DNA from: an uncultured Mycoplasmatota bacterium
GTDB lineage: Bacteria > Bacillota_I > Bacilli_A > RF39 > UBA660
Assembly: GCA_900547775.1 (NCBI GenBank)
Contig: URHW01000003.1
Span: 3,874 to 67,873, forward strand
Length of the DNA stretch: 64,000 bases
Reading direction: 5' to 3'
In this document: piece after piece, positions 1 to 64,000 of the stretch
How the letters are laid out: every line of letters starts with the position of its first letter
Numbering within the stretch: position 1 is the stretch's first letter
The notes under the pieces: model-generated
Database searches by the model: none
Told to the model about the DNA's origin: nothing
What the model saw: the letters and a program-made list of their open reading frames with translations, nothing else
Program-made: the position numbers and the translations under genes

Positions 1-1614
1 ATTATTAATTATCTTTGTTGCTATCATAATTGCTGCACTTACGCCTGTAGCATATTTAAATAGGTAGAATGGGTAAAAATAGTGTTCTCTTCTAATCCAA
101 GAATATTTACTTTTATCATCTAAGTTTACTACGTCTTTATAGTATTTACTTCTGATGTCATATATAGTGCTTGATAAATATTCTGCATCAATTGTTTCAC
201 CATTATCAATTAAAGTATATGCTTTATTTTCAAGTTCTCCTTCTAAGCAAGCATCAAATAAGTTATTTTGAATTAGATTAATTAGGTTATATAGTGCAAT
301 AAGTTTTAGATTTTTGTTGCGACTATGCTCTATAACATAATTGCTTAAGATAATCTCATTTGTTAGAGATGCTACTTCAGCTACAAAGATGTCATTGTTA
401 TAGTCATGTTTATTGTTTGCTTGCTGACTTAAATAGAAGTTTACGGCATGGCCTAATTCATGAGCTACTGCTGATACATCGCCAAACTTGCCAAAGAAGT
501 TTGTTAATACTACTGGATGAGCACCGTAGCAAGATGTGCAGTATGCACCACTAGCTTTACCTTTATATGAGCAGTAATCAACCCATTTTTCATCAAAGGC
601 TTTTTCAATTATGTCATGATATTCTTCACCATATATTTTAGTAGCTTCTCCAATTAAATACTGGGCATCTTCGATACTAAAACTCATCTCGTCAGTAAGA
701 ATCTGAGCATTTAGATCGTAGTAAGCAAGTTCTTTAAGTCCTAAACTATTCTTAATTAATTTTAAATATTTTTGATAAACATTTAGATTCTTATTAATTA
801 CTTTATAAAGTGAATCTACAACGCTCTTTGGAATATTTGAACTAAATAGTAAAGAGTCTAATGTGCTTGGAAATTTACGTATTTCAGCCATACTACTAGT
901 ATTTTTCATGTTACTTACTAAGTTTTCTGCAAAGATATTTTTAAATTCAGCAATTTTACTAGTTAGCTTTTCATACGCATCACGTCTTATATTACGATCA
1001 GTACTTTCCATAATAATATGGTAATTACTATTGGTAATCTTACGTGTTTCTTTTTCTGATTTAACTTCGCCATAATCTAGAGTACTGTTTAAAAGAGTCA
1101 TATTAACGTTTTTAAATGTATGATTAGTACTAGTTAGTTTAGCAATTAATTTTTCTTCACTACTAGATAGCATATGCTCTTTTTCTCTTAAAATATTTGT
1201 TACATAAAACTTATATTTATTAAGTTTTTTAGTTTCTAAAAGTTTTTCTACTTTACTTGTTTCTTCTTTAATAATTTCTGGCTCGATAAAGCTTGCTGCT
1301 GCACAAAAGTCATTATATGTTTTATAAATTTTATTATAAAGCATGCTTGCATCAGCATCTTCTAGAGCTTCATCATGTCTTAAAGATGCATAGACAAATA
1401 ACTTGGTAAGTCTTGATTCATACGCAAAGTATTCTTCTAAAGTTTGATAAAGCATGTTAGCACTTTTTGTAACTTTGCCTTCATAACTTTTAATATTTTC
1501 AAACTCTTTAATTATTTTAAGATAGTCTTTTTCCCACTCTTTGTCATCCTTATAATACGCAGTTAAATCCCATTTATAAGCTTTAGGTGTTTCTTTTCTA
1601 TTTTTATATTCCAC
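1..1614 (-). CDS. pepF: Oligoendopeptidase F (M3B metallopeptidase); C-terminal end runs off window start
   Basis: Reverse-strand ORF read manually; HEXXH zinc motif (HELGH) and PepF-like sequence throughout; GTG start at complement 1612-1614 preceded by GGAGG RBS (1621-1625). Confidence 0.8.
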   Translation of the reverse strand, partial: MEYKNRKETPKAYKWDLTAYYKDDKEWEKDYLKIIKEFENIKSYEGKVTKSANMLYQTLEEYFAYESRLTKLFVYASLRHDEALEDADASMLYNKIYKTYNDFCAAASFIEPEIIKEETSKVEKLLETKKLNKYKFYVTNILREKEHMLSSSEEKLIAKLTSTNHTFKNVNMTLLNSTLDYGEVKSEKETRKITNSNYHIIMESTDRNIRRDAYEKLTSKIAEFKNIFAENLVSNMKNTSSMAEIRKFPSTLDSLLFSSNIPKSVVDSLYKVINKNLNVYQKYLKLIKNSLGLKELAYYDLNAQILTDEMSFSIEDAQYLIGEATKIYGEEYHDIIEKAFDEKWVDYCSYKGKASGAYCTSCYGAHPVVLTNFFGKFGDVSAVAHELGHAVNFYLSQQANNKHDYNNDIFVAEVASLTNEIILSNYVIEHSRNKNLKLIALYNLINLIQNNLFDACLEGELENKAYTLIDNGETIDAEYLSSTIYDIRSKYYKDVVNLDDKSKYSWIRREHYFYPFYLFKYATGVSAAIMIATKIINN

Positions 1615-1653
1615 TCTTACCTCCAAGAAAAGTTCTAGTTTATTCTAGAACCT

Positions 1654-4004
<2,351 letters not shown>

Positions 4005-4008
4005 GTCC

Positions 4009-4998
4009 TCACCTTTCTATGTAGTTCTTTAAATAATTTAAAAGTGTTACAACTTTATCATATTCCATACGCTTAGGTCCTATTATAGCAATAGTTCCTT
4101 CTTCGCCATCAATGTTATAACTAGTTCTAATAACCGTTACATTTGGGTCAAACTTATTTTCTTCACCAATGAAGATATTAACATCTTTATCATCTGTTTC
4201 AATCTTCTTAATAAGATCCATATTCTCAAGTTTACCAATCATATTTTTAATCTTTTCTGGACTATCATACTCTGGTTGCTTTAAAATATTTGTCTTACCT
4301 TGGAAGAAAATATCACTATTTTTAACATTGAAATCGTTAAATGCATCGTAAAAGAAATCCATGACTCTTTCGTAGGCTTTAATTTGACTAGCAATAATTG
4401 GTTTAATTTCATATTCAAGTTTACTATTAATATCACTAAGTTTAGTTCCTACTAGTTTTCTATTAATAAGTTCACAAGCTTTAATCATTTCATCCATACT
4501 AATTGTTTCTGGTATATTACTTTGTTTATTTTCAACATGTCCCGTATTAGTAACTACTACTGCTACTATTTTCTTATCATCTATTGGGACGATACTAACT
4601 TGTTTTAAAGTATTATTATCACTATCTTTACCTAAGACAATACTTGTATAATTTGTGATGTCACTTATTATTTCCATACATTTTACTATTGCATCACTTA
4701 TAACTAAATCTTTATTATTAAGAATTGTCTGTAACTTTAAAACTTCATCACCAGTAAGTTCTTTAGGTTTCATTAAATTATCTACATAATATTTATAACC
4801 TGCTTCACTAGGAACTCTACCACTTGAGATATGAGTCTTTTCTAAATAACCTAAACTTTCTAGGTAAGCCATATCATTACGAATTGTTGCACTAGAGCAT
4901 TTTAACTTCTTAACTAAACTCTTAGACCCAACAGGCTTAACCGTCTTAATGTAAGTTTCTACAATAAGTCTTAATAGTTCATTTTGTCTATTATTCAA
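4009..4998 (-). CDS. hrcA: Heat-inducible transcription repressor HrcA
   Basis: HrcA-like sequence, first gene of hrcA-grpE-dnaK, CIRCE operators upstream; likely TTG start at complement 4996-4998 seven nt after AAAGGAGG (track ORF extends to GTG at 5019 which would overlap the RBS). Confidence 0.85.
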   Translation of the reverse strand: MNNRQNELLRLIVETYIKTVKPVGSKSLVKKLKCSSATIRNDMAYLESLGYLEKTHISSGRVPSEAGYKYYVDNLMKPKELTGDEVLKLQTILNNKDLVISDAIVKCMEIISDITNYTSIVLGKDSDNNTLKQVSIVPIDDKKIVAVVVTNTGHVENKQSNIPETISMDEMIKACELINRKLVGTKLSDINSKLEYEIKPIIASQIKAYERVMDFFYDAFNDFNVKNSDIFFQGKTNILKQPEYDSPEKIKNMIGKLENMDLIKKIETDDKDVNIFIGEENKFDPNVTVIRTSYNIDGEEGTIAIIGPKRMEYDKVVTLLNYLKNYIER

Positions 4999-5012
4999 AT
5001 TATAGCCTCCTT

Positions 5013-5039
5013 TTAGCACTCTTTTCTTTCAAATGCTAA
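5013..5039 (-). promoter_or_regulatory. CIRCE operator 1 (HrcA binding site)
   Basis: Minus-strand reading TTAGCATTT-N9-GAGTGCTAA versus consensus TTAGCACTC-N9-GAGTGCTAA (right half perfect). Confidence 0.8.
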
Positions 5040-5059
5040 TACTATTATAATATTATGCG

Positions 5060-5086
5060 TAGCACTTGTCAATATATGAGTGCTAA
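5060..5086 (-). promoter_or_regulatory. CIRCE operator 2 (HrcA binding site)
   Basis: Minus-strand reading TTAGCACTC-ATATATTGA-CAAGTGCTA; left half perfect, 9-nt spacer; TATAAT-like -10 lies between the two CIRCE copies. Confidence 0.75.
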
Positions 5087-5134
5087 TTTTTAAAAGTTTT
5101 TGTCAAAAGAAAATAAGACCTATAAAAGATCTTA

Positions 5135-6760
5135 TTAATTTACTATGTATGGGTCTTCTGATGTTCCTGTGCCACCTGAAATTGTGGCAGATGAAACGAT
5201 AGAAATTGAAGGACGGACCCCACTAGAGTCGTCCACGCTGTAGTTGACGAAGCTGCCATCGCTGCCGTCAACGCCCCAAACGACAGCCTTGCTGCCATCG
5301 AAGGAGCTAGGAGCCAAAGACCACCAATAAGTATCTGTAGCATTTTCTTGTAAATATGTTGTAGTATTTTCTAACATATAAGCATATCCTGCTAATGCTA
5401 ATTCATCTGCTGTTATTAAGCCTACTTTTGAATTTATTTTATTTAATTCTCCATTGCATTTTAAACTAGGACCAGTGCCTCCAGCACTATTATTTTTATT
5501 TACTAATCTTTGCGTAGCACCATAATATGTTATATTTGTACCATATCCTAAACCATTTGGATTCCAGCCATATGGATCATATGTTGTATCTGTTACATTT
5601 GTTTTATCATTGCACCATACAGTATCAGCTATTACTTTTTCATAATCTTTAAGATTATTCTTATCATACCAAGCCTCTAAATTAGTTAATATTGTACTTT
5701 TATTTGTATTTGCATGTGCGCTTGCATAATCACTTGTACCAACAGTACCATACTTAAATCCTACATAAGCATTATCATTATAGTTTGTATTAAATGCACT
5801 TTTATATGTTTCACCAGAATATCTTGCAAATGCTGCACTAGCACTATTATTTGCAGCATCACAAGGATTAGCTGCTCCAGTTGGATTATCATTATGTAAG
5901 ATAAGTTTTACTGAACCATCTCCTCCAACTCTTACTATTCTCCAGCACTTATTAGCAAATTCTACATAGTTGTTTTTTACAGCTCCTCTGAAATAATAGC
6001 TTGTTCCATAATCATCTACTGCAGATGCAAGTAATGCGTCATCAGCAGTAGATATAGCAGTTCCTGGTATGGTTATAGGTTCAGAGATTTCTATGCTATT
6101 TCTTAATGATGCAAGTAGAGTACCATTTCCAACCTCATACCATCCATTAGGTGCTGGCGCTGGTTCTTCTGCTGCATTACTTACTACTACTATTTTACCA
6201 GACCAGTTTTTGTTTAGGCCTTGTTCTGTTGTTACTGCACTATCCATCCAAATTCTTAGATCATAACTTTTTTCTTCGTTAGCTTTAAGTCCGGTATTAA
6301 TAATAATATAACCTTTTTTGTTGTTTTCTAAGTCTGTTAATGTTTGACTTCCTAATATAACGGATTTACTAGTGGTTGTACCTTTAGGTGATATATTTAC
6401 TTTCATATAGTTATCTTTTAAGTAAGATGTATTAGTACTTTCTCTATAAGTACTATCTATTGTAATATATACTTTATCATAACTATTACAGTTGTTTTTT
6501 ATTGTAAAAGTAAATGGGGGTTGTTTAAGACCATCTTCATCAGTTATTGGAAAAGCATCTGTTAAAGATATTTTAGATGTGTCTTCAGTAAGAGTTGTAT
6601 TAAAGCATGTTCTTGATGCTATAGTGTTATTTTCAGTTTGACTTAAGTAAAGTCTAAACCAAGCAAAAGAGACTCCAATTATGCACAGGACTGTTATTAA
6701 TAGTCCATAATATAATTTAAGTCTCTTCTTTTTATTATCTATATTTAATTCATGGTTCAT
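5135..6760 (-). CDS. Family A surface/secreted protein A1: TasA/camelysin-like N-terminus with SipW-type signal peptide, plus conserved Cys-containing C-terminal domain with hypervariable block
   Basis: N-terminal TM followed by SFAWF (A/Y-F-x-T/S-like SipW-cognate signal class); FTFTIKNNCNSY resembles TasA/CalY core; C-terminal ~300 aa about 90% nucleotide identical to 13366-15243 and 60421-62229; 4 conserved Cys. Confidence 0.7.
   Translation of the reverse strand: MNHELNIDNKKKRLKLYYGLLITVLCIIGVSFAWFRLYLSQTENNTIASRTCFNTTLTEDTSKISLTDAFPITDEDGLKQPPFTFTIKNNCNSYDKVYITIDSTYRESTNTSYLKDNYMKVNISPKGTTTSKSVILGSQTLTDLENNKKGYIIINTGLKANEEKSYDLRIWMDSAVTTEQGLNKNWSGKIVVVSNAAEEPAPAPNGWYEVGNGTLLASLRNSIEISEPITIPGTAISTADDALLASAVDDYGTSYYFRGAVKNNYVEFANKCWRIVRVGGDGSVKLILHNDNPTGAANPCDAANNSASAAFARYSGETYKSAFNTNYNDNAYVGFKYGTVGTSDYASAHANTNKSTILTNLEAWYDKNNLKDYEKVIADTVWCNDKTNVTDTTYDPYGWNPNGLGYGTNITYYGATQRLVNKNNSAGGTGPSLKCNGELNKINSKVGLITADELALAGYAYMLENTTTYLQENATDTYWWSLAPSSFDGSKAVVWGVDGSDGSFVNYSVDDSSGVRPSISIVSSATISGGTGTSEDPYIVN
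5219..5308 (-). other. Putative DGR variable region (VR) of A1
   Basis: 30-codon block aligning gaplessly with the equivalent blocks of A2 and A3; differences confined to codon positions 1-2 with position 3 fixed (C/T); GC3-rich codons atypical for this genome; conserved 3' flank GTCCGTCCTTCAATTTCT. Confidence 0.6.
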
Positions 6761-6785
6761 ATATACTCACTATCTTTCTATAGAA

Positions 6786-6813
6786 AGTATATAACAACCC
6801 CCCCCCGTGTCAA
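6786..6813 (-). promoter_or_regulatory. Promoter of A1: TTGACA -35, 16-nt spacer containing G9 tract, TATACT -10
   Basis: Minus-strand reading TTGACA-CGGGGGGGGGTTGTTA-TATACT about 20 nt upstream of the ATG; homologous A3 promoter is TGGACA-17-TATAAT. Confidence 0.65.
6798..6806 (-). repeat. Homopolymeric G9 (C9 on plus strand) tract in promoter spacer, candidate slipped-strand phase-variation switch
   Basis: Nine consecutive C on plus strand; the only long G/C homopolymer noticed in an AT-rich window; placed between -35 and -10. Confidence 0.8.
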
Positions 6814-6842
6814 GTTAATTTTTCACTAAAAATATTCTATAT

Positions 6843-7187
6843 TTAATTTTTCATGAACAAGATAGTAATTGCAAGACCTACTCCTGCAATTATAACTGCA
6901 CTTATTATGGTGATTACTTTGACATATCCATTTGGGTTATTTAATTTTAAAACACGTACTTCGCCATTTTCTTTCATTTCAGCTTCTTTAGTAAGTGTTT
7001 CTTCTCTTGTTTTATTTACTTTGCCTTGATATGTACTTACAAAAGCAATATCTTCTGGATTAGTACTATTTTTAATTTCTTCTACGTATGCATCTAAAAC
7101 ATCTTGTTCTTCTCTTATAATTGTTCCATTAAGATATAATTCTAAGTAATGTTTCATTATTTGCTTAGTTTCTTCACTAAAGCTCAT
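6843..7187 (-). CDS. Hypothetical tail-anchored membrane protein (C-terminal TM helix)
   Basis: 114-aa ORF; acidic N-terminal domain and single C-terminal hydrophobic helix. Confidence 0.4.
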   Translation of the reverse strand: MSFSEETKQIMKHYLELYLNGTIIREEQDVLDAYVEEIKNSTNPEDIAFVSTYQGKVNKTREETLTKEAEMKENGEVRVLKLNNPNGYVKVITIISAVIIAGVGLAITILFMKN

Positions 7188-7196
7188 TTAAACCAC

Positions 7197-7733
7197 CTAC
7201 ACACTCATTAATTCAGTTTCTTTTTCTTTAACCTTTTCATCTACTAACTTATTATATTTAGTAATAAGTTCTTGAATTTCTTCGTTGTACATGTCTTCTT
7301 CGTCTTCTGGAAGTTCTGCTTTTTTAACTTGATTTCTTGCATCTTCTCTAGCATTTCTAAGTGCTACTTTAGCATCTTCTCCCATACCTTTAACTTGTTT
7401 AACGTAGTCTTTTCTTCTTTCTTCATTAAGTTCAGGTATAGTTAAAATAACCATTTCACCATTATTTGTTGGAGTTATTCCTAAGTTAGCTTCATGGATT
7501 GCTTTTTCAATCTCTTTAACTAAGCTTTTATCAAATGGTTTAATAAATAGTTGTCTTGCTTCAGGAACTGTGATGTTTGCGACTGTATTTAAAGGAGTGC
7601 TTGCTCCATAATACATTACATTTATTCCATTAAGCATGGCTGGGTTTGCCCTACCTGCTCTTACGTTTGTAAATCTTGCTTCCATATTTTCTATGGCTTT
7701 TTTCATTTTTGTTTCTGCTTCTTCAATATACAT
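7197..7733 (-). CDS. frr: Ribosome recycling factor
   Basis: Aligns along full length with RRF (…NVRAGRANPAMLNGI…YYG…ERRKD…). Confidence 0.9.
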   Translation of the reverse strand: MYIEEAETKMKKAIENMEARFTNVRAGRANPAMLNGINVMYYGASTPLNTVANITVPEARQLFIKPFDKSLVKEIEKAIHEANLGITPTNNGEMVILTIPELNEERRKDYVKQVKGMGEDAKVALRNAREDARNQVKKAELPEDEEDMYNEEIQELITKYNKLVDEKVKEKETELMSV

Positions 7734-7765
7734 AAAATCTCTCCTTAAATATTATTATTACAAAA

Positions 7766-8374
7766 TTACTTAGCAATTGCAAGAACTCCAAGTAAAATTC
7801 CAACTAAAATTGTTACTTCAATTAAGGTAATTGCTATTATTCGGCCGTTAGTATTGATTGGTTTTATTCTAAGGGGTTTCTTTCCAGGATTTTTTTCTAG
7901 CATTCTACTTTTATTTATTTTTATAATATCATTATATCTTTTAAATAAGTTTTCTTCACTTTTGGTCTTTAATTTATTTGCTAGGTAGTCATTCATATAT
8001 AAATCTAAGGCATTTTGTTCATCAAAAGATATTTGCTCTTTTTCAAGTAATTTTAAGCACTTAGCAATATATCTTTGAATGCTTGCTTCTTCTTCCTTTG
8101 TTTGGGTTTTCTCTAATAGTTTTTTGTAAAGGTCAGCAAATTCATAGTACCCGATTAATGGTGGAACTTTTAAAGTTTTTAGCCTTTCTTTTAAGGCACT
8201 TTTTAAGGTGTTTATGTCATCTTGAGATACAGCATCAGGATAATCGCTTACATAACTTTCTATTTCATCTATATAGTCTGTTAAGTAATCAGCATCAGTG
8301 CATTTTTTTAATGATACTAAGATATCATTAAGATTTAATATTCTTCCATTTCTAATACTAGGTTCTAAATTCAT
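7766..8374 (-). CDS. Hypothetical tail-anchored membrane protein
   Basis: 202-aa ORF with C-terminal TM helix; N-terminal region weakly similar to the 6843-7187 product. Confidence 0.4.
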   Translation of the reverse strand: MNLEPSIRNGRILNLNDILVSLKKCTDADYLTDYIDEIESYVSDYPDAVSQDDINTLKSALKERLKTLKVPPLIGYYEFADLYKKLLEKTQTKEEEASIQRYIAKCLKLLEKEQISFDEQNALDLYMNDYLANKLKTKSEENLFKRYNDIIKINKSRMLEKNPGKKPLRIKPINTNGRIIAITLIEVTILVGILLGVLAIAK

Positions 8375-8650
8375 AGGTACCTCCTTTATTATCTTAATTA
8401 TAAACTATTTTTCTAAAATTTAAAAGAAAAAACGGTGTTTTACCGCTCATTCACATGTAATTTGATCTTTCATAAAATATATTAGGTGATGCGTATGTGT
8501 CCAAACAATAATGGTTTTAATAATTTTTTTAAGGGTTTTTGGTCTTTTATTTGGTTTTTAATTTTATGTACATTAATTTTTTATCAGTTAATTATTACTT
8601 TTTTCTTTCCATTAAGATGGAATATTTGCATTTTGTTAATTGAGATCTTT

Positions 8651-9523
8651 TTACTCTTCTTTGTTCTCTACCGAATAATATGGCCTTATTAGTTTTTCAG
8701 TTTCGTTTATATAGTCAAATACTTTACTAGCATTTATTGTGTTTTCCATTTCATTTTTACCAAGTTTAAGTTCTAATGGGAAGGATAACATTAAAAATAG
8801 TAAGTGTTTTTCTTCTTCAAGTAAGTCAAATGATTTTAAGTATTTACTTAGAAAGTTGCTATAGTTATATTTGCCAAAGTCATTGTGATAGAGATTTATT
8901 AAATCAAGTATGGGTGTATCAACCGTGTAATGGTCCCAACTTATAAATTTGTTATCAATGAAGTGGTCTATGCTTAAATTGTTATGACAATAAACCACTC
9001 TTTCTTTTGTTTTTGTTGATGCTAAGTTATACCAATTTTCTGCTTCGTTTGTTAGAAACTCAGTTAATGATTTTATTTTACTCCGGCCTTCTAGAATAAC
9101 TTGCTCAGATGGAAGTAGAACTTCTTTAATTTCTAAATTATTAAATAATGTTTCATAATATCCTTCTAAGTAGGTTATGTTACTTACGATGTTTTCATAT
9201 ATTTCTTTTATTTTATCAGCACTAATGTCTTTAAAATAGACAGTTTTTGTGTGGAGACTAGAAAGAACTTTAGCCATATCTAATGATTTTTGTTCGATGG
9301 GAATTTCTGGTTCACTTACGACTTTATAAACGTATTCGTCATCAAGTTCATCTACTAGTTCTGGGTAGGATGTAAACGATCTGGAATTTAGATAATCATA
9401 TAGGGATTTAATATCCTTGCTTTTTTTCTTGATAACAAATCTGCCTTCGTCAGTATCTACTATTTTGCTTTTACCACTTATAGTGATTTTTTTAGGATTA
9501 AAGACCTCACTAATTTTCTTCAT
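8651..9523 (-). CDS. CotS/aminoglycoside-phosphotransferase-fold kinase-like protein
   Basis: HNNLSIDHF (Brenner-like HxDxxxxN) and DxD-like motif region; 290 aa. Confidence 0.45.
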   Translation of the reverse strand: MKKISEVFNPKKITISGKSKIVDTDEGRFVIKKKSKDIKSLYDYLNSRSFTSYPELVDELDDEYVYKVVSEPEIPIEQKSLDMAKVLSSLHTKTVYFKDISADKIKEIYENIVSNITYLEGYYETLFNNLEIKEVLLPSEQVILEGRSKIKSLTEFLTNEAENWYNLASTKTKERVVYCHNNLSIDHFIDNKFISWDHYTVDTPILDLINLYHNDFGKYNYSNFLSKYLKSFDLLEEEKHLLFLMLSFPLELKLGKNEMENTINASKVFDYINETEKLIRPYYSVENKEE

Positions 9524-10232
9524 TTTCCGGAATAACTAGTTTCATGTTAACTTCTAGGGCTTCAAATGTATTATATTTTTTTAAGTCAGTTAAAGTTATT
9601 TTATATTTATCTAATATTCCTTCTAAGGTATCATTTTGCATTACTGTATGAACGTGATATTTAACATATGTTTCATCAGCATTAATACTACCAATAATAT
9701 TGTTTGTGCTTATTTCTGATTGTTTTTCTTCTTTAATTTCTTTTTTTGATTCTTCTTTTTCTTCTTTTTTAGAATCTTCTGCTGGTATATTTAAAATTTC
9801 TTCTTTGCTTACTTCTTTAAATCTTGGTTCATCTTCAGTTAAATCTACTACTTCAGCATCTGTTTTATTTAAAAATTCATTTAAATCTTTTTCATCAGCA
9901 AACTCGATCAAACTTTGTTCACCACTAACAATGTACTCTATGTGAACATGTAATTCATCATTGTTATTTAGCTCGTATGTAAAATCAGTTATTTCTAGGT
10001 TTACGGTGTCTAAATTAACATTACTTCTTATTTCATGAGTAAATGGTAACTTAAAACTGAAGTCTTCTTTATTAATACTTATTTCATGTAAACGATAATC
10101 TCCTGATATTATAAAGTCTCCTTCTAAGTTAGAACCATTAATATCCTCATCGTGTTCAACAGAGATACTTGTTATTTCAAATATACTATCTTTAAAGAGA
10201 AAATCTCTTTCTACTACAAAAGCCTCACTCAT
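9510..10232 (-). CDS. Acidic protein with C-terminal LysM domain
   Basis: C-terminal YHVHTVMQNDTLEGILDKYKITLTDLKKYN matches LysM pattern; overlaps upstream gene by 14 nt (translational coupling). Confidence 0.5.
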   Translation of the reverse strand: MSEAFVVERDFLFKDSIFEITSISVEHDEDINGSNLEGDFIISGDYRLHEISINKEDFSFKLPFTHEIRSNVNLDTVNLEITDFTYELNNNDELHVHIEYIVSGEQSLIEFADEKDLNEFLNKTDAEVVDLTEDEPRFKEVSKEEILNIPAEDSKKEEKEESKKEIKEEKQSEISTNNIIGSINADETYVKYHVHTVMQNDTLEGILDKYKITLTDLKKYNTFEALEVNMKLVIPENEEN

Positions 10233-10296
10233 ATAATCAATCCTTTCAACTAATTATATGAGGTCATAAAAAAAGTAGACTAAATAAGTCTATTTT

Positions 10297-10950
10297 TTAA
10301 GATTTGCAGCCAGCAACACAGTAGTACAGATTGTTTGTTTGGGTTTTGGTGTAATTATTATCTTTAAATTCGTAGATGTATTCGTATACGGTTATTTGAT
10401 CGTTATATTCATATAAGTGATTGTCTTTTACAATGAAAGTATTTATGGTTTTAACATCGCTATCTGTGTAATTATTAAGTTTGTCATAGTTTACTATTCC
10501 GTATTGATAGTCATAGTCTAAATCTAATACAAGACTAAAGTATTTATCGCTTTTATCGCCTTTTATAATAAGTAATCTATCGTTTGGTAAGGTGTATAGG
10601 AAATAGTTATAATACTTATCTTCTGAGATAAATGTTCTTTTGAGATCGCCACTTAGTATTTCTTTACACATTTTTTCGTCAAAGTTTATTAGGTCAAGAA
10701 TTACTGATGTTAAATGTGTTCCGTTTGCTTCCATGATTAGTACGGAAGTTTTGCCAGTGTTATATATGGATAAGTTGTAGTTCGTTTCACCTATTTTTTT
10801 AGTTGTTTTACAGATGAGATTATCCTTTGTAGTTGGGTTATTGGTATTATTAATTTTACCAAAGTTAATCACGTCTGTTACACAGAGAATTGCGAATATA
10901 ACTCCGCAGATAGTTAAGGATACAATTCCACCAAATATACTATTTTTCAT
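10297..10950 (-). CDS. Hypothetical membrane-anchored protein
   Basis: N-terminal TM helix; no recognisable motif. Confidence 0.35.
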   Translation of the reverse strand: MKNSIFGGIVSLTICGVIFAILCVTDVINFGKINNTNNPTTKDNLICKTTKKIGETNYNLSIYNTGKTSVLIMEANGTHLTSVILDLINFDEKMCKEILSGDLKRTFISEDKYYNYFLYTLPNDRLLIIKGDKSDKYFSLVLDLDYDYQYGIVNYDKLNNYTDSDVKTINTFIVKDNHLYEYNDQITVYEYIYEFKDNNYTKTQTNNLYYCVAGCKS

Positions 10951-10996
10951 AAGTCACCTCTATTATGAATATAGCAAAAAAAGCAGTTTCTTTCAA

Positions 10997-13261
10997 CTAC
11001 TTCTTCTTAAATAGGTATTTTTTTATTTCACTATAGTTGCTAGTATGAATTAAAGCCATTTCTTTTAGGATAAATAGGGGTAAGTCTTTTTCATCTTCGA
11101 TATTGCCTTGTGGAAGATAGATGGTTCTTATTCCAGCATTGTAAGCAGTGATTATTTTTTCTTTTAGTTTGCTTACTTTAAGGATGTTACCATAGAGATC
11201 GATGTTACCAATTAAAGCAATATCACTTGAAATTTCTTTATCATTGATTAGGCTTAGGATGCTTGTAACTATGCCGGCTGATCCACTTGCACCATCTATT
11301 GTAAGGTTTGAACCACTGAAGTTTAGGTATAGCCCTTTTTTCTTTAGGTCTAATAGTCCTTCACTGTCTAGGTATGCTAGGCAAAGGTTTACAGCATCTT
11401 TTAGTTTATCACCAACATTGCCAGTTATGTTTAATGAGTTATAGTTATTATAAGCGGCTTGGACTTTTAACATGGTACCACCAAATGGGGTTACACCGAT
11501 GATATTAACTTCACCTACTTTATTTGTTTTACTGTCATTTGTATAAAGTTTATTTCCTAAAATAATCTCTAAATCACTTGGAGTTATTTCTTTTATTTTA
11601 TTTATTACTAGGTATCTTACTACTTTATCTAGTAATCTGTTTAGTTCACGAACGCCAGATTCCACGGTGTAGTATTTAATGATATCGAGGATAACATCTT
11701 CATTTATTTCTAGTTTAGTATTGTATTTAGAGCAGATGGTATTAAGGAGGTACATTGATGCGATGTCTTTTTTATCATAGATGGTATAACTAGGTAAGTA
11801 GATAAGTTCTAGTCGGTCTCTTAAGATACTTGGTATTTCTTTGGCATCATTAGCAGTTAGAATAAATAAACATTTTGATAGGTCAAAGGCTTCTTCAATG
11901 TAGTTGTCGGTAAAGTCTTTGTTTTGCTTACTATCTAATATGTCTAAAAGAACGCTTGCAGGATCTCCTTTATAATCTTTAACTAATTTGTCTACTTCAT
12001 CAAGTAAGATGACTGGATTGTTAGTTTCACATTTGATAAGCGAAGAGATTATTTTTCCAGGAGCAGATCCTAAATATGTACGGCGGTGCCCAATAAGTTC
12101 AGAAGAATCATTAAGACCGCCTAAACTTATTTTAGTAAATTTTCTTTTTAGAGCAGTAGCAATGGTTCTTGCAATACTAGTTTTACCAATACCAGGAGCA
12201 CCAACTAAACAGATAATGGGATTTTCTAAATCAGGGTTGTTCTTTTTTAAAACAGCGTACTCAATAATTCTAGTTTTTACTTCTTCTAGGCCATAATGGG
12301 TCTTATCAAGTTCTTTTCTAATCTTATCCTTACTAGTTTCTTCTGTGCTACTTTGATTATATGGAAGTGATAAAAGAGTATCAATGTAAGTTCTAATCAT
12401 TGATATTTCAGGACTACTTGCTGGAGTGTATTCATATCTTTGTAATTCATTAGATAGTTTTCTTTTGACTTCTTCAGGACAATTAAAGTTATCAATTTTA
12501 TCTTTTAAGTCATTAAGTTCAGTTTCTTTGGAAGAGGATACTCCTAGTTCTTCATTGAGTTTACGAATGCGCTCTTTAATAACAAACTCTTTTTGTTCTT
12601 TAGCAAAACTTTCTTTGATTTCTTTTTCAATTTTACCATCAAGTTTAAATATCTCAAGTTCGATATTAATCTCTTTAATAAGTGCCTTTGCTCTTAAGAT
12701 ATCATCAAACTCATTCATATAATATATTTTTTTATCTTTGGGTAATCTTAAAAATGTTACAACAATATCAGTAATATCTCCTAGAGAAGCACTGTTATTT
12801 ATTTTAGTTATAATACTATTATCTATTTCTGGATTAATTTTAATATAGGTATTAACTAACGATACTAATCTTTTTCTTAAAGCTGTCTCTTCTAAGGTTT
12901 CACCTTTATCAATGTAAAGCATCTTGGCATTTCCAATAAGAATACTTTTATCATTAGGATAACTTTGGTAATTATTTATTTTAACTCTATTAAGACCTTT
13001 AAGGACAACACGATAATTATTATTTGGTAAAACAATCTTTGAATTAATTAGAGTAAGAACTCCACTTTTAGGTAAATCTGTTATTGTTGGTGACTCCTCT
13101 AAAGTATTAGACGGTAAAACAATTAATACTTTATTGGAAAACTCTATAGTACTTAAATCAATAACTTTTTTAGATAACTCATTATTAAGTTCAATACGGA
13201 CTTCTTGGGAAGGCAATATAGTAAGTTTCTTAAGTAGTAAAACAGGAATATTTTCTTTCAT
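10997..13261 (-). CDS. lon: ATP-dependent Lon protease (LonA-type)
   Basis: N-terminal LON domain, Walker A GAPGIGKTS, AAA+ region, C-terminal protease domain; start taken at MKENIP (GGGGGAAG RBS) rather than track MFGGRY. Confidence 0.85.
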   Translation of the reverse strand: MKENIPVLLLKKLTILPSQEVRIELNNELSKKVIDLSTIEFSNKVLIVLPSNTLEESPTITDLPKSGVLTLINSKIVLPNNNYRVVLKGLNRVKINNYQSYPNDKSILIGNAKMLYIDKGETLEETALRKRLVSLVNTYIKINPEIDNSIITKINNSASLGDITDIVVTFLRLPKDKKIYYMNEFDDILRAKALIKEINIELEIFKLDGKIEKEIKESFAKEQKEFVIKERIRKLNEELGVSSSKETELNDLKDKIDNFNCPEEVKRKLSNELQRYEYTPASSPEISMIRTYIDTLLSLPYNQSSTEETSKDKIRKELDKTHYGLEEVKTRIIEYAVLKKNNPDLENPIICLVGAPGIGKTSIARTIATALKRKFTKISLGGLNDSSELIGHRRTYLGSAPGKIISSLIKCETNNPVILLDEVDKLVKDYKGDPASVLLDILDSKQNKDFTDNYIEEAFDLSKCLFILTANDAKEIPSILRDRLELIYLPSYTIYDKKDIASMYLLNTICSKYNTKLEINEDVILDIIKYYTVESGVRELNRLLDKVVRYLVINKIKEITPSDLEIILGNKLYTNDSKTNKVGEVNIIGVTPFGGTMLKVQAAYNNYNSLNITGNVGDKLKDAVNLCLAYLDSEGLLDLKKKGLYLNFSGSNLTIDGASGSAGIVTSILSLINDKEISSDIALIGNIDLYGNILKVSKLKEKIITAYNAGIRTIYLPQGNIEDEKDLPLFILKEMALIHTSNYSEIKKYLFKKK

Positions 13262-13329
13262 ATATCTTCCCCCAAACATTGTTCTTATTATATATTTTTA
13301 AAACTTATTTGTAAACCCATAATAAGAAA

Positions 13330-13358
13330 AAAGTCATAAATAATGAATATCTATGACT
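13330..13358 (-). terminator. Rho-independent terminator after A2
   Basis: AAGTCATA-13 nt loop-TATGACTT hairpin followed by TTTTTTCTTATT on the minus strand. Confidence 0.55.
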
Positions 13359-13365
13359 TTAAAAA

Positions 13366-15243
13366 TTATTTTACGATGTATGGATTTTCACTGGTACCAT
13401 TTCCGGTTACGTTGGTAGAGGGCTTAAGAGAAATTGAAGGACGAACTGCGCAAATGTTGTTCACGCTGTTGTTGAAGATGCTGCTAATGCCGCCGGAAAC
13501 GAACCAAGCGATAGCGAAGTCACCATTGAAGCCGATAGGAGACAAGGACCACCAATTATCACCAGTAGCATTTTCTTGTAAATATGTAGTTGTATTTTGT
13601 AATCCCAATGCATATCCTGCATATGCTAGTTCATCTGCTGTTATTAAGCCTACTTTTGAATTTATTTTATTTAGTTCTCCATTACATTTTAAACTAGGGC
13701 CCGTGCCACCAGCACCACCACTTGTACTTATTAATCTTTGTGTAGCACCATAATATGTTATATTTTTTGCATATCCTGAACCAGTAACATTCCTCCAACC
13801 CAAAGGATTATAAGTTTTATCTGTTACATTTGTTTTATCATTACACCATATTGTATCAGCTATTTTATCAGCATAATCTTTTAAATTATTTGTATACCAA
13901 GTTTCTAAATTAGTTAGTATTGTACTATTATTTGTATTTGCATGTGCACTTGGATATTCACTAGCACCAGCAGTACCATACTTAAATCCTACATATGCAT
14001 TATCATTATAGTTTGCATTAAATACACTTTTGTATGTTGTACCAGAGTATCTTGCAAATGCTGCACTAGCACTATTATTTGCAGAATCACAAGGATTAGC
14101 AACTCCTGCTGCATTATCATTATGTAAGATAAGTTTTATTGAACCATCTTCACTAATTCTTACTATTCTCCAGCATTTATTAGCAAATTGTACGTAATTA
14201 TTTTTTACTGCTCCTCTAAAATAATAACTTGTTCCATAATCATCTTCTGTACTCGCTAATAAGGCTTCGGTTTTATTTTTATTGGTACATAAGGGTTTAT
14301 ATGTGAAACTACTTGATGTAGCGCTTACTACATAATATACGCAATTTAAATTAGTTGTAGTCATCATTGTTCCAGCAGTACTTGAACCAAAACTGTATTG
14401 TTCTCCATGAGTTAAATATTTACCTACTAAGTCAGAATATGAATTAGCATATGTATCACTTGTTACTGCTATTCCTGTTAAATTAAATTTTGTACCATTT
14501 GCTTCCCAGCCTGTTCCATAGGTTATATAATATGCTTGATATTTTGATGATACACTTGTAGTTCGACTTTCGGCATCATCTAAAGTATGTGCACTCACTT
14601 CCTTTCCAGGTGTAGTTATTGGTGCATTTACTTCATTTTTTGCTAGTATAGTTTCTGAAAAAGTAGATGTAGTAGGTGCTTTATCACTTGTTATCTCTAC
14701 ATGAGCACTAAATGCTGCTCCTTGATTTGCGTTTTGGCTAGTTGCTTTCTTAGGATAATATATCTTTAATAGATATGTATGTTTTGCATTATTTGCTTTT
14801 ACAAAGTGTCCCTTACCTAATTCAATAGATGTACCCGTAATATCAGTTTTTGATATTGTTGGTATAACTTCTCCATTTGTACTTGTATTAGTACTTACTA
14901 GTTCATATTGTAATGGATCATCTGTTTTAAATGTGTTTGAGTCTACTACTAAAGTTAACTTATAGTACATTTCAGCATCTGTTGTATTATTACCAGTTAC
15001 TGTTATAGTTTTTGTAGCCCATACATCATCTTTAGGATATATTCCAGCTAGATCAATATTTGCTCCTCCATCATAAGTTATTTTCATTGTTCCGGCATCA
15101 GCTCTTACTGTAGTACTATTTTCAGAACTCATTCCAGCAGTAAAGAATGCATATGTTGCTCCAATAAAGATTATTGCAACAAGGATTCCAATATATAAAT
15201 ATATTTTTTTAAATTGTTTATCCATTTTACTATCTCCTATCAT
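13366..15243 (-). CDS. Family A protein A2: camelysin/TasA-like N-module (type II) plus conserved C-terminal domain with hypervariable block
   Basis: N-terminus YAFFTAGMSS…AGTMKITY resembles SipW-cognate signal and TasA/CalY start; first 185 aa homologous to ORF 46350-46907; C-terminal 300 aa paralogous to A1/A3. Confidence 0.7.
   Translation of the reverse strand: MIGDSKMDKQFKKIYLYIGILVAIIFIGATYAFFTAGMSSENSTTVRADAGTMKITYDGGANIDLAGIYPKDDVWATKTITVTGNNTTDAEMYYKLTLVVDSNTFKTDDPLQYELVSTNTSTNGEVIPTISKTDITGTSIELGKGHFVKANNAKHTYLLKIYYPKKATSQNANQGAAFSAHVEITSDKAPTTSTFSETILAKNEVNAPITTPGKEVSAHTLDDAESRTTSVSSKYQAYYITYGTGWEANGTKFNLTGIAVTSDTYANSYSDLVGKYLTHGEQYSFGSSTAGTMMTTTNLNCVYYVVSATSSSFTYKPLCTNKNKTEALLASTEDDYGTSYYFRGAVKNNYVQFANKCWRIVRISEDGSIKLILHNDNAAGVANPCDSANNSASAAFARYSGTTYKSVFNANYNDNAYVGFKYGTAGASEYPSAHANTNNSTILTNLETWYTNNLKDYADKIADTIWCNDKTNVTDKTYNPLGWRNVTGSGYAKNITYYGATQRLISTSGGAGGTGPSLKCNGELNKINSKVGLITADELAYAGYALGLQNTTTYLQENATGDNWWSLSPIGFNGDFAIAWFVSGGISSIFNNSVNNICAVRPSISLKPSTNVTGNGTSENPYIVK
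13447..13536 (-). other. Putative DGR variable region (VR) of A2
   Basis: Same 30-codon block as in A1/A3; contains AAC AAC AGC GTG AAC AAC; variation versus paralogs at codon positions 1-2 only. Confidence 0.6.
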
Positions 15244-15293
15244 AATTAAAAGTATAAAGCATTATAGTTATTTTTGCAAACAAAAAATAGAGC

Positions 15294-15854
15294 TTATGCT
15301 CTACTTGAATATTTACCATCTTTAGTAGTAATTAAAATCTTTTCTCCTACTCCAATAAACATAGGAACTTTTACTACATAACCAGTTTCAATTGTTGCAT
15401 CTTTCATGGCATTGTTTGTTGTGTTTCCTTTAACAGCATCAGTTGTTTCAATTACTTCATAATCCACTTTTTCTGGTAAAGTAATTCCTAAGATTTCACC
15501 ATCATACATAGATACTTCAATTTCTAAGTTTTCTTTTAAAAAGTTAACATCATCACCAAGTACACTTGCAGGAATTTCTAACTGACTGTAATCTTCATTA
15601 TTCATAAATACATAGTTAGTTCCATCATTATATAAATATTGCATGTGTAATTTATCTACGTGTGCTTTTTCTAATTTTAAGTTTGTATTAAATGTTTGTT
15701 CAACAATAGAACCAGTCTTAAGATTCTTATATTTAATTCTTACGAAAGCAGGACCTTTTCCTGGTTTAACATGTTGGAACTCAACAATCATACATAGGTT
15801 TCCATCAAGAATAACAGTCATACCATTCTTGATATCATTTATATTTATATTCAT
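15294..15854 (-). CDS. efp: Elongation factor P
   Basis: EF-P sequence with KPGKG loop (…QHVKPGKGPAFVR…). Confidence 0.9.
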   Translation of the reverse strand: MNININDIKNGMTVILDGNLCMIVEFQHVKPGKGPAFVRIKYKNLKTGSIVEQTFNTNLKLEKAHVDKLHMQYLYNDGTNYVFMNNEDYSQLEIPASVLGDDVNFLKENLEIEVSMYDGEILGITLPEKVDYEVIETTDAVKGNTTNNAMKDATIETGYVVKVPMFIGVGEKILITTKDGKYSSRA

Positions 15855-15873
15855 ACTATTTTACTCCTTACAA

Positions 15874-16041
15874 TTATTTCTTTTCTTTAAATACTTGAGT
15901 TTTGCCACATGTCTTACAGAATTTCTTAATTTCTAGCTTATCTGGAGTATTAGCTTTATTCTTTTCTGTAGGGCGAATAAAATTACCACAAACAGTACAT
16001 TTTAACTCAACAGGATTACGGTTTTCATTTTTCTTTGCCAT
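15874..16041 (-). CDS. rpmG: 50S ribosomal protein L33
   Basis: Manual minus-strand translation MAKKNENRNPVELKCTVCGNFIRPTEKNKANTPDKLEIKKFCKTCGKTQVFKEKK; Cys4 L33 pattern; AGGAGG RBS; not in ORF track. Confidence 0.8.
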   Translation of the reverse strand: MAKKNENRNPVELKCTVCGNFIRPTEKNKANTPDKLEIKKFCKTCGKTQVFKEKK

Positions 16042-16329
16042 TTTAATTTTGCCTCCTTTTTTAACTCGTTAGTATTATAACATATCTCTTAAAGTTTAAG
16101 CAAGTATTTACAGATTAATTTGTAATATTTATAACAGAAGATACGGGTATAATATAATTTTTATTGTCTAATTTCATTAAAGTATTATATATATTTCTAG
16201 ATAAAAAAACTCCTCTAACTCTTATAAGTAAAAGCTTCAGGAATCTTTTATTTCTTGCAAATTTAAGACTACTTTAAATTAGTCATAGTATGTGCTTTAA
16301 ATTAGTCATTATAATCTGTTTCTTATCTC

Positions 16330-16524
16330 TTAATATAGATGCCAAACATATCTAACTTTTTCAATTGCATTATAATCTTTACAATATACATGAGTTTCTG
16401 CGCTTGTTTTATCGAAGTTATGGCATACTTTTTCTTCTGGCATATTTTCTATTTTATATAGAGTTAGGCCTCCTAATAGTGCTAGTAATATTATTATTGT
16501 ACAAGGTATAATTGATTTTTCCAT
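16330..16524 (-). CDS. Small hypothetical membrane protein
   Basis: 64 aa, N-terminal TM, three Cys. Confidence 0.3.
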   Translation of the reverse strand: MEKSIIPCTIIILLALLGGLTLYKIENMPEEKVCHNFDKTSAETHVYCKDYNAIEKVRYVWHLY

Positions 16525-16553
16525 ATCTATCCTCCAAGGATATTATAGTATTT

Positions 16554-18485
16554 TTAGAGATACTTTTCAATGATCTCTTTACTAACCTTGCTTATTACTT
16601 TACGATTTATTGGGTATTTATATTCGCTATTTTTGTTTGAGTATTTGATATTAGGACTTACTATGACAATGCTTATTTTGGGGTTATCGTAAGGAAAATA
16701 TGTTCCATAGGTAGTACTTACTGTTTTTAGGTCTACTATGCCATCGTTATTAGTGTCTATGAATGATTCACTGGTACCAGTTTTACCTGCACTTTTTACT
16801 TTATTCGAGACATATCCATAACCGGTACCACTATAGTTTACTAATCTAAAGCCTTCTCTTATTTCGTTTAGGTCTGTTTCATTTATTGGTGGAGTGCTTA
16901 GGACTTCATTTTTATTTTTTGAATACACAGAACCATCTTTGTTTAAAACCATATTAAGAAGTGATAATTTGTTTCTTTTAGATGTTGCGATGGTGTTAAT
17001 ATAACTTGTAAGGGATATTGGGGTATAAGTGTCATACTGACCTATGGCCATGTTAAGAAGTTGATCGTCAGTTATACTAGTTCCTTTATAACCAGTTCCT
17101 TCATTCATTAAATCAATGCCACTCAAAGTACCTAATCCATAGTCTTTTAAGATGTTTCTATATATTTCAAAGTGTTCTTTAGTAGCTCCTATATTCATAC
17201 CTCTTGTATATTTTTTACCAGTTAGTTTGATTGCTAAGAGATACTGATAGTAGTTACTACTCATTCTTAAAGCTTCTTTGGCGTCCATATAACCTAGACT
17301 TTTCCATGAACATTTATCTTTAGTAGTTCTTAGTTTAACACATCCATCTAAAATCTTCTTTTGAGGAATTAAATCATATTTGTAACCAACTGAAATGGTT
17401 GCTCCTTTAACTATACTACCTGCGACGTATGAATTAAAAATATTTTCATAACTATAATCAACAAACTCCCCATTATTGGTAAGTTTTCTGCCAGCCATTG
17501 TAAGGATACTTCCATCATTTGGGTTACTTATAATAACAAAGGAAGTATCAAAGTATTTACTATTTGGGTGTTTCTTTGCTAATTTTATTTCTTCTTCTAG
17601 AACGCTTTCAGTATATTTTTGCAAGTCAATATCAATATTTAAAACGATATCTTTACCCATTTCTTCTTTTTCAATTAGTTTAAGGTGATTATCATTTATT
17701 TCGTATTTGGCTTTTTCACCTTTTAAATATTCATCATAAATATATTCTAGATTACTAATGCCTACCCTGTCACTTAGGTTATAACCCATTTTTAGATATT
17801 TGTCTTTGTATTCTTTTGGAATCCCCTGTTTATAGGTTGATACAGAACCAAAGACTTCCCTTAAGGTGTTTCCGTATGGATAGAATCTCTCCCACGTTAT
17901 ATCAGTTCTAATGCCTTTTAAATTCGCGGCATTTATTTTTTCATATTCGTCATCTGTAAGATTTTTTTTGATAATTTTGTCTTCATAACTATAACCATTA
18001 TTCATTTGATTAAAAAGAGCACATATATTATCGTTTACGCTTTCGATTTCTTCATCTGTAATAAGACTATATTTATAGTTGTTGAATTCTTTTTTATTTA
18101 TACGTCTTTCTTTATATTTTGTTTTTATTTCTTCTCCTATACGGTTATTTATAAGAGTATCATTTTCAATATAGAAACAGTATCTCTTTGCCTCTTTATT
18201 GGATGTTAAATTTAATATTATGATGTCATTTAGATTACGGGCAATATCCATGGTTTCTTTGGTACTTATTGATAGTTTGTTAAAGACTAGGCTTTTAACA
18301 CCAATGTTATTTACTAAGATTTTACCATTACGATCTAGGATTCTTCCACGAGGGGCAGTAAGTCCATAAATATACCCTTTTTGATAAGTGTGTTTATCTT
18401 TTAAACTTAGTAGTCTGTATGAGGAAATGGTTATAAAGATTAGAAGAATTATCAATATTTTTTTCATATAATTATTATGGCTCAT
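16554..18485 (-). CDS. Penicillin-binding protein, class B transpeptidase
   Basis: N-terminal anchor; transpeptidase motifs SxxK (SIVK), SSN, KTGT. Confidence 0.8.
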   Translation of the reverse strand: MSHNNYMKKILIILLIFITISSYRLLSLKDKHTYQKGYIYGLTAPRGRILDRNGKILVNNIGVKSLVFNKLSISTKETMDIARNLNDIIILNLTSNKEAKRYCFYIENDTLINNRIGEEIKTKYKERRINKKEFNNYKYSLITDEEIESVNDNICALFNQMNNGYSYEDKIIKKNLTDDEYEKINAANLKGIRTDITWERFYPYGNTLREVFGSVSTYKQGIPKEYKDKYLKMGYNLSDRVGISNLEYIYDEYLKGEKAKYEINDNHLKLIEKEEMGKDIVLNIDIDLQKYTESVLEEEIKLAKKHPNSKYFDTSFVIISNPNDGSILTMAGRKLTNNGEFVDYSYENIFNSYVAGSIVKGATISVGYKYDLIPQKKILDGCVKLRTTKDKCSWKSLGYMDAKEALRMSSNYYQYLLAIKLTGKKYTRGMNIGATKEHFEIYRNILKDYGLGTLSGIDLMNEGTGYKGTSITDDQLLNMAIGQYDTYTPISLTSYINTIATSKRNKLSLLNMVLNKDGSVYSKNKNEVLSTPPINETDLNEIREGFRLVNYSGTGYGYVSNKVKSAGKTGTSESFIDTNNDGIVDLKTVSTTYGTYFPYDNPKISIVIVSPNIKYSNKNSEYKYPINRKVISKVSKEIIEKYL

Positions 18486-18521
18486 TTTTAAAAATTTAAC
18501 ATATAATATAATGGTGAAAAT

Positions 18522-18773
18522 ATGAATAATCTAATAAGAAGTTACATTAAAAATTTAAGTGAAGAGGATGTGCGCTCTTGGAGTGCTAGAAAAGGAATTC
18601 TTTTAACTGATGATGAGGCTGAGTATGCTTTTAAGTATATTAAAAATAATTATGATAATATACTAAATAATCCAGCTAGTTTTAAAATTGAAGATCATGA
18701 AAAAAAGTTTTCTGAAGAAAACTATCAAAAGTTAAAAGAATTAGTTAAAGAATATATAAAATATTTAAAATAG
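18522..18773 (+). CDS. Small hypothetical protein
   Basis: 83-aa ORF, one of very few plus-strand genes; no motif recognised. Confidence 0.3.
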   Translation: MNNLIRSYIKNLSEEDVRSWSARKGILLTDDEAEYAFKYIKNNYDNILNNPASFKIEDHEKKFSEENYQKLKELVKEYIKYLK

Positions 18774-19628
18774 TTCTTTTAAGTTAGGATTAAATTTATT
18801 ATTTCTTAACTCTTCTATTTCTTCTTTATAAGGAGCCTTTCCATTAATATAAGGTGTTTCTAGAATTTTAGGAACATCTTTTAAGCGTTCTATATTGCAT
18901 ACTTTAGATATGGCATCAAAACCGATTGTACCAAAGCCGATATTTTCATGTCTATCTTTTCTAGCACCTAATGGATTTTTACTATCGTTTATATGGATAC
19001 AGTGAACTTTATCTAGGCCAATTTCTCTGTCAAAGATGTTTAAATATATTTCAAAGTTATTGATATCTACGCCTGAATCATTTAAGTGGCAAGTGTCTAA
19101 ACATACGCCTAGTTTATCATTATTAACACTTTTAATTATATATTTAAGTTCATCAATATTAATGCCAAGTTCTGTTCCTTTGCCCGCCATGGTTTCTAAT
19201 AGAATGGTTATGTCTTCATCGCCTTCTAAAACTTGTTTTAGGGCATTTACAATGTTGTCTAGTGCAGTTAATCTATCTATTCCTACGCTACTTCCTGGAT
19301 GAAGAACGATATATTTAACACCTAGTTCATGACATCTAGTTATTTCTCCTTTTAAGAAATTTTTACTAAATTCGTATTTACTTTCATCTTTATTATTAGC
19401 AAGGTTTATTATATAAGGAGCATGGCAGATGACATTTTTTATATCTATATTATGTTCTTTCATTACTTCTAAGGCTTGCGCTGTGTATTCTGCATTTATT
19501 TTACTTCGAACTGTATTTTGAGGTGCTCCTGTATAGAACATAAATGCGTTTGCATTATAACTTATTGCTTCTAAAGCACTACTTAATAATTGTTTACCTG
19601 AAAAGGAAACATGACTACCAATTATCAT
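18765..19628 (-). CDS. nfo: Endonuclease IV (AP endonuclease family 2)
   Basis: Full-length similarity to Nfo (…HGSYLINLA-like, metal-binding His/Asp/Glu pattern). Confidence 0.85.
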   Translation of the reverse strand: MIIGSHVSFSGKQLLSSALEAISYNANAFMFYTGAPQNTVRSKINAEYTAQALEVMKEHNIDIKNVICHAPYIINLANNKDESKYEFSKNFLKGEITRCHELGVKYIVLHPGSSVGIDRLTALDNIVNALKQVLEGDEDITILLETMAGKGTELGINIDELKYIIKSVNNDKLGVCLDTCHLNDSGVDINNFEIYLNIFDREIGLDKVHCIHINDSKNPLGARKDRHENIGFGTIGFDAISKVCNIERLKDVPKILETPYINGKAPYKEEIEELRNNKFNPNLKELF

Positions 19629-19706
19629 TTAAATCACCAAGTAAATTATAAAATAAAACCTTTAAAAGGGCAAGAAAAAAACGTTACATGAAGTAACGCT
19701 TAATAA

Positions 19707-20222
19707 CTAACTACCTGCTTGTTCATTTGTAGATGGTGTTGATGTACTGCATGTTGCACTTGCACAAGAACTAGTAATACCACCGCTTCCATTAGCAATA
19801 TTACTACTAGTATTTAGATCAGTGTATGTTGAACCTTTAGTACTGTAACTATTATCTGTTAATGTAACACGATAAGTAGCTTCTCTTTTATCGTCCAAAG
19901 AAACCGTAACATAGCCTTTAAAATTTCCAGATGAAGTAAGGCCTATACCGGCAAGTGTATAGCAATAACAATTATCGTTTATTTTTTTTCTGTTGTCATC
20001 ACTAGTATTTGTTGGTAATGTTCCAAGTAAGTCTTCTGATTGGAATGTACTTTCTGCATTACCTAAGGCTCTTTGAGCATAGATTTTAAATGAACCTTTT
20101 TTAGCGTTATTCATACTTTCTACTACGGCTGGAATTGCAATGATCATAATGATTGCTAAAACTACGATAACCGCTAGTAACTCAACTAATGTAAATCCTT
20201 TTTTATTACCTTTTATTTTCAT
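19707..20222 (-). CDS. Type IV pilin / pseudopilin-like protein (ComGC-like N-terminus)
   Basis: Prepilin class III signal KGFTLVELLAVIVVLAII with Gly-1, Phe+1, Glu+5; Cys/Ser/Thr-rich C-terminal tail. Confidence 0.7.
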   Translation of the reverse strand: MKIKGNKKGFTLVELLAVIVVLAIIMIIAIPAVVESMNNAKKGSFKIYAQRALGNAESTFQSEDLLGTLPTNTSDDNRKKINDNCYCYTLAGIGLTSSGNFKGYVTVSLDDKREATYRVTLTDNSYSTKGSTYTDLNTSSNIANGSGGITSSCASATCSTSTPSTNEQAGS

Positions 20223-20303
20223 TTTTAAGTTCCCTACTTTCTATTAATATTATAAATTAATAGATTTTTATTGTCAATGTCTTTTTCTTACTTTTAAAAT
20301 ATA

Positions 20304-20525
20304 CTATTTCATGATTTTTAGGATAGATGATGCTGTATCTAAAGTATCTAGTACACTTTCGGTTTTACTCATTTTTTTGTTTCTTTCTTCGCTTTTAAAG
20401 GCTTTGGTAAATTCTTTATAGTATTCTGGATTTCTATTTAGATATCTATAGAAGTAAGAATTTCTTTTTAGGAACTCATATTCTTTGGGGTTCTTTTTTA
20501 TTTTTTCGATTAGGCCAAATTCCAT
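20304..20525 (-). CDS. Small hypothetical protein
   Basis: 73-aa basic ORF. Confidence 0.3.
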   Translation of the reverse strand: MEFGLIEKIKKNPKEYEFLKRNSYFYRYLNRNPEYYKEFTKAFKSEERNKKMSKTESVLDTLDTASSILKIMK

Positions 20526-20870
20526 TTAATCACCAAAGAATTTGTCCATTGCACGTGGAGTTTTAGGGGTTACTATATTAGTATTTGTAGTAGGTTTATT
20601 GGTAAGTTCTTGAATGACATTAATGGCTTTTTGAGCATTGTTAATGTATTTTTGAACGTTATCCATATTAATGTTTTTAACAAGACTTGCTAGTTCACTT
20701 AAAGGTGCTGCCCGATCTTCATCTTTAAACTTATTCCAGGCATTTTCATCTTCTCCATAAAGGTCGTATATTTCATATAAATCTTGCCAAGATGTTTCTT
20801 TATTTTTCACTTTAGTAACTAAGTATGGTTTGCTCCTTATAAATTCTCTGAAAGCATCTTTTTTATCCAT
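20526..20870 (-). CDS. Small hypothetical protein (possible YlbF/YmcA-like)
   Basis: 114 aa, size and helical character; weak. Confidence 0.3.
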   Translation of the reverse strand: MDKKDAFREFIRSKPYLVTKVKNKETSWQDLYEIYDLYGEDENAWNKFKDEDRAAPLSELASLVKNINMDNVQKYINNAQKAINVIQELTNKPTTNTNIVTPKTPRAMDKFFGD

Positions 20871-20915
20871 ATAAAAACCACCTAGTAAAATATATTCATT
20901 AAGTGGTTTTTTATG

Positions 20916-23423
20916 TTATAGTTTAAAGTCGTTTAAGAAGTCATCGATTGTGAGTTCTTGAATTTTTTCTTCTTCTTTTTTGATTTTAGGAAGTTCTATA
21001 TCTTCGTCTTTAATTATATCTAATTCTTGGGAAATGAAGACATCACTGATTGTTTGTTTTAAGATTACTGAACCAGTTGATTCTTTGTCCATGATTGGAA
21101 TATCACTATTTTTAACTAGATAAATGTCATCTTTAGATTTAATACCAATAATGTCTTTTGCGCTTGTACTAAAGGCTTTGATTATCTCATAGTTAGTTGA
21201 TTTAACTTTCTTTATTAGTGTTGTTCCTCTTTTAGCTCTGGATAACATATTTAACTCACTTAGTTTAACTCTTTTAGCAGTTTTTTGGTTAGTAAATATG
21301 TCGATGTATTCGTCTTTTTCACTATAACAGATACCACTTATAACATTATCATCTTTTAAGTTAATTCCTTTAACACCAGCGGCTTTAGGTCCACTTAATG
21401 GAATTTCGCTTGCCATATAGTTTAGATAGTAACCTGTTTTAGTAACGATAAGAACGTTAGGTTTAGTAATACAAACATTTACTACTTCATCAGTGTCTTT
21501 TAGTTTCATTGCTGTATAGGCTTTAGAGTATCTACTTACAATAAAATCATTAAGGTTTGTTCTTTTTACCATACCCTCACGAGTAAACATGGTAACTTCT
21601 GGATTAGTGACATTTTCACTTATGATGAAGGCATTAACTGCTTTATCATCTGGACTTATTGTTACAAAGTTACTAATATGCTTACCTAGGTCTTTCCATT
21701 TACATGATGGGATTTCATGAATTGGTAAGTATAGGTAGTTGCCACGTGATGTAAAGATACATAATTTATTTAAGGTGTTTGTTTGTTTGTAACAAATTAC
21801 ATAATCTCCTGGTTTTAAAGCGGTTTCACCATCTGCAGAGTTATGTGATTTAATAGGTACTCTCTTTAAATATCCGTCATTAGTTAGAACGATGATGACG
21901 TCTTCTTTTGTTATAAGATCTGTTTGATCTATTTTAATTTCTTTTATTGTTTCACTGATTTCTGTTTTTCTTGGAACACCATACTCTTTTTTCATCCTTC
22001 TAAGTTCATCTTTGATAACGCCTTTAAGTTTGGATTCGTCATTTAGAATACCAGTAAGTTCTTCAATTATTTTTCTTAAGTTTTCAAGTTTTTCATTTAG
22101 AACAGTGATATCTGTATTAGTTAGTCTATATAGTTGTAACATAACAATTGCTGTAGCTTGTTCTGTTGTAAAATCAAACTTTTTAACTAAATTCTCAATA
22201 GCATCTGGTTTATTTTTGCTTGCTCTAATAACGGCGATTACTTCGTCTAGTATGCTGATTGCTTTAACTAAACCTTCTGTAATATGCATTTCTTTTCTAG
22301 CAAATGCTAAATCAAAATTGGTTCTTTTTAAAATAACATCTTTTTGATGATCGATATAAGCATCAATAATCGGAATGATGCCAAGTAATCTTGGTCTTCT
22401 TTTATCAATACATACCATGTTGTAGTTATATGTTGTTTGAAGTTCAGTGTTTTTAAGTAAGTAATTTAAGACAAGTTCTTTATCAGCACCAGGCTTTAAA
22501 TCAATAACTATTCTAATATTAGAATCTTTATCTGATTCGTCACGAACTTCAGCAATACCATCTAGTTTCTTTTCAAAGCGTATGTCATCTATTTTTTTAA
22601 CAAGTAGCGCTTTATTTACTTCAAAGGGAATCTCTGAAATAACAATTTGATCTTTACCTTTATTCTTTTGAAATTCACTTTTGCTAGTTACAATAAGTTT
22701 TCCACGACCTGTTTTAAAAGCACTTTTAATACCATCTAATCCTTCAACAATACCACCAGTTGGAAAATCTGGGCCTTTAATTATTTCATAGATAGAGTCT
22801 TCATGACAATTAGGACTATCTATTCTCTTAATAACCGCATCACATACCTCAATTAAATTATGAGGTGGGATGTTTGTTGCATATCCGGCAGAAATTCCGT
22901 TAGTACCATTAACTAGTAGGTTAGGAAATTTTGCTGGCAATACTGTTGGCTCTAGTAAGGTATCTGAATAGTTAGGTGCCATCATAACGGTATCTTTATC
23001 AATATCTTTAAGTAATTCTTCACTTATTTTAGATAGTCTGCACTCTGTATAACGATATGCAGCAGGACCATCACCATCAATTGAACCATTGTTACCATCT
23101 ACTTCAACTAAGATATGGTTTTGTTTCCAACTTTGACTCATACGAATTAAAGCATCGTATACACTTGAGTCGCCATGTGGGTGGTATTTACCTAGTACAT
23201 TACCTACAGCGTTCGCACATTTTTTAAACTGTTTATCATAGGTGTTTTTATCTCTATACATTGCATAAATAATTCTTCTTTGAACTGGTTTAAGTCCGTC
23301 TCTTACATCTGGTATGGCTCTATCTTGAATAATATATTTAGAATAACGAGCAAATCTTTCACCCATTATTTCTTCTAAACTATAATCGTGAATTCTCTTT
23401 AATACTTCTTCCACTCTTATCAC
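20916..23423 (-). CDS. parC: Type IIA topoisomerase subunit A (ParC/GyrA family; ParC favoured)
   Basis: N-terminal RFARYSKYIIQDRAIPDVRDGLKPVQRRIIYAM; active-site region; no GyrA-box seen; no B subunit adjacent. Confidence 0.75.
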   Translation of the reverse strand: MIRVEEVLKRIHDYSLEEIMGERFARYSKYIIQDRAIPDVRDGLKPVQRRIIYAMYRDKNTYDKQFKKCANAVGNVLGKYHPHGDSSVYDALIRMSQSWKQNHILVEVDGNNGSIDGDGPAAYRYTECRLSKISEELLKDIDKDTVMMAPNYSDTLLEPTVLPAKFPNLLVNGTNGISAGYATNIPPHNLIEVCDAVIKRIDSPNCHEDSIYEIIKGPDFPTGGIVEGLDGIKSAFKTGRGKLIVTSKSEFQKNKGKDQIVISEIPFEVNKALLVKKIDDIRFEKKLDGIAEVRDESDKDSNIRIVIDLKPGADKELVLNYLLKNTELQTTYNYNMVCIDKRRPRLLGIIPIIDAYIDHQKDVILKRTNFDLAFARKEMHITEGLVKAISILDEVIAVIRASKNKPDAIENLVKKFDFTTEQATAIVMLQLYRLTNTDITVLNEKLENLRKIIEELTGILNDESKLKGVIKDELRRMKKEYGVPRKTEISETIKEIKIDQTDLITKEDVIIVLTNDGYLKRVPIKSHNSADGETALKPGDYVICYKQTNTLNKLCIFTSRGNYLYLPIHEIPSCKWKDLGKHISNFVTISPDDKAVNAFIISENVTNPEVTMFTREGMVKRTNLNDFIVSRYSKAYTAMKLKDTDEVVNVCITKPNVLIVTKTGYYLNYMASEIPLSGPKAAGVKGINLKDDNVISGICYSEKDEYIDIFTNQKTAKRVKLSELNMLSRAKRGTTLIKKVKSTNYEIIKAFSTSAKDIIGIKSKDDIYLVKNSDIPIMDKESTGSVILKQTISDVFISQELDIIKDEDIELPKIKKEEEKIQELTIDDFLNDFKL

Positions 23424-23485
23424 CTTTAAGAATTATAACATAGAAAGCCCATCTTTTCCAAGACAAAAGCCAAAAAAAGAAGAAA

Positions 23486-26400
23486 CTAATTGAATTTCTT
23501 CTTTAAAATAGCTAGTAATATAAGTCCTAAAGCGCTAGTGCCCATTAGACTATATTCTAATAGATAACTATCACCTTCAATTCCAGTGTATGGAATATCT
23601 GGTTCTCCGTTAGTATCATCTCCACCTTCACCCATAACGAATTGGTATACATAGGTTACAACGATATCTTCTTTAGTATATTTACCTTTTACTTCGCCAA
23701 TAGTATTGATTAGTTCATAATCAGTGATAGTAGCTGGACTAGTTTGATAATCTGTACCAACTTGTCCATTAGTAGTAGTTTCTTCTAAAAGTACTTTACC
23801 ATCTTCATCAACATATTTAGTAATAACTTTACCCATATCTTTCTTGTAGTAGTAAATTACTTCAGTTACTTCATCAGTAAACATTCCACTAGCATTTTCT
23901 GGAGTACTTACTAAAATGTATCCATAAACATCTGCTTCTTTAGTAGTATAGTCTTTACTTACTTTACCATTAATAGTTTCATCTTCAGCAATTTTAATTG
24001 TAGTACCTTCTTCATAATGGTGAACAATTACTTTAGCATCCTTTAGAGAATAGATAAATGTAATTGTATTATCACTACTTTTTAATTTAATAGTTTGCTC
24101 TGTAGCACTTTCTAAATTATAGTTAGCAAATACTTTATTATCAGTTTCATCTTTAGCATAAGCAGTATAATTATCATTAATTCTACCAGTATCTTTAACT
24201 GGGTTAATTAAATCTATTACATTACCATCTTTGATTGTTACATATCTTACAGTAACATCAGTCTTCTTTAATTGATAGTAGAAAGTTGCTTCTTGCTTTT
24301 CACTTGTTAAAGTTCCACTTGTTGTACCTTTACTTTCTACATATTCATAGTCACCTAATTCTTCTGTTTTAGGACTAAATGAGAAAGATGTACCAATTTT
24401 ACCATTAACAACGTCATCTTTGAATAATTCTGTTGTTGTTTTATTACCATTATTATCAATGATATAGTGATGAGCTACGGCTCCAGCACTTTCAGCCTTT
24501 TCATAGTAGAAAGTATATTCTTTAGTAGTTAAATCAAATGTTGCGTTTTGAGTCTTGCTACCAACTACAACATAGTCTTTAATATCTTTAGCATTAATTA
24601 CTTTTGTTTCAGTTACTTTACCATCAAAAGTATCATCATCTACTAATTTTGTATTAGTATCTTTTTCTACATAATGAACAATAATCTTAGAATCTTTAAG
24701 TTCATAATAGAAATTGATAACATTTCCTTCTTTAGCAAGGGTAATAGTTTCTTGATTATTACTTACTAAATTATAATTATTTAAAGTTAAAGCGTATTCT
24801 GTAACCTTATCCCCAATATATAAGTCTCCATTATTAGCGTTCTTAGAAATTGTTTTACTATCAGCTACTTTTTTATTAGAGCCTTTTTCTAAGTAGTTAA
24901 CAGTGTATTCTGCTGTAACACCCTTTACTGTGATAGTAACAGTTGAAACTTCTGACTTTGCATAAGTTTTATTTCCTTCTTTATCTGTGATTGTAGTTTT
25001 AATATAATATGTGAAATTATCATCACCACGGAAATTGTTATTTGGATTATATTTAAGTGATCCATCTTGATTAAGTTCTAGTGAACCATATTTTGTATTG
25101 TTAACGATTACAATTTCATCTAGTACACTTTTAGCTTCAGCTTCTTGTTTTCCTTTGTAATCATTAGATTTAATACCATCATTAGCATCTACTACTAATT
25201 CTTCATTAGTATTTGTTTCATAATTATCGTCCATAGTTCTTGGTGCAATAGGTGCAACAGGGTTGATTAGGTTTTCATTAATCTTACCATCAACATTTTC
25301 ATAGAACTTATTACCATCAGCAGCGGTACCAGTAACAGTAGCACCATTATTAGTGTACATACTACCATAATAATTTTCATTTGCTGTTACAGTAAATTCT
25401 AATTCTTCTGGTTTTTTAGAAGATAATTCATTAAATTTATAGATAATTATTGTTTGATCTTTTTCTTCAACAATTTCTACGGCATCGTCATATTTTTCTT
25501 TTAAAGCAACTTTATCAACAGTGAATGTACTTGGAACAACGTCTCTAATAGTTAAGTCTTTAGCAACAACTTCTATATCTTTTGATACAGCAGCAAATGC
25601 TTCGTTTAATTTAGCACTATCATTTGCATCAAAGTATCTGCCACCATTTTTAACAATTGATTGTAAAAATTTTTCAGCATCACTATCAGCACCTACTCCA
25701 AAGCCAATTGAGTATATTTTACCAGTAAATGATTCTGCTTCTTCTTTTGCAGCCTCACTAGGTTTTTTCATGTAACCAGCATCACATGCTCCTACAATTT
25801 CATATCCTTCATACCAGTCAAGATATTTAGAATAATATCCTCTCGCCTCACATTTATAAGTTGTGCCATCAACTCTATCTTCATATGTGGCATATCCATC
25901 CCTAACATAATTTCCATTTAGTTCATATCTGTCTGATGTTGATGTAAAACCTATAGTACTTAGACTCTCATGTTCATCTGTTTTTCCTGTACCATGAGTA
26001 TGTTGCACTCCATCTTTAACTGTTGTAAAGAACGTTGGAAGTCCATCTGAAAGAACAATTAAGTCTTTTTCATTCTTTTTGTCAGTAAACAATTTCTTTG
26101 CTTCTCTGATACCTTCTTGAACGTTAGTTCCACCATCTGCTGCTTCTTCACTGTTTAAGCAAGCATCTAACTTTGCAGCATCATCTGAAAGTGCACATGT
26201 TTTAGTTACGTTAGTATCATACCAAACTACGCCAATCTTGATTTTTCCCTTATTTTCTTCTACTAGTAGGCTATCGATGAAGGCATCAGTAGCATCTTTT
26301 AGTGTGTCTAGTTTAGATTTACTAGCATTTACTAAATAATCTTTCATACTTCCTGATGAGTCTAGAACAAGTACTATTTCTCTATCGCTTTGTTCTGTTA

Positions 26401-26605
26401 TGGTGTATGGATTACCACTTACAGTTATTTTAACTTTAGCACTTCTACTAGTTTCATCACCGATACGTTCTGCAGTTTTAGTAGCAGTAACTTTACCAGC
26501 GTTTGGATTAGTATCAGCAAATACAACAAAAGTATTACCAAATACAGAAGTAATTGTTATAACTAATGCCATAAGTAACTGACCTAAATTTTTCAATTTT
26601 TTCAT
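23486..26605 (-). CDS. Cell-wall anchored adhesin: signal peptide, vWA domain, about five MucBP-like repeats, C-terminal sorting signal IPYTG
   Basis: MIDAS motif VLVLDSSGSM; repeated V-x-V-x-Y-V-x-x-D-G…TFYY modules; C-terminus IPYTG plus hydrophobic stretch plus KKKFN. Confidence 0.75.
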   Translation of the reverse strand: MKKLKNLGQLLMALVITITSVFGNTFVVFADTNPNAGKVTATKTAERIGDETSRSAKVKITVSGNPYTITEQSDREIVLVLDSSGSMKDYLVNASKSKLDTLKDATDAFIDSLLVEENKGKIKIGVVWYDTNVTKTCALSDDAAKLDACLNSEEAADGGTNVQEGIREAKKLFTDKKNEKDLIVLSDGLPTFFTTVKDGVQHTHGTGKTDEHESLSTIGFTSTSDRYELNGNYVRDGYATYEDRVDGTTYKCEARGYYSKYLDWYEGYEIVGACDAGYMKKPSEAAKEEAESFTGKIYSIGFGVGADSDAEKFLQSIVKNGGRYFDANDSAKLNEAFAAVSKDIEVVAKDLTIRDVVPSTFTVDKVALKEKYDDAVEIVEEKDQTIIIYKFNELSSKKPEELEFTVTANENYYGSMYTNNGATVTGTAADGNKFYENVDGKINENLINPVAPIAPRTMDDNYETNTNEELVVDANDGIKSNDYKGKQEAEAKSVLDEIVIVNNTKYGSLELNQDGSLKYNPNNNFRGDDNFTYYIKTTITDKEGNKTYAKSEVSTVTITVKGVTAEYTVNYLEKGSNKKVADSKTISKNANNGDLYIGDKVTEYALTLNNYNLVSNNQETITLAKEGNVINFYYELKDSKIIVHYVEKDTNTKLVDDDTFDGKVTETKVINAKDIKDYVVVGSKTQNATFDLTTKEYTFYYEKAESAGAVAHHYIIDNNGNKTTTELFKDDVVNGKIGTSFSFSPKTEELGDYEYVESKGTTSGTLTSEKQEATFYYQLKKTDVTVRYVTIKDGNVIDLINPVKDTGRINDNYTAYAKDETDNKVFANYNLESATEQTIKLKSSDNTITFIYSLKDAKVIVHHYEEGTTIKIAEDETINGKVSKDYTTKEADVYGYILVSTPENASGMFTDEVTEVIYYYKKDMGKVITKYVDEDGKVLLEETTTNGQVGTDYQTSPATITDYELINTIGEVKGKYTKEDIVVTYVYQFVMGEGGDDTNGEPDIPYTGIEGDSYLLEYSLMGTSALGLILLAILKKKFN

Positions 26606-26640
26606 AACCTTTTCCCTCCTAAATCTATATTAAACAATCT

Positions 26641-27348
26641 TTAAAGATTGATTAATTTCCTACTACTAACAATAAGATAATCTCTTGTTCCATCAAGCAA
26701 ACACGTTTGAAGGATTAAAATATCATCAGATTCGGTAACCTTAACATCTGAATTATATAAAGCATTTTCTCTAATTTTATTTATGTGACCTAAAAAGTCA
26801 TTTGTCTTAAGGGTCATATGTTCATCATCTTTTGTTCTTTTGACGGAAAAGATTTGATAAGTACTAACACCATTTTCATTTTCCAAATAAATTAAGTCAT
26901 TATTTTTTGTAAAATCAGGGTCTAAATACATTCTAAGATTTTTAAAAGCGACATCATACTTATTTGAGTTATGACCATATATGTTTATTTGTTTGTCTTC
27001 AAAAGTATTTCGGTAATCCATGAATACGGCACCAATTCGGCTTTTTTCTTTTTTTAGTGTGTGGTTTAGATAATAAGTGTTATTAGTTGTTTTAACAAAT
27101 AACGTATTAATATCGGCACCCGGCACGCTTATAGAGCCAGCAATATCCTCATTACCATATTCTTGTTTGAAATTGTAATACTTTTCCTTTAAATTTGTTT
27201 CTTTGTCTTCTTTATCTTCCTTGATAACGCCTTCAAGAGCGACAATTTTTAATTTTTCATCATTGTGATGACGAATAATTATAAGACCTAAAGAGGACAT
27301 AAAAACAATTAGACAAAGGCTAAATAAAACATAATACCATTTTTTCAT
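26641..27348 (-). CDS. Sortase (class B-like)
   Basis: N-terminal TM, IYGHN His region, ILQTC catalytic Cys (TLxTC), downstream Arg; 235 aa. Confidence 0.75.
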   Translation of the reverse strand: MKKWYYVLFSLCLIVFMSSLGLIIIRHHNDEKLKIVALEGVIKEDKEDKETNLKEKYYNFKQEYGNEDIAGSISVPGADINTLFVKTTNNTYYLNHTLKKEKSRIGAVFMDYRNTFEDKQINIYGHNSNKYDVAFKNLRMYLDPDFTKNNDLIYLENENGVSTYQIFSVKRTKDDEHMTLKTNDFLGHINKIRENALYNSDVKVTESDDILILQTCLLDGTRDYLIVSSRKLINL

Positions 27349-27542
27349 ATTTACCCCCTAAAATAATATATGAATAAATAACCCAATTAGTATAATCTTA
27401 CCTTTTTAAGGCAAAATCTCCCAAAATTGTTTTACAAGTACTATATACTAAAGGAGAAAATAGATTCTGTCAATATTTAAAATTGCAAATTTTAAAATTT
27501 TGGATAAAAAAAGAGGAACTAGTAAAAAAGTTCTCTTTGAGT

Positions 27543-27568
27543 AAAAAAAAGACTGATAATAATCAGCC
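27543..27568 (-). terminator. Rho-independent terminator after thioredoxin-like gene
   Basis: Short GC-containing hairpin (CTGAT/ATCAG) immediately after stop followed by T8 on minus strand. Confidence 0.45.
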
Positions 27569-28261
27569 TTATTTTAGTTTTGCATAATAATCCTTAAAGA
27601 TATTAGATAATTCTTCTTTTTCAGAATCATTCATCTCTAAGTAAGGATTACCATCTACTCTTTTACTATAAGATTCTAAAGTTTCTTCTAAACCTAGAAC
27701 TTTACCATCTTTAACAAAAATTACTGTAGGTAAATAGATTCTCTTAATAGAGTCATCTTTAAGACCATCATAAACAGGCAAGTAATCTTTTAAAATATCT
27801 ACTAATTTTAAGTAATCTTCAGTGCCTTTCTTTTCAGTCTTAATTTTACCCTTTTTAGTTAGTGATAGTGTATTACGATCACCTGAAATATTTAAATAAT
27901 ATATTGGACTAACTTTTTCTTCTAAAGCAGAGTCAACAAGTACTGGTACTAAATTACGGCACCATGGGCACTCTGGAAAACCTAAATAGATTACTCCAGT
28001 ACCTTTATCTAAAATATCAAAGATTTCCTCATAATTAGAATAACTAATTGGATTATAACTCTTAATATCAATGCTTAGATAATTTTTACCATTACCATTA
28101 TCTTTACCATTTAAGCTTTCATACTCTTCTTTAAATTTTAAAGAATCGTTAGTTATTGTGTAACTCGGTCCATCATCCTTCTTAGAGAACATAAAATATC
28201 CCATAATAACAAGAATAATAACAACAATTACGCCTGTAATTACTTTAGCCTTTTTGTTCAT
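27569..28261 (-). CDS. Membrane-anchored thioredoxin-fold thiol-disulfide oxidoreductase
   Basis: N-terminal TM; CPWC active-site motif in thioredoxin-like context. Confidence 0.6.
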   Translation of the reverse strand: MNKKAKVITGVIVVIILVIMGYFMFSKKDDGPSYTITNDSLKFKEEYESLNGKDNGNGKNYLSIDIKSYNPISYSNYEEIFDILDKGTGVIYLGFPECPWCRNLVPVLVDSALEEKVSPIYYLNISGDRNTLSLTKKGKIKTEKKGTEDYLKLVDILKDYLPVYDGLKDDSIKRIYLPTVIFVKDGKVLGLEETLESYSKRVDGNPYLEMNDSEKEELSNIFKDYYAKLK

Positions 28262-28273
28262 AGAAACCTCAGG

Positions 28274-29143
28274 TTATTTAATTTGATTCATAACTTCTTC
28301 AGCAAAGTTGTCGCTTCTATGTTCCATACCTTCGCCTACTTCATAACGAACCATTTTTAAAACTTCTCCACCATTATTTTTAACGTAAGTTTTAACATCA
28401 ATGTCACCATCTTTAATGAATGGTTCATCTAATAAACAAATTTCTTTGAAGAATTTTTTAAGTCTACCTTCAACCATTTTAGCAGCGATATCAGCAGGCT
28501 TTCCTTCATTAATAGCTTGTTCAGTAAATACTTTTCTTTCTCTTTCAATACGCTCTGCATCAATATCTTCTTCTTTTAAGTATTCTGGTCTCATTGCAGC
28601 AGCTTGCATAGCAACGTCTTTAGCAACATCACTATTTGCTCCCTCTAATAGTGTTAATACAGCAATCTTACCGCCCATATGTAAGTAAGCGCCAAAATTT
28701 TGAGTATCAGTTTTTTCAACAACTTCTAATCTTCTTAAAGATAACTTTTCACCAATTTTACTTGTTTTAGCAACGATTAAATCAGCAATAGTTCCTTCAC
28801 TTGATGGAAGAAGTAGAGTTTCTTCTAGAGTCTTAGCATCTGATTTTAAAACTGCTTCACCAATTTCTTTAATCATATCAGTAAATTCAGCATTCTTACT
28901 AACAAAGTCAGTTTCAGAGTTAACCTCTAAAATTACAGCCTTATTATCTGATGTAAAGATATTAGCTAGACCTTCAGCAGCAATTCTGCTTTCTTTTTTA
29001 GCAGCTTTAGCAATACCTTTTTCTCTTAAGTAATCAATAGCTTTTTCTAAATCACCATTAGACTCAGTTAAAGCCTTTTTGCAGTCCATCATACCTGCAC
29101 CAGTTTTGCTTCTTAATTCAGCAACGCTTTTAGCATCAATCAT
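28274..29143 (-). CDS. tsf: Elongation factor Ts
   Basis: EF-Ts N-terminal UBA-like motif ELRSKTGAGMMDCKKAL; length 289. Confidence 0.9.
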   Translation of the reverse strand: MIDAKSVAELRSKTGAGMMDCKKALTESNGDLEKAIDYLREKGIAKAAKKESRIAAEGLANIFTSDNKAVILEVNSETDFVSKNAEFTDMIKEIGEAVLKSDAKTLEETLLLPSSEGTIADLIVAKTSKIGEKLSLRRLEVVEKTDTQNFGAYLHMGGKIAVLTLLEGANSDVAKDVAMQAAAMRPEYLKEEDIDAERIERERKVFTEQAINEGKPADIAAKMVEGRLKKFFKEICLLDEPFIKDGDIDVKTYVKNNGGEVLKMVRYEVGEGMEHRSDNFAEEVMNQIK

Positions 29144-29158
29144 ATTTATCCTCCTAAA

Positions 29159-30091
29159 CTATTTTAATGCTTGTAATAATTCTTCTTTTTTCATTGAAGA
29201 GTATCCTTTAACGCCTTTTTTCTTAGCAACTTGTTTAAGTTCAGCTAAAGTTTTTAGTGTTAAATCTTCATCTTCAGTAGTTTTTTCTTCCTTTATAGCT
29301 TCTTTAGTTTTTTCATCTTCTAAGCTTTCAACGAAAACTTCTTTTACAGTTTTAGTTTGTTTTTCACTTTTTTTAGATTTGTCATCTTCTGTAACGTAGT
29401 CAACCATTTCTAATCCACGTGCTTCACAAATAGCATTGTTAAGTACACCTAAAACGACTTTAACACTTCTTACAGCATCGTCATTACCTGGAATTACGAA
29501 ATCAACATCATCTGGATCACAGTTAGTATCAACTAAACCGAATACAGGAATGTTTAATTTACGTGCTTCATGAATAGCGTTAATTTCCTTCTTAGGATCA
29601 ACGATAATTAAAGCATCTGGTAATTTTTCCATGTTACGAATACCACATAAAACTTTATTTAGTTTATCATATTCTTTCTTTAATCCGATAACTTCTTTTT
29701 TAGGTAAAACTTCGAATAATCCGTCTGCTTCCATCTTTTCGATTTCTTCTAAACGTTTAATTCTCTTTCTGATAGTTCTGAAGTTAGTTAATGTTCCACC
29801 TAACCATCTTTCGATTACATAGTAAGAATTACTTCTTAAAGCTTCTTCTTTAGCAGCTTCATTTGCTTGCTTTTTAGTTCCAACAAATAAGAAATTTCCT
29901 CCGTTTTCTGCAATCTTTTTAATTTCTGCGTAAGCACTTTCAATGCATGATGCAGTCTTTTCAAGGTCGATAATATAAATATCATCTCTTGATGTAAAGA
30001 TGTATTCCTTCATTTTAGGATTCCATCTTTTTGTTTGATGTCCGAAATGAACACCTGCTTCTAATAAATAACTCATAGAAACAACAGCCAT
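29159..30091 (-). CDS. rpsB: 30S ribosomal protein S2 with about 65-aa C-terminal extension
   Basis: [27 protein letters not shown] nearly identical to B. subtilis S2 N-terminus; extension ends with Rho_N-like motif [33 protein letters not shown]. Confidence 0.9.
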
Positions 30092-30250
30092 ATAAAATCA
30101 CTTTCCTTTCGTTAATTACCCATAAACGTCTTCTTAAACTACCAACCTTTGGCCACTAGGCGATTTAATCAGTTTATGTACATAATGGTATTAAAACCAA
30201 GAATATATTATCAAAAAATATGCTTCTATGCAAGCGTTTATGCTGAAAAA

Positions 30251-30832
30251 CTAGAAGATGATGTTGTTATTTTCATCAAATCTTATTTCTAAAAATTTAC
30301 GGCTTGCTAAATAGTCACACATGTGAACGAAACTTTGGTATTTAGTTTTAGGTGTTTCTAGGATTTCATCTTCATTATAATCTCTTGTATATGGGCCCAT
30401 GTGAGTTCTAATTACTTCACTGATAAATAAAGCATCTTCTTCGTTTAGCCCAGCTTCTTTTTGATGCTCTAAAACAAAGTTTGCCATTAAAATAGGATGA
30501 TCAAAACGGGTATATTTTTCTTCTGTTAATCCTCTTTTTAACCCGTCATGGATAAGCAAACCAAAGAGCATCATATCTTTTTGATGATCTGTGTATTTAT
30601 TACCTATTAAAGGATTATCTAGTAGTTCTTTACCAATTCTTACTGATGCTTTTAAATGTCTTAAAAGACCACCATCACCTGTAGCATAGTCTGGATGATA
30701 CTTACCTGTACTAGATGCTCCCTCATGCAAGATATATTCTGGAATATTATTAATATAATAAACTAGTGCTTTTTTTAAATTTTCATCGTTAATATAATTT
30801 ATTTCTCTTTTAAAAATTTCTTCTCTATTCAT
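30251..30832 (-). CDS. HD-domain phosphohydrolase
   Basis: H…HD…D metal-binding pattern (LLIHDG). Confidence 0.55.
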   Translation of the reverse strand: MNREEIFKREINYINDENLKKALVYYINNIPEYILHEGASSTGKYHPDYATGDGGLLRHLKASVRIGKELLDNPLIGNKYTDHQKDMMLFGLLIHDGLKRGLTEEKYTRFDHPILMANFVLEHQKEAGLNEEDALFISEVIRTHMGPYTRDYNEDEILETPKTKYQSFVHMCDYLASRKFLEIRFDENNNIIF

Positions 30833-30892
30833 AATTACCTCACAAAATATTCTAGCATTAACATATACTTATGGCAAGAAAAAAAAGAGGCC

Positions 30893-32014
30893 CTACTTAT
30901 TAGGTTTGCCTCTTTTACCGCCGATGTCATCAGGACTAATTCCTTTAACTTTGCGGTAGTATGCGATAAGTTGAGATATGGTTACACTAGCAAGCATTCT
31001 AAATAGATTTCCTAATGTTTGATAATCTCTATCATTTATACATTTTAAATAAATACTTTTCATTGATGATGTAATGATTACGGGTGCTAAATGATTATGT
31101 AGTAAATGGGCGTTTGTAATTATTCTGCCAGTTCTTCCATTACCATCTTCGAATGGGTGAATTCTTTCAAATTCGATATGGAATTTGGCTTCTCTTTCAT
31201 AGAAAGCTCTTAGGTATGCTTCTTTTGCATTTTCTTTTTCTTCTGCAGTATTAAAGTCCATATCAAAGTCAAATGCAGGTATGTCTAGGGCCCATTCAGT
31301 GTTATATTTATGAACTAATTCTTGCATTTTGATTGGAACTAGTTCTTTTGAACATGGCTTAAATTCAGCACCGAAGATACAGTTATCGACTTTTTTATAG
31401 CCTTCACTAATTCCTTCATTATAATTAACCATACTATCTATTCTAATAATATCTTTTACTGTAATGTCATCAAGAACTAATGCATAATCGAATGCTGCTA
31501 AAAAGCCTTTTTTAGTTGATTTTGCTTTCATGTCAGCAGTACTCATGTTGGTTACTAATTGACATAATTCTCGGGTTTTATCAATTAAAGTTTCTTCTTC
31601 GTATGGCATGCCGACAAGTTTTCCTTCACTTCTTGCTTTTTCTAGTTCGACATTGTTTCTAAATGGTCTTACTGCTCCTTTAATGAAGGTTGTATAATCA
31701 TTGATACATGGTGAATAGAGATTTAAGGTTTCATCAATTAGAAAACCTTTTTCAGGAACACCTAGGTATTTTAAATAGTCTAAAACGTTTTTTACTCTTT
31801 CTGCGTATAAACCAGGAGAAGTCTTAGCTAAAAAACTAGCGTAATAAACATTTTCTGGTGAAATGAATTTTTTAAGTTCGAATTCAGCATCGTTTTTGGC
31901 TTTAAAGGCTTCTTCTAAGGCTGAACTAGTATAGGCAAATGCTTCACCAAAGAGAGTTTTCATATATGTATTAAAAAAATTATCATTAAACTCAAAGTCC
32001 TCTATTTTTTTCAT
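30893..32014 (-). CDS. Fic/DOC family protein
   Basis: Fic motif HPFEDGNGRTGR; start placed at MKKIEDFEF (GAAGGGG RBS) rather than track start at 32077. Confidence 0.75.
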   Translation of the reverse strand: MKKIEDFEFNDNFFNTYMKTLFGEAFAYTSSALEEAFKAKNDAEFELKKFISPENVYYASFLAKTSPGLYAERVKNVLDYLKYLGVPEKGFLIDETLNLYSPCINDYTTFIKGAVRPFRNNVELEKARSEGKLVGMPYEEETLIDKTRELCQLVTNMSTADMKAKSTKKGFLAAFDYALVLDDITVKDIIRIDSMVNYNEGISEGYKKVDNCIFGAEFKPCSKELVPIKMQELVHKYNTEWALDIPAFDFDMDFNTAEEKENAKEAYLRAFYEREAKFHIEFERIHPFEDGNGRTGRIITNAHLLHNHLAPVIITSSMKSIYLKCINDRDYQTLGNLFRMLASVTISQLIAYYRKVKGISPDDIGGKRGKPNK

Positions 32015-32094
32015 AAATATCCCCTTCTTTTGACTGATTATCTTAGCAGAAAAACATATGTTTGTCAAGAAAGGCAAAATAAAAAGCCCGAAGG

Positions 32095-32646
32095 CTATTT
32101 ATCTAGTAGTTTTGCTATCTCATTGATATTCTTCTTAAACATAATAGTATCTATAATATTAGATACACTATAGACAGTAATAAGAATACCTAGATATGTA
32201 GTAAGTGCTACTGTTCCAATACTTGGATAGAAAATAATTATTAGACCACAGGCAATAGATATAACTGCACATATTGCAAGACCAAGCCAGTTGCTGTAAC
32301 CATTTTTATTAAGTAAGAATGAGAATCTTAAATCAATTGCACTTTTACTAATCATGATGATACCAGTTACTATTGGGAATAATGTTTTAACAATATCAGG
32401 GTTTAAAAACATCACTACTCCTAATAAGATTTCAACTACTCCAAAAGTAATAAAACCTGTAAAGAAAATACTAGTTTCTTTCTCAAATAAGAAATAAATA
32501 CCATTTATAATAAGAACAATTGCTAAGATATATGTAATGGTGTTAAATGATGCTTCTGGTTCAATAATAAAGATAATACCTATTACAAACATTAATATTG
32601 ACAAAGCAATTGAAGAATATAAAAATTTATTTATTTTACTTAACAT
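32095..32646 (-). CDS. Polytopic membrane protein (DUF308/HdeD-like)
   Basis: About 6 predicted TM helices, 183 aa. Confidence 0.4.
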   Translation of the reverse strand: MLSKINKFLYSSIALSILMFVIGIIFIIEPEASFNTITYILAIVLIINGIYFLFEKETSIFFTGFITFGVVEILLGVVMFLNPDIVKTLFPIVTGIIMISKSAIDLRFSFLLNKNGYSNWLGLAICAVISIACGLIIIFYPSIGTVALTTYLGILITVYSVSNIIDTIMFKKNINEIAKLLDK

Positions 32647-33017
32647 AAGACTGCTCCTTTCTACTTTAATTTTAAGTTATATTAAGTATAAAGTAAATAT
32701 ACAAAATTGTTAAATCTGTCTAAATACTTTTACTATTAACATATAATTTGTAAACATTTAAATCAATATTACTATTGGTAGTATTCACATTATCTAAAGA
32801 AGTTATGTATGTATCTCCAATTTATTTATCATAATTTAACTTATATATAATCATGTTTCTGGTGTCTAGATGCATGGTATCTATTTCAAATAAATTGGCT
32901 TTTACATTTACTTTTTACATAACTCTTACATATTATTTTTATTTTGATTTGCGATCTACATTTTTAAAAAATGTTTAATATGTGTTTGGTTAAGGTACTA
33001 CTGGGTAATAAATTTAT

Positions 33018-33773
33018 TTAGTCTAATGATGTTATGATAAAGAAGTTTTCATTATCTGTTTCATTTATGTTTTCTTCTGGAAGTGTTCCATTATATGCTA
33101 CCCAGTATCTAGCACTATTATGAAACCATACACTGATTTTTTCATAAGACTGATACTTAATAGTTCTATCTTCTTTTGAAGAGTATTTATCTCTTGTATT
33201 ATCTGTTACAATATGAATTTTATCGTTTTTAGAATCATATAAAACATCTGTTATTATGATATCTCCTTCTGTTGTAGTTTGTACTACTCTAACAAAAGCA
33301 TCTCTTTTCTTATTATATTTACTAGTGAAACCAGAAAATAGTTTATCATTTATAGGTGATCCAGTAACATAACAATTATCCTTCCTAGCATCAGAAATAG
33401 TATAATTTTTGCTTAGGTCTCTAATATCGTTATATTGAGTTAAAGGGGTTTTATAGAAGTCATCTATATTATTTATTGAATCGGTTAGTTCATATTTCAT
33501 AAACCAACTCCCCATTTTAGTACCTCTATTATTTTTATATGGCTCATTAGGTGATACGCTTATGTATCTAACTATTTTATAACCTAGGCCAAAGTATGTA
33601 ACTTTTCTTCCATCTTTACTAGTTATTTTTATTGTGTATTTTGGTTCATGACCTGTGCTTACTCTTCCACCATCAATATAACTTGTGATTAAACCAACAA
33701 GTATAATTATAACTAGGATGCTTGTGATAATGATTAATTTCTTCTTTTTCATAAGAGCTCCTTTATTAAACAT
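33018..33773 (-). CDS. Hypothetical membrane-anchored extracytoplasmic protein
   Basis: N-terminal TM, 251 aa. Confidence 0.35.
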   Translation of the reverse strand: MFNKGALMKKKKLIIITSILVIIILVGLITSYIDGGRVSTGHEPKYTIKITSKDGRKVTYFGLGYKIVRYISVSPNEPYKNNRGTKMGSWFMKYELTDSINNIDDFYKTPLTQYNDIRDLSKNYTISDARKDNCYVTGSPINDKLFSGFTSKYNKKRDAFVRVVQTTTEGDIIITDVLYDSKNDKIHIVTDNTRDKYSSKEDRTIKYQSYEKISVWFHNSARYWVAYNGTLPEENINETDNENFFIITSLD

Positions 33774-33822
33774 ATTATATCATGTATATTTTTAGGTGTA
33801 AATTTATAAAAAAGATAAAGTT

Positions 33823-34224
33823 TCAAACTTTAGGAGTAAAAGCTTCATCCCAGTCAACATATCCTTCATCTTCATAGTCTTTGCAACTTAGTTTTATATC
33901 CCATGACCATATATGATTTTCATTACATTCTGGAATAATATAGGCTTTACAATATGATTTGTTATCTGTGTCTAGAAATTTTTCTTTGTCCATGCCACCA
34001 TTATATACTAAATCTTTATGGGTTATTAAAGGCGTGCCTTCATCGGTGTTACATTTTGGTGCGATAACATACATGTATCTTTCTAGTTCGGTATTTATGT
34101 CTTCTTTTATTTCAGTATATCTTTTTTGTTTTGATTCTTTGATATATGCATTTACTAGAAATATAGCACCTATAATTATGACAATTATAAATAATATTAT
34201 TAATACTTTTTTTATATACTTCAT
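33823..34224 (-). CDS. Hypothetical membrane-anchored protein
   Basis: N-terminal TM, 4 Cys, 133 aa. Confidence 0.35.
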   Translation of the reverse strand: MKYIKKVLIILFIIVIIIGAIFLVNAYIKESKQKRYTEIKEDINTELERYMYVIAPKCNTDEGTPLITHKDLVYNGGMDKEKFLDTDNKSYCKAYIIPECNENHIWSWDIKLSCKDYEDEGYVDWDEAFTPKV

Positions 34225-34228
34225 ATAT

Positions 34229-34813
34229 CTATTTTACTGAAAAACCTTTCTTTAGTTCGTTTATAATATTTTCTTTTAAGGTAATACTTAGTGTGATAAG
34301 TAAGAATAAAGCAACTACCCCCATTACAGTTAGAGGCCAGCTATCTTTTTCATGATAAAATGATAGACCTATGATAGAACTAAAAATAGATAATAATATT
34401 AAGAATAAGAAGGGAAAAATGTTTTGTTTTTGTCTTTCTATATCAGTAAAAAATAATACTGATGTTACTATAAGACCACTAAAGATTAAAATTGGTACTG
34501 CCTCTAAAGCCCAACCTGGTGCTAAGAAAACATCTATGGTTATAAGAAGTAAACTGGTTAAAGTAATAAGTTTAACAAACTGACTTATTCTGTTATATTC
34601 AACTAAGTCTCTAGATATAACTAAATCCCATAACATATAAATTGACATTAAGACAACTAAACTCCAAGCTTTACCGCCAATAATTAGATTAATAATTGGA
34701 CAAATTACTACTGCAATAAGTAGTGGCCACTTCATAAAATTTATTAATCTTTGATGTTTGATTATTTTAGGAGATACTTTAGGATATGTTATTTTAATTT
34801 TCATATAAACCAC
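34229..34813 (-). CDS. Hypothetical polytopic membrane protein
   Basis: Multiple TM helices, 194 aa. Confidence 0.35.
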   Translation of the reverse strand: MVYMKIKITYPKVSPKIIKHQRLINFMKWPLLIAVVICPIINLIIGGKAWSLVVLMSIYMLWDLVISRDLVEYNRISQFVKLITLTSLLLITIDVFLAPGWALEAVPILIFSGLIVTSVLFFTDIERQKQNIFPFLFLILLSIFSSIIGLSFYHEKDSWPLTVMGVVALFLLITLSITLKENIINELKKGFSVK

Positions 34814-36275
34814 TTCCTTCTACAGTTACATTTATATTATTATTTTCTAATAATTCGTAAAGTTTTTCTTCAAAGGTAGGATCAACTGTCATTTTACTAA
34901 TTGAAAATGTTGTTATGTTATTTACAGTTACTACTGAGCAGCCAGCTCTATTAGTAATGCCTATTCCTAAAATAAAGTCCATACTTTCAATTTTACTTGA
35001 AAGTTCTTCTGGTAGTTTTATTACGCCTAAATTAGATAATGTATTAGAAAATATCTTGTCGCCAAGAAAACCATAAACTATTTTAGCTATAGGGGCTTTA
35101 ATTAATAGAGGTATATATTTAAGCATACTAGTCATTTTCTTTGTTGATGTAACCATTTTAGTCATCTCTTCTTTTGATGCTTTCACATCTAATTGTTTAG
35201 TTATTTTGTCAATTATATCTTCTATATTTGTTATTTTATCTATTTCTAATCTAATACCACAATACATTGAGAAGTTACGAAGAGTTTTTGTTGGATAGTA
35301 TTTACGCATATTTACTGGAACTTGGATACTTATATCACCATTTAGTTTATCAGTTGCACTTTTTTCAGCAATAAACATTAGAGCAAGTAAGTATGAGGTT
35401 ATTGTTGTATTATATTTTTGGGAGGCTTCTTTTAATTTATTAGTATCCATTTTAAAATGAATTATTTTACATGGTCTAACTTTAGATAGTTTGCCATCCA
35501 TCTGCACAGCCATTTTATCTATGAAGCCTGAGGTGCTAAGAGCGTTTGGTACGTTTTTAAAAGCATTTTCATATTCTTCTTTTGAAGGCTCATCATTTAT
35601 ATTAAGTACTAGGTCACTTTTAGGTATACTCTCTCCAAGAAGTTTTAGGTATTCTGCTGTTAGTGATGTTAAGAATGCTATGCCTCCAGTTCCATCAGTA
35701 AGAACATGAAAGAACTCAATACTAATTCTATTTTGATAGTATTTTACTCTAAAGGATTGAGATCCACTTACTGATACTTTAATTGGCTGAGATGGAATAT
35801 CGCACTCTTCTTCTACTTTAAATCTTCTTTTGGTGGTATCTAAATAATGCCAGAAGAAACCCTTTTTTAAAGTAGTTGCAAATGTAGGAAATCTTTTAAT
35901 AGTAAAGTTTAGGGCCATTTGTAAGATTTCTGGTACTATATTTTCTTTTAAATAAACGGATAATCTAAAGATAGCCATTCTATCATGAGCCATTGATAAT
36001 GGATATATTTTAGCAGCATCATCTAAAGGGAACCACAATACAGGAGGTCTTGCGTAAAAGCCACCTAAGTTTTTTGTATCTAAATAAGATAACGTCTTTT
36101 TTAAATCGGTATCTTTTTTATGGTAATAAATAATTGCTTTTTCAAAGTCATCTCTAAGTTTTTCTTTATTCTTTTTATTTAATAAACAGTGCTCATCAAA
36201 TGAAGTAAAAAAATCTTTTAATAGTGTTTGTTCTTCTTTGGTAAGTGTTTTTATATATTCATTAAATTCTTCCAT
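34794..36275 (-). CDS. HxxxDG-motif acyltransferase (condensation/WS-DGAT/PapA5-like superfamily)
   Basis: FHVLTDGTGG matches HHxxxDG catalytic motif; 493 aa; overlaps downstream membrane gene by 20 nt. Confidence 0.5.
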   Translation of the reverse strand: MEEFNEYIKTLTKEEQTLLKDFFTSFDEHCLLNKKNKEKLRDDFEKAIIYYHKKDTDLKKTLSYLDTKNLGGFYARPPVLWFPLDDAAKIYPLSMAHDRMAIFRLSVYLKENIVPEILQMALNFTIKRFPTFATTLKKGFFWHYLDTTKRRFKVEEECDIPSQPIKVSVSGSQSFRVKYYQNRISIEFFHVLTDGTGGIAFLTSLTAEYLKLLGESIPKSDLVLNINDEPSKEEYENAFKNVPNALSTSGFIDKMAVQMDGKLSKVRPCKIIHFKMDTNKLKEASQKYNTTITSYLLALMFIAEKSATDKLNGDISIQVPVNMRKYYPTKTLRNFSMYCGIRLEIDKITNIEDIIDKITKQLDVKASKEEMTKMVTSTKKMTSMLKYIPLLIKAPIAKIVYGFLGDKIFSNTLSNLGVIKLPEELSSKIESMDFILGIGITNRAGCSVVTVNNITTFSISKMTVDPTFEEKLYELLENNNINVTVEGSGLYEN

Positions 36276-36315
36276 GATATCACCACTTGTTATATTCTAT
36301 CATATTTTATTTTAT

Positions 36316-36687
36316 TTAGTTTGTCATTTCTCTTTGAATCCAAAGCATTAATACATCAATAATATAATTAATTTCTTCATTTGTAAGTTTGTGTCCTTTT
36401 TTTATATTATGAATCTTTTCTAGGCATCCTCTGCAGCAACAACCAGTAGCGTGCTGTGCAATAAAAACAGGATGGACTTGTTTCATTGGGGTTTGCTTTC
36501 CATCGTTAATGGGGTTTTCTTGGGCAAGTCTTTTTGTTATTAAATCTCTTGCGTCTGATTTTATTTTATCAAGTCCTTTTTCTCTAACATAATCTTTCAT
36601 TTTTTTGTTTAAGTGAAATGAGCCTCTAAATTTACTTTTAGATAAAGAGTTAAGCAAATTATTAATATTATTATTCAATATTATCAT
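36316..36687 (-). CDS. Hypothetical Cys-rich protein
   Basis: CCCRGC cluster; 123 aa. Confidence 0.3.
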   Translation of the reverse strand: MIILNNNINNLLNSLSKSKFRGSFHLNKKMKDYVREKGLDKIKSDARDLITKRLAQENPINDGKQTPMKQVHPVFIAQHATGCCCRGCLEKIHNIKKGHKLTNEEINYIIDVLMLWIQREMTN

Positions 36688-37162
36688 CCTTTACTATATT
36701 AGCAAATTTGCAATTTATAATTTTTTCTAAATTTGTTAGTTCTACTTCTACTTGATAGCCAATTTTACCAGCACTAAATATTATTTCAGTAAAGTTTTTA
36801 GCAGAGGAATCTATTATTACTTTAAATGGTTTTTTTAAGCCAATTGGTGAGCAACCACCATGGACATAACCAGTCAGTTGTAATAGTTCTTTTTGAGGGA
36901 TCATTTCAATACTTTTCTCATTAACACTTTGAGCACATTTTTTTAAGTCTAATTCTTTATGAACAGGCACCATAAATACATAATTTTGTTTAGACTTTGA
37001 TACAGTTACTAATGTTTTAAATACTTTGTTTGGATCTTCATTTAAAACTCTAGCAACATCTACTCCACTTATCGCATCTGTGTCTCCATAAAAATATTCG
37101 TTGTACTTTATTTTCTTTTGCTCTAGTATTCTCATAACATTTGTTTTTTCCATAGTCATCAC
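36671..37162 (-). CDS. ybaK: Cys-tRNA(Pro)/Cys-tRNA(Cys) deacylase YbaK
   Basis: YbaK/ProX deacylase-like sequence with GGCSPIG; 163 aa. Confidence 0.65.
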   Translation of the reverse strand: MMTMEKTNVMRILEQKKIKYNEYFYGDTDAISGVDVARVLNEDPNKVFKTLVTVSKSKQNYVFMVPVHKELDLKKCAQSVNEKSIEMIPQKELLQLTGYVHGGCSPIGLKKPFKVIIDSSAKNFTEIIFSAGKIGYQVEVELTNLEKIINCKFANIVKDDNIE

Positions 37163-37307
37163 CTTTATTGTTTAGTTCTTTTTATTTTTATCTAATTTTT
37201 TAAAACTCTGTTATTATCTTTCCATAAAGTATAAAATTATTATCTAAAAATTTACCAACCTCATTTATTATTTTATTAAATATATTTTTTTACTTATTTC
37301 ACACTGC

Positions 37308-37607
37308 CTACTTTAAATTTATATAATACATAATTTCTTTTTTTAAACTGTTTGCATACTCTATTTCCAACTTTGTACTTTCTCCAATATAATTATTTAT
37401 ATTTACTACTAATATGGCATCGGATAATTCTATCTTCTTAAAATGGCTTTTCTTTAATTTAATTATTTCTTCTTCAGTTCTTTCAGTGCCACTTATTGTA
37501 GGGTAAATAGGTGTAAGAATGCAATAACCTTCTAAGGTCATCATTTCTGCTAATTTCATCATCTCTTTTTGATATTTAAGACTTCCACATAATGTTACTA
37601 TTTTCAT
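37308..37607 (-). CDS. Hypothetical protein (Rossmann-like, possible nucleoside deoxyribosyltransferase-like)
   Basis: MKIVTLCGSLKY start typical of NDT-like proteins; weak. Confidence 0.3.
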   Translation of the reverse strand: MKIVTLCGSLKYQKEMMKLAEMMTLEGYCILTPIYPTISGTERTEEEIIKLKKSHFKKIELSDAILVVNINNYIGESTKLEIEYANSLKKEIMYYINLK

Positions 37608-37650
37608 GAGTTCTCCTTCTATTACATCTTACGGTTTATCTTAGTATAAT

Positions 37651-38232
37651 TTATTTGTTTTTTCTAATTTCTGACATAAAATAATAGCTTATATCTTTAC
37701 CTTCATAATCAGCATTTATTTTAAAAATATACATTCCATTTACTTTAGGGGTAATAATATAATCATTTGAATATTTTATGGTCATATCTATGTATTTTTT
37801 TGTTTGATAATCAAATAATTCAACTGATTTAATCATGCCATCTAAATTTTCTATAGATAGTTTGTTTTCATAATACGAAGAAATGATATCATAATTAAAA
37901 TCTTGAAAATCTATTTTATCTACACACTCACCGCTTTTATAGCAAAAACTTCCTGTTTCTGCTTTAATTATTTTATCATTACTTCTAATATTAATAACGT
38001 GTTCTGCTGTAAGATATGTATTTATGTTGTCATAGATTGTTATTCCTAAGATTTTTATTTTAAAACCATCGTCATAGCCTTTTATAGAGTCTTGATTTAT
38101 AATATGATATTTTGTAACACTATAAAGTAATGCCTTATATTCAGTTGAAGTACCATCTTTTAATTTTGTTGGAATCGGTATTAACATTAGTATTATTATA
38201 ATTAGAATTAGAATTATTTTTTTCTTTTTCAT
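37651..38232 (-). CDS. Hypothetical secreted/membrane-anchored protein
   Basis: N-terminal hydrophobic segment; 193 aa. Confidence 0.35.
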   Translation of the reverse strand: MKKKKIILILIIIILMLIPIPTKLKDGTSTEYKALLYSVTKYHIINQDSIKGYDDGFKIKILGITIYDNINTYLTAEHVINIRSNDKIIKAETGSFCYKSGECVDKIDFQDFNYDIISSYYENKLSIENLDGMIKSVELFDYQTKKYIDMTIKYSNDYIITPKVNGMYIFKINADYEGKDISYYFMSEIRKNK

Positions 38233-38354
38233 TTTTACCTCATAATAAAACGTGCACGAATTACTTCTTGTATGGTAATTATATCATGATTTTTACTGAT
38301 TTTAAAGTTTATCTTACTGATTATTTTGCCAGTTATTCCATAAAAAAAGAAGCA

Positions 38355-39512
38355 TTAAGCTCCTATTAATATTTTATTTAAATTTCTTTTGTATAAGTCC
38401 CAGATATTTGCTTTCTTAATACTTTCCATAACAGTTATTGGTAGGCTTTCTTTTTCTATTCCACCTTCTAATATTTGCATTTGACCAACTATATCTCCCA
38501 CTTTAACTGGAGCTTTTATTGGTTTTACTAATATGTTAAAACTATATTTTTTATCATCATTAATTTCCTCTAAGCTAGTAGCATCACTAATTAGTTTTAA
38601 ATTAGCGTATTCTTTTTTACCATTTAATACTTTAACCTCACCTAGATTTTTGTCTTTTTCCATAATTACTTTTATTTTATAATTAGCAAAGCCATGATTC
38701 ATAAGTTTGATAGTATCATTGCTTCTATCTTCGGTTGTCGCTTCATTCATAACTACGCTTATTAAGCGCATACCATTTCTTTTTGCAGTTGCGGTAAGAC
38801 AGTAACCGGCTTTTTTAGTAAAACCTGTTTTTAGACCATCAAGACCATTATAATATTTAATTAGTTTGTTGGTGTTTACCATCCAGGTTCTAGTTCCGTC
38901 TGGCTTATTTAGAAATTCTTCATAGATGCTTGTGTAGTTAAGAATTTTTTCATGTTTTAGTAGTTCTCTAGCCATAATGCTCATATCTCTTGCAGTTGTA
39001 AGATGGTTATCATCATCTAGGCCATGAACATTTACAAAGTTAGTGTTTTTGCATCCTAGTTCTTTGGCTTTTTCATTCATCATTTTAATAAAGCCTTCAG
39101 TGCTTCCACCAATATGCTCAGCCATAGCAACAGCAGCATCATTTGCACTAGCAATTGCAATACTTTTTAAAAGTTCTTTTACACTTAACTGACTACCCGC
39201 TTCTAAGAATACTTGACTACCACCCATTGATGCAGCATTATTACTAATATTTACTTTTTCTTCTAAATTAATCTTTCCTGATTCTAGGGCCTCCATAATT
39301 AGTAACATTGTCATAACTTTAGTCATAGACGCTGGATGTAGTTTTTCATCAGCATTTGTTTCATTTAATACTTTGCCAGTTGATGCCTCGATTAAAATGC
39401 TTGACTTAGCACTTAGTTCTAGGTCTTCCGCACTTACCATAAGTGGCATCATTATTAGACAAATAAATAGAAATAACTTCTTCACATAATCACCTATTAA
39501 AAAGTATTCCAA
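38355..39512 (-). CDS. dacA: D-alanyl-D-alanine carboxypeptidase (PBP5/DacA family)
   Basis: SMTK (SxxK), SAND (SxN), KTGF (KTG) motifs; signal peptide. Confidence 0.85.
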   Translation of the reverse strand: MEYFLIGDYVKKLFLFICLIMMPLMVSAEDLELSAKSSILIEASTGKVLNETNADEKLHPASMTKVMTMLLIMEALESGKINLEEKVNISNNAASMGGSQVFLEAGSQLSVKELLKSIAIASANDAAVAMAEHIGGSTEGFIKMMNEKAKELGCKNTNFVNVHGLDDDNHLTTARDMSIMARELLKHEKILNYTSIYEEFLNKPDGTRTWMVNTNKLIKYYNGLDGLKTGFTKKAGYCLTATAKRNGMRLISVVMNEATTEDRSNDTIKLMNHGFANYKIKVIMEKDKNLGEVKVLNGKKEYANLKLISDATSLEEINDDKKYSFNILVKPIKAPVKVGDIVGQMQILEGGIEKESLPITVMESIKKANIWDLYKRNLNKILIGA

Positions 39513-39536
39513 AAAATAAAAAAAAGACTTAAAGTC

Positions 39537-40391
39537 TTAATTATTATTATAGTTATCTAAAAATGAGTGATATTCTCCATCTTTGGTGGAACCTAAAATA
39601 CAGTTTAAGTTAACATTATCCATTGCTTTAAAGATATTATAATCAATATCTGGATTTAATTTCTTTAAGTCTTTAATTAGTCTTTTGATTTCGGCTCTTT
39701 TGCTTACACTTTCTTTAGAATCTTTTTCAGTAAATGAACATGCACAGTTTAAGAATGTCAAATCATTACTACGTTTCCAAGCAAGAACTGCGTCTTCTCG
39801 TACTAGGAATAATGGTCTAATAAGTTCTAGGCCTTCATAGTTGTCACTTTTAAGTTTAGGCATCATTGTTTTGATTTCTGAACCATAAAACATAGATAGA
39901 AGTGTAGTTTCAATAACATCATCAAAATGATGACCTAAGGCGATTTTATTACAGCCAAGCTCCTTAGCTTTACTATATAAATGTCCTCTTCTCATTCTAG
40001 CACAAAAGTAGCACGGGCTTTTTTTAAAGACTCCACTATCTACAACTTCAAAGATATTACTATTAAATATTTGTAAATCAACATTTAGTATTTTAGCATT
40101 TTCCTTAATCATATCTAGGTTTTTAGGACTATAACCTGGATTCATACAAACATATTCAGCATCGAATTTAGTTTCGCCATGTTTTTTTAGTTCTTCAATA
40201 CATTTAGCAAGTAGGAATGAATCTTTGCCACCACTAATACAAACCATTACTTTGTCCCCATCTTTAATAAGTTCATACTCTTTTACGGCTTTTACAAATC
40301 TACTCCATATTTCTTTACGATATTTTTTTATTATTGAGCGCTCTATTTCTTTATATTTTTCCATATTATACCTCGTAGTGGTAGTCTTCAA
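39537..40391 (-). CDS. ttcA: tRNA 2-thiocytidine biosynthesis protein TtcA-like PP-loop ATPase
   Basis: PP-loop CISGGKDS; ALGHHFDDVIETTLLSMF; CxxC motifs CYFCARMRRG and NCAC. Confidence 0.7.
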   Translation of the reverse strand: MKTTTTRYNMEKYKEIERSIIKKYRKEIWSRFVKAVKEYELIKDGDKVMVCISGGKDSFLLAKCIEELKKHGETKFDAEYVCMNPGYSPKNLDMIKENAKILNVDLQIFNSNIFEVVDSGVFKKSPCYFCARMRRGHLYSKAKELGCNKIALGHHFDDVIETTLLSMFYGSEIKTMMPKLKSDNYEGLELIRPLFLVREDAVLAWKRSNDLTFLNCACSFTEKDSKESVSKRAEIKRLIKDLKKLNPDIDYNIFKAMDNVNLNCILGSTKDGEYHSFLDNYNNN

Positions 40392-40791
40392 TTTCTTCTA
40401 TTGTATAGTCGTTTGGGGTAAAGTCTAGTGTATCTAAATCAAAGTAACCTAAAACGAAGGCACTTGGAACAAATGATGCATCTTTGTCATCTTCGAAAAT
40501 GTCGGTAGATCCTTTACTTAATGGGGTTATAAAGTCATATCCCATACTTTTAGGTACTCTGATTAAGACCATTTCATCTCTTTCCATTGCACCAAAACCT
40601 TTTTCATCAGTTAAAAACTTTTCAGGGTCTGTTATCATGTCAGGTGTAATTTCAACCATAGTTGTATAGTATTCTTTTTCAGCCATAAGCAGGCCATTTT
40701 CTATTATACTTTCACCTACTCCGTGGCCAGTAATATGATAAAAATATCTATAATCATTAAAATCAAATAATTTATTAAATAAATCTTGCAT
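40366..40791 (-). CDS. Hypothetical acidic protein
   Basis: 141 aa; overlaps ttcA start by 26 nt. Confidence 0.35.
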   Translation of the reverse strand: MQDLFNKLFDFNDYRYFYHITGHGVGESIIENGLLMAEKEYYTTMVEITPDMITDPEKFLTDEKGFGAMERDEMVLIRVPKSMGYDFITPLSKGSTDIFEDDKDASFVPSAFVLGYFDLDTLDFTPNDYTIEEIEDYHYEV

Positions 40792-40839
40792 AAAATCACC
40801 AATAAAATAATATCATAGTTTGAGCTTAAAAAAAAGAAC

Positions 40840-41376
40840 TTAGTGTACGTAAGTTCCGTGTAATTTAGCTAGTTCATCATCTGTTAAAGGATCGATTGTC
40901 CATTTGTTATCTGTCTTTGTTAAAGTAAAGTCAATTGTGTAAGTTACTCTATCTTTAGTGTTGTTATACGCTTTTATTTTGTACTCTAAACCTTTAGAAA
41001 CACTATAGACTCCATTATCGTTAAATTCGCCAGGATTGCTTGCTATATAACTTGTAGCATCTGCTTCTGTTTTATAATAATCGTATACTTCTATTTCTGC
41101 GGTAACTGTTGCTTTATCTCCATCTATTTTTTCATCTTTAATTTTATATTTTAAATCTTTATACTGTCTTTCATAAACTTTGCGATATTCATTTTTATAG
41201 TCATCTGCTGCATTAATACTATCTAGAAAATCGTCTAATTCTGTTTTTAAGTCAGTGCTGTTTGTTTGATACTTCATAAGAAGTGCTTCGACTTTACTTT
41301 TTGGACTATTTCCTAAACTACAACCTGTTACAACAAATAAAATTAATAAAACTAGTAAACCTTTAAATTTTTTCAT
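40840..41376 (-). CDS. Lipoprotein
   Basis: Signal peptide with lipobox VTGCS. Confidence 0.55.
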   Translation of the reverse strand: MKKFKGLLVLLILFVVTGCSLGNSPKSKVEALLMKYQTNSTDLKTELDDFLDSINAADDYKNEYRKVYERQYKDLKYKIKDEKIDGDKATVTAEIEVYDYYKTEADATSYIASNPGEFNDNGVYSVSKGLEYKIKAYNNTKDRVTYTIDFTLTKTDNKWTIDPLTDDELAKLHGTYVH

Positions 41377-41449
41377 ACCTTCCTCTTTCTAGTGTTATTA
41401 TGTAAAATAATCTTGAAATTATACATGTTTGTGATAAAATTATTTCAAG

Positions 41450-42448
41450 GTGAAAGAAATGAAGAAATTATTATCAGGTATTAAACCTACTGGAGAACTT
41501 ACTCTAGGAAATTATATTGGAGCAATTAAGCAATTTGTTAAGATGCAAGAAGATTATGAAAGTTATATTTTTGTAGCAGATCTTCATGCTTTAACTGTTT
41601 ATAATGATCCAGAAACTTTAAGAAGAAGAACAAGAGATATTATTGCAGTATATCTTGCATGTGGACTTAATCCAGAGCATACAACATTATTTATGCAATC
41701 AGAAAATCTATATCATCCCCTTTTAGGATGGATTATGGAATGTAACAGTTACATGGGTGAAATGAGTAGAATGACTCAGTATAAGGAAAAAAGTAAAAAT
41801 AAGAATGAAAGTGCTATTTCTTGTGGGTTATTTACTTATCCAGATTTAATGGCTGCGGATATTTTAATGTATGATGCTGATGTAGTCCCTGTTGGGGTTG
41901 ATCAAAAACAACATGTAGAACTTGCTCGTAATATTGCTGAAAGATTTAATAATAAGTATGGTGATACTTTTGTAGTACCAGAACCAATTATTACTAAGGA
42001 AGGTGCTAAGATATATGATTTACAAGTACCTACTAAGAAAATGAGTAAAACGGCAGATAATGATAAAGGATGCATTTTACTATTAGATGATGTAGATAAA
42101 GCAAGAAAAAAAATAATGAGTGCCGTAACTGATTCAGAAATTATTGTTAAATATGACCCAGAAAATAAACCAGGTATTTCAAACTTAATGACTATATATG
42201 GTAGTTTAACTAATAAGACTTACGAAGAAATTGAAAAAGAATTTGACGGAGCAAATTATGGTACGTTTAAGAAAGCAGTTGCAGATGAGGTATGTAACTT
42301 ACTTACTACTATTCAAACTAAATATAATGAAATAATTAATAGTAATTTAATTAATGAAGTCTTAGATAAGGGACTTGCTAAAACAAATGAAGTTGCATCT
42401 AAAAAATTAAAACAAGTTTTAGATAAGATTGGAATTGGAAGAATGTAA
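41450..42448 (+). CDS. trpS: Tryptophan-tRNA ligase
   Basis: Class I aaRS TrpRS: GIKPTGELTLGNYIG and KMSKT motifs. Confidence 0.9.
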   Translation: MKEMKKLLSGIKPTGELTLGNYIGAIKQFVKMQEDYESYIFVADLHALTVYNDPETLRRRTRDIIAVYLACGLNPEHTTLFMQSENLYHPLLGWIMECNSYMGEMSRMTQYKEKSKNKNESAISCGLFTYPDLMAADILMYDADVVPVGVDQKQHVELARNIAERFNNKYGDTFVVPEPIITKEGAKIYDLQVPTKKMSKTADNDKGCILLLDDVDKARKKIMSAVTDSEIIVKYDPENKPGISNLMTIYGSLTNKTYEEIEKEFDGANYGTFKKAVADEVCNLLTTIQTKYNEIINSNLINEVLDKGLAKTNEVASKKLKQVLDKIGIGRM

Positions 42449-42482
42449 TGTTCTTCTTTTTTTATGACAAGAAAAAACTACA

Positions 42483-43682
42483 TTAATATGTAGTTTCAAT
42501 TTCTTCATTATCGATATTGCCCATAATTGGTTCTAATATTGGATATAGTTTAGAATAAATTTCTTCTAGTTCGTTATCAGTTATTTCATCAAAACTCTTT
42601 GCTGTACTTAAATCAATGTTCGGAATACTAGCACTCTTGTCATACTTAACATTAGTATTAATCGTAACATCGATAGTGCTTCCTCCACTTGTTAATTTAA
42701 TTGTAGTTTTATAGTCGCCACTTATTTTATCTTCTTTAATATTTTGACGTTCTATGCTAAGTTCGGCATTAATCATATCAGTGCTTATTTTTAAGTTTAA
42801 ATTATCTTTACTATATGTTCCACTAATAATAGTAGTTCCAGCACTAATTAAAGTAATATCACCAGAATCTTCACCTGTAATAGTAAGTACCATATCTTCA
42901 ATAGTAAGTTCTTGTTTTACTAACTTATTTTTATTTAGATAGATATCATAAGAGATAACTACTTCATCACTATAACTATCCATTTCTTCTTTAAGATTAT
43001 CAATATCTTCTTTTAAACCAGATTTAACTTCATCTAGACTAGTATCATCATCAGTAAATAAACCTAAAATTTTATCATTATTTTTAATCTCTTCATAGAA
43101 CTTTAACACTAGAGTAGCACCATCTTTACCAGTTAAAGAAATACTAATCTTATCATTATTACTATCTTTAGTTAAAGTAAACTTATCATCAGTAAAGTAT
43201 TCATTTACAACTTTAACTATACTTTTCTTAAGTTCTTTAAAAGCATCTACATAATCAGTACTATCTGATTCCATATTCATATAATAGTACTTATCAAATA
43301 CATCATTTAGTTTAACATAGGCTTTATTATCTTTAAGATATATATTACCTTTTAGGAAATCACTTCCATCTCCTAAAGATATTTCAGTATACTGCTCATT
43401 ATCTTTATGAATATTATTAATATTTAGTTTACCACTAATAACCTCTTCATTATCAGCACTTATCTTAAAATCATTAGTAGTGTTTACTGAATAACCACCA
43501 TCAAATAACTCTTCTAAATCTTCTATATTATTCTTCTCTAAATAATTACTCATCACCTTAACAAATTTAGCTTTAGGTGTAATACTCTTCTTACCATATA
43601 TAAAACCTAAAACCCCAACACCAATAGCAAGCAATACAATTATAACAATTATTAATACATTATTTTTCTTTTTACTTTCCAT
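42483..43682 (-). CDS. Hypothetical membrane-anchored extracytoplasmic protein
   Basis: N-terminal TM; 399 aa. Confidence 0.35.
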   Translation of the reverse strand: MESKKKNNVLIIVIIVLLAIGVGVLGFIYGKKSITPKAKFVKVMSNYLEKNNIEDLEELFDGGYSVNTTNDFKISADNEEVISGKLNINNIHKDNEQYTEISLGDGSDFLKGNIYLKDNKAYVKLNDVFDKYYYMNMESDSTDYVDAFKELKKSIVKVVNEYFTDDKFTLTKDSNNDKISISLTGKDGATLVLKFYEEIKNNDKILGLFTDDDTSLDEVKSGLKEDIDNLKEEMDSYSDEVVISYDIYLNKNKLVKQELTIEDMVLTITGEDSGDITLISAGTTIISGTYSKDNLNLKISTDMINAELSIERQNIKEDKISGDYKTTIKLTSGGSTIDVTINTNVKYDKSASIPNIDLSTAKSFDEITDNELEEIYSKLYPILEPIMGNIDNEEIETTY

Positions 43683-43722
43683 AAATACTCCTTAATTTAT
43701 ATATTTAGCTGTCAAACCATTT

Positions 43723-44523
43723 TTATAGGTCTTTAATACTATCTATTTGTTTTAATAGTTTAAGTATTTTATTTCTAAATTTAATATCTTTTATTTTACT
43801 ATATTCATCTAATAAGAATAGATTATAGTAATAGATTAAAGCATCTATATTATAATTAGATATACTTTTATAGCCGTTTAAGAAGGCTTCAATATCTAGT
43901 AAGTTATCCATAAATAGCATTTTAGGTTTTAGTGCTAGAGCAAAGGCAATATCTTTTTCTTTGATACCAATACCTGCATACTCAAAATCAATTATTCCGG
44001 ATACTCTTTTGCCTTGCCATAAGACATTACCAAAGTGATAGTCACCATGAACAAATGATATAGTACCTTTTACTTCTTCTTTTTTGAAGTTGTTTATTTT
44101 GGAGTCGTCAATTATATTTATATTTCTTTCTTTTGCTTCTAGCATATTGGATATTGGTATGTTATGAATAAGGGCTAAGCTTTTACCATATTCGAATAAA
44201 TAGTTATATCTATAGTAAAAATTTTTTCTTATGATGTAATTTAAGTTATCCCCTTTTATTTTTTCACACACATAATAATTTTTATTGTTGATTTTACCTA
44301 CTTCGTATATTTTAGGTACTTTAAATGGTAAGTCCATTTCATTTAATTTGGTTAGAATATCTATTTCTTTAGTGATATCATTTTTATTAAATCTTTGAAC
44401 TTTGATGATTACAGGTACTTTTTTATTTTCATAAAGAGCACTTGCTTCGATTGTTTCACTTTTAGAAAAGTAATATTTATTAACCTTTAATAGTTCTATG
44501 TTTTTAAAATGTATCTTTCTCAT
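43723..44523 (-). CDS. Aminoglycoside/choline-kinase-fold phosphotransferase
   Basis: HGDYHFGNVLW (Brenner motif) and IIDFEYAGIG. Confidence 0.6.
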   Translation of the reverse strand: MRKIHFKNIELLKVNKYYFSKSETIEASALYENKKVPVIIKVQRFNKNDITKEIDILTKLNEMDLPFKVPKIYEVGKINNKNYYVCEKIKGDNLNYIIRKNFYYRYNYLFEYGKSLALIHNIPISNMLEAKERNINIIDDSKINNFKKEEVKGTISFVHGDYHFGNVLWQGKRVSGIIDFEYAGIGIKEKDIAFALALKPKMLFMDNLLDIEAFLNGYKSISNYNIDALIYYYNLFLLDEYSKIKDIKFRNKILKLLKQIDSIKDL

Positions 44524-44541
44524 AATAATACTATAACATTA

Positions 44542-45273
44542 TTATAAGGTTTTTGAAAGAGTATTAATGCCTTCATTTATTAATTTTGTTGGTTCTTTTT
44601 CTAGTTTCTTTTTAAGGTCAGATACAAAGTTGCTGCTTTGACATGTTTTTTTGATCCAGTTATTTAGGGCTTTTAGTTTTTCTTTATTTGCGCCTTCTTC
44701 TAATATTTGATAGTAGATTACTTTTGCAATTATGAAGTTTAACATGTTGCGGTTTAATTCATTTGGTCTTTTAACGCCAATTTGGTATTTGTCAATATCA
44801 CACATTTTTAAAAATTCTAAATCGTATAAGAAACTGCCTCGGTTTATTTCACGAGCAACTACGCCGGCTTTATTTAGTTCTTCAAAGTCTTGTTCTAAAT
44901 CAAGGATGGCATCTAAAAAGTCTCCATAATAGAAGTCTCCTGGTGAGATGTTAAGTGCTCCAGTTTCTTTGCAGTAATCATGAACAAAAGGCATTGTGTA
45001 TGCGGCAAATTCATCATCTTCGGTGTAAAATGCATCCTCTGGCATAATGATTCTTTTAGTTTTAACATCTTTTAATGTTTCGAATTTTTCTAGAGTCATT
45101 AATCCTTTTTCTTCTCTAATTTTAGGAGTGTATTTTAAGTATTTGATTGCTTTACCATTAAAATGAAAAACATACCCATCATGACCTGCTCCAATACTTG
45201 GTAAGTCAAATATATTGGGTATTGTTAACATTTTAGATGGCTCACTTATTATTCCTACTTTAATATAAGCCAT
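44542..45273 (-). CDS. Hypothetical protein with kinase-like Gly-rich loop
   Basis: IGAGHDGYVFHFNGKAIKY resembles GxGxxG plus VAIK of protein kinases; weak. Confidence 0.3.
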   Translation of the reverse strand: MAYIKVGIISEPSKMLTIPNIFDLPSIGAGHDGYVFHFNGKAIKYLKYTPKIREEKGLMTLEKFETLKDVKTKRIIMPEDAFYTEDDEFAAYTMPFVHDYCKETGALNISPGDFYYGDFLDAILDLEQDFEELNKAGVVAREINRGSFLYDLEFLKMCDIDKYQIGVKRPNELNRNMLNFIIAKVIYYQILEEGANKEKLKALNNWIKKTCQSSNFVSDLKKKLEKEPTKLINEGINTLSKTL

Positions 45274-45303
45274 ATTTATCCCCCACTTATGTGGGTTATT
45301 TTA

Positions 45304-46038
45304 TCATATTTGGGCTTGTTTATCAATGTTCTTTTCTTTTAGTTTGATGTGTTTTACCATAAACTCTAAGATTTCTTCGCTTGTACAGTAGTCTTTCATT
45401 GAACTATAAGAACTAATTATGAATTTACGATATTTTTTGATTAGTTCTTTTCTTAACTTAAAGTCCATTGTTTGATATTCTTCGATTATGTAATAACAAA
45501 TAACGTCTAAAACTATCTTGTCATAGTCGATTTTGGTTTCTACACCATAATATCTTAAATCTAAGTTATAAAAAGGAAGATTTAAGGGATTATCTTTTGC
45601 ATAATCAACTGCTGGGCTAATTACTCCTTCCCCATAGTTTGCTACCATGAGAGCTTTAAAATTAAGCCCACCTTTAATATAGAAACTTTTTCCTTTGAAG
45701 TGTATTGGTAAATATAGTTTTTTAGTTTTTGTCCAGTCTATATCTGTAATAAGGTCCATTTCATCTGCTGTAAATGATAGGTCTTCACTAGATATTAATC
45801 TTATATAGCCTTCATCTCTACCCATTATATTATCATCTTCGATTAGTTCGATTGGACTTAGAAATGTACCTAGAAATTTAAAACTTTCACCTAATTTAAA
45901 GTCACTACTTAAAAAGTTATGCCAAATTCTATTTACGATTAGTCTAATATTTTCTTCGGTTAAGTTATCGAAATTTGCTAGTTCTTCACTTGTTAATTCA
46001 TGCATGTAATAATTTAAAATATCTGTTTTTATATTCAT
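45304..46038 (-). CDS. Hypothetical protein
   Basis: 244-aa ORF, no motif. Confidence 0.35.
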   Translation of the reverse strand: MNIKTDILNYYMHELTSEELANFDNLTEENIRLIVNRIWHNFLSSDFKLGESFKFLGTFLSPIELIEDDNIMGRDEGYIRLISSEDLSFTADEMDLITDIDWTKTKKLYLPIHFKGKSFYIKGGLNFKALMVANYGEGVISPAVDYAKDNPLNLPFYNLDLRYYGVETKIDYDKIVLDVICYYIIEEYQTMDFKLRKELIKKYRKFIISSYSSMKDYCTSEEILEFMVKHIKLKEKNIDKQAQI

Positions 46039-46074
46039 TATATCAACCCTTACTATAAATATAGTTTATCATTT

Positions 46075-46320
46075 TTAGAACATATTATCTAGTGTTTTTG
46101 GTACCTTATCTTCTTTTACTGCATTTATTATTTTGTTTTCTAGATTTTTATCTACTTTTTTACCAGTCATTATACTTAACTCACTTATAACATGTCTTAG
46201 AGTTTTTTCGTCTTTTAGACCATTATCGTTAACCATTTGAGCTAGTGAAATAATATCACTTTTTTTTACTTTAGTTTTCTTTTCAACTTTTTTGAATAAT
46301 TCATCATTCACATAAATCAC
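46075..46320 (-). CDS. Small hypothetical protein
   Basis: 81-aa ORF. Confidence 0.3.
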   Translation of the reverse strand: MIYVNDELFKKVEKKTKVKKSDIISLAQMVNDNGLKDEKTLRHVISELSIMTGKKVDKNLENKIINAVKEDKVPKTLDNMF

Positions 46321-46349
46321 CTAGTATAATTTATGCAAGAAAAAAGAAG

Positions 46350-46907
46350 TTACGCACCTTTTGTTCCAGTAACTTCTATATGAACTTTGATGTTTGCTCC
46401 CATATCTGCTGATTGATCGGTATTTGTATCTTTATAAAATAGTTTTAATGTATAAGTATGAACTTTACTACTAGCATTTTTAAATGAACCAGTACCTAGA
46501 GTAACAGATGAACCGGTTATGTCTGTTTCTGGGATATCACTAATAATGGTTCCATTACTTCCAGTGTTTTCACCAGCTAATGTATAACTTATTGGGCTTT
46601 TAAATGTATTATTATCTACAACTAGTTTAACTTCATATGGCATGTTAATTTCTTTTGTCGTGTTAGTTCCGGTTACTGTAAATACTTTAGTAGCAAATGC
46701 TTCATCATTTGGAAGAAGTTTATTGGCAGTTATTTTGCTACCACCATCATAGACTATTTTCATAACTCCAGCATTACTTGTAATACTTGTATTATCTTCT
46801 CCAGCACTCATACCGCTTGTAAAGAAGGCATATGATATTGTTATTCCAATAATTGCTATAATAAGGACGCAAATTATATAAAATAATGTTTTATTACGTT
46901 TATTCAT
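46350..46907 (-). CDS. Stand-alone camelysin/TasA-like protein (family A short member, N-module type II only)
   Basis: SipW-type signal ISYAFFTSGMSAG; colinear with first about 185 aa of A2; lacks conserved C-domain and VR. Confidence 0.65.
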   Translation of the reverse strand: MNKRNKTLFYIICVLIIAIIGITISYAFFTSGMSAGEDNTSITSNAGVMKIVYDGGSKITANKLLPNDEAFATKVFTVTGTNTTKEINMPYEVKLVVDNNTFKSPISYTLAGENTGSNGTIISDIPETDITGSSVTLGTGSFKNASSKVHTYTLKLFYKDTNTDQSADMGANIKVHIEVTGTKGA

Positions 46908-47052
46908 ACTCTCACCTACTATAATAATACAAAATAATTATTTAAAAAGCAAGGCATTATTTTTTACATATGGATATCCAATTGTATTCTATATTTAAAA
47001 AGTTTGCAAATGATTGCAAACTTTTTATAATTTTAGTGTTTTCTTGCAGTTG

Positions 47053-47625
47053 CTATTTGCTCATATCACTGATATCTAGTTTTGTCTCTAGTTTTACTTC
47101 ATCACCTTTTTTAGGAGTAAACTCAATAATAAAGTATAAACCATCTTTAAGAGCATTTATGTTTTCTTTAGAAAAATAATGTTCATTAGATACTGATTCG
47201 ATTACGTTAAATGATGTTCCACCTTCTAGTAGTTTTGTTAAAGATAAAGCTTCCTCATCTTCACCACTTATTACAGATATTGGTGAAAGTTTTCCATCCA
47301 CTTTGACATAATAACCAATTTTATATTTTGTTACCATGATATCTTTTTCGTAGATGAAATCAACATCACTACCTTCAAATATTGCTAGAGAATCGTTTAT
47401 GACTGTTACACCATTTAAGATTCTTACATAATCATTTGTTCCATTAAACATATATGTTTTTGTAGCGTGCATTAGATGATTAATAAACATAAGCAAACCT
47501 ACAATTACTAAGATTAATACTATTAGTAGTGGTTGCCATGAGTTAAAGAAATTCTTTAAAAATTTCAAAAATTTGTTTTCTTGTTTAGTTTCTTGTTCTT
47601 TATTATCCTGCTTTTTCTTTGCCAT
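47053..47625 (-). CDS. Hypothetical membrane-anchored protein
   Basis: N-terminal basic region plus TM; overlaps pbp2B end by 23 nt. Confidence 0.35.
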   Translation of the reverse strand: MAKKKQDNKEQETKQENKFLKFLKNFFNSWQPLLIVLILVIVGLLMFINHLMHATKTYMFNGTNDYVRILNGVTVINDSLAIFEGSDVDFIYEKDIMVTKYKIGYYVKVDGKLSPISVISGEDEEALSLTKLLEGGTSFNVIESVSNEHYFSKENINALKDGLYFIIEFTPKKGDEVKLETKLDISDMSK

Positions 47626-49744
47626 ATAAACCTCCTAAAGTTACTTCTAACATACTAGCACTATCTAATATGGTGCCTTCGGGTATGCTTTGAGCAGTGA
47701 CTTTTCCATAGTCATTCATAGTATAAGATAAATTTATTAAATTTGCAAATGTTCTAACATCACTACTATTCCATCCTATAATGTTTGGCATGACGATTTC
47801 GCTGTAATCGGTTACTAAGAAAATTTTATTTCCGCTTAAAATATTTTCACCTTTTTTAGGATACTGGTTAACTATTTTTTCACCATTTCCAATAACTACT
47901 ACGTTAAGTCCTAAATTAGTTAGTTGATCTTTACTAGCAGTTACATCTTTATTTATATAACTAGTTAGATTAATAATTTTTGATAGGTCCTTATCTGTGT
48001 CTCTAGTATCTAAATTTTTGTATTTAGCAATTGATTCAACAACGGATTTAACCATACTTGCAAAACCACTAGCGCCGCCCATATATTTTTTGGCACTTAC
48101 ATAAATAACATACTCTGGATTATCTTTAGGAAACATTCCTGCAAAAGAACGAATGTTGTTGTAGTTACCACTAGAGTATTTACCATTTGCTAGGGCATAT
48201 TGGGCAGTACCAGTTTTACCAATTAGTCTTACAGAGTCAGTTGCATATCTTTTACCTGTTGCTATTGGGTCATTGGTATTAACCGTTATGTCCATAAGCT
48301 CAATCATTTTGTTTACTGTGCTTGAACTTACTGCTCTACCTATGTCAGTTCTTTTACCTTCATAAGTTGTTTTACCGGTGTTGGTATCAACTATCTTTTC
48401 TATAATATATGGTTTTAGAACTACTCCACCATTTGCAAGACTTGTTAGGGCCTGAATGTTTTGGATTGGTGTTGTTGTCATACCTTGACCATAAGAGATA
48501 CTTGCAAGTTCAGATTCATATATAGCTTCTACTTGACCATTATATTCGTTTGGTAGTTCAATTCCAGTTTTTGTGCCAAAGCCAAACTTTTCATAATAAT
48601 TTAATAGTTTTTCTTTACCTAAAGCTTGCGCTAGATTAACTGCAGCAACATTTGATGAGTATGTAAAACCTGTATCATATGTTATTTTGCCCCATCCAGT
48701 AGTATTCCAGTCACTGATTTTATAGTCATCAACGATAATATTACCAGAGGTGTATTCTTCATCACCTTTATAAATACCTTCTTCTATAGCAGCCATAAAT
48801 GAGTATATTTTCATGGTACTTCCTGGTTCATAAGTATAACTTGTAAGCTGACTATTATAGTTTGTAATATTTAAGGTGTTTGGATTAAATGACGGGATAG
48901 TTGCTGAACCGACAATAGCACCTGTTTTAGCATCGGCGACAGTGATTGAAGCCCACTCTGCTCCGTCTTTTTCTACGGTTGCCATGGCATTTTCTAAATA
49001 CATTTGAATGTTACTATCAAGTGTTAGATAAATATCCACTCCTGATTCAGCCTTTTCTTCATATGTTGGCGTGTTTGCAATTCGATAACCATAAGCATCT
49101 TTTTGATAGGTTATTTTACCATTAGTTCCTTTTAGACTGCTGTTATACTTACCTTCAATTCCCATCTCACCTTCAATTTCATCATTATCATTTTTTTTAG
49201 CATAGCCAATAATATAGGAAGCAAAGTCTCCATATGGATAGTCTCTTTTACTACTTTTTATGAAGTCAATTCCTGGTAAGTCTAAGGCTTCAATTTCTTG
49301 TTTAACTAGTTCAGTGATACCTCTTCCGCCAGGACCTAGTTCAACTTGATAAGCATCTCTGTTTAGTAATGCTAAGATGGATTCTTTAGTCATGTTGATG
49401 AGAGGACTTAGAAGTTCTGCGGTTTTTTCTTTATCTACTACGTGATATGGTTTATCTGGGTCGGTTGTTCTACTTGAAGATAAGTAAGCAATAACTGTGT
49501 AACTTCTAACGTCTTGTGCTAGAACTTCGCCCATATTATCATAGATAGTTCCACGGTTTGCGGTTATTGTTTTGGTAGCAGTTGTTCTTGATAATGCGAA
49601 TTTTTTTAGGTTTACACCATCAACTGTTGGACTTACTGCCACATAAAAAAGTTTGCCTATTATTAAAGCAAATAAAAGGATAACCACAATTAAAGAACAT
49701 GTTTGAAACAATCTATTATATTTTCCTTTAACCATGATTACCAC
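47603..49744 (-). CDS. Penicillin-binding protein 2B (FtsI-like) with two C-terminal PASTA domains
   Basis: Class B PBP motifs (STMK, SSN, KTGT) plus PASTA repeats; dcw cluster position after ftsL. Confidence 0.85.
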   Translation of the reverse strand: MVIMVKGKYNRLFQTCSLIVVILLFALIIGKLFYVAVSPTVDGVNLKKFALSRTTATKTITANRGTIYDNMGEVLAQDVRSYTVIAYLSSSRTTDPDKPYHVVDKEKTAELLSPLINMTKESILALLNRDAYQVELGPGGRGITELVKQEIEALDLPGIDFIKSSKRDYPYGDFASYIIGYAKKNDNDEIEGEMGIEGKYNSSLKGTNGKITYQKDAYGYRIANTPTYEEKAESGVDIYLTLDSNIQMYLENAMATVEKDGAEWASITVADAKTGAIVGSATIPSFNPNTLNITNYNSQLTSYTYEPGSTMKIYSFMAAIEEGIYKGDEEYTSGNIIVDDYKISDWNTTGWGKITYDTGFTYSSNVAAVNLAQALGKEKLLNYYEKFGFGTKTGIELPNEYNGQVEAIYESELASISYGQGMTTTPIQNIQALTSLANGGVVLKPYIIEKIVDTNTGKTTYEGKRTDIGRAVSSSTVNKMIELMDITVNTNDPIATGKRYATDSVRLIGKTGTAQYALANGKYSSGNYNNIRSFAGMFPKDNPEYVIYVSAKKYMGGASGFASMVKSVVESIAKYKNLDTRDTDKDLSKIINLTSYINKDVTASKDQLTNLGLNVVVIGNGEKIVNQYPKKGENILSGNKIFLVTDYSEIVMPNIIGWNSSDVRTFANLINLSYTMNDYGKVTAQSIPEGTILDSASMLEVTLGGLYGKEKAG

Positions 49745-49747
49745 AAC

Positions 49748-50038
49748 CTATTTAACTACAATTATATTATCATTATTATAATCTAATCCATGTTCTTTTG
49801 CAACGTCTTGAATATTAGAAAGACTAGCAAGTTCGTTTATCTTCATTGCAACACTTTCATTAATGCTTTCTTGTTTTTCAACTTTTCTTTTGATGCGCTC
49901 AAGTTCAATGTTACTTTCTGATAAAGTACTTTTAGAATAAACAACTAAAACTGGGGTGAATACAATTAGTAATGCAATTACCATTATCATTAGTCTATCG
50001 ACGCCACATAATTTTACCCTTTTTCTTGTCTTTTTCAT
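49748..50038 (-). CDS. ftsL: Cell division protein FtsL
   Basis: 96 aa, TM plus coiled coil, between rsmH and pbp2B. Confidence 0.7.
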   Translation of the reverse strand: MKKTRKRVKLCGVDRLMIMVIALLIVFTPVLVVYSKSTLSESNIELERIKRKVEKQESINESVAMKINELASLSNIQDVAKEHGLDYNNDNIIVVK

Positions 50039-50961
50039 TATAACCTCTCTATTATTCTTAATTTAGCACTTCTTGATCTGCTATTTTCTGCAAGTTCTTC
50101 TTTGCTCGGAAGAATTGGCTTTTTATTTATTAATTTAATAAGTGGTTTATACTCTTCTGGAATGACTGGTAGTCCTTTAACCAGTGGTGATATTTCACTT
50201 AAACTTTTAAATGTTTGTTTAACAATTCTATCTTCTAATGAGTGGAATGTTATTACGCATATGCGACCACCTTTGTTTAAAAGGTTTACTGCATCTTTTA
50301 GGCTAGACTCTAGAATGTTAAGTTCATCATTTACTTCTATCCTAATTGCTTGAAAGATTTGTCTTTCTGGATGTTTTGTTACGAAGTATTTTTTTGGCAC
50401 GCTTTCTTCGATAATTTTAACTAGTTCCATTGTTGTCTCTATTGGTTTATTTTCTCTAGAACTTACAATGTTTTTAGCAATTGGTCTAGAAAAATCTTCT
50501 TCGCCATATTCCCTAAAAATGCGTGTCAATTCATCTAAGGAGTAGTTATTTACAACATCTTTAGCGGTAAGTTTCCCATTTTTATCCATACGCATATCTA
50601 ATGCTGCGTCACTCATGAATGAGAAACCACGTTCTTTTTCATCAATCTGCGGACTAGATAATCCTAAATCAAAGACAAAGCCGTCTACTCCGTTTATGTT
50701 TTCACTTAATAAATGTTCTTTCAAGTCTTTAAAATTACTATAAAATATTTTAAAATTATCCCCAATTTGTGATAGTTCTTTGGTGCTGTAACTTATTGCA
50801 TCAGTATCTTGATCAAAGGCGAAAAGAAAGCCCCTTTTTATTCTTTTTAAGATTTCTTTAGAATCGCCAGCATAACCAAGAGTAGCATCAACATAGATTC
50901 CATCAGGCTTAATGTTTAATCCTTCAATAAGTTCGTTTTTAAGTACACTATAATGTTTCAT
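50038..50961 (-). CDS. rsmH: 16S rRNA (cytosine1402-N4)-methyltransferase RsmH
   Basis: [32 protein letters not shown] matches RsmH N-terminus; start moved to MKHY. Confidence 0.85.
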
Positions 50962-51391
50962 AACCATCCGCCTTAAATAGATTTTCTGCCATGTCTGCAA
51001 CAGCTACTTCATTGTCAGTGAAAAACTTCTCCCAGGATTCACTAGACCATATTTCTAATCGGTCATTAGCGCCGATTATAACGCATTCTTTAGTTAAACC
51101 GGCGTAACGAACGAGTGGGGAGGTAATGTTTATTCGGCCCTGACGGTCGAACTCGCATTCTACAGCACCAGATAAGAAGAAACGTGTAAAGTTACGGGCA
51201 TCTTTATTAGTAAATGGTAAGGTCTTTAATTTATATACTATCTTTGACCACTCTTCTAAAGAGTAGACAAATAAGCAGTTTTCAAGACCACGAGTTACAA
51301 CAAATTTTTCACCTAATTCATAGCGAAACTTACTTGGAATAATAAGTCTGCCTTTGTCATCAATGTTGTGATGAAACTCTCCCATTAGCAT
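50948..51391 (-). CDS. mraZ: Transcriptional regulator MraZ
   Basis: [19 protein letters not shown] aligns with B. subtilis MraZ MFMGEYQHTIDAKGRMIVP; start moved to MLMGEF. Confidence 0.85.
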
Positions 51392-51519
51392 ATAAAGTCC
51401 CCCACTTTCTTCCACATCATGCCACTGTCTACCATAATATTACAATAATACTATAAAACTTGCAATAGCAAAATTTTAAGAAAATAAAAAAATGCGTTTG
51501 TTTACACATTTTTCGTAAA

Positions 51520-52230
51520 TTATTCTTTGCTTAATGTTTTGCCACCTTCAAGAGATTTTAATTTTGCTCTCATGCTAATTATTAGTTCTCCTAAAGTTTC
51601 GCCTTCGGCTCCACCCTCTATTAGAATTTCTTTGACAAGATCAAGTATTTCTGGATCCCCACCTTCAAGTTCATATCCACGTAATAGATAATCTGTAAGA
51701 GTTAAAGCGGCATCAAATTTAGCATTTTTTTCTTCATCCTGGTCAAGTTCTTCCTTGACTTCTAAACTCTTTTTAATTTTTATGTTAATTGTATTTTGGT
51801 AGTTTTCGATTCTCCTAACTAGTTTTGTACCTCTACTTGATATTGCTAGAACGTAATCGTTGGTTTCTTGGTGCGCATAATCAGCACCGATTAGTAATCT
51901 GTACTCGATTAGTTCTAAAAAGATTGCAAAAAATGGACTACCTAAAAGAAATAAGATAATGTTTAGCACGGTGCCTATTTTAAATCCAAGTTTAAAGGTT
52001 TTGTAAGTTTGATTTCCTGTTTTAGACATGTATTCAACAGTATCAGCGACTTCATTTATTCCTTCACAAGTATCATTTAACTTGCAATTCATGCTTAATA
52101 ATTCTTCTTTTGTAAAAGTTTTTCCGGCATATAAATTTTCACTTACTGAATCTATTTCTTTTTCTATTTCATCGCAACTTCTGTCTAAAATGTGTAGCAT
52201 ATTTTTTTTACTTATAAATATTTTTTTCAT
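51520..52230 (-). CDS. Family B paralog B1: coiled-coil N-terminus, 2-TM hairpin, C-terminal domain (divergent)
   Basis: Architecture shared with next three genes; own consensus promoter. Confidence 0.5.
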   Translation of the reverse strand: MKKIFISKKNMLHILDRSCDEIEKEIDSVSENLYAGKTFTKEELLSMNCKLNDTCEGINEVADTVEYMSKTGNQTYKTFKLGFKIGTVLNIILFLLGSPFFAIFLELIEYRLLIGADYAHQETNDYVLAISSRGTKLVRRIENYQNTINIKIKKSLEVKEELDQDEEKNAKFDAALTLTDYLLRGYELEGGDPEILDLVKEILIEGGAEGETLGELIISMRAKLKSLEGGKTLSKE

Positions 52231-52255
52231 AATATCCCCATAAAATTGTTCGTAT

Positions 52256-52284
52256 ATTATAACTCGTAAGTGTATTTATGTCAA
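52256..52284 (-). promoter_or_regulatory. Consensus sigma-A-type promoter for B1 (TTGACA-17-TATAAT)
   Basis: Minus-strand TTGACA, 17-nt spacer, TATAAT, about 25 nt upstream of B1 ATG with GGGGA RBS. Confidence 0.6.
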
Positions 52285-52289
52285 ATAAA

Positions 52290-52310
52290 AAGTCAGCAAT
52301 ACATTGACTT
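52290..52310 (-). terminator. Rho-independent terminator between B2 and B1
   Basis: AAGTCA-9 nt-TGACTT hairpin followed by TTTTATTT on minus strand. Confidence 0.5.
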
Positions 52311-52549
52311 AAAACAGTATTATATTCTTTACACTTTTCTTCTAATAGTTTAAAATATCAGCATCTATTTATGACATTTTGCGGTAGTAATCATTTTATA
52401 TATTTTTCATATAATGTATTTGATTTTAAATAAATATTAGTTTTATTGGAATTTAACCATCTTAACTGATGATTCTAGTTCTTTGAGCGAGATTTATAAT
52501 GATTGTTCTTATCAATTGTTCCTGTTTTCATGATAATGGGTTAATTAAC

Positions 52550-53233
52550 TTAGTTTAAATGTTTTTCTAAGGCTACGTACTTATTCATTTTACTTCTTTT
52601 TAGTTCGACTAGTTCTTCAATACTTGCATTAGGATAGTTTTCATCTTTTAAAAGCTCCTTAACAATACTTTTTACTAGGGTATTCTCAATATTAATACTG
52701 CTGCCATCAAGTAAAAGTCTAACACATTCTAATGCTTTTTCGTAAGCATCATTAAAATTTATTCCAAATACTTCACTGTCATCAATTTCTTTGCTTCTCA
52801 TTTTCATTCTATTTGAAGCATTTTTTTGGTATCTATGGATGCGATAGTTTTGAAGTCCAGTACTATCCTTGATTGCTTCTAAATCAGTTATGGTTGTGTT
52901 TCCTATGCTTTTTATTATTATACCAAGTTCAGCGGATAATAATATAATTGCTAAGCCAAAATTTATAAAACTACTACCTAACACTAATAAGGTAAGTACT
53001 GCGTATGCAAGGTATGATTTATGAGATTGTTTTATGGTCTTAGTTATATCATTGTTAAGGTTTTCTTTTAAGTGTTCATTTTCTCTAAGAAGTTCATTTA
53101 GATTATTACTTATACTAGTAAGTTCACTATTTTGTACATCTAAACTATATAATTTTTTATAAATCTCTTCTAAGTTTGAATCGATTTTCTTAAGTTTTTT
53201 TTCATGTGTCTTTGCAATATTTTCCTTCTTCAT
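52550..53233 (-). CDS. Family B paralog B2
   Basis: Coiled-coil plus 2 TM plus C-terminal motif ELLKDENYPNASIEELVEL. Confidence 0.5.
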   Translation of the reverse strand: MKKENIAKTHEKKLKKIDSNLEEIYKKLYSLDVQNSELTSISNNLNELLRENEHLKENLNNDITKTIKQSHKSYLAYAVLTLLVLGSSFINFGLAIILLSAELGIIIKSIGNTTITDLEAIKDSTGLQNYRIHRYQKNASNRMKMRSKEIDDSEVFGINFNDAYEKALECVRLLLDGSSINIENTLVKSIVKELLKDENYPNASIEELVELKRSKMNKYVALEKHLN

Positions 53234-53253
53234 AATTCATCTCCTTTTGTTTA

Positions 53254-53934
53254 TTATTCTGTAAATGCCTTTTTAAGTACCATTTCTTTGCTTCGTTTTT
53301 CTTTTGCCAGTTCTAATAGTTCGGTAATACTTGCGTTTGGATGGTCTTCATCTTTTAAAAGTTCTTTTACAATCATTTCAATATATGGCGATTCAAGATC
53401 TGGTTCAGCACCTTCAAGTAACATTTCAACATATCTAACTGATAAGTCAAAAAGCATTTCAAGTTCTTCGCCCACCCACACATCATTATTTATATTTTTA
53501 CTGGTACTTTTTACTTTTTCAATGATTCCATTTTTGTAACTAGTTATTCTGCTTTTCTGTCCATAAAGTTCTAAAAGTAGTTCATTAAGTTCTTCTACTT
53601 CGGTGCATCCTTTATATTTATATACAGAGACAACACTTAATGCAGTAAGTACTAGTCCAATTGGCAAATTGATAAAACATATTCCAATACTTATTAATGA
53701 TAGTATTGTACGGATTAAAATATTTCGTGATGCTCCTTTATTATAACTTTCAATCATGTTTATAACTTCATATAATAAGTTTTCGTTATCTTTCATCTTT
53801 TCATTTAAAGATAGGCTTAACTTTCCAAGTTCCTTTAAAGATAGGTTCTTACCATATAGTTCATAACTTATATCATTTAATTTTCTTTCACTTTCTTCAT
53901 AACTCTTTGTTAGTGACTTATATTCTTTTTTCAT
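53254..53934 (-). CDS. Family B paralog B3
   Basis: C-terminal motif ELLKDEDHPNASITELLEL; same architecture. Confidence 0.5.
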   Translation of the reverse strand: MKKEYKSLTKSYEESERKLNDISYELYGKNLSLKELGKLSLSLNEKMKDNENLLYEVINMIESYNKGASRNILIRTILSLISIGICFINLPIGLVLTALSVVSVYKYKGCTEVEELNELLLELYGQKSRITSYKNGIIEKVKSTSKNINNDVWVGEELEMLFDLSVRYVEMLLEGAEPDLESPYIEMIVKELLKDEDHPNASITELLELAKEKRSKEMVLKKAFTE

Positions 53935-53947
53935 AATTTTCTTCCTT

Positions 53948-54628
53948 TTAATTAGTTTTAAATTTTTTTAGTAATGGTGGGGTGTCTAATTGTTGGCGTC
54001 TAATATTAACCAGCTCTGGGATGGTCGCATTTGGGTAATTATCATCTTTAAGTAGTTCTAAGACTACCGCTTTTAATAGAGGAGACTCAATCTTAATATC
54101 TTTGCCACTTAGAAGCCCTTCAACACAGTTTACTGCATTATCAAAAATAGCTTCTAGTTCTCTACCAGACCATTCTTTTTCGTCTATTACTTTTTTGCTA
54201 TGAAAAGTTTTTGTTTCAATTTCTTTTTTTAATCTAGTAATTTTTATCTTTTGTTCATATTCTTGCGTTTTCATCTTTTGCAAACTCTTATAATCTACGT
54301 CAAATAAATTCTTGCCTAATATTCCTGCATTAATTAGTAAAAATAATACTGCTAGTGGCCTATTTATAAGACACATTATAAAGATTATGAGTCCAATAAT
54401 ATTTCCAGCAATAAATCTTTTAACAGTTTCTTTTTCATTTTTATCTAGTTCTTCATCAATTTTGTCATTAATTCTTTGATTTTCACTAATAGCTTTGTTT
54501 AATTCCATTTTTAAACTTCCAAGTTCATTTAGAGGAATATTATTTTCGGAAAGTTTTAAGCCAACATTATTTACTAATTTTTTATTATCGTCTAGTTCTG
54601 CACTTAATTTTTTTATAGTTTTTTTCAT
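53948..54628 (-). CDS. Family B paralog B4
   Basis: C-terminal motif ELLKDDNYPNATIPELVNI; start placed at MKKTIKK to match paralogs. Confidence 0.5.
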   Translation of the reverse strand: MKKTIKKLSAELDDNKKLVNNVGLKLSENNIPLNELGSLKMELNKAISENQRINDKIDEELDKNEKETVKRFIAGNIIGLIIFIMCLINRPLAVLFLLINAGILGKNLFDVDYKSLQKMKTQEYEQKIKITRLKKEIETKTFHSKKVIDEKEWSGRELEAIFDNAVNCVEGLLSGKDIKIESPLLKAVVLELLKDDNYPNATIPELVNIRRQQLDTPPLLKKFKTN

Positions 54629-54754
54629 TATAAACCTCCCTTTTTTACCAAGCAAAAATTATTCTAACACACGCCTTTTTTTCAGTCAAACGAATGAATG
54701 GTAATGAACTTAAAATGTGTCAAATAAGTATCAAAAAAAGGACTAATTTGTCCT

Positions 54755-56545
54755 TTATTCAGTAATATCACTAAATTGTGAATTATATAGATCTGCATAG
54801 AAACCATTTTCTTTTAGTAATTCATTGTGATTTCCTTGTTCAATAATATTACCATCTTTCATAACTAGTATAAGATCGGCGTTTTTAATTGTCGATAATC
54901 TATGAGCAATAATAAATGAAGTTCTTCCTTTAGTAAGTTTATCCATTGCTTTTTGAACTAGTTCTTCTGTTCTTGTATCAACGTTACTAGTTGCTTCATC
55001 AAGTATTAAGAATGGTGCATCTTTAATCATACCTCTAGCAATTGTAAGAAGTTGTCTTTGACCAGCAGAGATATTTTCACTATCTCCTACTTCATAATCT
55101 AAGCCTTTTGGAAGACTTTTAACGTAGTGCTCTGCACCTACAACTTTTAGAGCATTCCAGATCTCTTCATCACTAGCTTTATTATTGTATTTGATATTAT
55201 CACGAATACTTCCATTAAATAACCATGTATCTTGCAAGATCATAATAAATAAGTCATGGATATTTTCTCTTTTTAAGTCCTTAATGCTTACTCCATCGAT
55301 TGTGATGTCGCCGTCATTTATTTCGTAGAACTTTTCAAGTAAATTAACCATTGTCGTTTTACCAGCACCAGTTGGGCCAACAATTGCTATTTTTTCTCCT
55401 GGCTTAACTTTAGCACTAAAGTCTTTGATAATAAGTTTGTCTTTATCGTAGCCAAACTTAACGTGTTTAAACTCAATATTTCCTTTAACTTTTTTAGGAT
55501 TAAGTTTTCCTTTAAGTTTAGATTCGTCAGTCATTTCTTTTTCTTCTAGGAACTCAAATACTCTTTCACTAGCTGCAGTTACTGATTGCATACTATTTAA
55601 ACTTTGTGCTATTTGACTAAGTGGGTTTGCAAATAGTCTTACGTACATAATAAATGCTACTATAACGCCAAAAGATATTGTGCCTTTCATAGTAAGAAGA
55701 GCTCCAACAACGCATACTGCTACGTAACCAAAGTTACCAATAAATCCCATTATTGATGGCATCATACCACCTAAAAATTCACTTTTTAAGTTGCATGTGT
55801 AAACGTTTTCGTTAAGTTTTGCAAATTTATCCCAAGCATTCTTTTCGCCATTATATGCTTTTACTAATGTTTGTGATGAATAGATTTCTTCTATATGACC
55901 ATTAAGCTTACCTAACTCTTCTTGTCTCATTACAAAGTATTTTTGAGCTTTACTAAGAATTATCATCATTAAGACTAATCCAATAATAGATGAGAAAATA
56001 CTTGTTAAAGCCATAATCCAGTTCGTTTTAAACATCATAATTAAACAACCAACTAAAAGGGTAATTGCACTTACAAACGTGCCTAAACTGTTATTTAAGT
56101 TTTGACTTACTGTGTCTATATCATTAGTAACTCTTGATAGAATGTCACCACTAGTATGAGTATCAAAATATTTAAGAGGCAATTTATTAATCTTATGACT
56201 TATTTTTTCTCTAAGTTCTTTAGCAAACTTGTTAGTAGCATCTACCATTAAATACTTTTCTAGATAATCAAATATTGCACTAAGAACGTATATAATAATG
56301 AGAGCAAACATGATCTCTTTAACTTTATCTATATCTATTCCAGTAATAATTCCAGCAATAATTGTATTGATTAACTTTTCTAATCTTTTAGGGCTTATGA
56401 TAGCTAAGACACTACTGAATGCACTAAAGATTAGAGCAAATATTATTCTGAATTTGTATTTGTTTAAGTAATGCATTAATTTTTTTACTGCAAGATTAAA
56501 ATTGTTGGGTTTATCATTAGGATTTTCTCCACCATGTTTAGGCAT
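54755..56545 (-). CDS. ABC exporter, fused permease/ATPase (half of heterodimer)
   Basis: 6-TM N-terminal domain, Walker A GPTGAGKTT, signature SAGQRQ, Walker B ILDEATS. Confidence 0.85.
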   Translation of the reverse strand: MPKHGGENPNDKPNNFNLAVKKLMHYLNKYKFRIIFALIFSAFSSVLAIISPKRLEKLINTIIAGIITGIDIDKVKEIMFALIIIYVLSAIFDYLEKYLMVDATNKFAKELREKISHKINKLPLKYFDTHTSGDILSRVTNDIDTVSQNLNNSLGTFVSAITLLVGCLIMMFKTNWIMALTSIFSSIIGLVLMMIILSKAQKYFVMRQEELGKLNGHIEEIYSSQTLVKAYNGEKNAWDKFAKLNENVYTCNLKSEFLGGMMPSIMGFIGNFGYVAVCVVGALLTMKGTISFGVIVAFIMYVRLFANPLSQIAQSLNSMQSVTAASERVFEFLEEKEMTDESKLKGKLNPKKVKGNIEFKHVKFGYDKDKLIIKDFSAKVKPGEKIAIVGPTGAGKTTMVNLLEKFYEINDGDITIDGVSIKDLKRENIHDLFIMILQDTWLFNGSIRDNIKYNNKASDEEIWNALKVVGAEHYVKSLPKGLDYEVGDSENISAGQRQLLTIARGMIKDAPFLILDEATSNVDTRTEELVQKAMDKLTKGRTSFIIAHRLSTIKNADLILVMKDGNIIEQGNHNELLKENGFYADLYNSQFSDITE

Positions 56546-58295
56546 TTTCTAACTCCTCCTTTGATAACTGAGAATAAGCAATTTCTTTGTAGACTTCACA
56601 ACTCTTTAATAGTTCTTTATGAGTACCCATTCCCACACATTTACCATTATCTAAGACTACTATTAAATCAGCATCTTTAATGGTACCTATTCTTTGAGCA
56701 ACTATTAAACTAGTAACATCACTGGTATTTTCTTTTAAAGCTTTTCTTAAAATATAATCTGTCTTATAGTCAAGTGCACTAAATGAATCGTCAAATATAT
56801 AAAATTCTGGTTTTCTAGCTATTGCCCTTGCAATGGATATTCTTTGTTTTTGACCACCTGATACGTTAGTTCCACCACTAGCAATATGTGAGTTGTATTC
56901 TTTTTCCATCTTTGTGATAAAGTCATCAGCTTGAGCTATTTTAGATGCTTCAATTCCCATTTCTTTAGTAAGTTTTTTACCTGCATCACCATATAAAATA
57001 TTATTCATGATGCTATCGTTAAAAATAACCGCCTTTTGAGGAACGTAACCTATCTTTTCATGAAGTGTTTTAAGGTTATAATCCTTAACGTTAATATCGT
57101 CAATTAGGATTTCACCACTAGTAACATCATAAAATCTAGGTACTAAATTAATAAGAGTAGATTTACCACTACCAGTTGATCCAATGAATGCTACTGTATC
57201 ACCTTTTTTGGCTTTAAAGCTAATATCTTCTAGCATATATTCTTCACTATCAGGATATTTAAATGATACATGTTTAAATTCAATTTTGCCCTTAACATCA
57301 TTGTGCTTAGTAACGTTTCCATCTAAGATGGAGCTATCAGTATCTAATACTTCATTAATTCTATTTGCTGATACCTCTGCTCTAGGGTACAAAATAAAGA
57401 TAAAGGCTAACATTAAGAATGATGAAATAACCTGCATTGCATAACTAGAAAATACTACCATGTTACTAAAGACAGTCATTTTATCCATCATACTTGCTTC
57501 GTTAATTAGATAAGCACCAATTATATAAATTGATAATGATACTCCTTGCATAATAAGGTAGATTCCTGGGTTTAATATTCCCATCATTTTTTGGTTAAAC
57601 ATTTGAAGTTTAGTTAAATCATTATTGCCTTTAGCAAACTTATTTTCACTATAAGTTTCTGCATTAAATGCACGAATTACACGAATACCTTTAAGTTGTT
57701 CTCTAGTAAGTTCGTTAATATTATCAATAAGTTTTTGAACTTTTTTAAAGTTAGGAAATACTAGTATTAATAATAAACCAATTATTAGAAGTAGAATAAC
57801 TACACCAATACCTGTAGCAATACTCCACTCTTTACCTTTATTTAATATTTTAAAGATTGCCCATACTGCAGTAATTGGAGCTTTAATAAGCATTTGAAGG
57901 CCAACACCTAAAAACATCTCAACATTGGTAATGTCATTTGTAGTTCTTGTAATTAAACTACTAGCTTTAAATTTTTTCATTTCATTTAAACTAAAATCAA
58001 GTGTCTTATTAAATAATTTACCACGAACATTTTTAGAAAATGAAGATGAAACATATGCAGCAAAGTAACCTACTATAATTGCTGCAATAAGTGAGAGACC
58101 GGCACAAAGAAGCATATAACCACCTTGTGTTAAAATCTCACTCATCTTGCTTCCTTCAGTTTGAACTAATCTGGTAATTGCTGACATATAATCAGGAATT
58201 TTTAAATCAAGCCAAACCTGGAACACAATAAAAAGTACACATAAAAATATACAAAAAATATCTTTTTTATTTAGATTTTTAAATAACTTAAACAT
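56538..58295 (-). CDS. ABC exporter, fused permease/ATPase (second half of heterodimer)
   Basis: Walker A GSTGSGKST, signature SGGQKQR, Walker B IFDDSFS; overlaps partner by 8 nt. Confidence 0.85.
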   Translation of the reverse strand: MFKLFKNLNKKDIFCIFLCVLFIVFQVWLDLKIPDYMSAITRLVQTEGSKMSEILTQGGYMLLCAGLSLIAAIIVGYFAAYVSSSFSKNVRGKLFNKTLDFSLNEMKKFKASSLITRTTNDITNVEMFLGVGLQMLIKAPITAVWAIFKILNKGKEWSIATGIGVVILLLIIGLLLILVFPNFKKVQKLIDNINELTREQLKGIRVIRAFNAETYSENKFAKGNNDLTKLQMFNQKMMGILNPGIYLIMQGVSLSIYIIGAYLINEASMMDKMTVFSNMVVFSSYAMQVISSFLMLAFIFILYPRAEVSANRINEVLDTDSSILDGNVTKHNDVKGKIEFKHVSFKYPDSEEYMLEDISFKAKKGDTVAFIGSTGSGKSTLINLVPRFYDVTSGEILIDDINVKDYNLKTLHEKIGYVPQKAVIFNDSIMNNILYGDAGKKLTKEMGIEASKIAQADDFITKMEKEYNSHIASGGTNVSGGQKQRISIARAIARKPEFYIFDDSFSALDYKTDYILRKALKENTSDVTSLIVAQRIGTIKDADLIVVLDNGKCVGMGTHKELLKSCEVYKEIAYSQLSKEELENA

Positions 58296-58296
58296 A

Positions 58297-58749
58297 TTAA
58301 TCCTTTCTATTTATATTATCTCGCATCTTTAAGATAACTTTATAAAATGTTTCTAATTCTTCTTTAGAAATATCTTTTTTAAGAACAGTTTCTAGTTTTT
58401 TAAATAAGGTTTCTTTCTCTTTAAAGAACTTCTTAGCATCATCACTTAATATAACAATTTTACCTCTAGCATCGTTAGGGTCACACACTCTTATTATAAC
58501 ATTATTTTTTTCCATAGTCTTTAAAATACCAGAGATTGTTGCTCGGCGTAAGTTAAATACTTCTTCTAAGTCTCTTTGATAAATAGTCTTTCCATCATGT
58601 TTTAGAATATACTTAATGATTTGCATTTGAGCGATACTTGGCTTACTAAACATTTCATCATGCGAAGTCTCACTCATTATCTTACGCACAATCCCCTTTT
58701 CAAGTTCTTTAATAGAATTAAAAATATTCTTATCATCCATAAATATCAC
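58297..58749 (-). CDS. MarR-family transcriptional regulator
   Basis: 150 aa with winged-helix region (…RRATISGILKTMEKNNVIIR…); directly upstream of ABC pair. Confidence 0.7.
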   Translation of the reverse strand: MIFMDDKNIFNSIKELEKGIVRKIMSETSHDEMFSKPSIAQMQIIKYILKHDGKTIYQRDLEEVFNLRRATISGILKTMEKNNVIIRVCDPNDARGKIVILSDDAKKFFKEKETLFKKLETVLKKDISKEELETFYKVILKMRDNINRKD

Positions 58750-58818
58750 CTTAAGATACTAGTAAATTTTATCACAACATTTTAATTTGTCAATAGCCTT
58801 ACAAAATATATTTAAAAA

Positions 58819-58849
58819 CTCGGGTAGCCGTATGCAAGAACTACCCGAG
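58819..58849. other. GC-rich perfect hairpin CTCGGGTAG-13 nt-CTACCCGAG
   Basis: 9-bp perfect inverted repeat, unusually GC-rich for the window; T-rich on both sides. Confidence 0.5.
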
Positions 58850-59016
58850 GATAATATTTTTAAAACTAATTTGCAACCTTACTTCCGGACACTTTTTTAA
58901 ATATAATAAAACAACACTTTTTATCGTCTGTACTCTTTCACCTTTCTAAATTGATAAAACAACTTCTTTTTGATATTATTAATTTACCATAAAAAACTAG
59001 CAAAGGAAGTCGTTCT

Positions 59017-60136
59017 ATGAATAAATTATATAATAAAGAAATGGATATTGCAATCGGTTTGAATGATTTTTTCAGTCAAATCGATTTTAAATTTTCAAAA
59101 CCTCAATTAAAGGTTTTACCGCATTTAATTATGGCTGCTATTAATGCCGAAAATATTACAAATTTAGATTTAGCAAAGAATTATATTGACGATTCTCTTT
59201 TAACAAATCATTCTTCTATTGAAAAGAAAATATGGAGGTTTCTCAATAATCACAAATTTGATGGTATCAAATTCTTTAAAGCTGTAGTTAAGAAAATTAT
59301 CAAAAAAATTGGGGCTTTAAAGCACAATAAACTAGTTGTTATTTTAGATCACATGTATACTAATGACGACTTTGTTACTTTAATGTTTACTTTGAAAATC
59401 GGTAAACAATCTATCCCTATCCACTTTATTAATGATAAAGATAAAAGAAGCGGTCATTATGACATTAATGATGATGATAGAAAATTTTTATTTTCTTAAA
59501 AAGTTATCATTGAAGCAATCGATTATGTTATTGTTCTTTTATCATGTATCAATGCACCTATCACTTTTCTTGATGATAGGTGGTTTTGTAATTTTGCCCT
59601 TATGCGTCATATTCATAAAAAATGTCATTTTTTCTGTATCAGAGCTAAAGTTAATTCTGATTTAAAGAGTTCTAATCTATGATAAAAAAGAAAAACATTA
59701 CATTTACAAAAAACTTTCAAAATTAACTGTCCAAAAATATCATGCTTTATATTATAAAAATATTTCAGTTGGCAAACATCATTTTAAATGCAATTTATCA
59801 ATTGGCAGAGGTAATCAAATCGATGATCCATGGTTTATTTTATCTAATATTGAACCTAATCAAGCAATCCGTGAATATTCACATCGTTTTGGTGGTATTG
59901 AAATGTTTTTTAAATCTCAAAAATCCAATGGTTTCAATTTAAAAAAACTAGAACTAGAAACCTTCATACTTTTGAAAATTTATACAGCATTATTTGTTTT
60001 GCTGGGCTTTGACTTAGTATTCTTGCAATTGACTATACTAAAAATTATGCTCATGTTAAAAATTATCTTAATATTAGATATATTAAAAATAACAAAAATG
60101 GTAAGCCTATTCGCATATTATCTATATTTAATTTAG
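59017..60136 (+). mobile_element. Degenerate IS4/IS1634-family transposase (pseudogene fragments)
   Basis: N-terminal fragment 59017-59499; C-terminal in-frame fragment 59666-60136 containing YSHRFGGIEMFFKSQKS (YxxRWxIExxFKxxK-type motif); central DDE core missing or frameshifted. Confidence 0.55.
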
Positions 60137-60274
60137 GTCTTACTATCTTTCGAAGATGTTTCAATTCTTATATAAACTATAAAATCAAGACGAACATGCA
60201 GCTCTACCTATGACTTATACAAAATTTTAGTTTTACTTTTTATGTTAAATTATCATTTAACACTTTTTGTCATG

Positions 60275-60322
60275 AAAAAAACTGCAATAAAATTTCATTT
60301 TTGAAAAATATTGCAGTTTTTT
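60275..60322. terminator. Bidirectional rho-independent terminator between IS remnant and A3
   Basis: 13-bp stem AAAACTGCAATAT/ATATTGCAGTTTT with A-run upstream and T-run downstream. Confidence 0.6.
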
Positions 60323-60420
60323 ATATTCAAATTTATCAAAACCAGCCCAAATTAATATATCAATAAGTTATACGCTCACAAACCCTTTATTTATCTAGGC
60401 TTAATCAAAAATGTCCGGTA

Positions 60421-62229
60421 TTAAGTACTTATTATGAATGGGCTATCACTGGTACCATTTCCGGTTACGTTGGTCGTCGACTTAAGAGAAATTGAAGGAC
60501 GGACGCCGTAAGTGAGGAACACGTAGTTGCCGCCGAAGTAGCCATTGCTGCCGATAACGTACCAAACGCTAGCGCCGGCACCATAGAAGAAGTAAGGAGA
60601 CAAGGACCACCAATAAGTATCCGTAGCATTTTCTTGTAAATATGTTGTAGAATTTTGTAATCCATAAGCATATCCTGCTAATGCTAACTCATCTGCTGTT
60701 ATTAAGCCTACTTTTGAATTTATTTTACTTAATTCACCATTACATTTTAAACTTGGACCCGTACCACCAGCACTACCACTAGTACCTACTAATCTCTGTG
60801 TAGCACCATAATATGTTACATTTTTAGCATATCCTAAACCATTTACGTTACTGTAATTATAAGGGTTAAATGTTGTATCTGTTACATTTGTTTTATCATT
60901 ACACCATACAGTATCAGCTATTACTTTTTCATAATTTTTAAGATTATTCTTTTCATACCAAGCCTCTAAATTAGTTAGTATTGTACTTTTATTTGTATTT
61001 GCATGAGTAAGAGCATAGTCACCAGCACCAACAGTTCCATACTTAAATCCTACATATGCATTATCATTATAGTTTGTATTAAATGCACTTTTATATGTTT
61101 CACCAGAATATCTTGCAAATGCTGCAGTAGTACTATTATTTGCAGAATTACATGGATTAGCTGCTTTTGCAGTATTATCATTATGTAAGATAAGTTTAAC
61201 TGAACCATCTCCACCAACTCTTACTATTCTCCAGCACTTATTAGCAAATTCTACATAGTTATTTTTAACTGCTCCTCTAAAGTAGTATGATGTACCATAA
61301 TCATCAGGAGTACTTGCTAAAAGTGCTTCACTTGCAGTAGATACTTCTTTTCCTGGTGCAGTTATTGGAGTCTTTACTTCATTATTTGCTAGAATTGCTT
61401 CTGCTAAAGTTGGCTTTTTTGTTTCAAATGTAGCATTACACCTTACATTACCATCACTAATTGCAGTTGTAAGAATCCATTTTGTTCCATTCCAAGTTAT
61501 ACTTTCGTTAGCATCTATCTTTTTACCATTTCTAGTACACTCTACAGATGCTGTATATTTATCTGTTGTTGGAAATGTACTACTTTCAACTCCATCTATT
61601 AGAGCTGCAACATATAAATCATCTTTTGGTCTTGTCTTAACAGTTCCTACTACTGATATTTTTACTTGATAGTTTTTACCTTCAATATCTTCTTTAGTCC
61701 AGATATCTTTATTATTACTATCAAGCCACATTCTAAAGTTAAATGTTCTACTTTCATCTTTAGATATGCCATCTCCTCTTTTTAGGATATAGTTTTCAGT
61801 TATATTGTATTTAGATAGACTTTGCGGAGTAGATATAGATTCTAGAGTATTAATTACTGTACCATTTAAGTCATTGTCTCCTAGTAAAGATACTTTTACA
61901 TATTTAGAGTCTATTTTGTTAGTTGTACTAATTACGGATGCGATAACATAATACTCAATGTAGTTATCACATTTATTTTTTATAGTAAATGTGTATGGTG
62001 TTTGTTCTAAGGCTTCGCCTTCAGATATTGGGTAAGTATTAAGTAAATTAATTTCATTTTGTCCATTGAATTCTAAATCCATACATGATGCTGCTAGAGT
62101 GTTTGTATCAGTTTGACTTGAATAATTAGTAAATACCGCATAACTTACTCCAGTTATCATAAGTACTACTGCTAGCATTATACATAAAATTAACATTCTT
62201 TTTTTATATCTATAGAGACTATGGTTCAT
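60421..62229 (-). CDS. Family A protein A3: TasA/camelysin-like N-module (type I, as A1) plus conserved C-terminal domain with hypervariable block
   Basis: VSYAVFTNYSS signal class; YTFTIKNKCDNY; C-terminal 300 aa paralogous to A1/A2. Confidence 0.7.
   Translation of the reverse strand: MNHSLYRYKKRMLILCIMLAVVLMITGVSYAVFTNYSSQTDTNTLAASCMDLEFNGQNEINLLNTYPISEGEALEQTPYTFTIKNKCDNYIEYYVIASVISTTNKIDSKYVKVSLLGDNDLNGTVINTLESISTPQSLSKYNITENYILKRGDGISKDESRTFNFRMWLDSNNKDIWTKEDIEGKNYQVKISVVGTVKTRPKDDLYVAALIDGVESSTFPTTDKYTASVECTRNGKKIDANESITWNGTKWILTTAISDGNVRCNATFETKKPTLAEAILANNEVKTPITAPGKEVSTASEALLASTPDDYGTSYYFRGAVKNNYVEFANKCWRIVRVGGDGSVKLILHNDNTAKAANPCNSANNSTTAAFARYSGETYKSAFNTNYNDNAYVGFKYGTVGAGDYALTHANTNKSTILTNLEAWYEKNNLKNYEKVIADTVWCNDKTNVTDTTFNPYNYSNVNGLGYAKNVTYYGATQRLVGTSGSAGGTGPSLKCNGELSKINSKVGLITADELALAGYAYGLQNSTTYLQENATDTYWWSLSPYFFYGAGASVWYVIGSNGYFGGNYVFLTYGVRPSISLKSTTNVTGNGTSDSPFIIST
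60505..60594 (-). other. Putative DGR variable region (VR) of A3
   Basis: Same 30-codon block; NNC-type variation relative to A1/A2; conserved 3' flank GTCCGTCCTTCAATTTCT. Confidence 0.6.
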
Positions 62230-62254
62230 ATTTTAACCTCTACTTTCTATAGAT

Positions 62255-62283
62255 ATTATATAACAACCACCACCCAGTGTCCA
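62255..62283 (-). promoter_or_regulatory. Promoter of A3: TGGACA-17-TATAAT
   Basis: Minus-strand reading TGGACA CTGGGTGGTGGTTGTTA TATAAT; spacer is the interrupted counterpart of the A1 G9 tract. Confidence 0.65.
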
Positions 62284-62330
62284 GTTAATTTTTGCACTTT
62301 TTTCTTCTATCAACACATCTTTAAAATTTT

Positions 62331-62358
62331 TACAAAAAAAATCGCATTTTTGCGATTT
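62331..62358 (-). terminator. Rho-independent terminator downstream of proS/small ORF
   Basis: AAATCGCA-AAAA-TGCGATTT hairpin followed by T8 on minus strand. Confidence 0.65.
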
Positions 62359-62458
62359 ACATTACAGCTTGAAATAATAGAACTCCAAACCAGAAACCTG
62401 CTACTATAGTGATAGCACAGATTCCAATTGCTAGTAATGTTTTACTTTTCTTGTTCAT
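62357..62458 (-). CDS. Possible 33-aa small membrane protein
   Basis: Manual translation MNKKSKTLLAIGICAITIVAGFWFGVLLFQAVM; stop overlaps terminator stem; no strong RBS checked. Confidence 0.3.
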   Translation of the reverse strand: MNKKSKTLLAIGICAITIVAGFWFGVLLFQAVM

Positions 62459-62511
62459 TCTTTCTCACCTATTATAATGATATCATAATCAAAATATTTT
62501 TTAAAGATTTT

Positions 62512-64000
62512 TTAGATATTTTCTTTAATGTATTTTGTAATGTATTCTAAGACTTCGTCCTTTGGTAAGTCGATGCTTTCAGATTCTTTTCTTAGTTTAA
62601 ATTCAACTAAACCATCATTTAGTTTTTTACCTATAGTGATTCTTATTGGGATACCAATTAGATCCATATCATTAAATTTAATACCAGGACGCTCTTCTCT
62701 ATCGTCTAATATGGTATCGATTCCTGCTTTTTCTAAGTCATCATGTAATTTATTAGCATAGTTCATGCAATTTTCATCATTAGTGTTAAGTGCGCATATT
62801 GCTACTTTAAATGGTGCTATATTTAGTGGCCAGATAATACCTTTGTCATCGTTGTTCTGTTCTACGTATGAAGCTAGGATTCTTCCTGGGCCAATACCAT
62901 AGCATCCCATTACTACAGGATTAATTTTGTTGTTTTCATCTAGGTATGTTAAGTCAAATTTTTCAGAATATTTGGTTCCTAGTTTAAATGTATTACCTAC
63001 TTCAATACCTTTTTTAAAGTATAGTTTTCCACCACATACTGGGCATGTATCACCCTCTTCAACGTTTACGATATCTGCAGATATATCATAGGTAAAGTCA
63101 TTGATGTTAGCGTTCATATAGTGATAACCTTCTTTGTTAGCTCCTACAACGAAGTTAGTCATGTTTAGTACTTCTTCATCGATGATGATTTGTGCTCCAG
63201 TTAGGTTAATTGGACCAGTAAAGCCTGGACAAGCATTAGATGTACTAATAAGAGCATCGTCAGCAAAGTTAATTTCATTACATTTTAATAATTTAGTAAC
63301 TTTGGTTTCATTTAAAGTTCTATCTCCTCTTACGAAGAAAATAGTTAGTTTACCATCTATATTCATTAGAAGAGCTTTAACTGTTTTCTTGATATCAATA
63401 TTTAAGAACTTAGTTACTTCTTCAATTGTTTGCATGTGAGGAGTTTCGACTAATTCTTTTTCTTTTAGTTCTTCTTTAATTGGCTTGTCTGGAATATGTT
63501 TTGATACTTCTATATTTGATGAATAATTACATTTATTACATAGTACGACAGTGTCTTCACCAATGTCTGTTATTGCTTGGAATTCTTCTGATAATGATCC
63601 ACCCATTACGCCAGTATCTGCTTTAACAATTGCATAGTTTAAACCAATACGATCAAAAATCTTTTTGTAAGCATCAAACATTTTATGATAAGAAACATCT
63701 AATCCTTCTTCATCTTTATCAAATGAGTAAGCGTCTTTCATAGTAAACTCACGAACTCTGATAAGTCCATATCTTGGACGAGGTTCATCACGGTATTTTG
63801 GTGCTTGCTGATAGATTGTAAAAGGTAGGTCTTTATAACTTCTAACCATATTTTTAGCAGCTACTGTAAATAATTCTTCATGGGTAGGCCCTAAAACGTA
63901 AGGTTTAGAGTATCTATCTTTTAAGTGAAACATTGAACTGCCAAGAGATGCTACTCTACCACATACTTCGTAGTATTCTTCTGGAATTAAACTTGGCATT
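62512..64000 (-). CDS. proS: Proline-tRNA ligase (archaeal/eukaryote-like class II ProRS); N-terminus beyond window end
   Basis: Class II aaRS motifs and ProRS C-terminal zinc-binding domain (CPVCG); ORF open to window edge. Confidence 0.85.
   Translation of the reverse strand, partial: MPSLIPEEYYEVCGRVASLGSSMFHLKDRYSKPYVLGPTHEELFTVAAKNMVRSYKDLPFTIYQQAPKYRDEPRPRYGLIRVREFTMKDAYSFDKDEEGLDVSYHKMFDAYKKIFDRIGLNYAIVKADTGVMGGSLSEEFQAITDIGEDTVVLCNKCNYSSNIEVSKHIPDKPIKEELKEKELVETPHMQTIEEVTKFLNIDIKKTVKALLMNIDGKLTIFFVRGDRTLNETKVTKLLKCNEINFADDALISTSNACPGFTGPINLTGAQIIIDEEVLNMTNFVVGANKEGYHYMNANINDFTYDISADIVNVEEGDTCPVCGGKLYFKKGIEVGNTFKLGTKYSEKFDLTYLDENNKINPVVMGCYGIGPGRILASYVEQNNDDKGIIWPLNIAPFKVAICALNTNDENCMNYANKLHDDLEKAGIDTILDDREERPGIKFNDMDLIGIPIRITIGKKLNDGLVEFKLRKESESIDLPKDEVLEYITKYIKENI

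Follow-up and report, generated by a model that had tools for sequence, protein, structure and literature searches.

The gene at positions 46350..46907 of the window, by which we mean the whole 64-kb stretch of DNA that was analysed, is real and conserved, is under selection and has its own promoter, and the module that it encodes is widespread both alone and fused to other domains. We call this gene S185. Its product is probably a functional exported TasA-like subunit, composed of a signal peptide, an N-terminal segment and a beta-sandwich, which would form the shaft of a donor-strand fibre. The homology of the module to TasA is moderately supported by profile comparisons, whereas cleavage, polymerisation and co-assembly with the longer proteins A1, A2 and A3 of the same window are steps that we infer by analogy with known systems. 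What is new is less S185 alone than the family for which it stands, which is large, modular and unannotated.

The S185 gene and its locus

The gene, its expression signals and the regions of its product are placed as follows.

46350..46907, minus strand: S185, the stand-alone N-module gene, 185 aa plus stop, taken from the list of open reading frames
46827..46907, minus strand: predicted Sec-type signal peptide, S185 residues 1-27
46797..46826, minus strand: first ten mature residues, F28-E37, candidate donor-strand segment
46353..46796, minus strand: beta-sandwich (jelly-roll-like) core, S185 residues 38-185
46912..46917, minus strand: ribosome-binding site AGGTGA of S185
46924..46929, minus strand: -10 element TATTAT of S185, with TG in front and a 17 nt spacer to the -35 element, kept in five species
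46947..46952, minus strand: -35 element TTGCTT of S185, the same letters in five species
46996..47027, no strand: perfect palindrome (terminator-like hairpin) from the scan for promoters and terminators; locus L001 (see below) has one too

The promoter TTGCTT-17-TATTAT and the ribosome-binding site that an earlier note on this DNA had proposed were found as described, the latter being AGGTGA. Both are near-identical across five species although dS is ~1 and synonymous sites are near saturation. The palindrome stands between the upstream division-cluster genes and S185.

The translation of S185 reads MNKRNKTLFYIICVLIIAIIGITISYAFFTSG at the N-terminus and TGTKGA at the C-terminus. Its signal peptide has a KRNK n-region, a hydrophobic core of 17 residues and a c-region S-Y-A, and would be cut before F28. 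One AF2 model gives residues 3-33 as one long helix. For the mature protein, AF2 model 2 (63 sequences) gives a ten-stranded sandwich with a pLDDT of 84.8 and a pTM of 0.80; in the model of the mature protein, F28-E37 have a pLDDT of 35, that is, they are modelled as disordered. In the family, conservation is highest at the SYAYFTA junction (3.38 bits per column); the first ten mature residues, although modelled as disordered, reach 2.59 bits, as against 2.14 bits in the folded core. Exactly four ORFs of the window combine an N-terminal hydrophobic helix with a [ST][YF]A[FWV]F junction, and these are S185, A1, A2 and A3.

Some other identities for S185 were considered and rejected. It is not a lipoprotein, as it has no lipobox and its orthologs have Gly or Ser in place of Cys13. 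Nor was a signal like that of type IV pilins accepted, since S185 has no G/FTLxE motif (the slash marks the cut, here and below), unlike the true pilin-like ORF at 19707-20222 of the window (minus strand), which reads KGFTLVELLAV... Horizontal acquisition found no favour either, the GC3 of S185 (0.145) being inside the range of host genes.

Public contigs with the exact S185 sequence number 92, and its cluster at 90% comprises 403 members, of which all that are listed are 185 aa long. In a database search with S185, all proteins that matched at 68-93% identity were 183-185 aa long. The locus itself could be compared with those of four other species-level genomes, all of them 'uncultured Bacilli' MAGs (L001-L004). 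Gene order is the same in each: mraZ-rsmH-ftsL-PBP2B, a gene for a 190-aa membrane protein, S185, spoVIF, a 244-aa gene, a 243-aa gene and an APH-like kinase gene. The S185 orthologs at this position are 184-188 aa long, at 68-87% identity (orthologs as a whole span 183-188 aa), and the length and the stop position of the short gene are conserved across the five species. Pairwise dN/dS for S185 is 0.13-0.23 at a dS of 0.4-1.8, compared with 0.04-0.22 for four neighbouring genes. S185 is under purifying selection that is somewhat relaxed, as is usual for surface proteins.

The surroundings of S185 show some movement. At 6704-7936 of L002, a 410-aa ORF is inserted between the gene for the 190-aa membrane protein and S185, leaving the S185 promoter intact. 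Upstream of mraZ, four tandem paralogous genes of unknown function (236, 227, 226 and 235 aa) occupy 51520-54655 of the window (minus strand), and their copy number varies, with one to three copies visible in L001-L003. Past the APH-like kinase gene, and in the same string of genes as S185, a long A1-like paralog is present at L001 9246-11183, L003 11251-13140 and L004 5553-7169. The window and L002 have no long paralog there, and A1 of the window is ~40 kb away. As the positions of the A1-like paralogs vary among species, the long paralogs change locus while S185 stays fixed.

The N-module alone and in long proteins

Three long paralogs of S185 are encoded in the window.

5135..6760, minus strand: A1, long paralog of 541 aa; its N-module is divergent, its C-domain the shared one
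13366..15243, minus strand: A2, long paralog of 619 aa counted from ATG 15225, with N-module, a middle region of ~135 aa and the shared C-domain
60421..62229, minus strand: A3, 602 aa, the third of the long paralogs; divergent N-module together with the shared C-domain

Comparison of S185 with the window by tblastn and blastp (six-frame translation) bears out the colinearity with the N-terminus of A2 that had been claimed before: S185 residues 1-184 align at 46% identity with two small gaps (E 5e-47). The matches to the other N-modules are 26% identity over 197 aa for A3 (E 1e-5) and 28% identity over 79 aa for A1. The mechanical ORF of A2 is 6 codons too long. Its seventh codon, ATG 15225, has AGGAGA before it, and public gene calls give the protein 619 aa, so that this codon is almost certainly the true start; with it, the colinearity of the two proteins begins at their first residues. 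The further claim that S185 ends where A2 enters the shared C-domain needs correction. S185 stops at the end of the N-module, and A2 continues there into a linker or middle region of ~135 aa (about residues 190-325) and only then reaches the C-domain.

The C-domains of A1, A2 and A3 (~300 aa) are 70-74% identical to each other in amino acids and share the motif string DDYGTSYYFRG...CWRIVR...WWSLSP...VRPSISL. A Pfam scan of these three C-domains gave no match. Long relatives from other genomes do reach DUF6273, with an E of 0.0011 for the gene at L008 2237-4060, and in 4 of 75 long representatives, with 4e-08 as the best value. To judge by these distant matches, the C-domain of A1-A3 is probably a divergent domain of the DUF6273 type.

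The earlier note allowed for truncation as one of its readings. On this view the locus once had a long gene of the A2 type, which lost its C-terminal part and left a remnant that is decaying or only fortuitously open. Domain loss or gain has indeed happened repeatedly in the family, the nearest neighbour being long for 14 of the 24 short representatives, and true truncated or split long genes are known in other genomes (P0014 and P0015). At the S185 locus, however, four other species hold the same short gene of 184-188 aa with no scar and no C-domain remnant, and its length and stop position are conserved. A full-length gene with a deletion scar, the refuting sign named by the earlier note, was looked for at the homologous loci L001-L004 and not found. 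There is no remnant of the linker either: only 29 nt separate the S185 stop from spoVIF, and tblastn of the window with the C-terminal part of A2 found the three long genes only, and nothing at S185. The dN/dS of about 0.13-0.23 argues in the same direction, as do the proteins nearest to S185 beyond its own orthologs, which are stand-alone too (P0362 at 55% and P0010 at 52% identity); the A2 group comes next, at 44-46%. Truncation is thus very improbable and is rejected. Any domain loss must therefore be ancient and have been followed by selection, and the product is a bona fide gene.

Truncated and split long genes could be inspected elsewhere. In P0014 (201 aa), the first part of the linker is retained, and the protein ends in ...SAPKNWNSC. 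P0015 (266 aa) is followed, 10 nt on, by a 311-aa ORF which by its size and position appears to hold the rest of the gene. These disrupted long paralogs are encoded at L009 10001-11746 and L010 4753-5938, and real truncation, as seen in them, looks different from S185.

Another reading had made S185 a silent cassette or donor, which would give N-module sequence to A2 or to other long paralogs by gene conversion, in the style of antigenic variation. The long paralogs are in fact mosaics, such as the 645-aa gene of L001 (9246-11183), which joins an N-module of the A1 type to a middle region of the A2 type and a C-domain, and identical runs of 40-69 nt are found among the C-domains of A1-A3. Recombination therefore occurs within the family, and the sequences suggest that the long paralogs shuffle modules or undergo gene conversion with each other. 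S185 is outside this exchange. Its DNA identity to A2 is only about 66% and is confined to the first 310 nt, and the longest exact run that the two genes share is 11 nt, against a chance mean of 11.4. The same holds for the three long paralogs together, where the longest runs of 11-12 nt equal those of codon-shuffled controls (mean 11.2-11.4), so no tract shared with A2 is above chance. Flanking homology between S185 and the paralogs is absent, and S185 is single-copy, lies 31 kb from A2 and owns a conserved promoter, ribosome-binding site and start codon. We give the donor reading next to no credence.

With S185 taken as a gene in its own right, the question is how common such genes are. A profile of the N-module matches 6,734 clusters (50% identity) at E <= 1e-3 and 2,521 at E <= 1e-10, and the match is always at the very N-terminus. 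Among the best 150 of the 6,734, 23 proteins have 180-199 aa, compared with 1-8 in any other 20-aa bin. These short proteins all end directly past the last strand, and many of them are encoded on contigs of 60-170 kb. From the sharp length peak, the shared end point and the long contigs it follows that the stand-alone form is a recurrent and complete architecture. The idea that the short forms are one clade did not survive a nearest-neighbour test, in which the nearest neighbour was short in only 6 of 24 cases. Short and long forms are interspersed, and C-terminal domains were therefore gained or lost many times. The long members carry DUF285, DUF6273, Listeria-Bacteroides repeats, BspA-type LRR, RCC1, fn3 or Hint domains, and the source names of family members say 'hypothetical protein' only. 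For annotation, this means that short members like S185 should be called as genuine genes and not as fragments of long ones.

Other arrangements of the module also occur. At L006 7244-9578, a 251-aa short member is directly upstream of a 525-aa long member with a gap of 1 nt, and in this more distant lineage the pair may be operonic. A partial second copy of the N-module is present in P0039 and other long members; residues 218-325 of P0039 are 31% identical to residues 80-183 of A2.

TasA likeness and the proposed role of the module

Curated profiles do not reach S185. Pfam and NCBIfam scans of S185 gave no match at E <= 0.1, nor did a scan of A1, A2 and A3 for PF12389 (Peptidase_M73), the profile of the TasA/CalY (camelysin) family. 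PF12389 does match 6 of 26 stand-alone relatives weakly (best E 8.1e-6; profile positions ~2-85), and two family members carry a precomputed PF12389 annotation. When scanned singly, four of the matching relatives score 14-20.6 bits, which is under the gathering score of 22.5 bits. By curated thresholds, S185 is not a member of PF12389. The profile for signal peptides of the SipW type (TIGR04088, cut-off 19 bits) does not match S185, gives 14.8 bits for A2, below that cut-off, and matches 4 of the 26 stand-alone relatives, with a best E of 0.0089.

Profile-profile comparison goes further. HHalign of a 161-sequence family profile with a 117-sequence TasA profile, for which the TasA query was verified to be identical to PDB 8AUR, gave a probability of 72.8%, below the usual bar of 90-95%, with an E of 3.2e-5 over 71 columns. 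The alignment pairs S185 residues 2-79 with TasA residues 1-73, from the signal peptide to the first core strand. It brings the TasA cleavage junction TWA/AF together with SYA/FF, and it also includes the strands 'AGTLDL' and 'KPGD..K.F.F'. Under less strict settings, it stays colinear to the C-terminus and matches 'QN.YQG...F.F' of TasA with 'DQN.DQGK.F.AHI' of the family, TasA having an extra insert of ~50 residues. A profile search of PDB sequences gave no match at E <= 10. These signals are weak one by one but agree, and S185 is likely to belong, as a distant member, to the TasA/BsaA superfamily. Of the 'small camelysin-like fibre subunit' of the earlier note, then, the bona fide gene stands, and the likeness to TasA and camelysin is moderately supported, by remote homology only; the fibre role is something we infer.

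The genes around S185 do not resemble a TasA locus. Its neighbours are the PBP2B cluster, spoVIF and the APH-like kinase gene, and no gene like sipW or tapA adjoins S185 or is found in the 64-kb window. The S26-type 'SM.P' motif is in no ORF of the window. Likewise, no sipW- or tapA-like gene is next to family members in L006-L011, and no signal-peptidase Pfam family was found among the called genes of L009-L011.

Together, our data suggest a model in which S185 is independently transcribed and its product exported. The domain would be a compact, very divergent relative of the biofilm-matrix fibre proteins TasA, CalY and BsaA. Its signal peptide would be cut after S-Y-A, either by a general signal peptidase or by an enzyme of the SipW type that is encoded elsewhere, and the N-terminal segment, intrinsically unstructured and now free, would then insert as a donor strand into the sandwich of the subunit next to it. 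S185 subunits joined in this way would make up the cargo-free shaft of a fibre on the cell surface, perhaps with the long paralogs taking part. That the N-terminal segment is conserved and yet modelled as disordered matches the donor-strand behaviour of TasA (PMC9674648) and BsaA (PMC11580942).

The main rival is a membrane-anchored monomer. Here, the N-terminal hydrophobic helix would stay uncleaved and tether one beta-sandwich outside the membrane, with no fibre; the module would serve the long paralogs as an anchor plus stalk for display of the C-terminal domain, and S185 would be a cargo-free version, for example a spacer or a competitor for a shared partner. The single long helix that AF2 gives for residues 3-33 speaks for such an anchor, and the long paralog sequences have no other recognisable one. 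No dedicated signal peptidase is nearby, and the structural match of S185 to TasA is not specific. On the other hand, S-Y-A/F-F obeys the rule of small residues at -3 and -1 for signal peptidase I and aligns with the cleavage site of TasA. Moreover, the junction and the disordered segment after it are the most conserved parts of the family, which would be unexpected for a mere anchor or linker. We regard the anchored monomer as unlikely, if far from negligible, and keep the donor-strand subunit as the preferred reading.

The preferred reading can be extended, more doubtfully, to a division of labour between short and long proteins. S185 would be the shaft of a sortase-independent fibre assembled by donor-strand exchange, with A1-A3 and the proteins tipped with DUF285, DUF6273, BspA-LRR or Flg_new domains as interchangeable adhesins at its tip or sides. 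We put this forward as a speculative and rather improbable proposal.

A different kind of surface structure may be encoded in the same window, where 23486-27348 (minus strand) is a possible locus of a sortase-dependent adhesin or pilus. A 1039-aa protein there shows, on visual inspection, a signal peptide, an N-terminal region that resembles vWA, repeats and a C-terminal tail of PYTG plus a hydrophobic stretch, and in the adjoining 235-aa protein the motif 'LQTC' is sortase-like.

A few model organisms are known to make TasA-type fibres, from matrix proteins with a single domain whose genes stand beside that of a dedicated signal peptidase. The compact and very divergent TasA-like module described here defines a huge unannotated family in uncultured human-gut Bacilli (the 6,734 clusters above), in which it is used in two ways, alone or as the constant N-terminus of surface proteins that have several domains and resemble adhesins. 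Should the module polymerise, it would offer gut Firmicutes a widespread and simple sortase-free route to fibres that display varied adhesins. If the proposal of shaft and interchangeable adhesins is true, the system would be derived from TasA but analogous in function to chaperone-usher pili, and its repertoire of adhesins would be large and recombining.

Comparison with known systems

In silent-cassette antigenic variation, such as that of pilE/pilS in Neisseria, a partial copy of a surface-protein gene is kept elsewhere in the genome. S185 differs from cassettes of this type in having a promoter, a ribosome-binding site, a start codon and a signal peptide, and it shares no high-identity tract with a putative expression locus.

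The likeness to TasA has several parts. In both proteins the signal peptide ends in an aromatic-Ala-aromatic junction (TWA/AF in TasA, SYA/FF in S185), and the segment after the junction is unstructured in the monomer (for TasA, PMC9674648; for S185, as modelled). In TasA, the donor strand consists of residues 28-38 of this region, which complete the sandwich of the subunit that follows (PMC9674648). Both also share an 'AG-x-[LM]-x-[IL]' strand, a first core strand of the form 'P-x-D...K-x-F-x-[VL]', a C-terminal 'QN..QG...F' motif and, as modelled for S185, an architecture with one beta-sandwich or jelly-roll domain. In contrast to TasA, S185 is about 50-75 residues shorter and has no helical insert. 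Its gene stands beside cell-division and sporulation genes and not in an operon of the tapA-sipW-tasA type, and its module is also the N-terminus of multidomain proteins of 400-1000 aa.

C. perfringens BsaA is comparable to S185 as a remote TasA-family matrix protein of an anaerobic Firmicute with a disordered N-terminal donor segment. Its N-terminal loop, disordered at first, becomes the donor strand and is then locked by an isopeptide bond (PMC11580942); for BsaA/BsaB (TIGR04090), this donor-strand 'exchange and lock' involves an N-E-K isopeptide triad (PMC11580942). Several paralogs per genome are a further point in common, and for BsaA they have been taken to suggest heteropolymers (PMC11580942). 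In S185, K74, which precedes the first core strand, is invariant, and E37 in the N-terminal segment is near-invariant; this glutamate of the donor segment and the lysine at the acceptor edge might form a locking contact. However, the donor segment of the family has no conserved Asn or Asp when alignment A4 is read by eye, and a complete BsaA-type Asn-Glu-Lys triad, looked for in the same way, was not found. TIGR04090 is touched by only 1 of 26 members (E 0.099), and there is no sipW operon. The secretion of BsaA and BsaC in C. perfringens has been reported to depend on type IV pilus proteins (PMC11580942). Two type IV pilin-like genes are present at L006 1033-1910, ~5 kb upstream of the short/long pair described above, but any link between pilin-like ORFs, including the one in the window, and the S185 family is pure speculation.

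The archaeal bundling pilus protein AbpA is a TasA homolog that is detectable only by profile or structure comparison, and it is processed by a general signal peptidase, with no dedicated sipW nearby (PMC9245690). AbpA is paired with the longer AbpB, which has extra distal domains and has been proposed to be an initiator or an adhesin (PMC9245690). The archaeal system is encoded in an operon, whereas the genes of the S185 system are scattered round the genome. Its pairing of a short with a long protein nevertheless parallels that of S185 with A1-A3, with the difference that in the S185 system the module of the short protein is also present, in full, at the N-terminus of the long ones.
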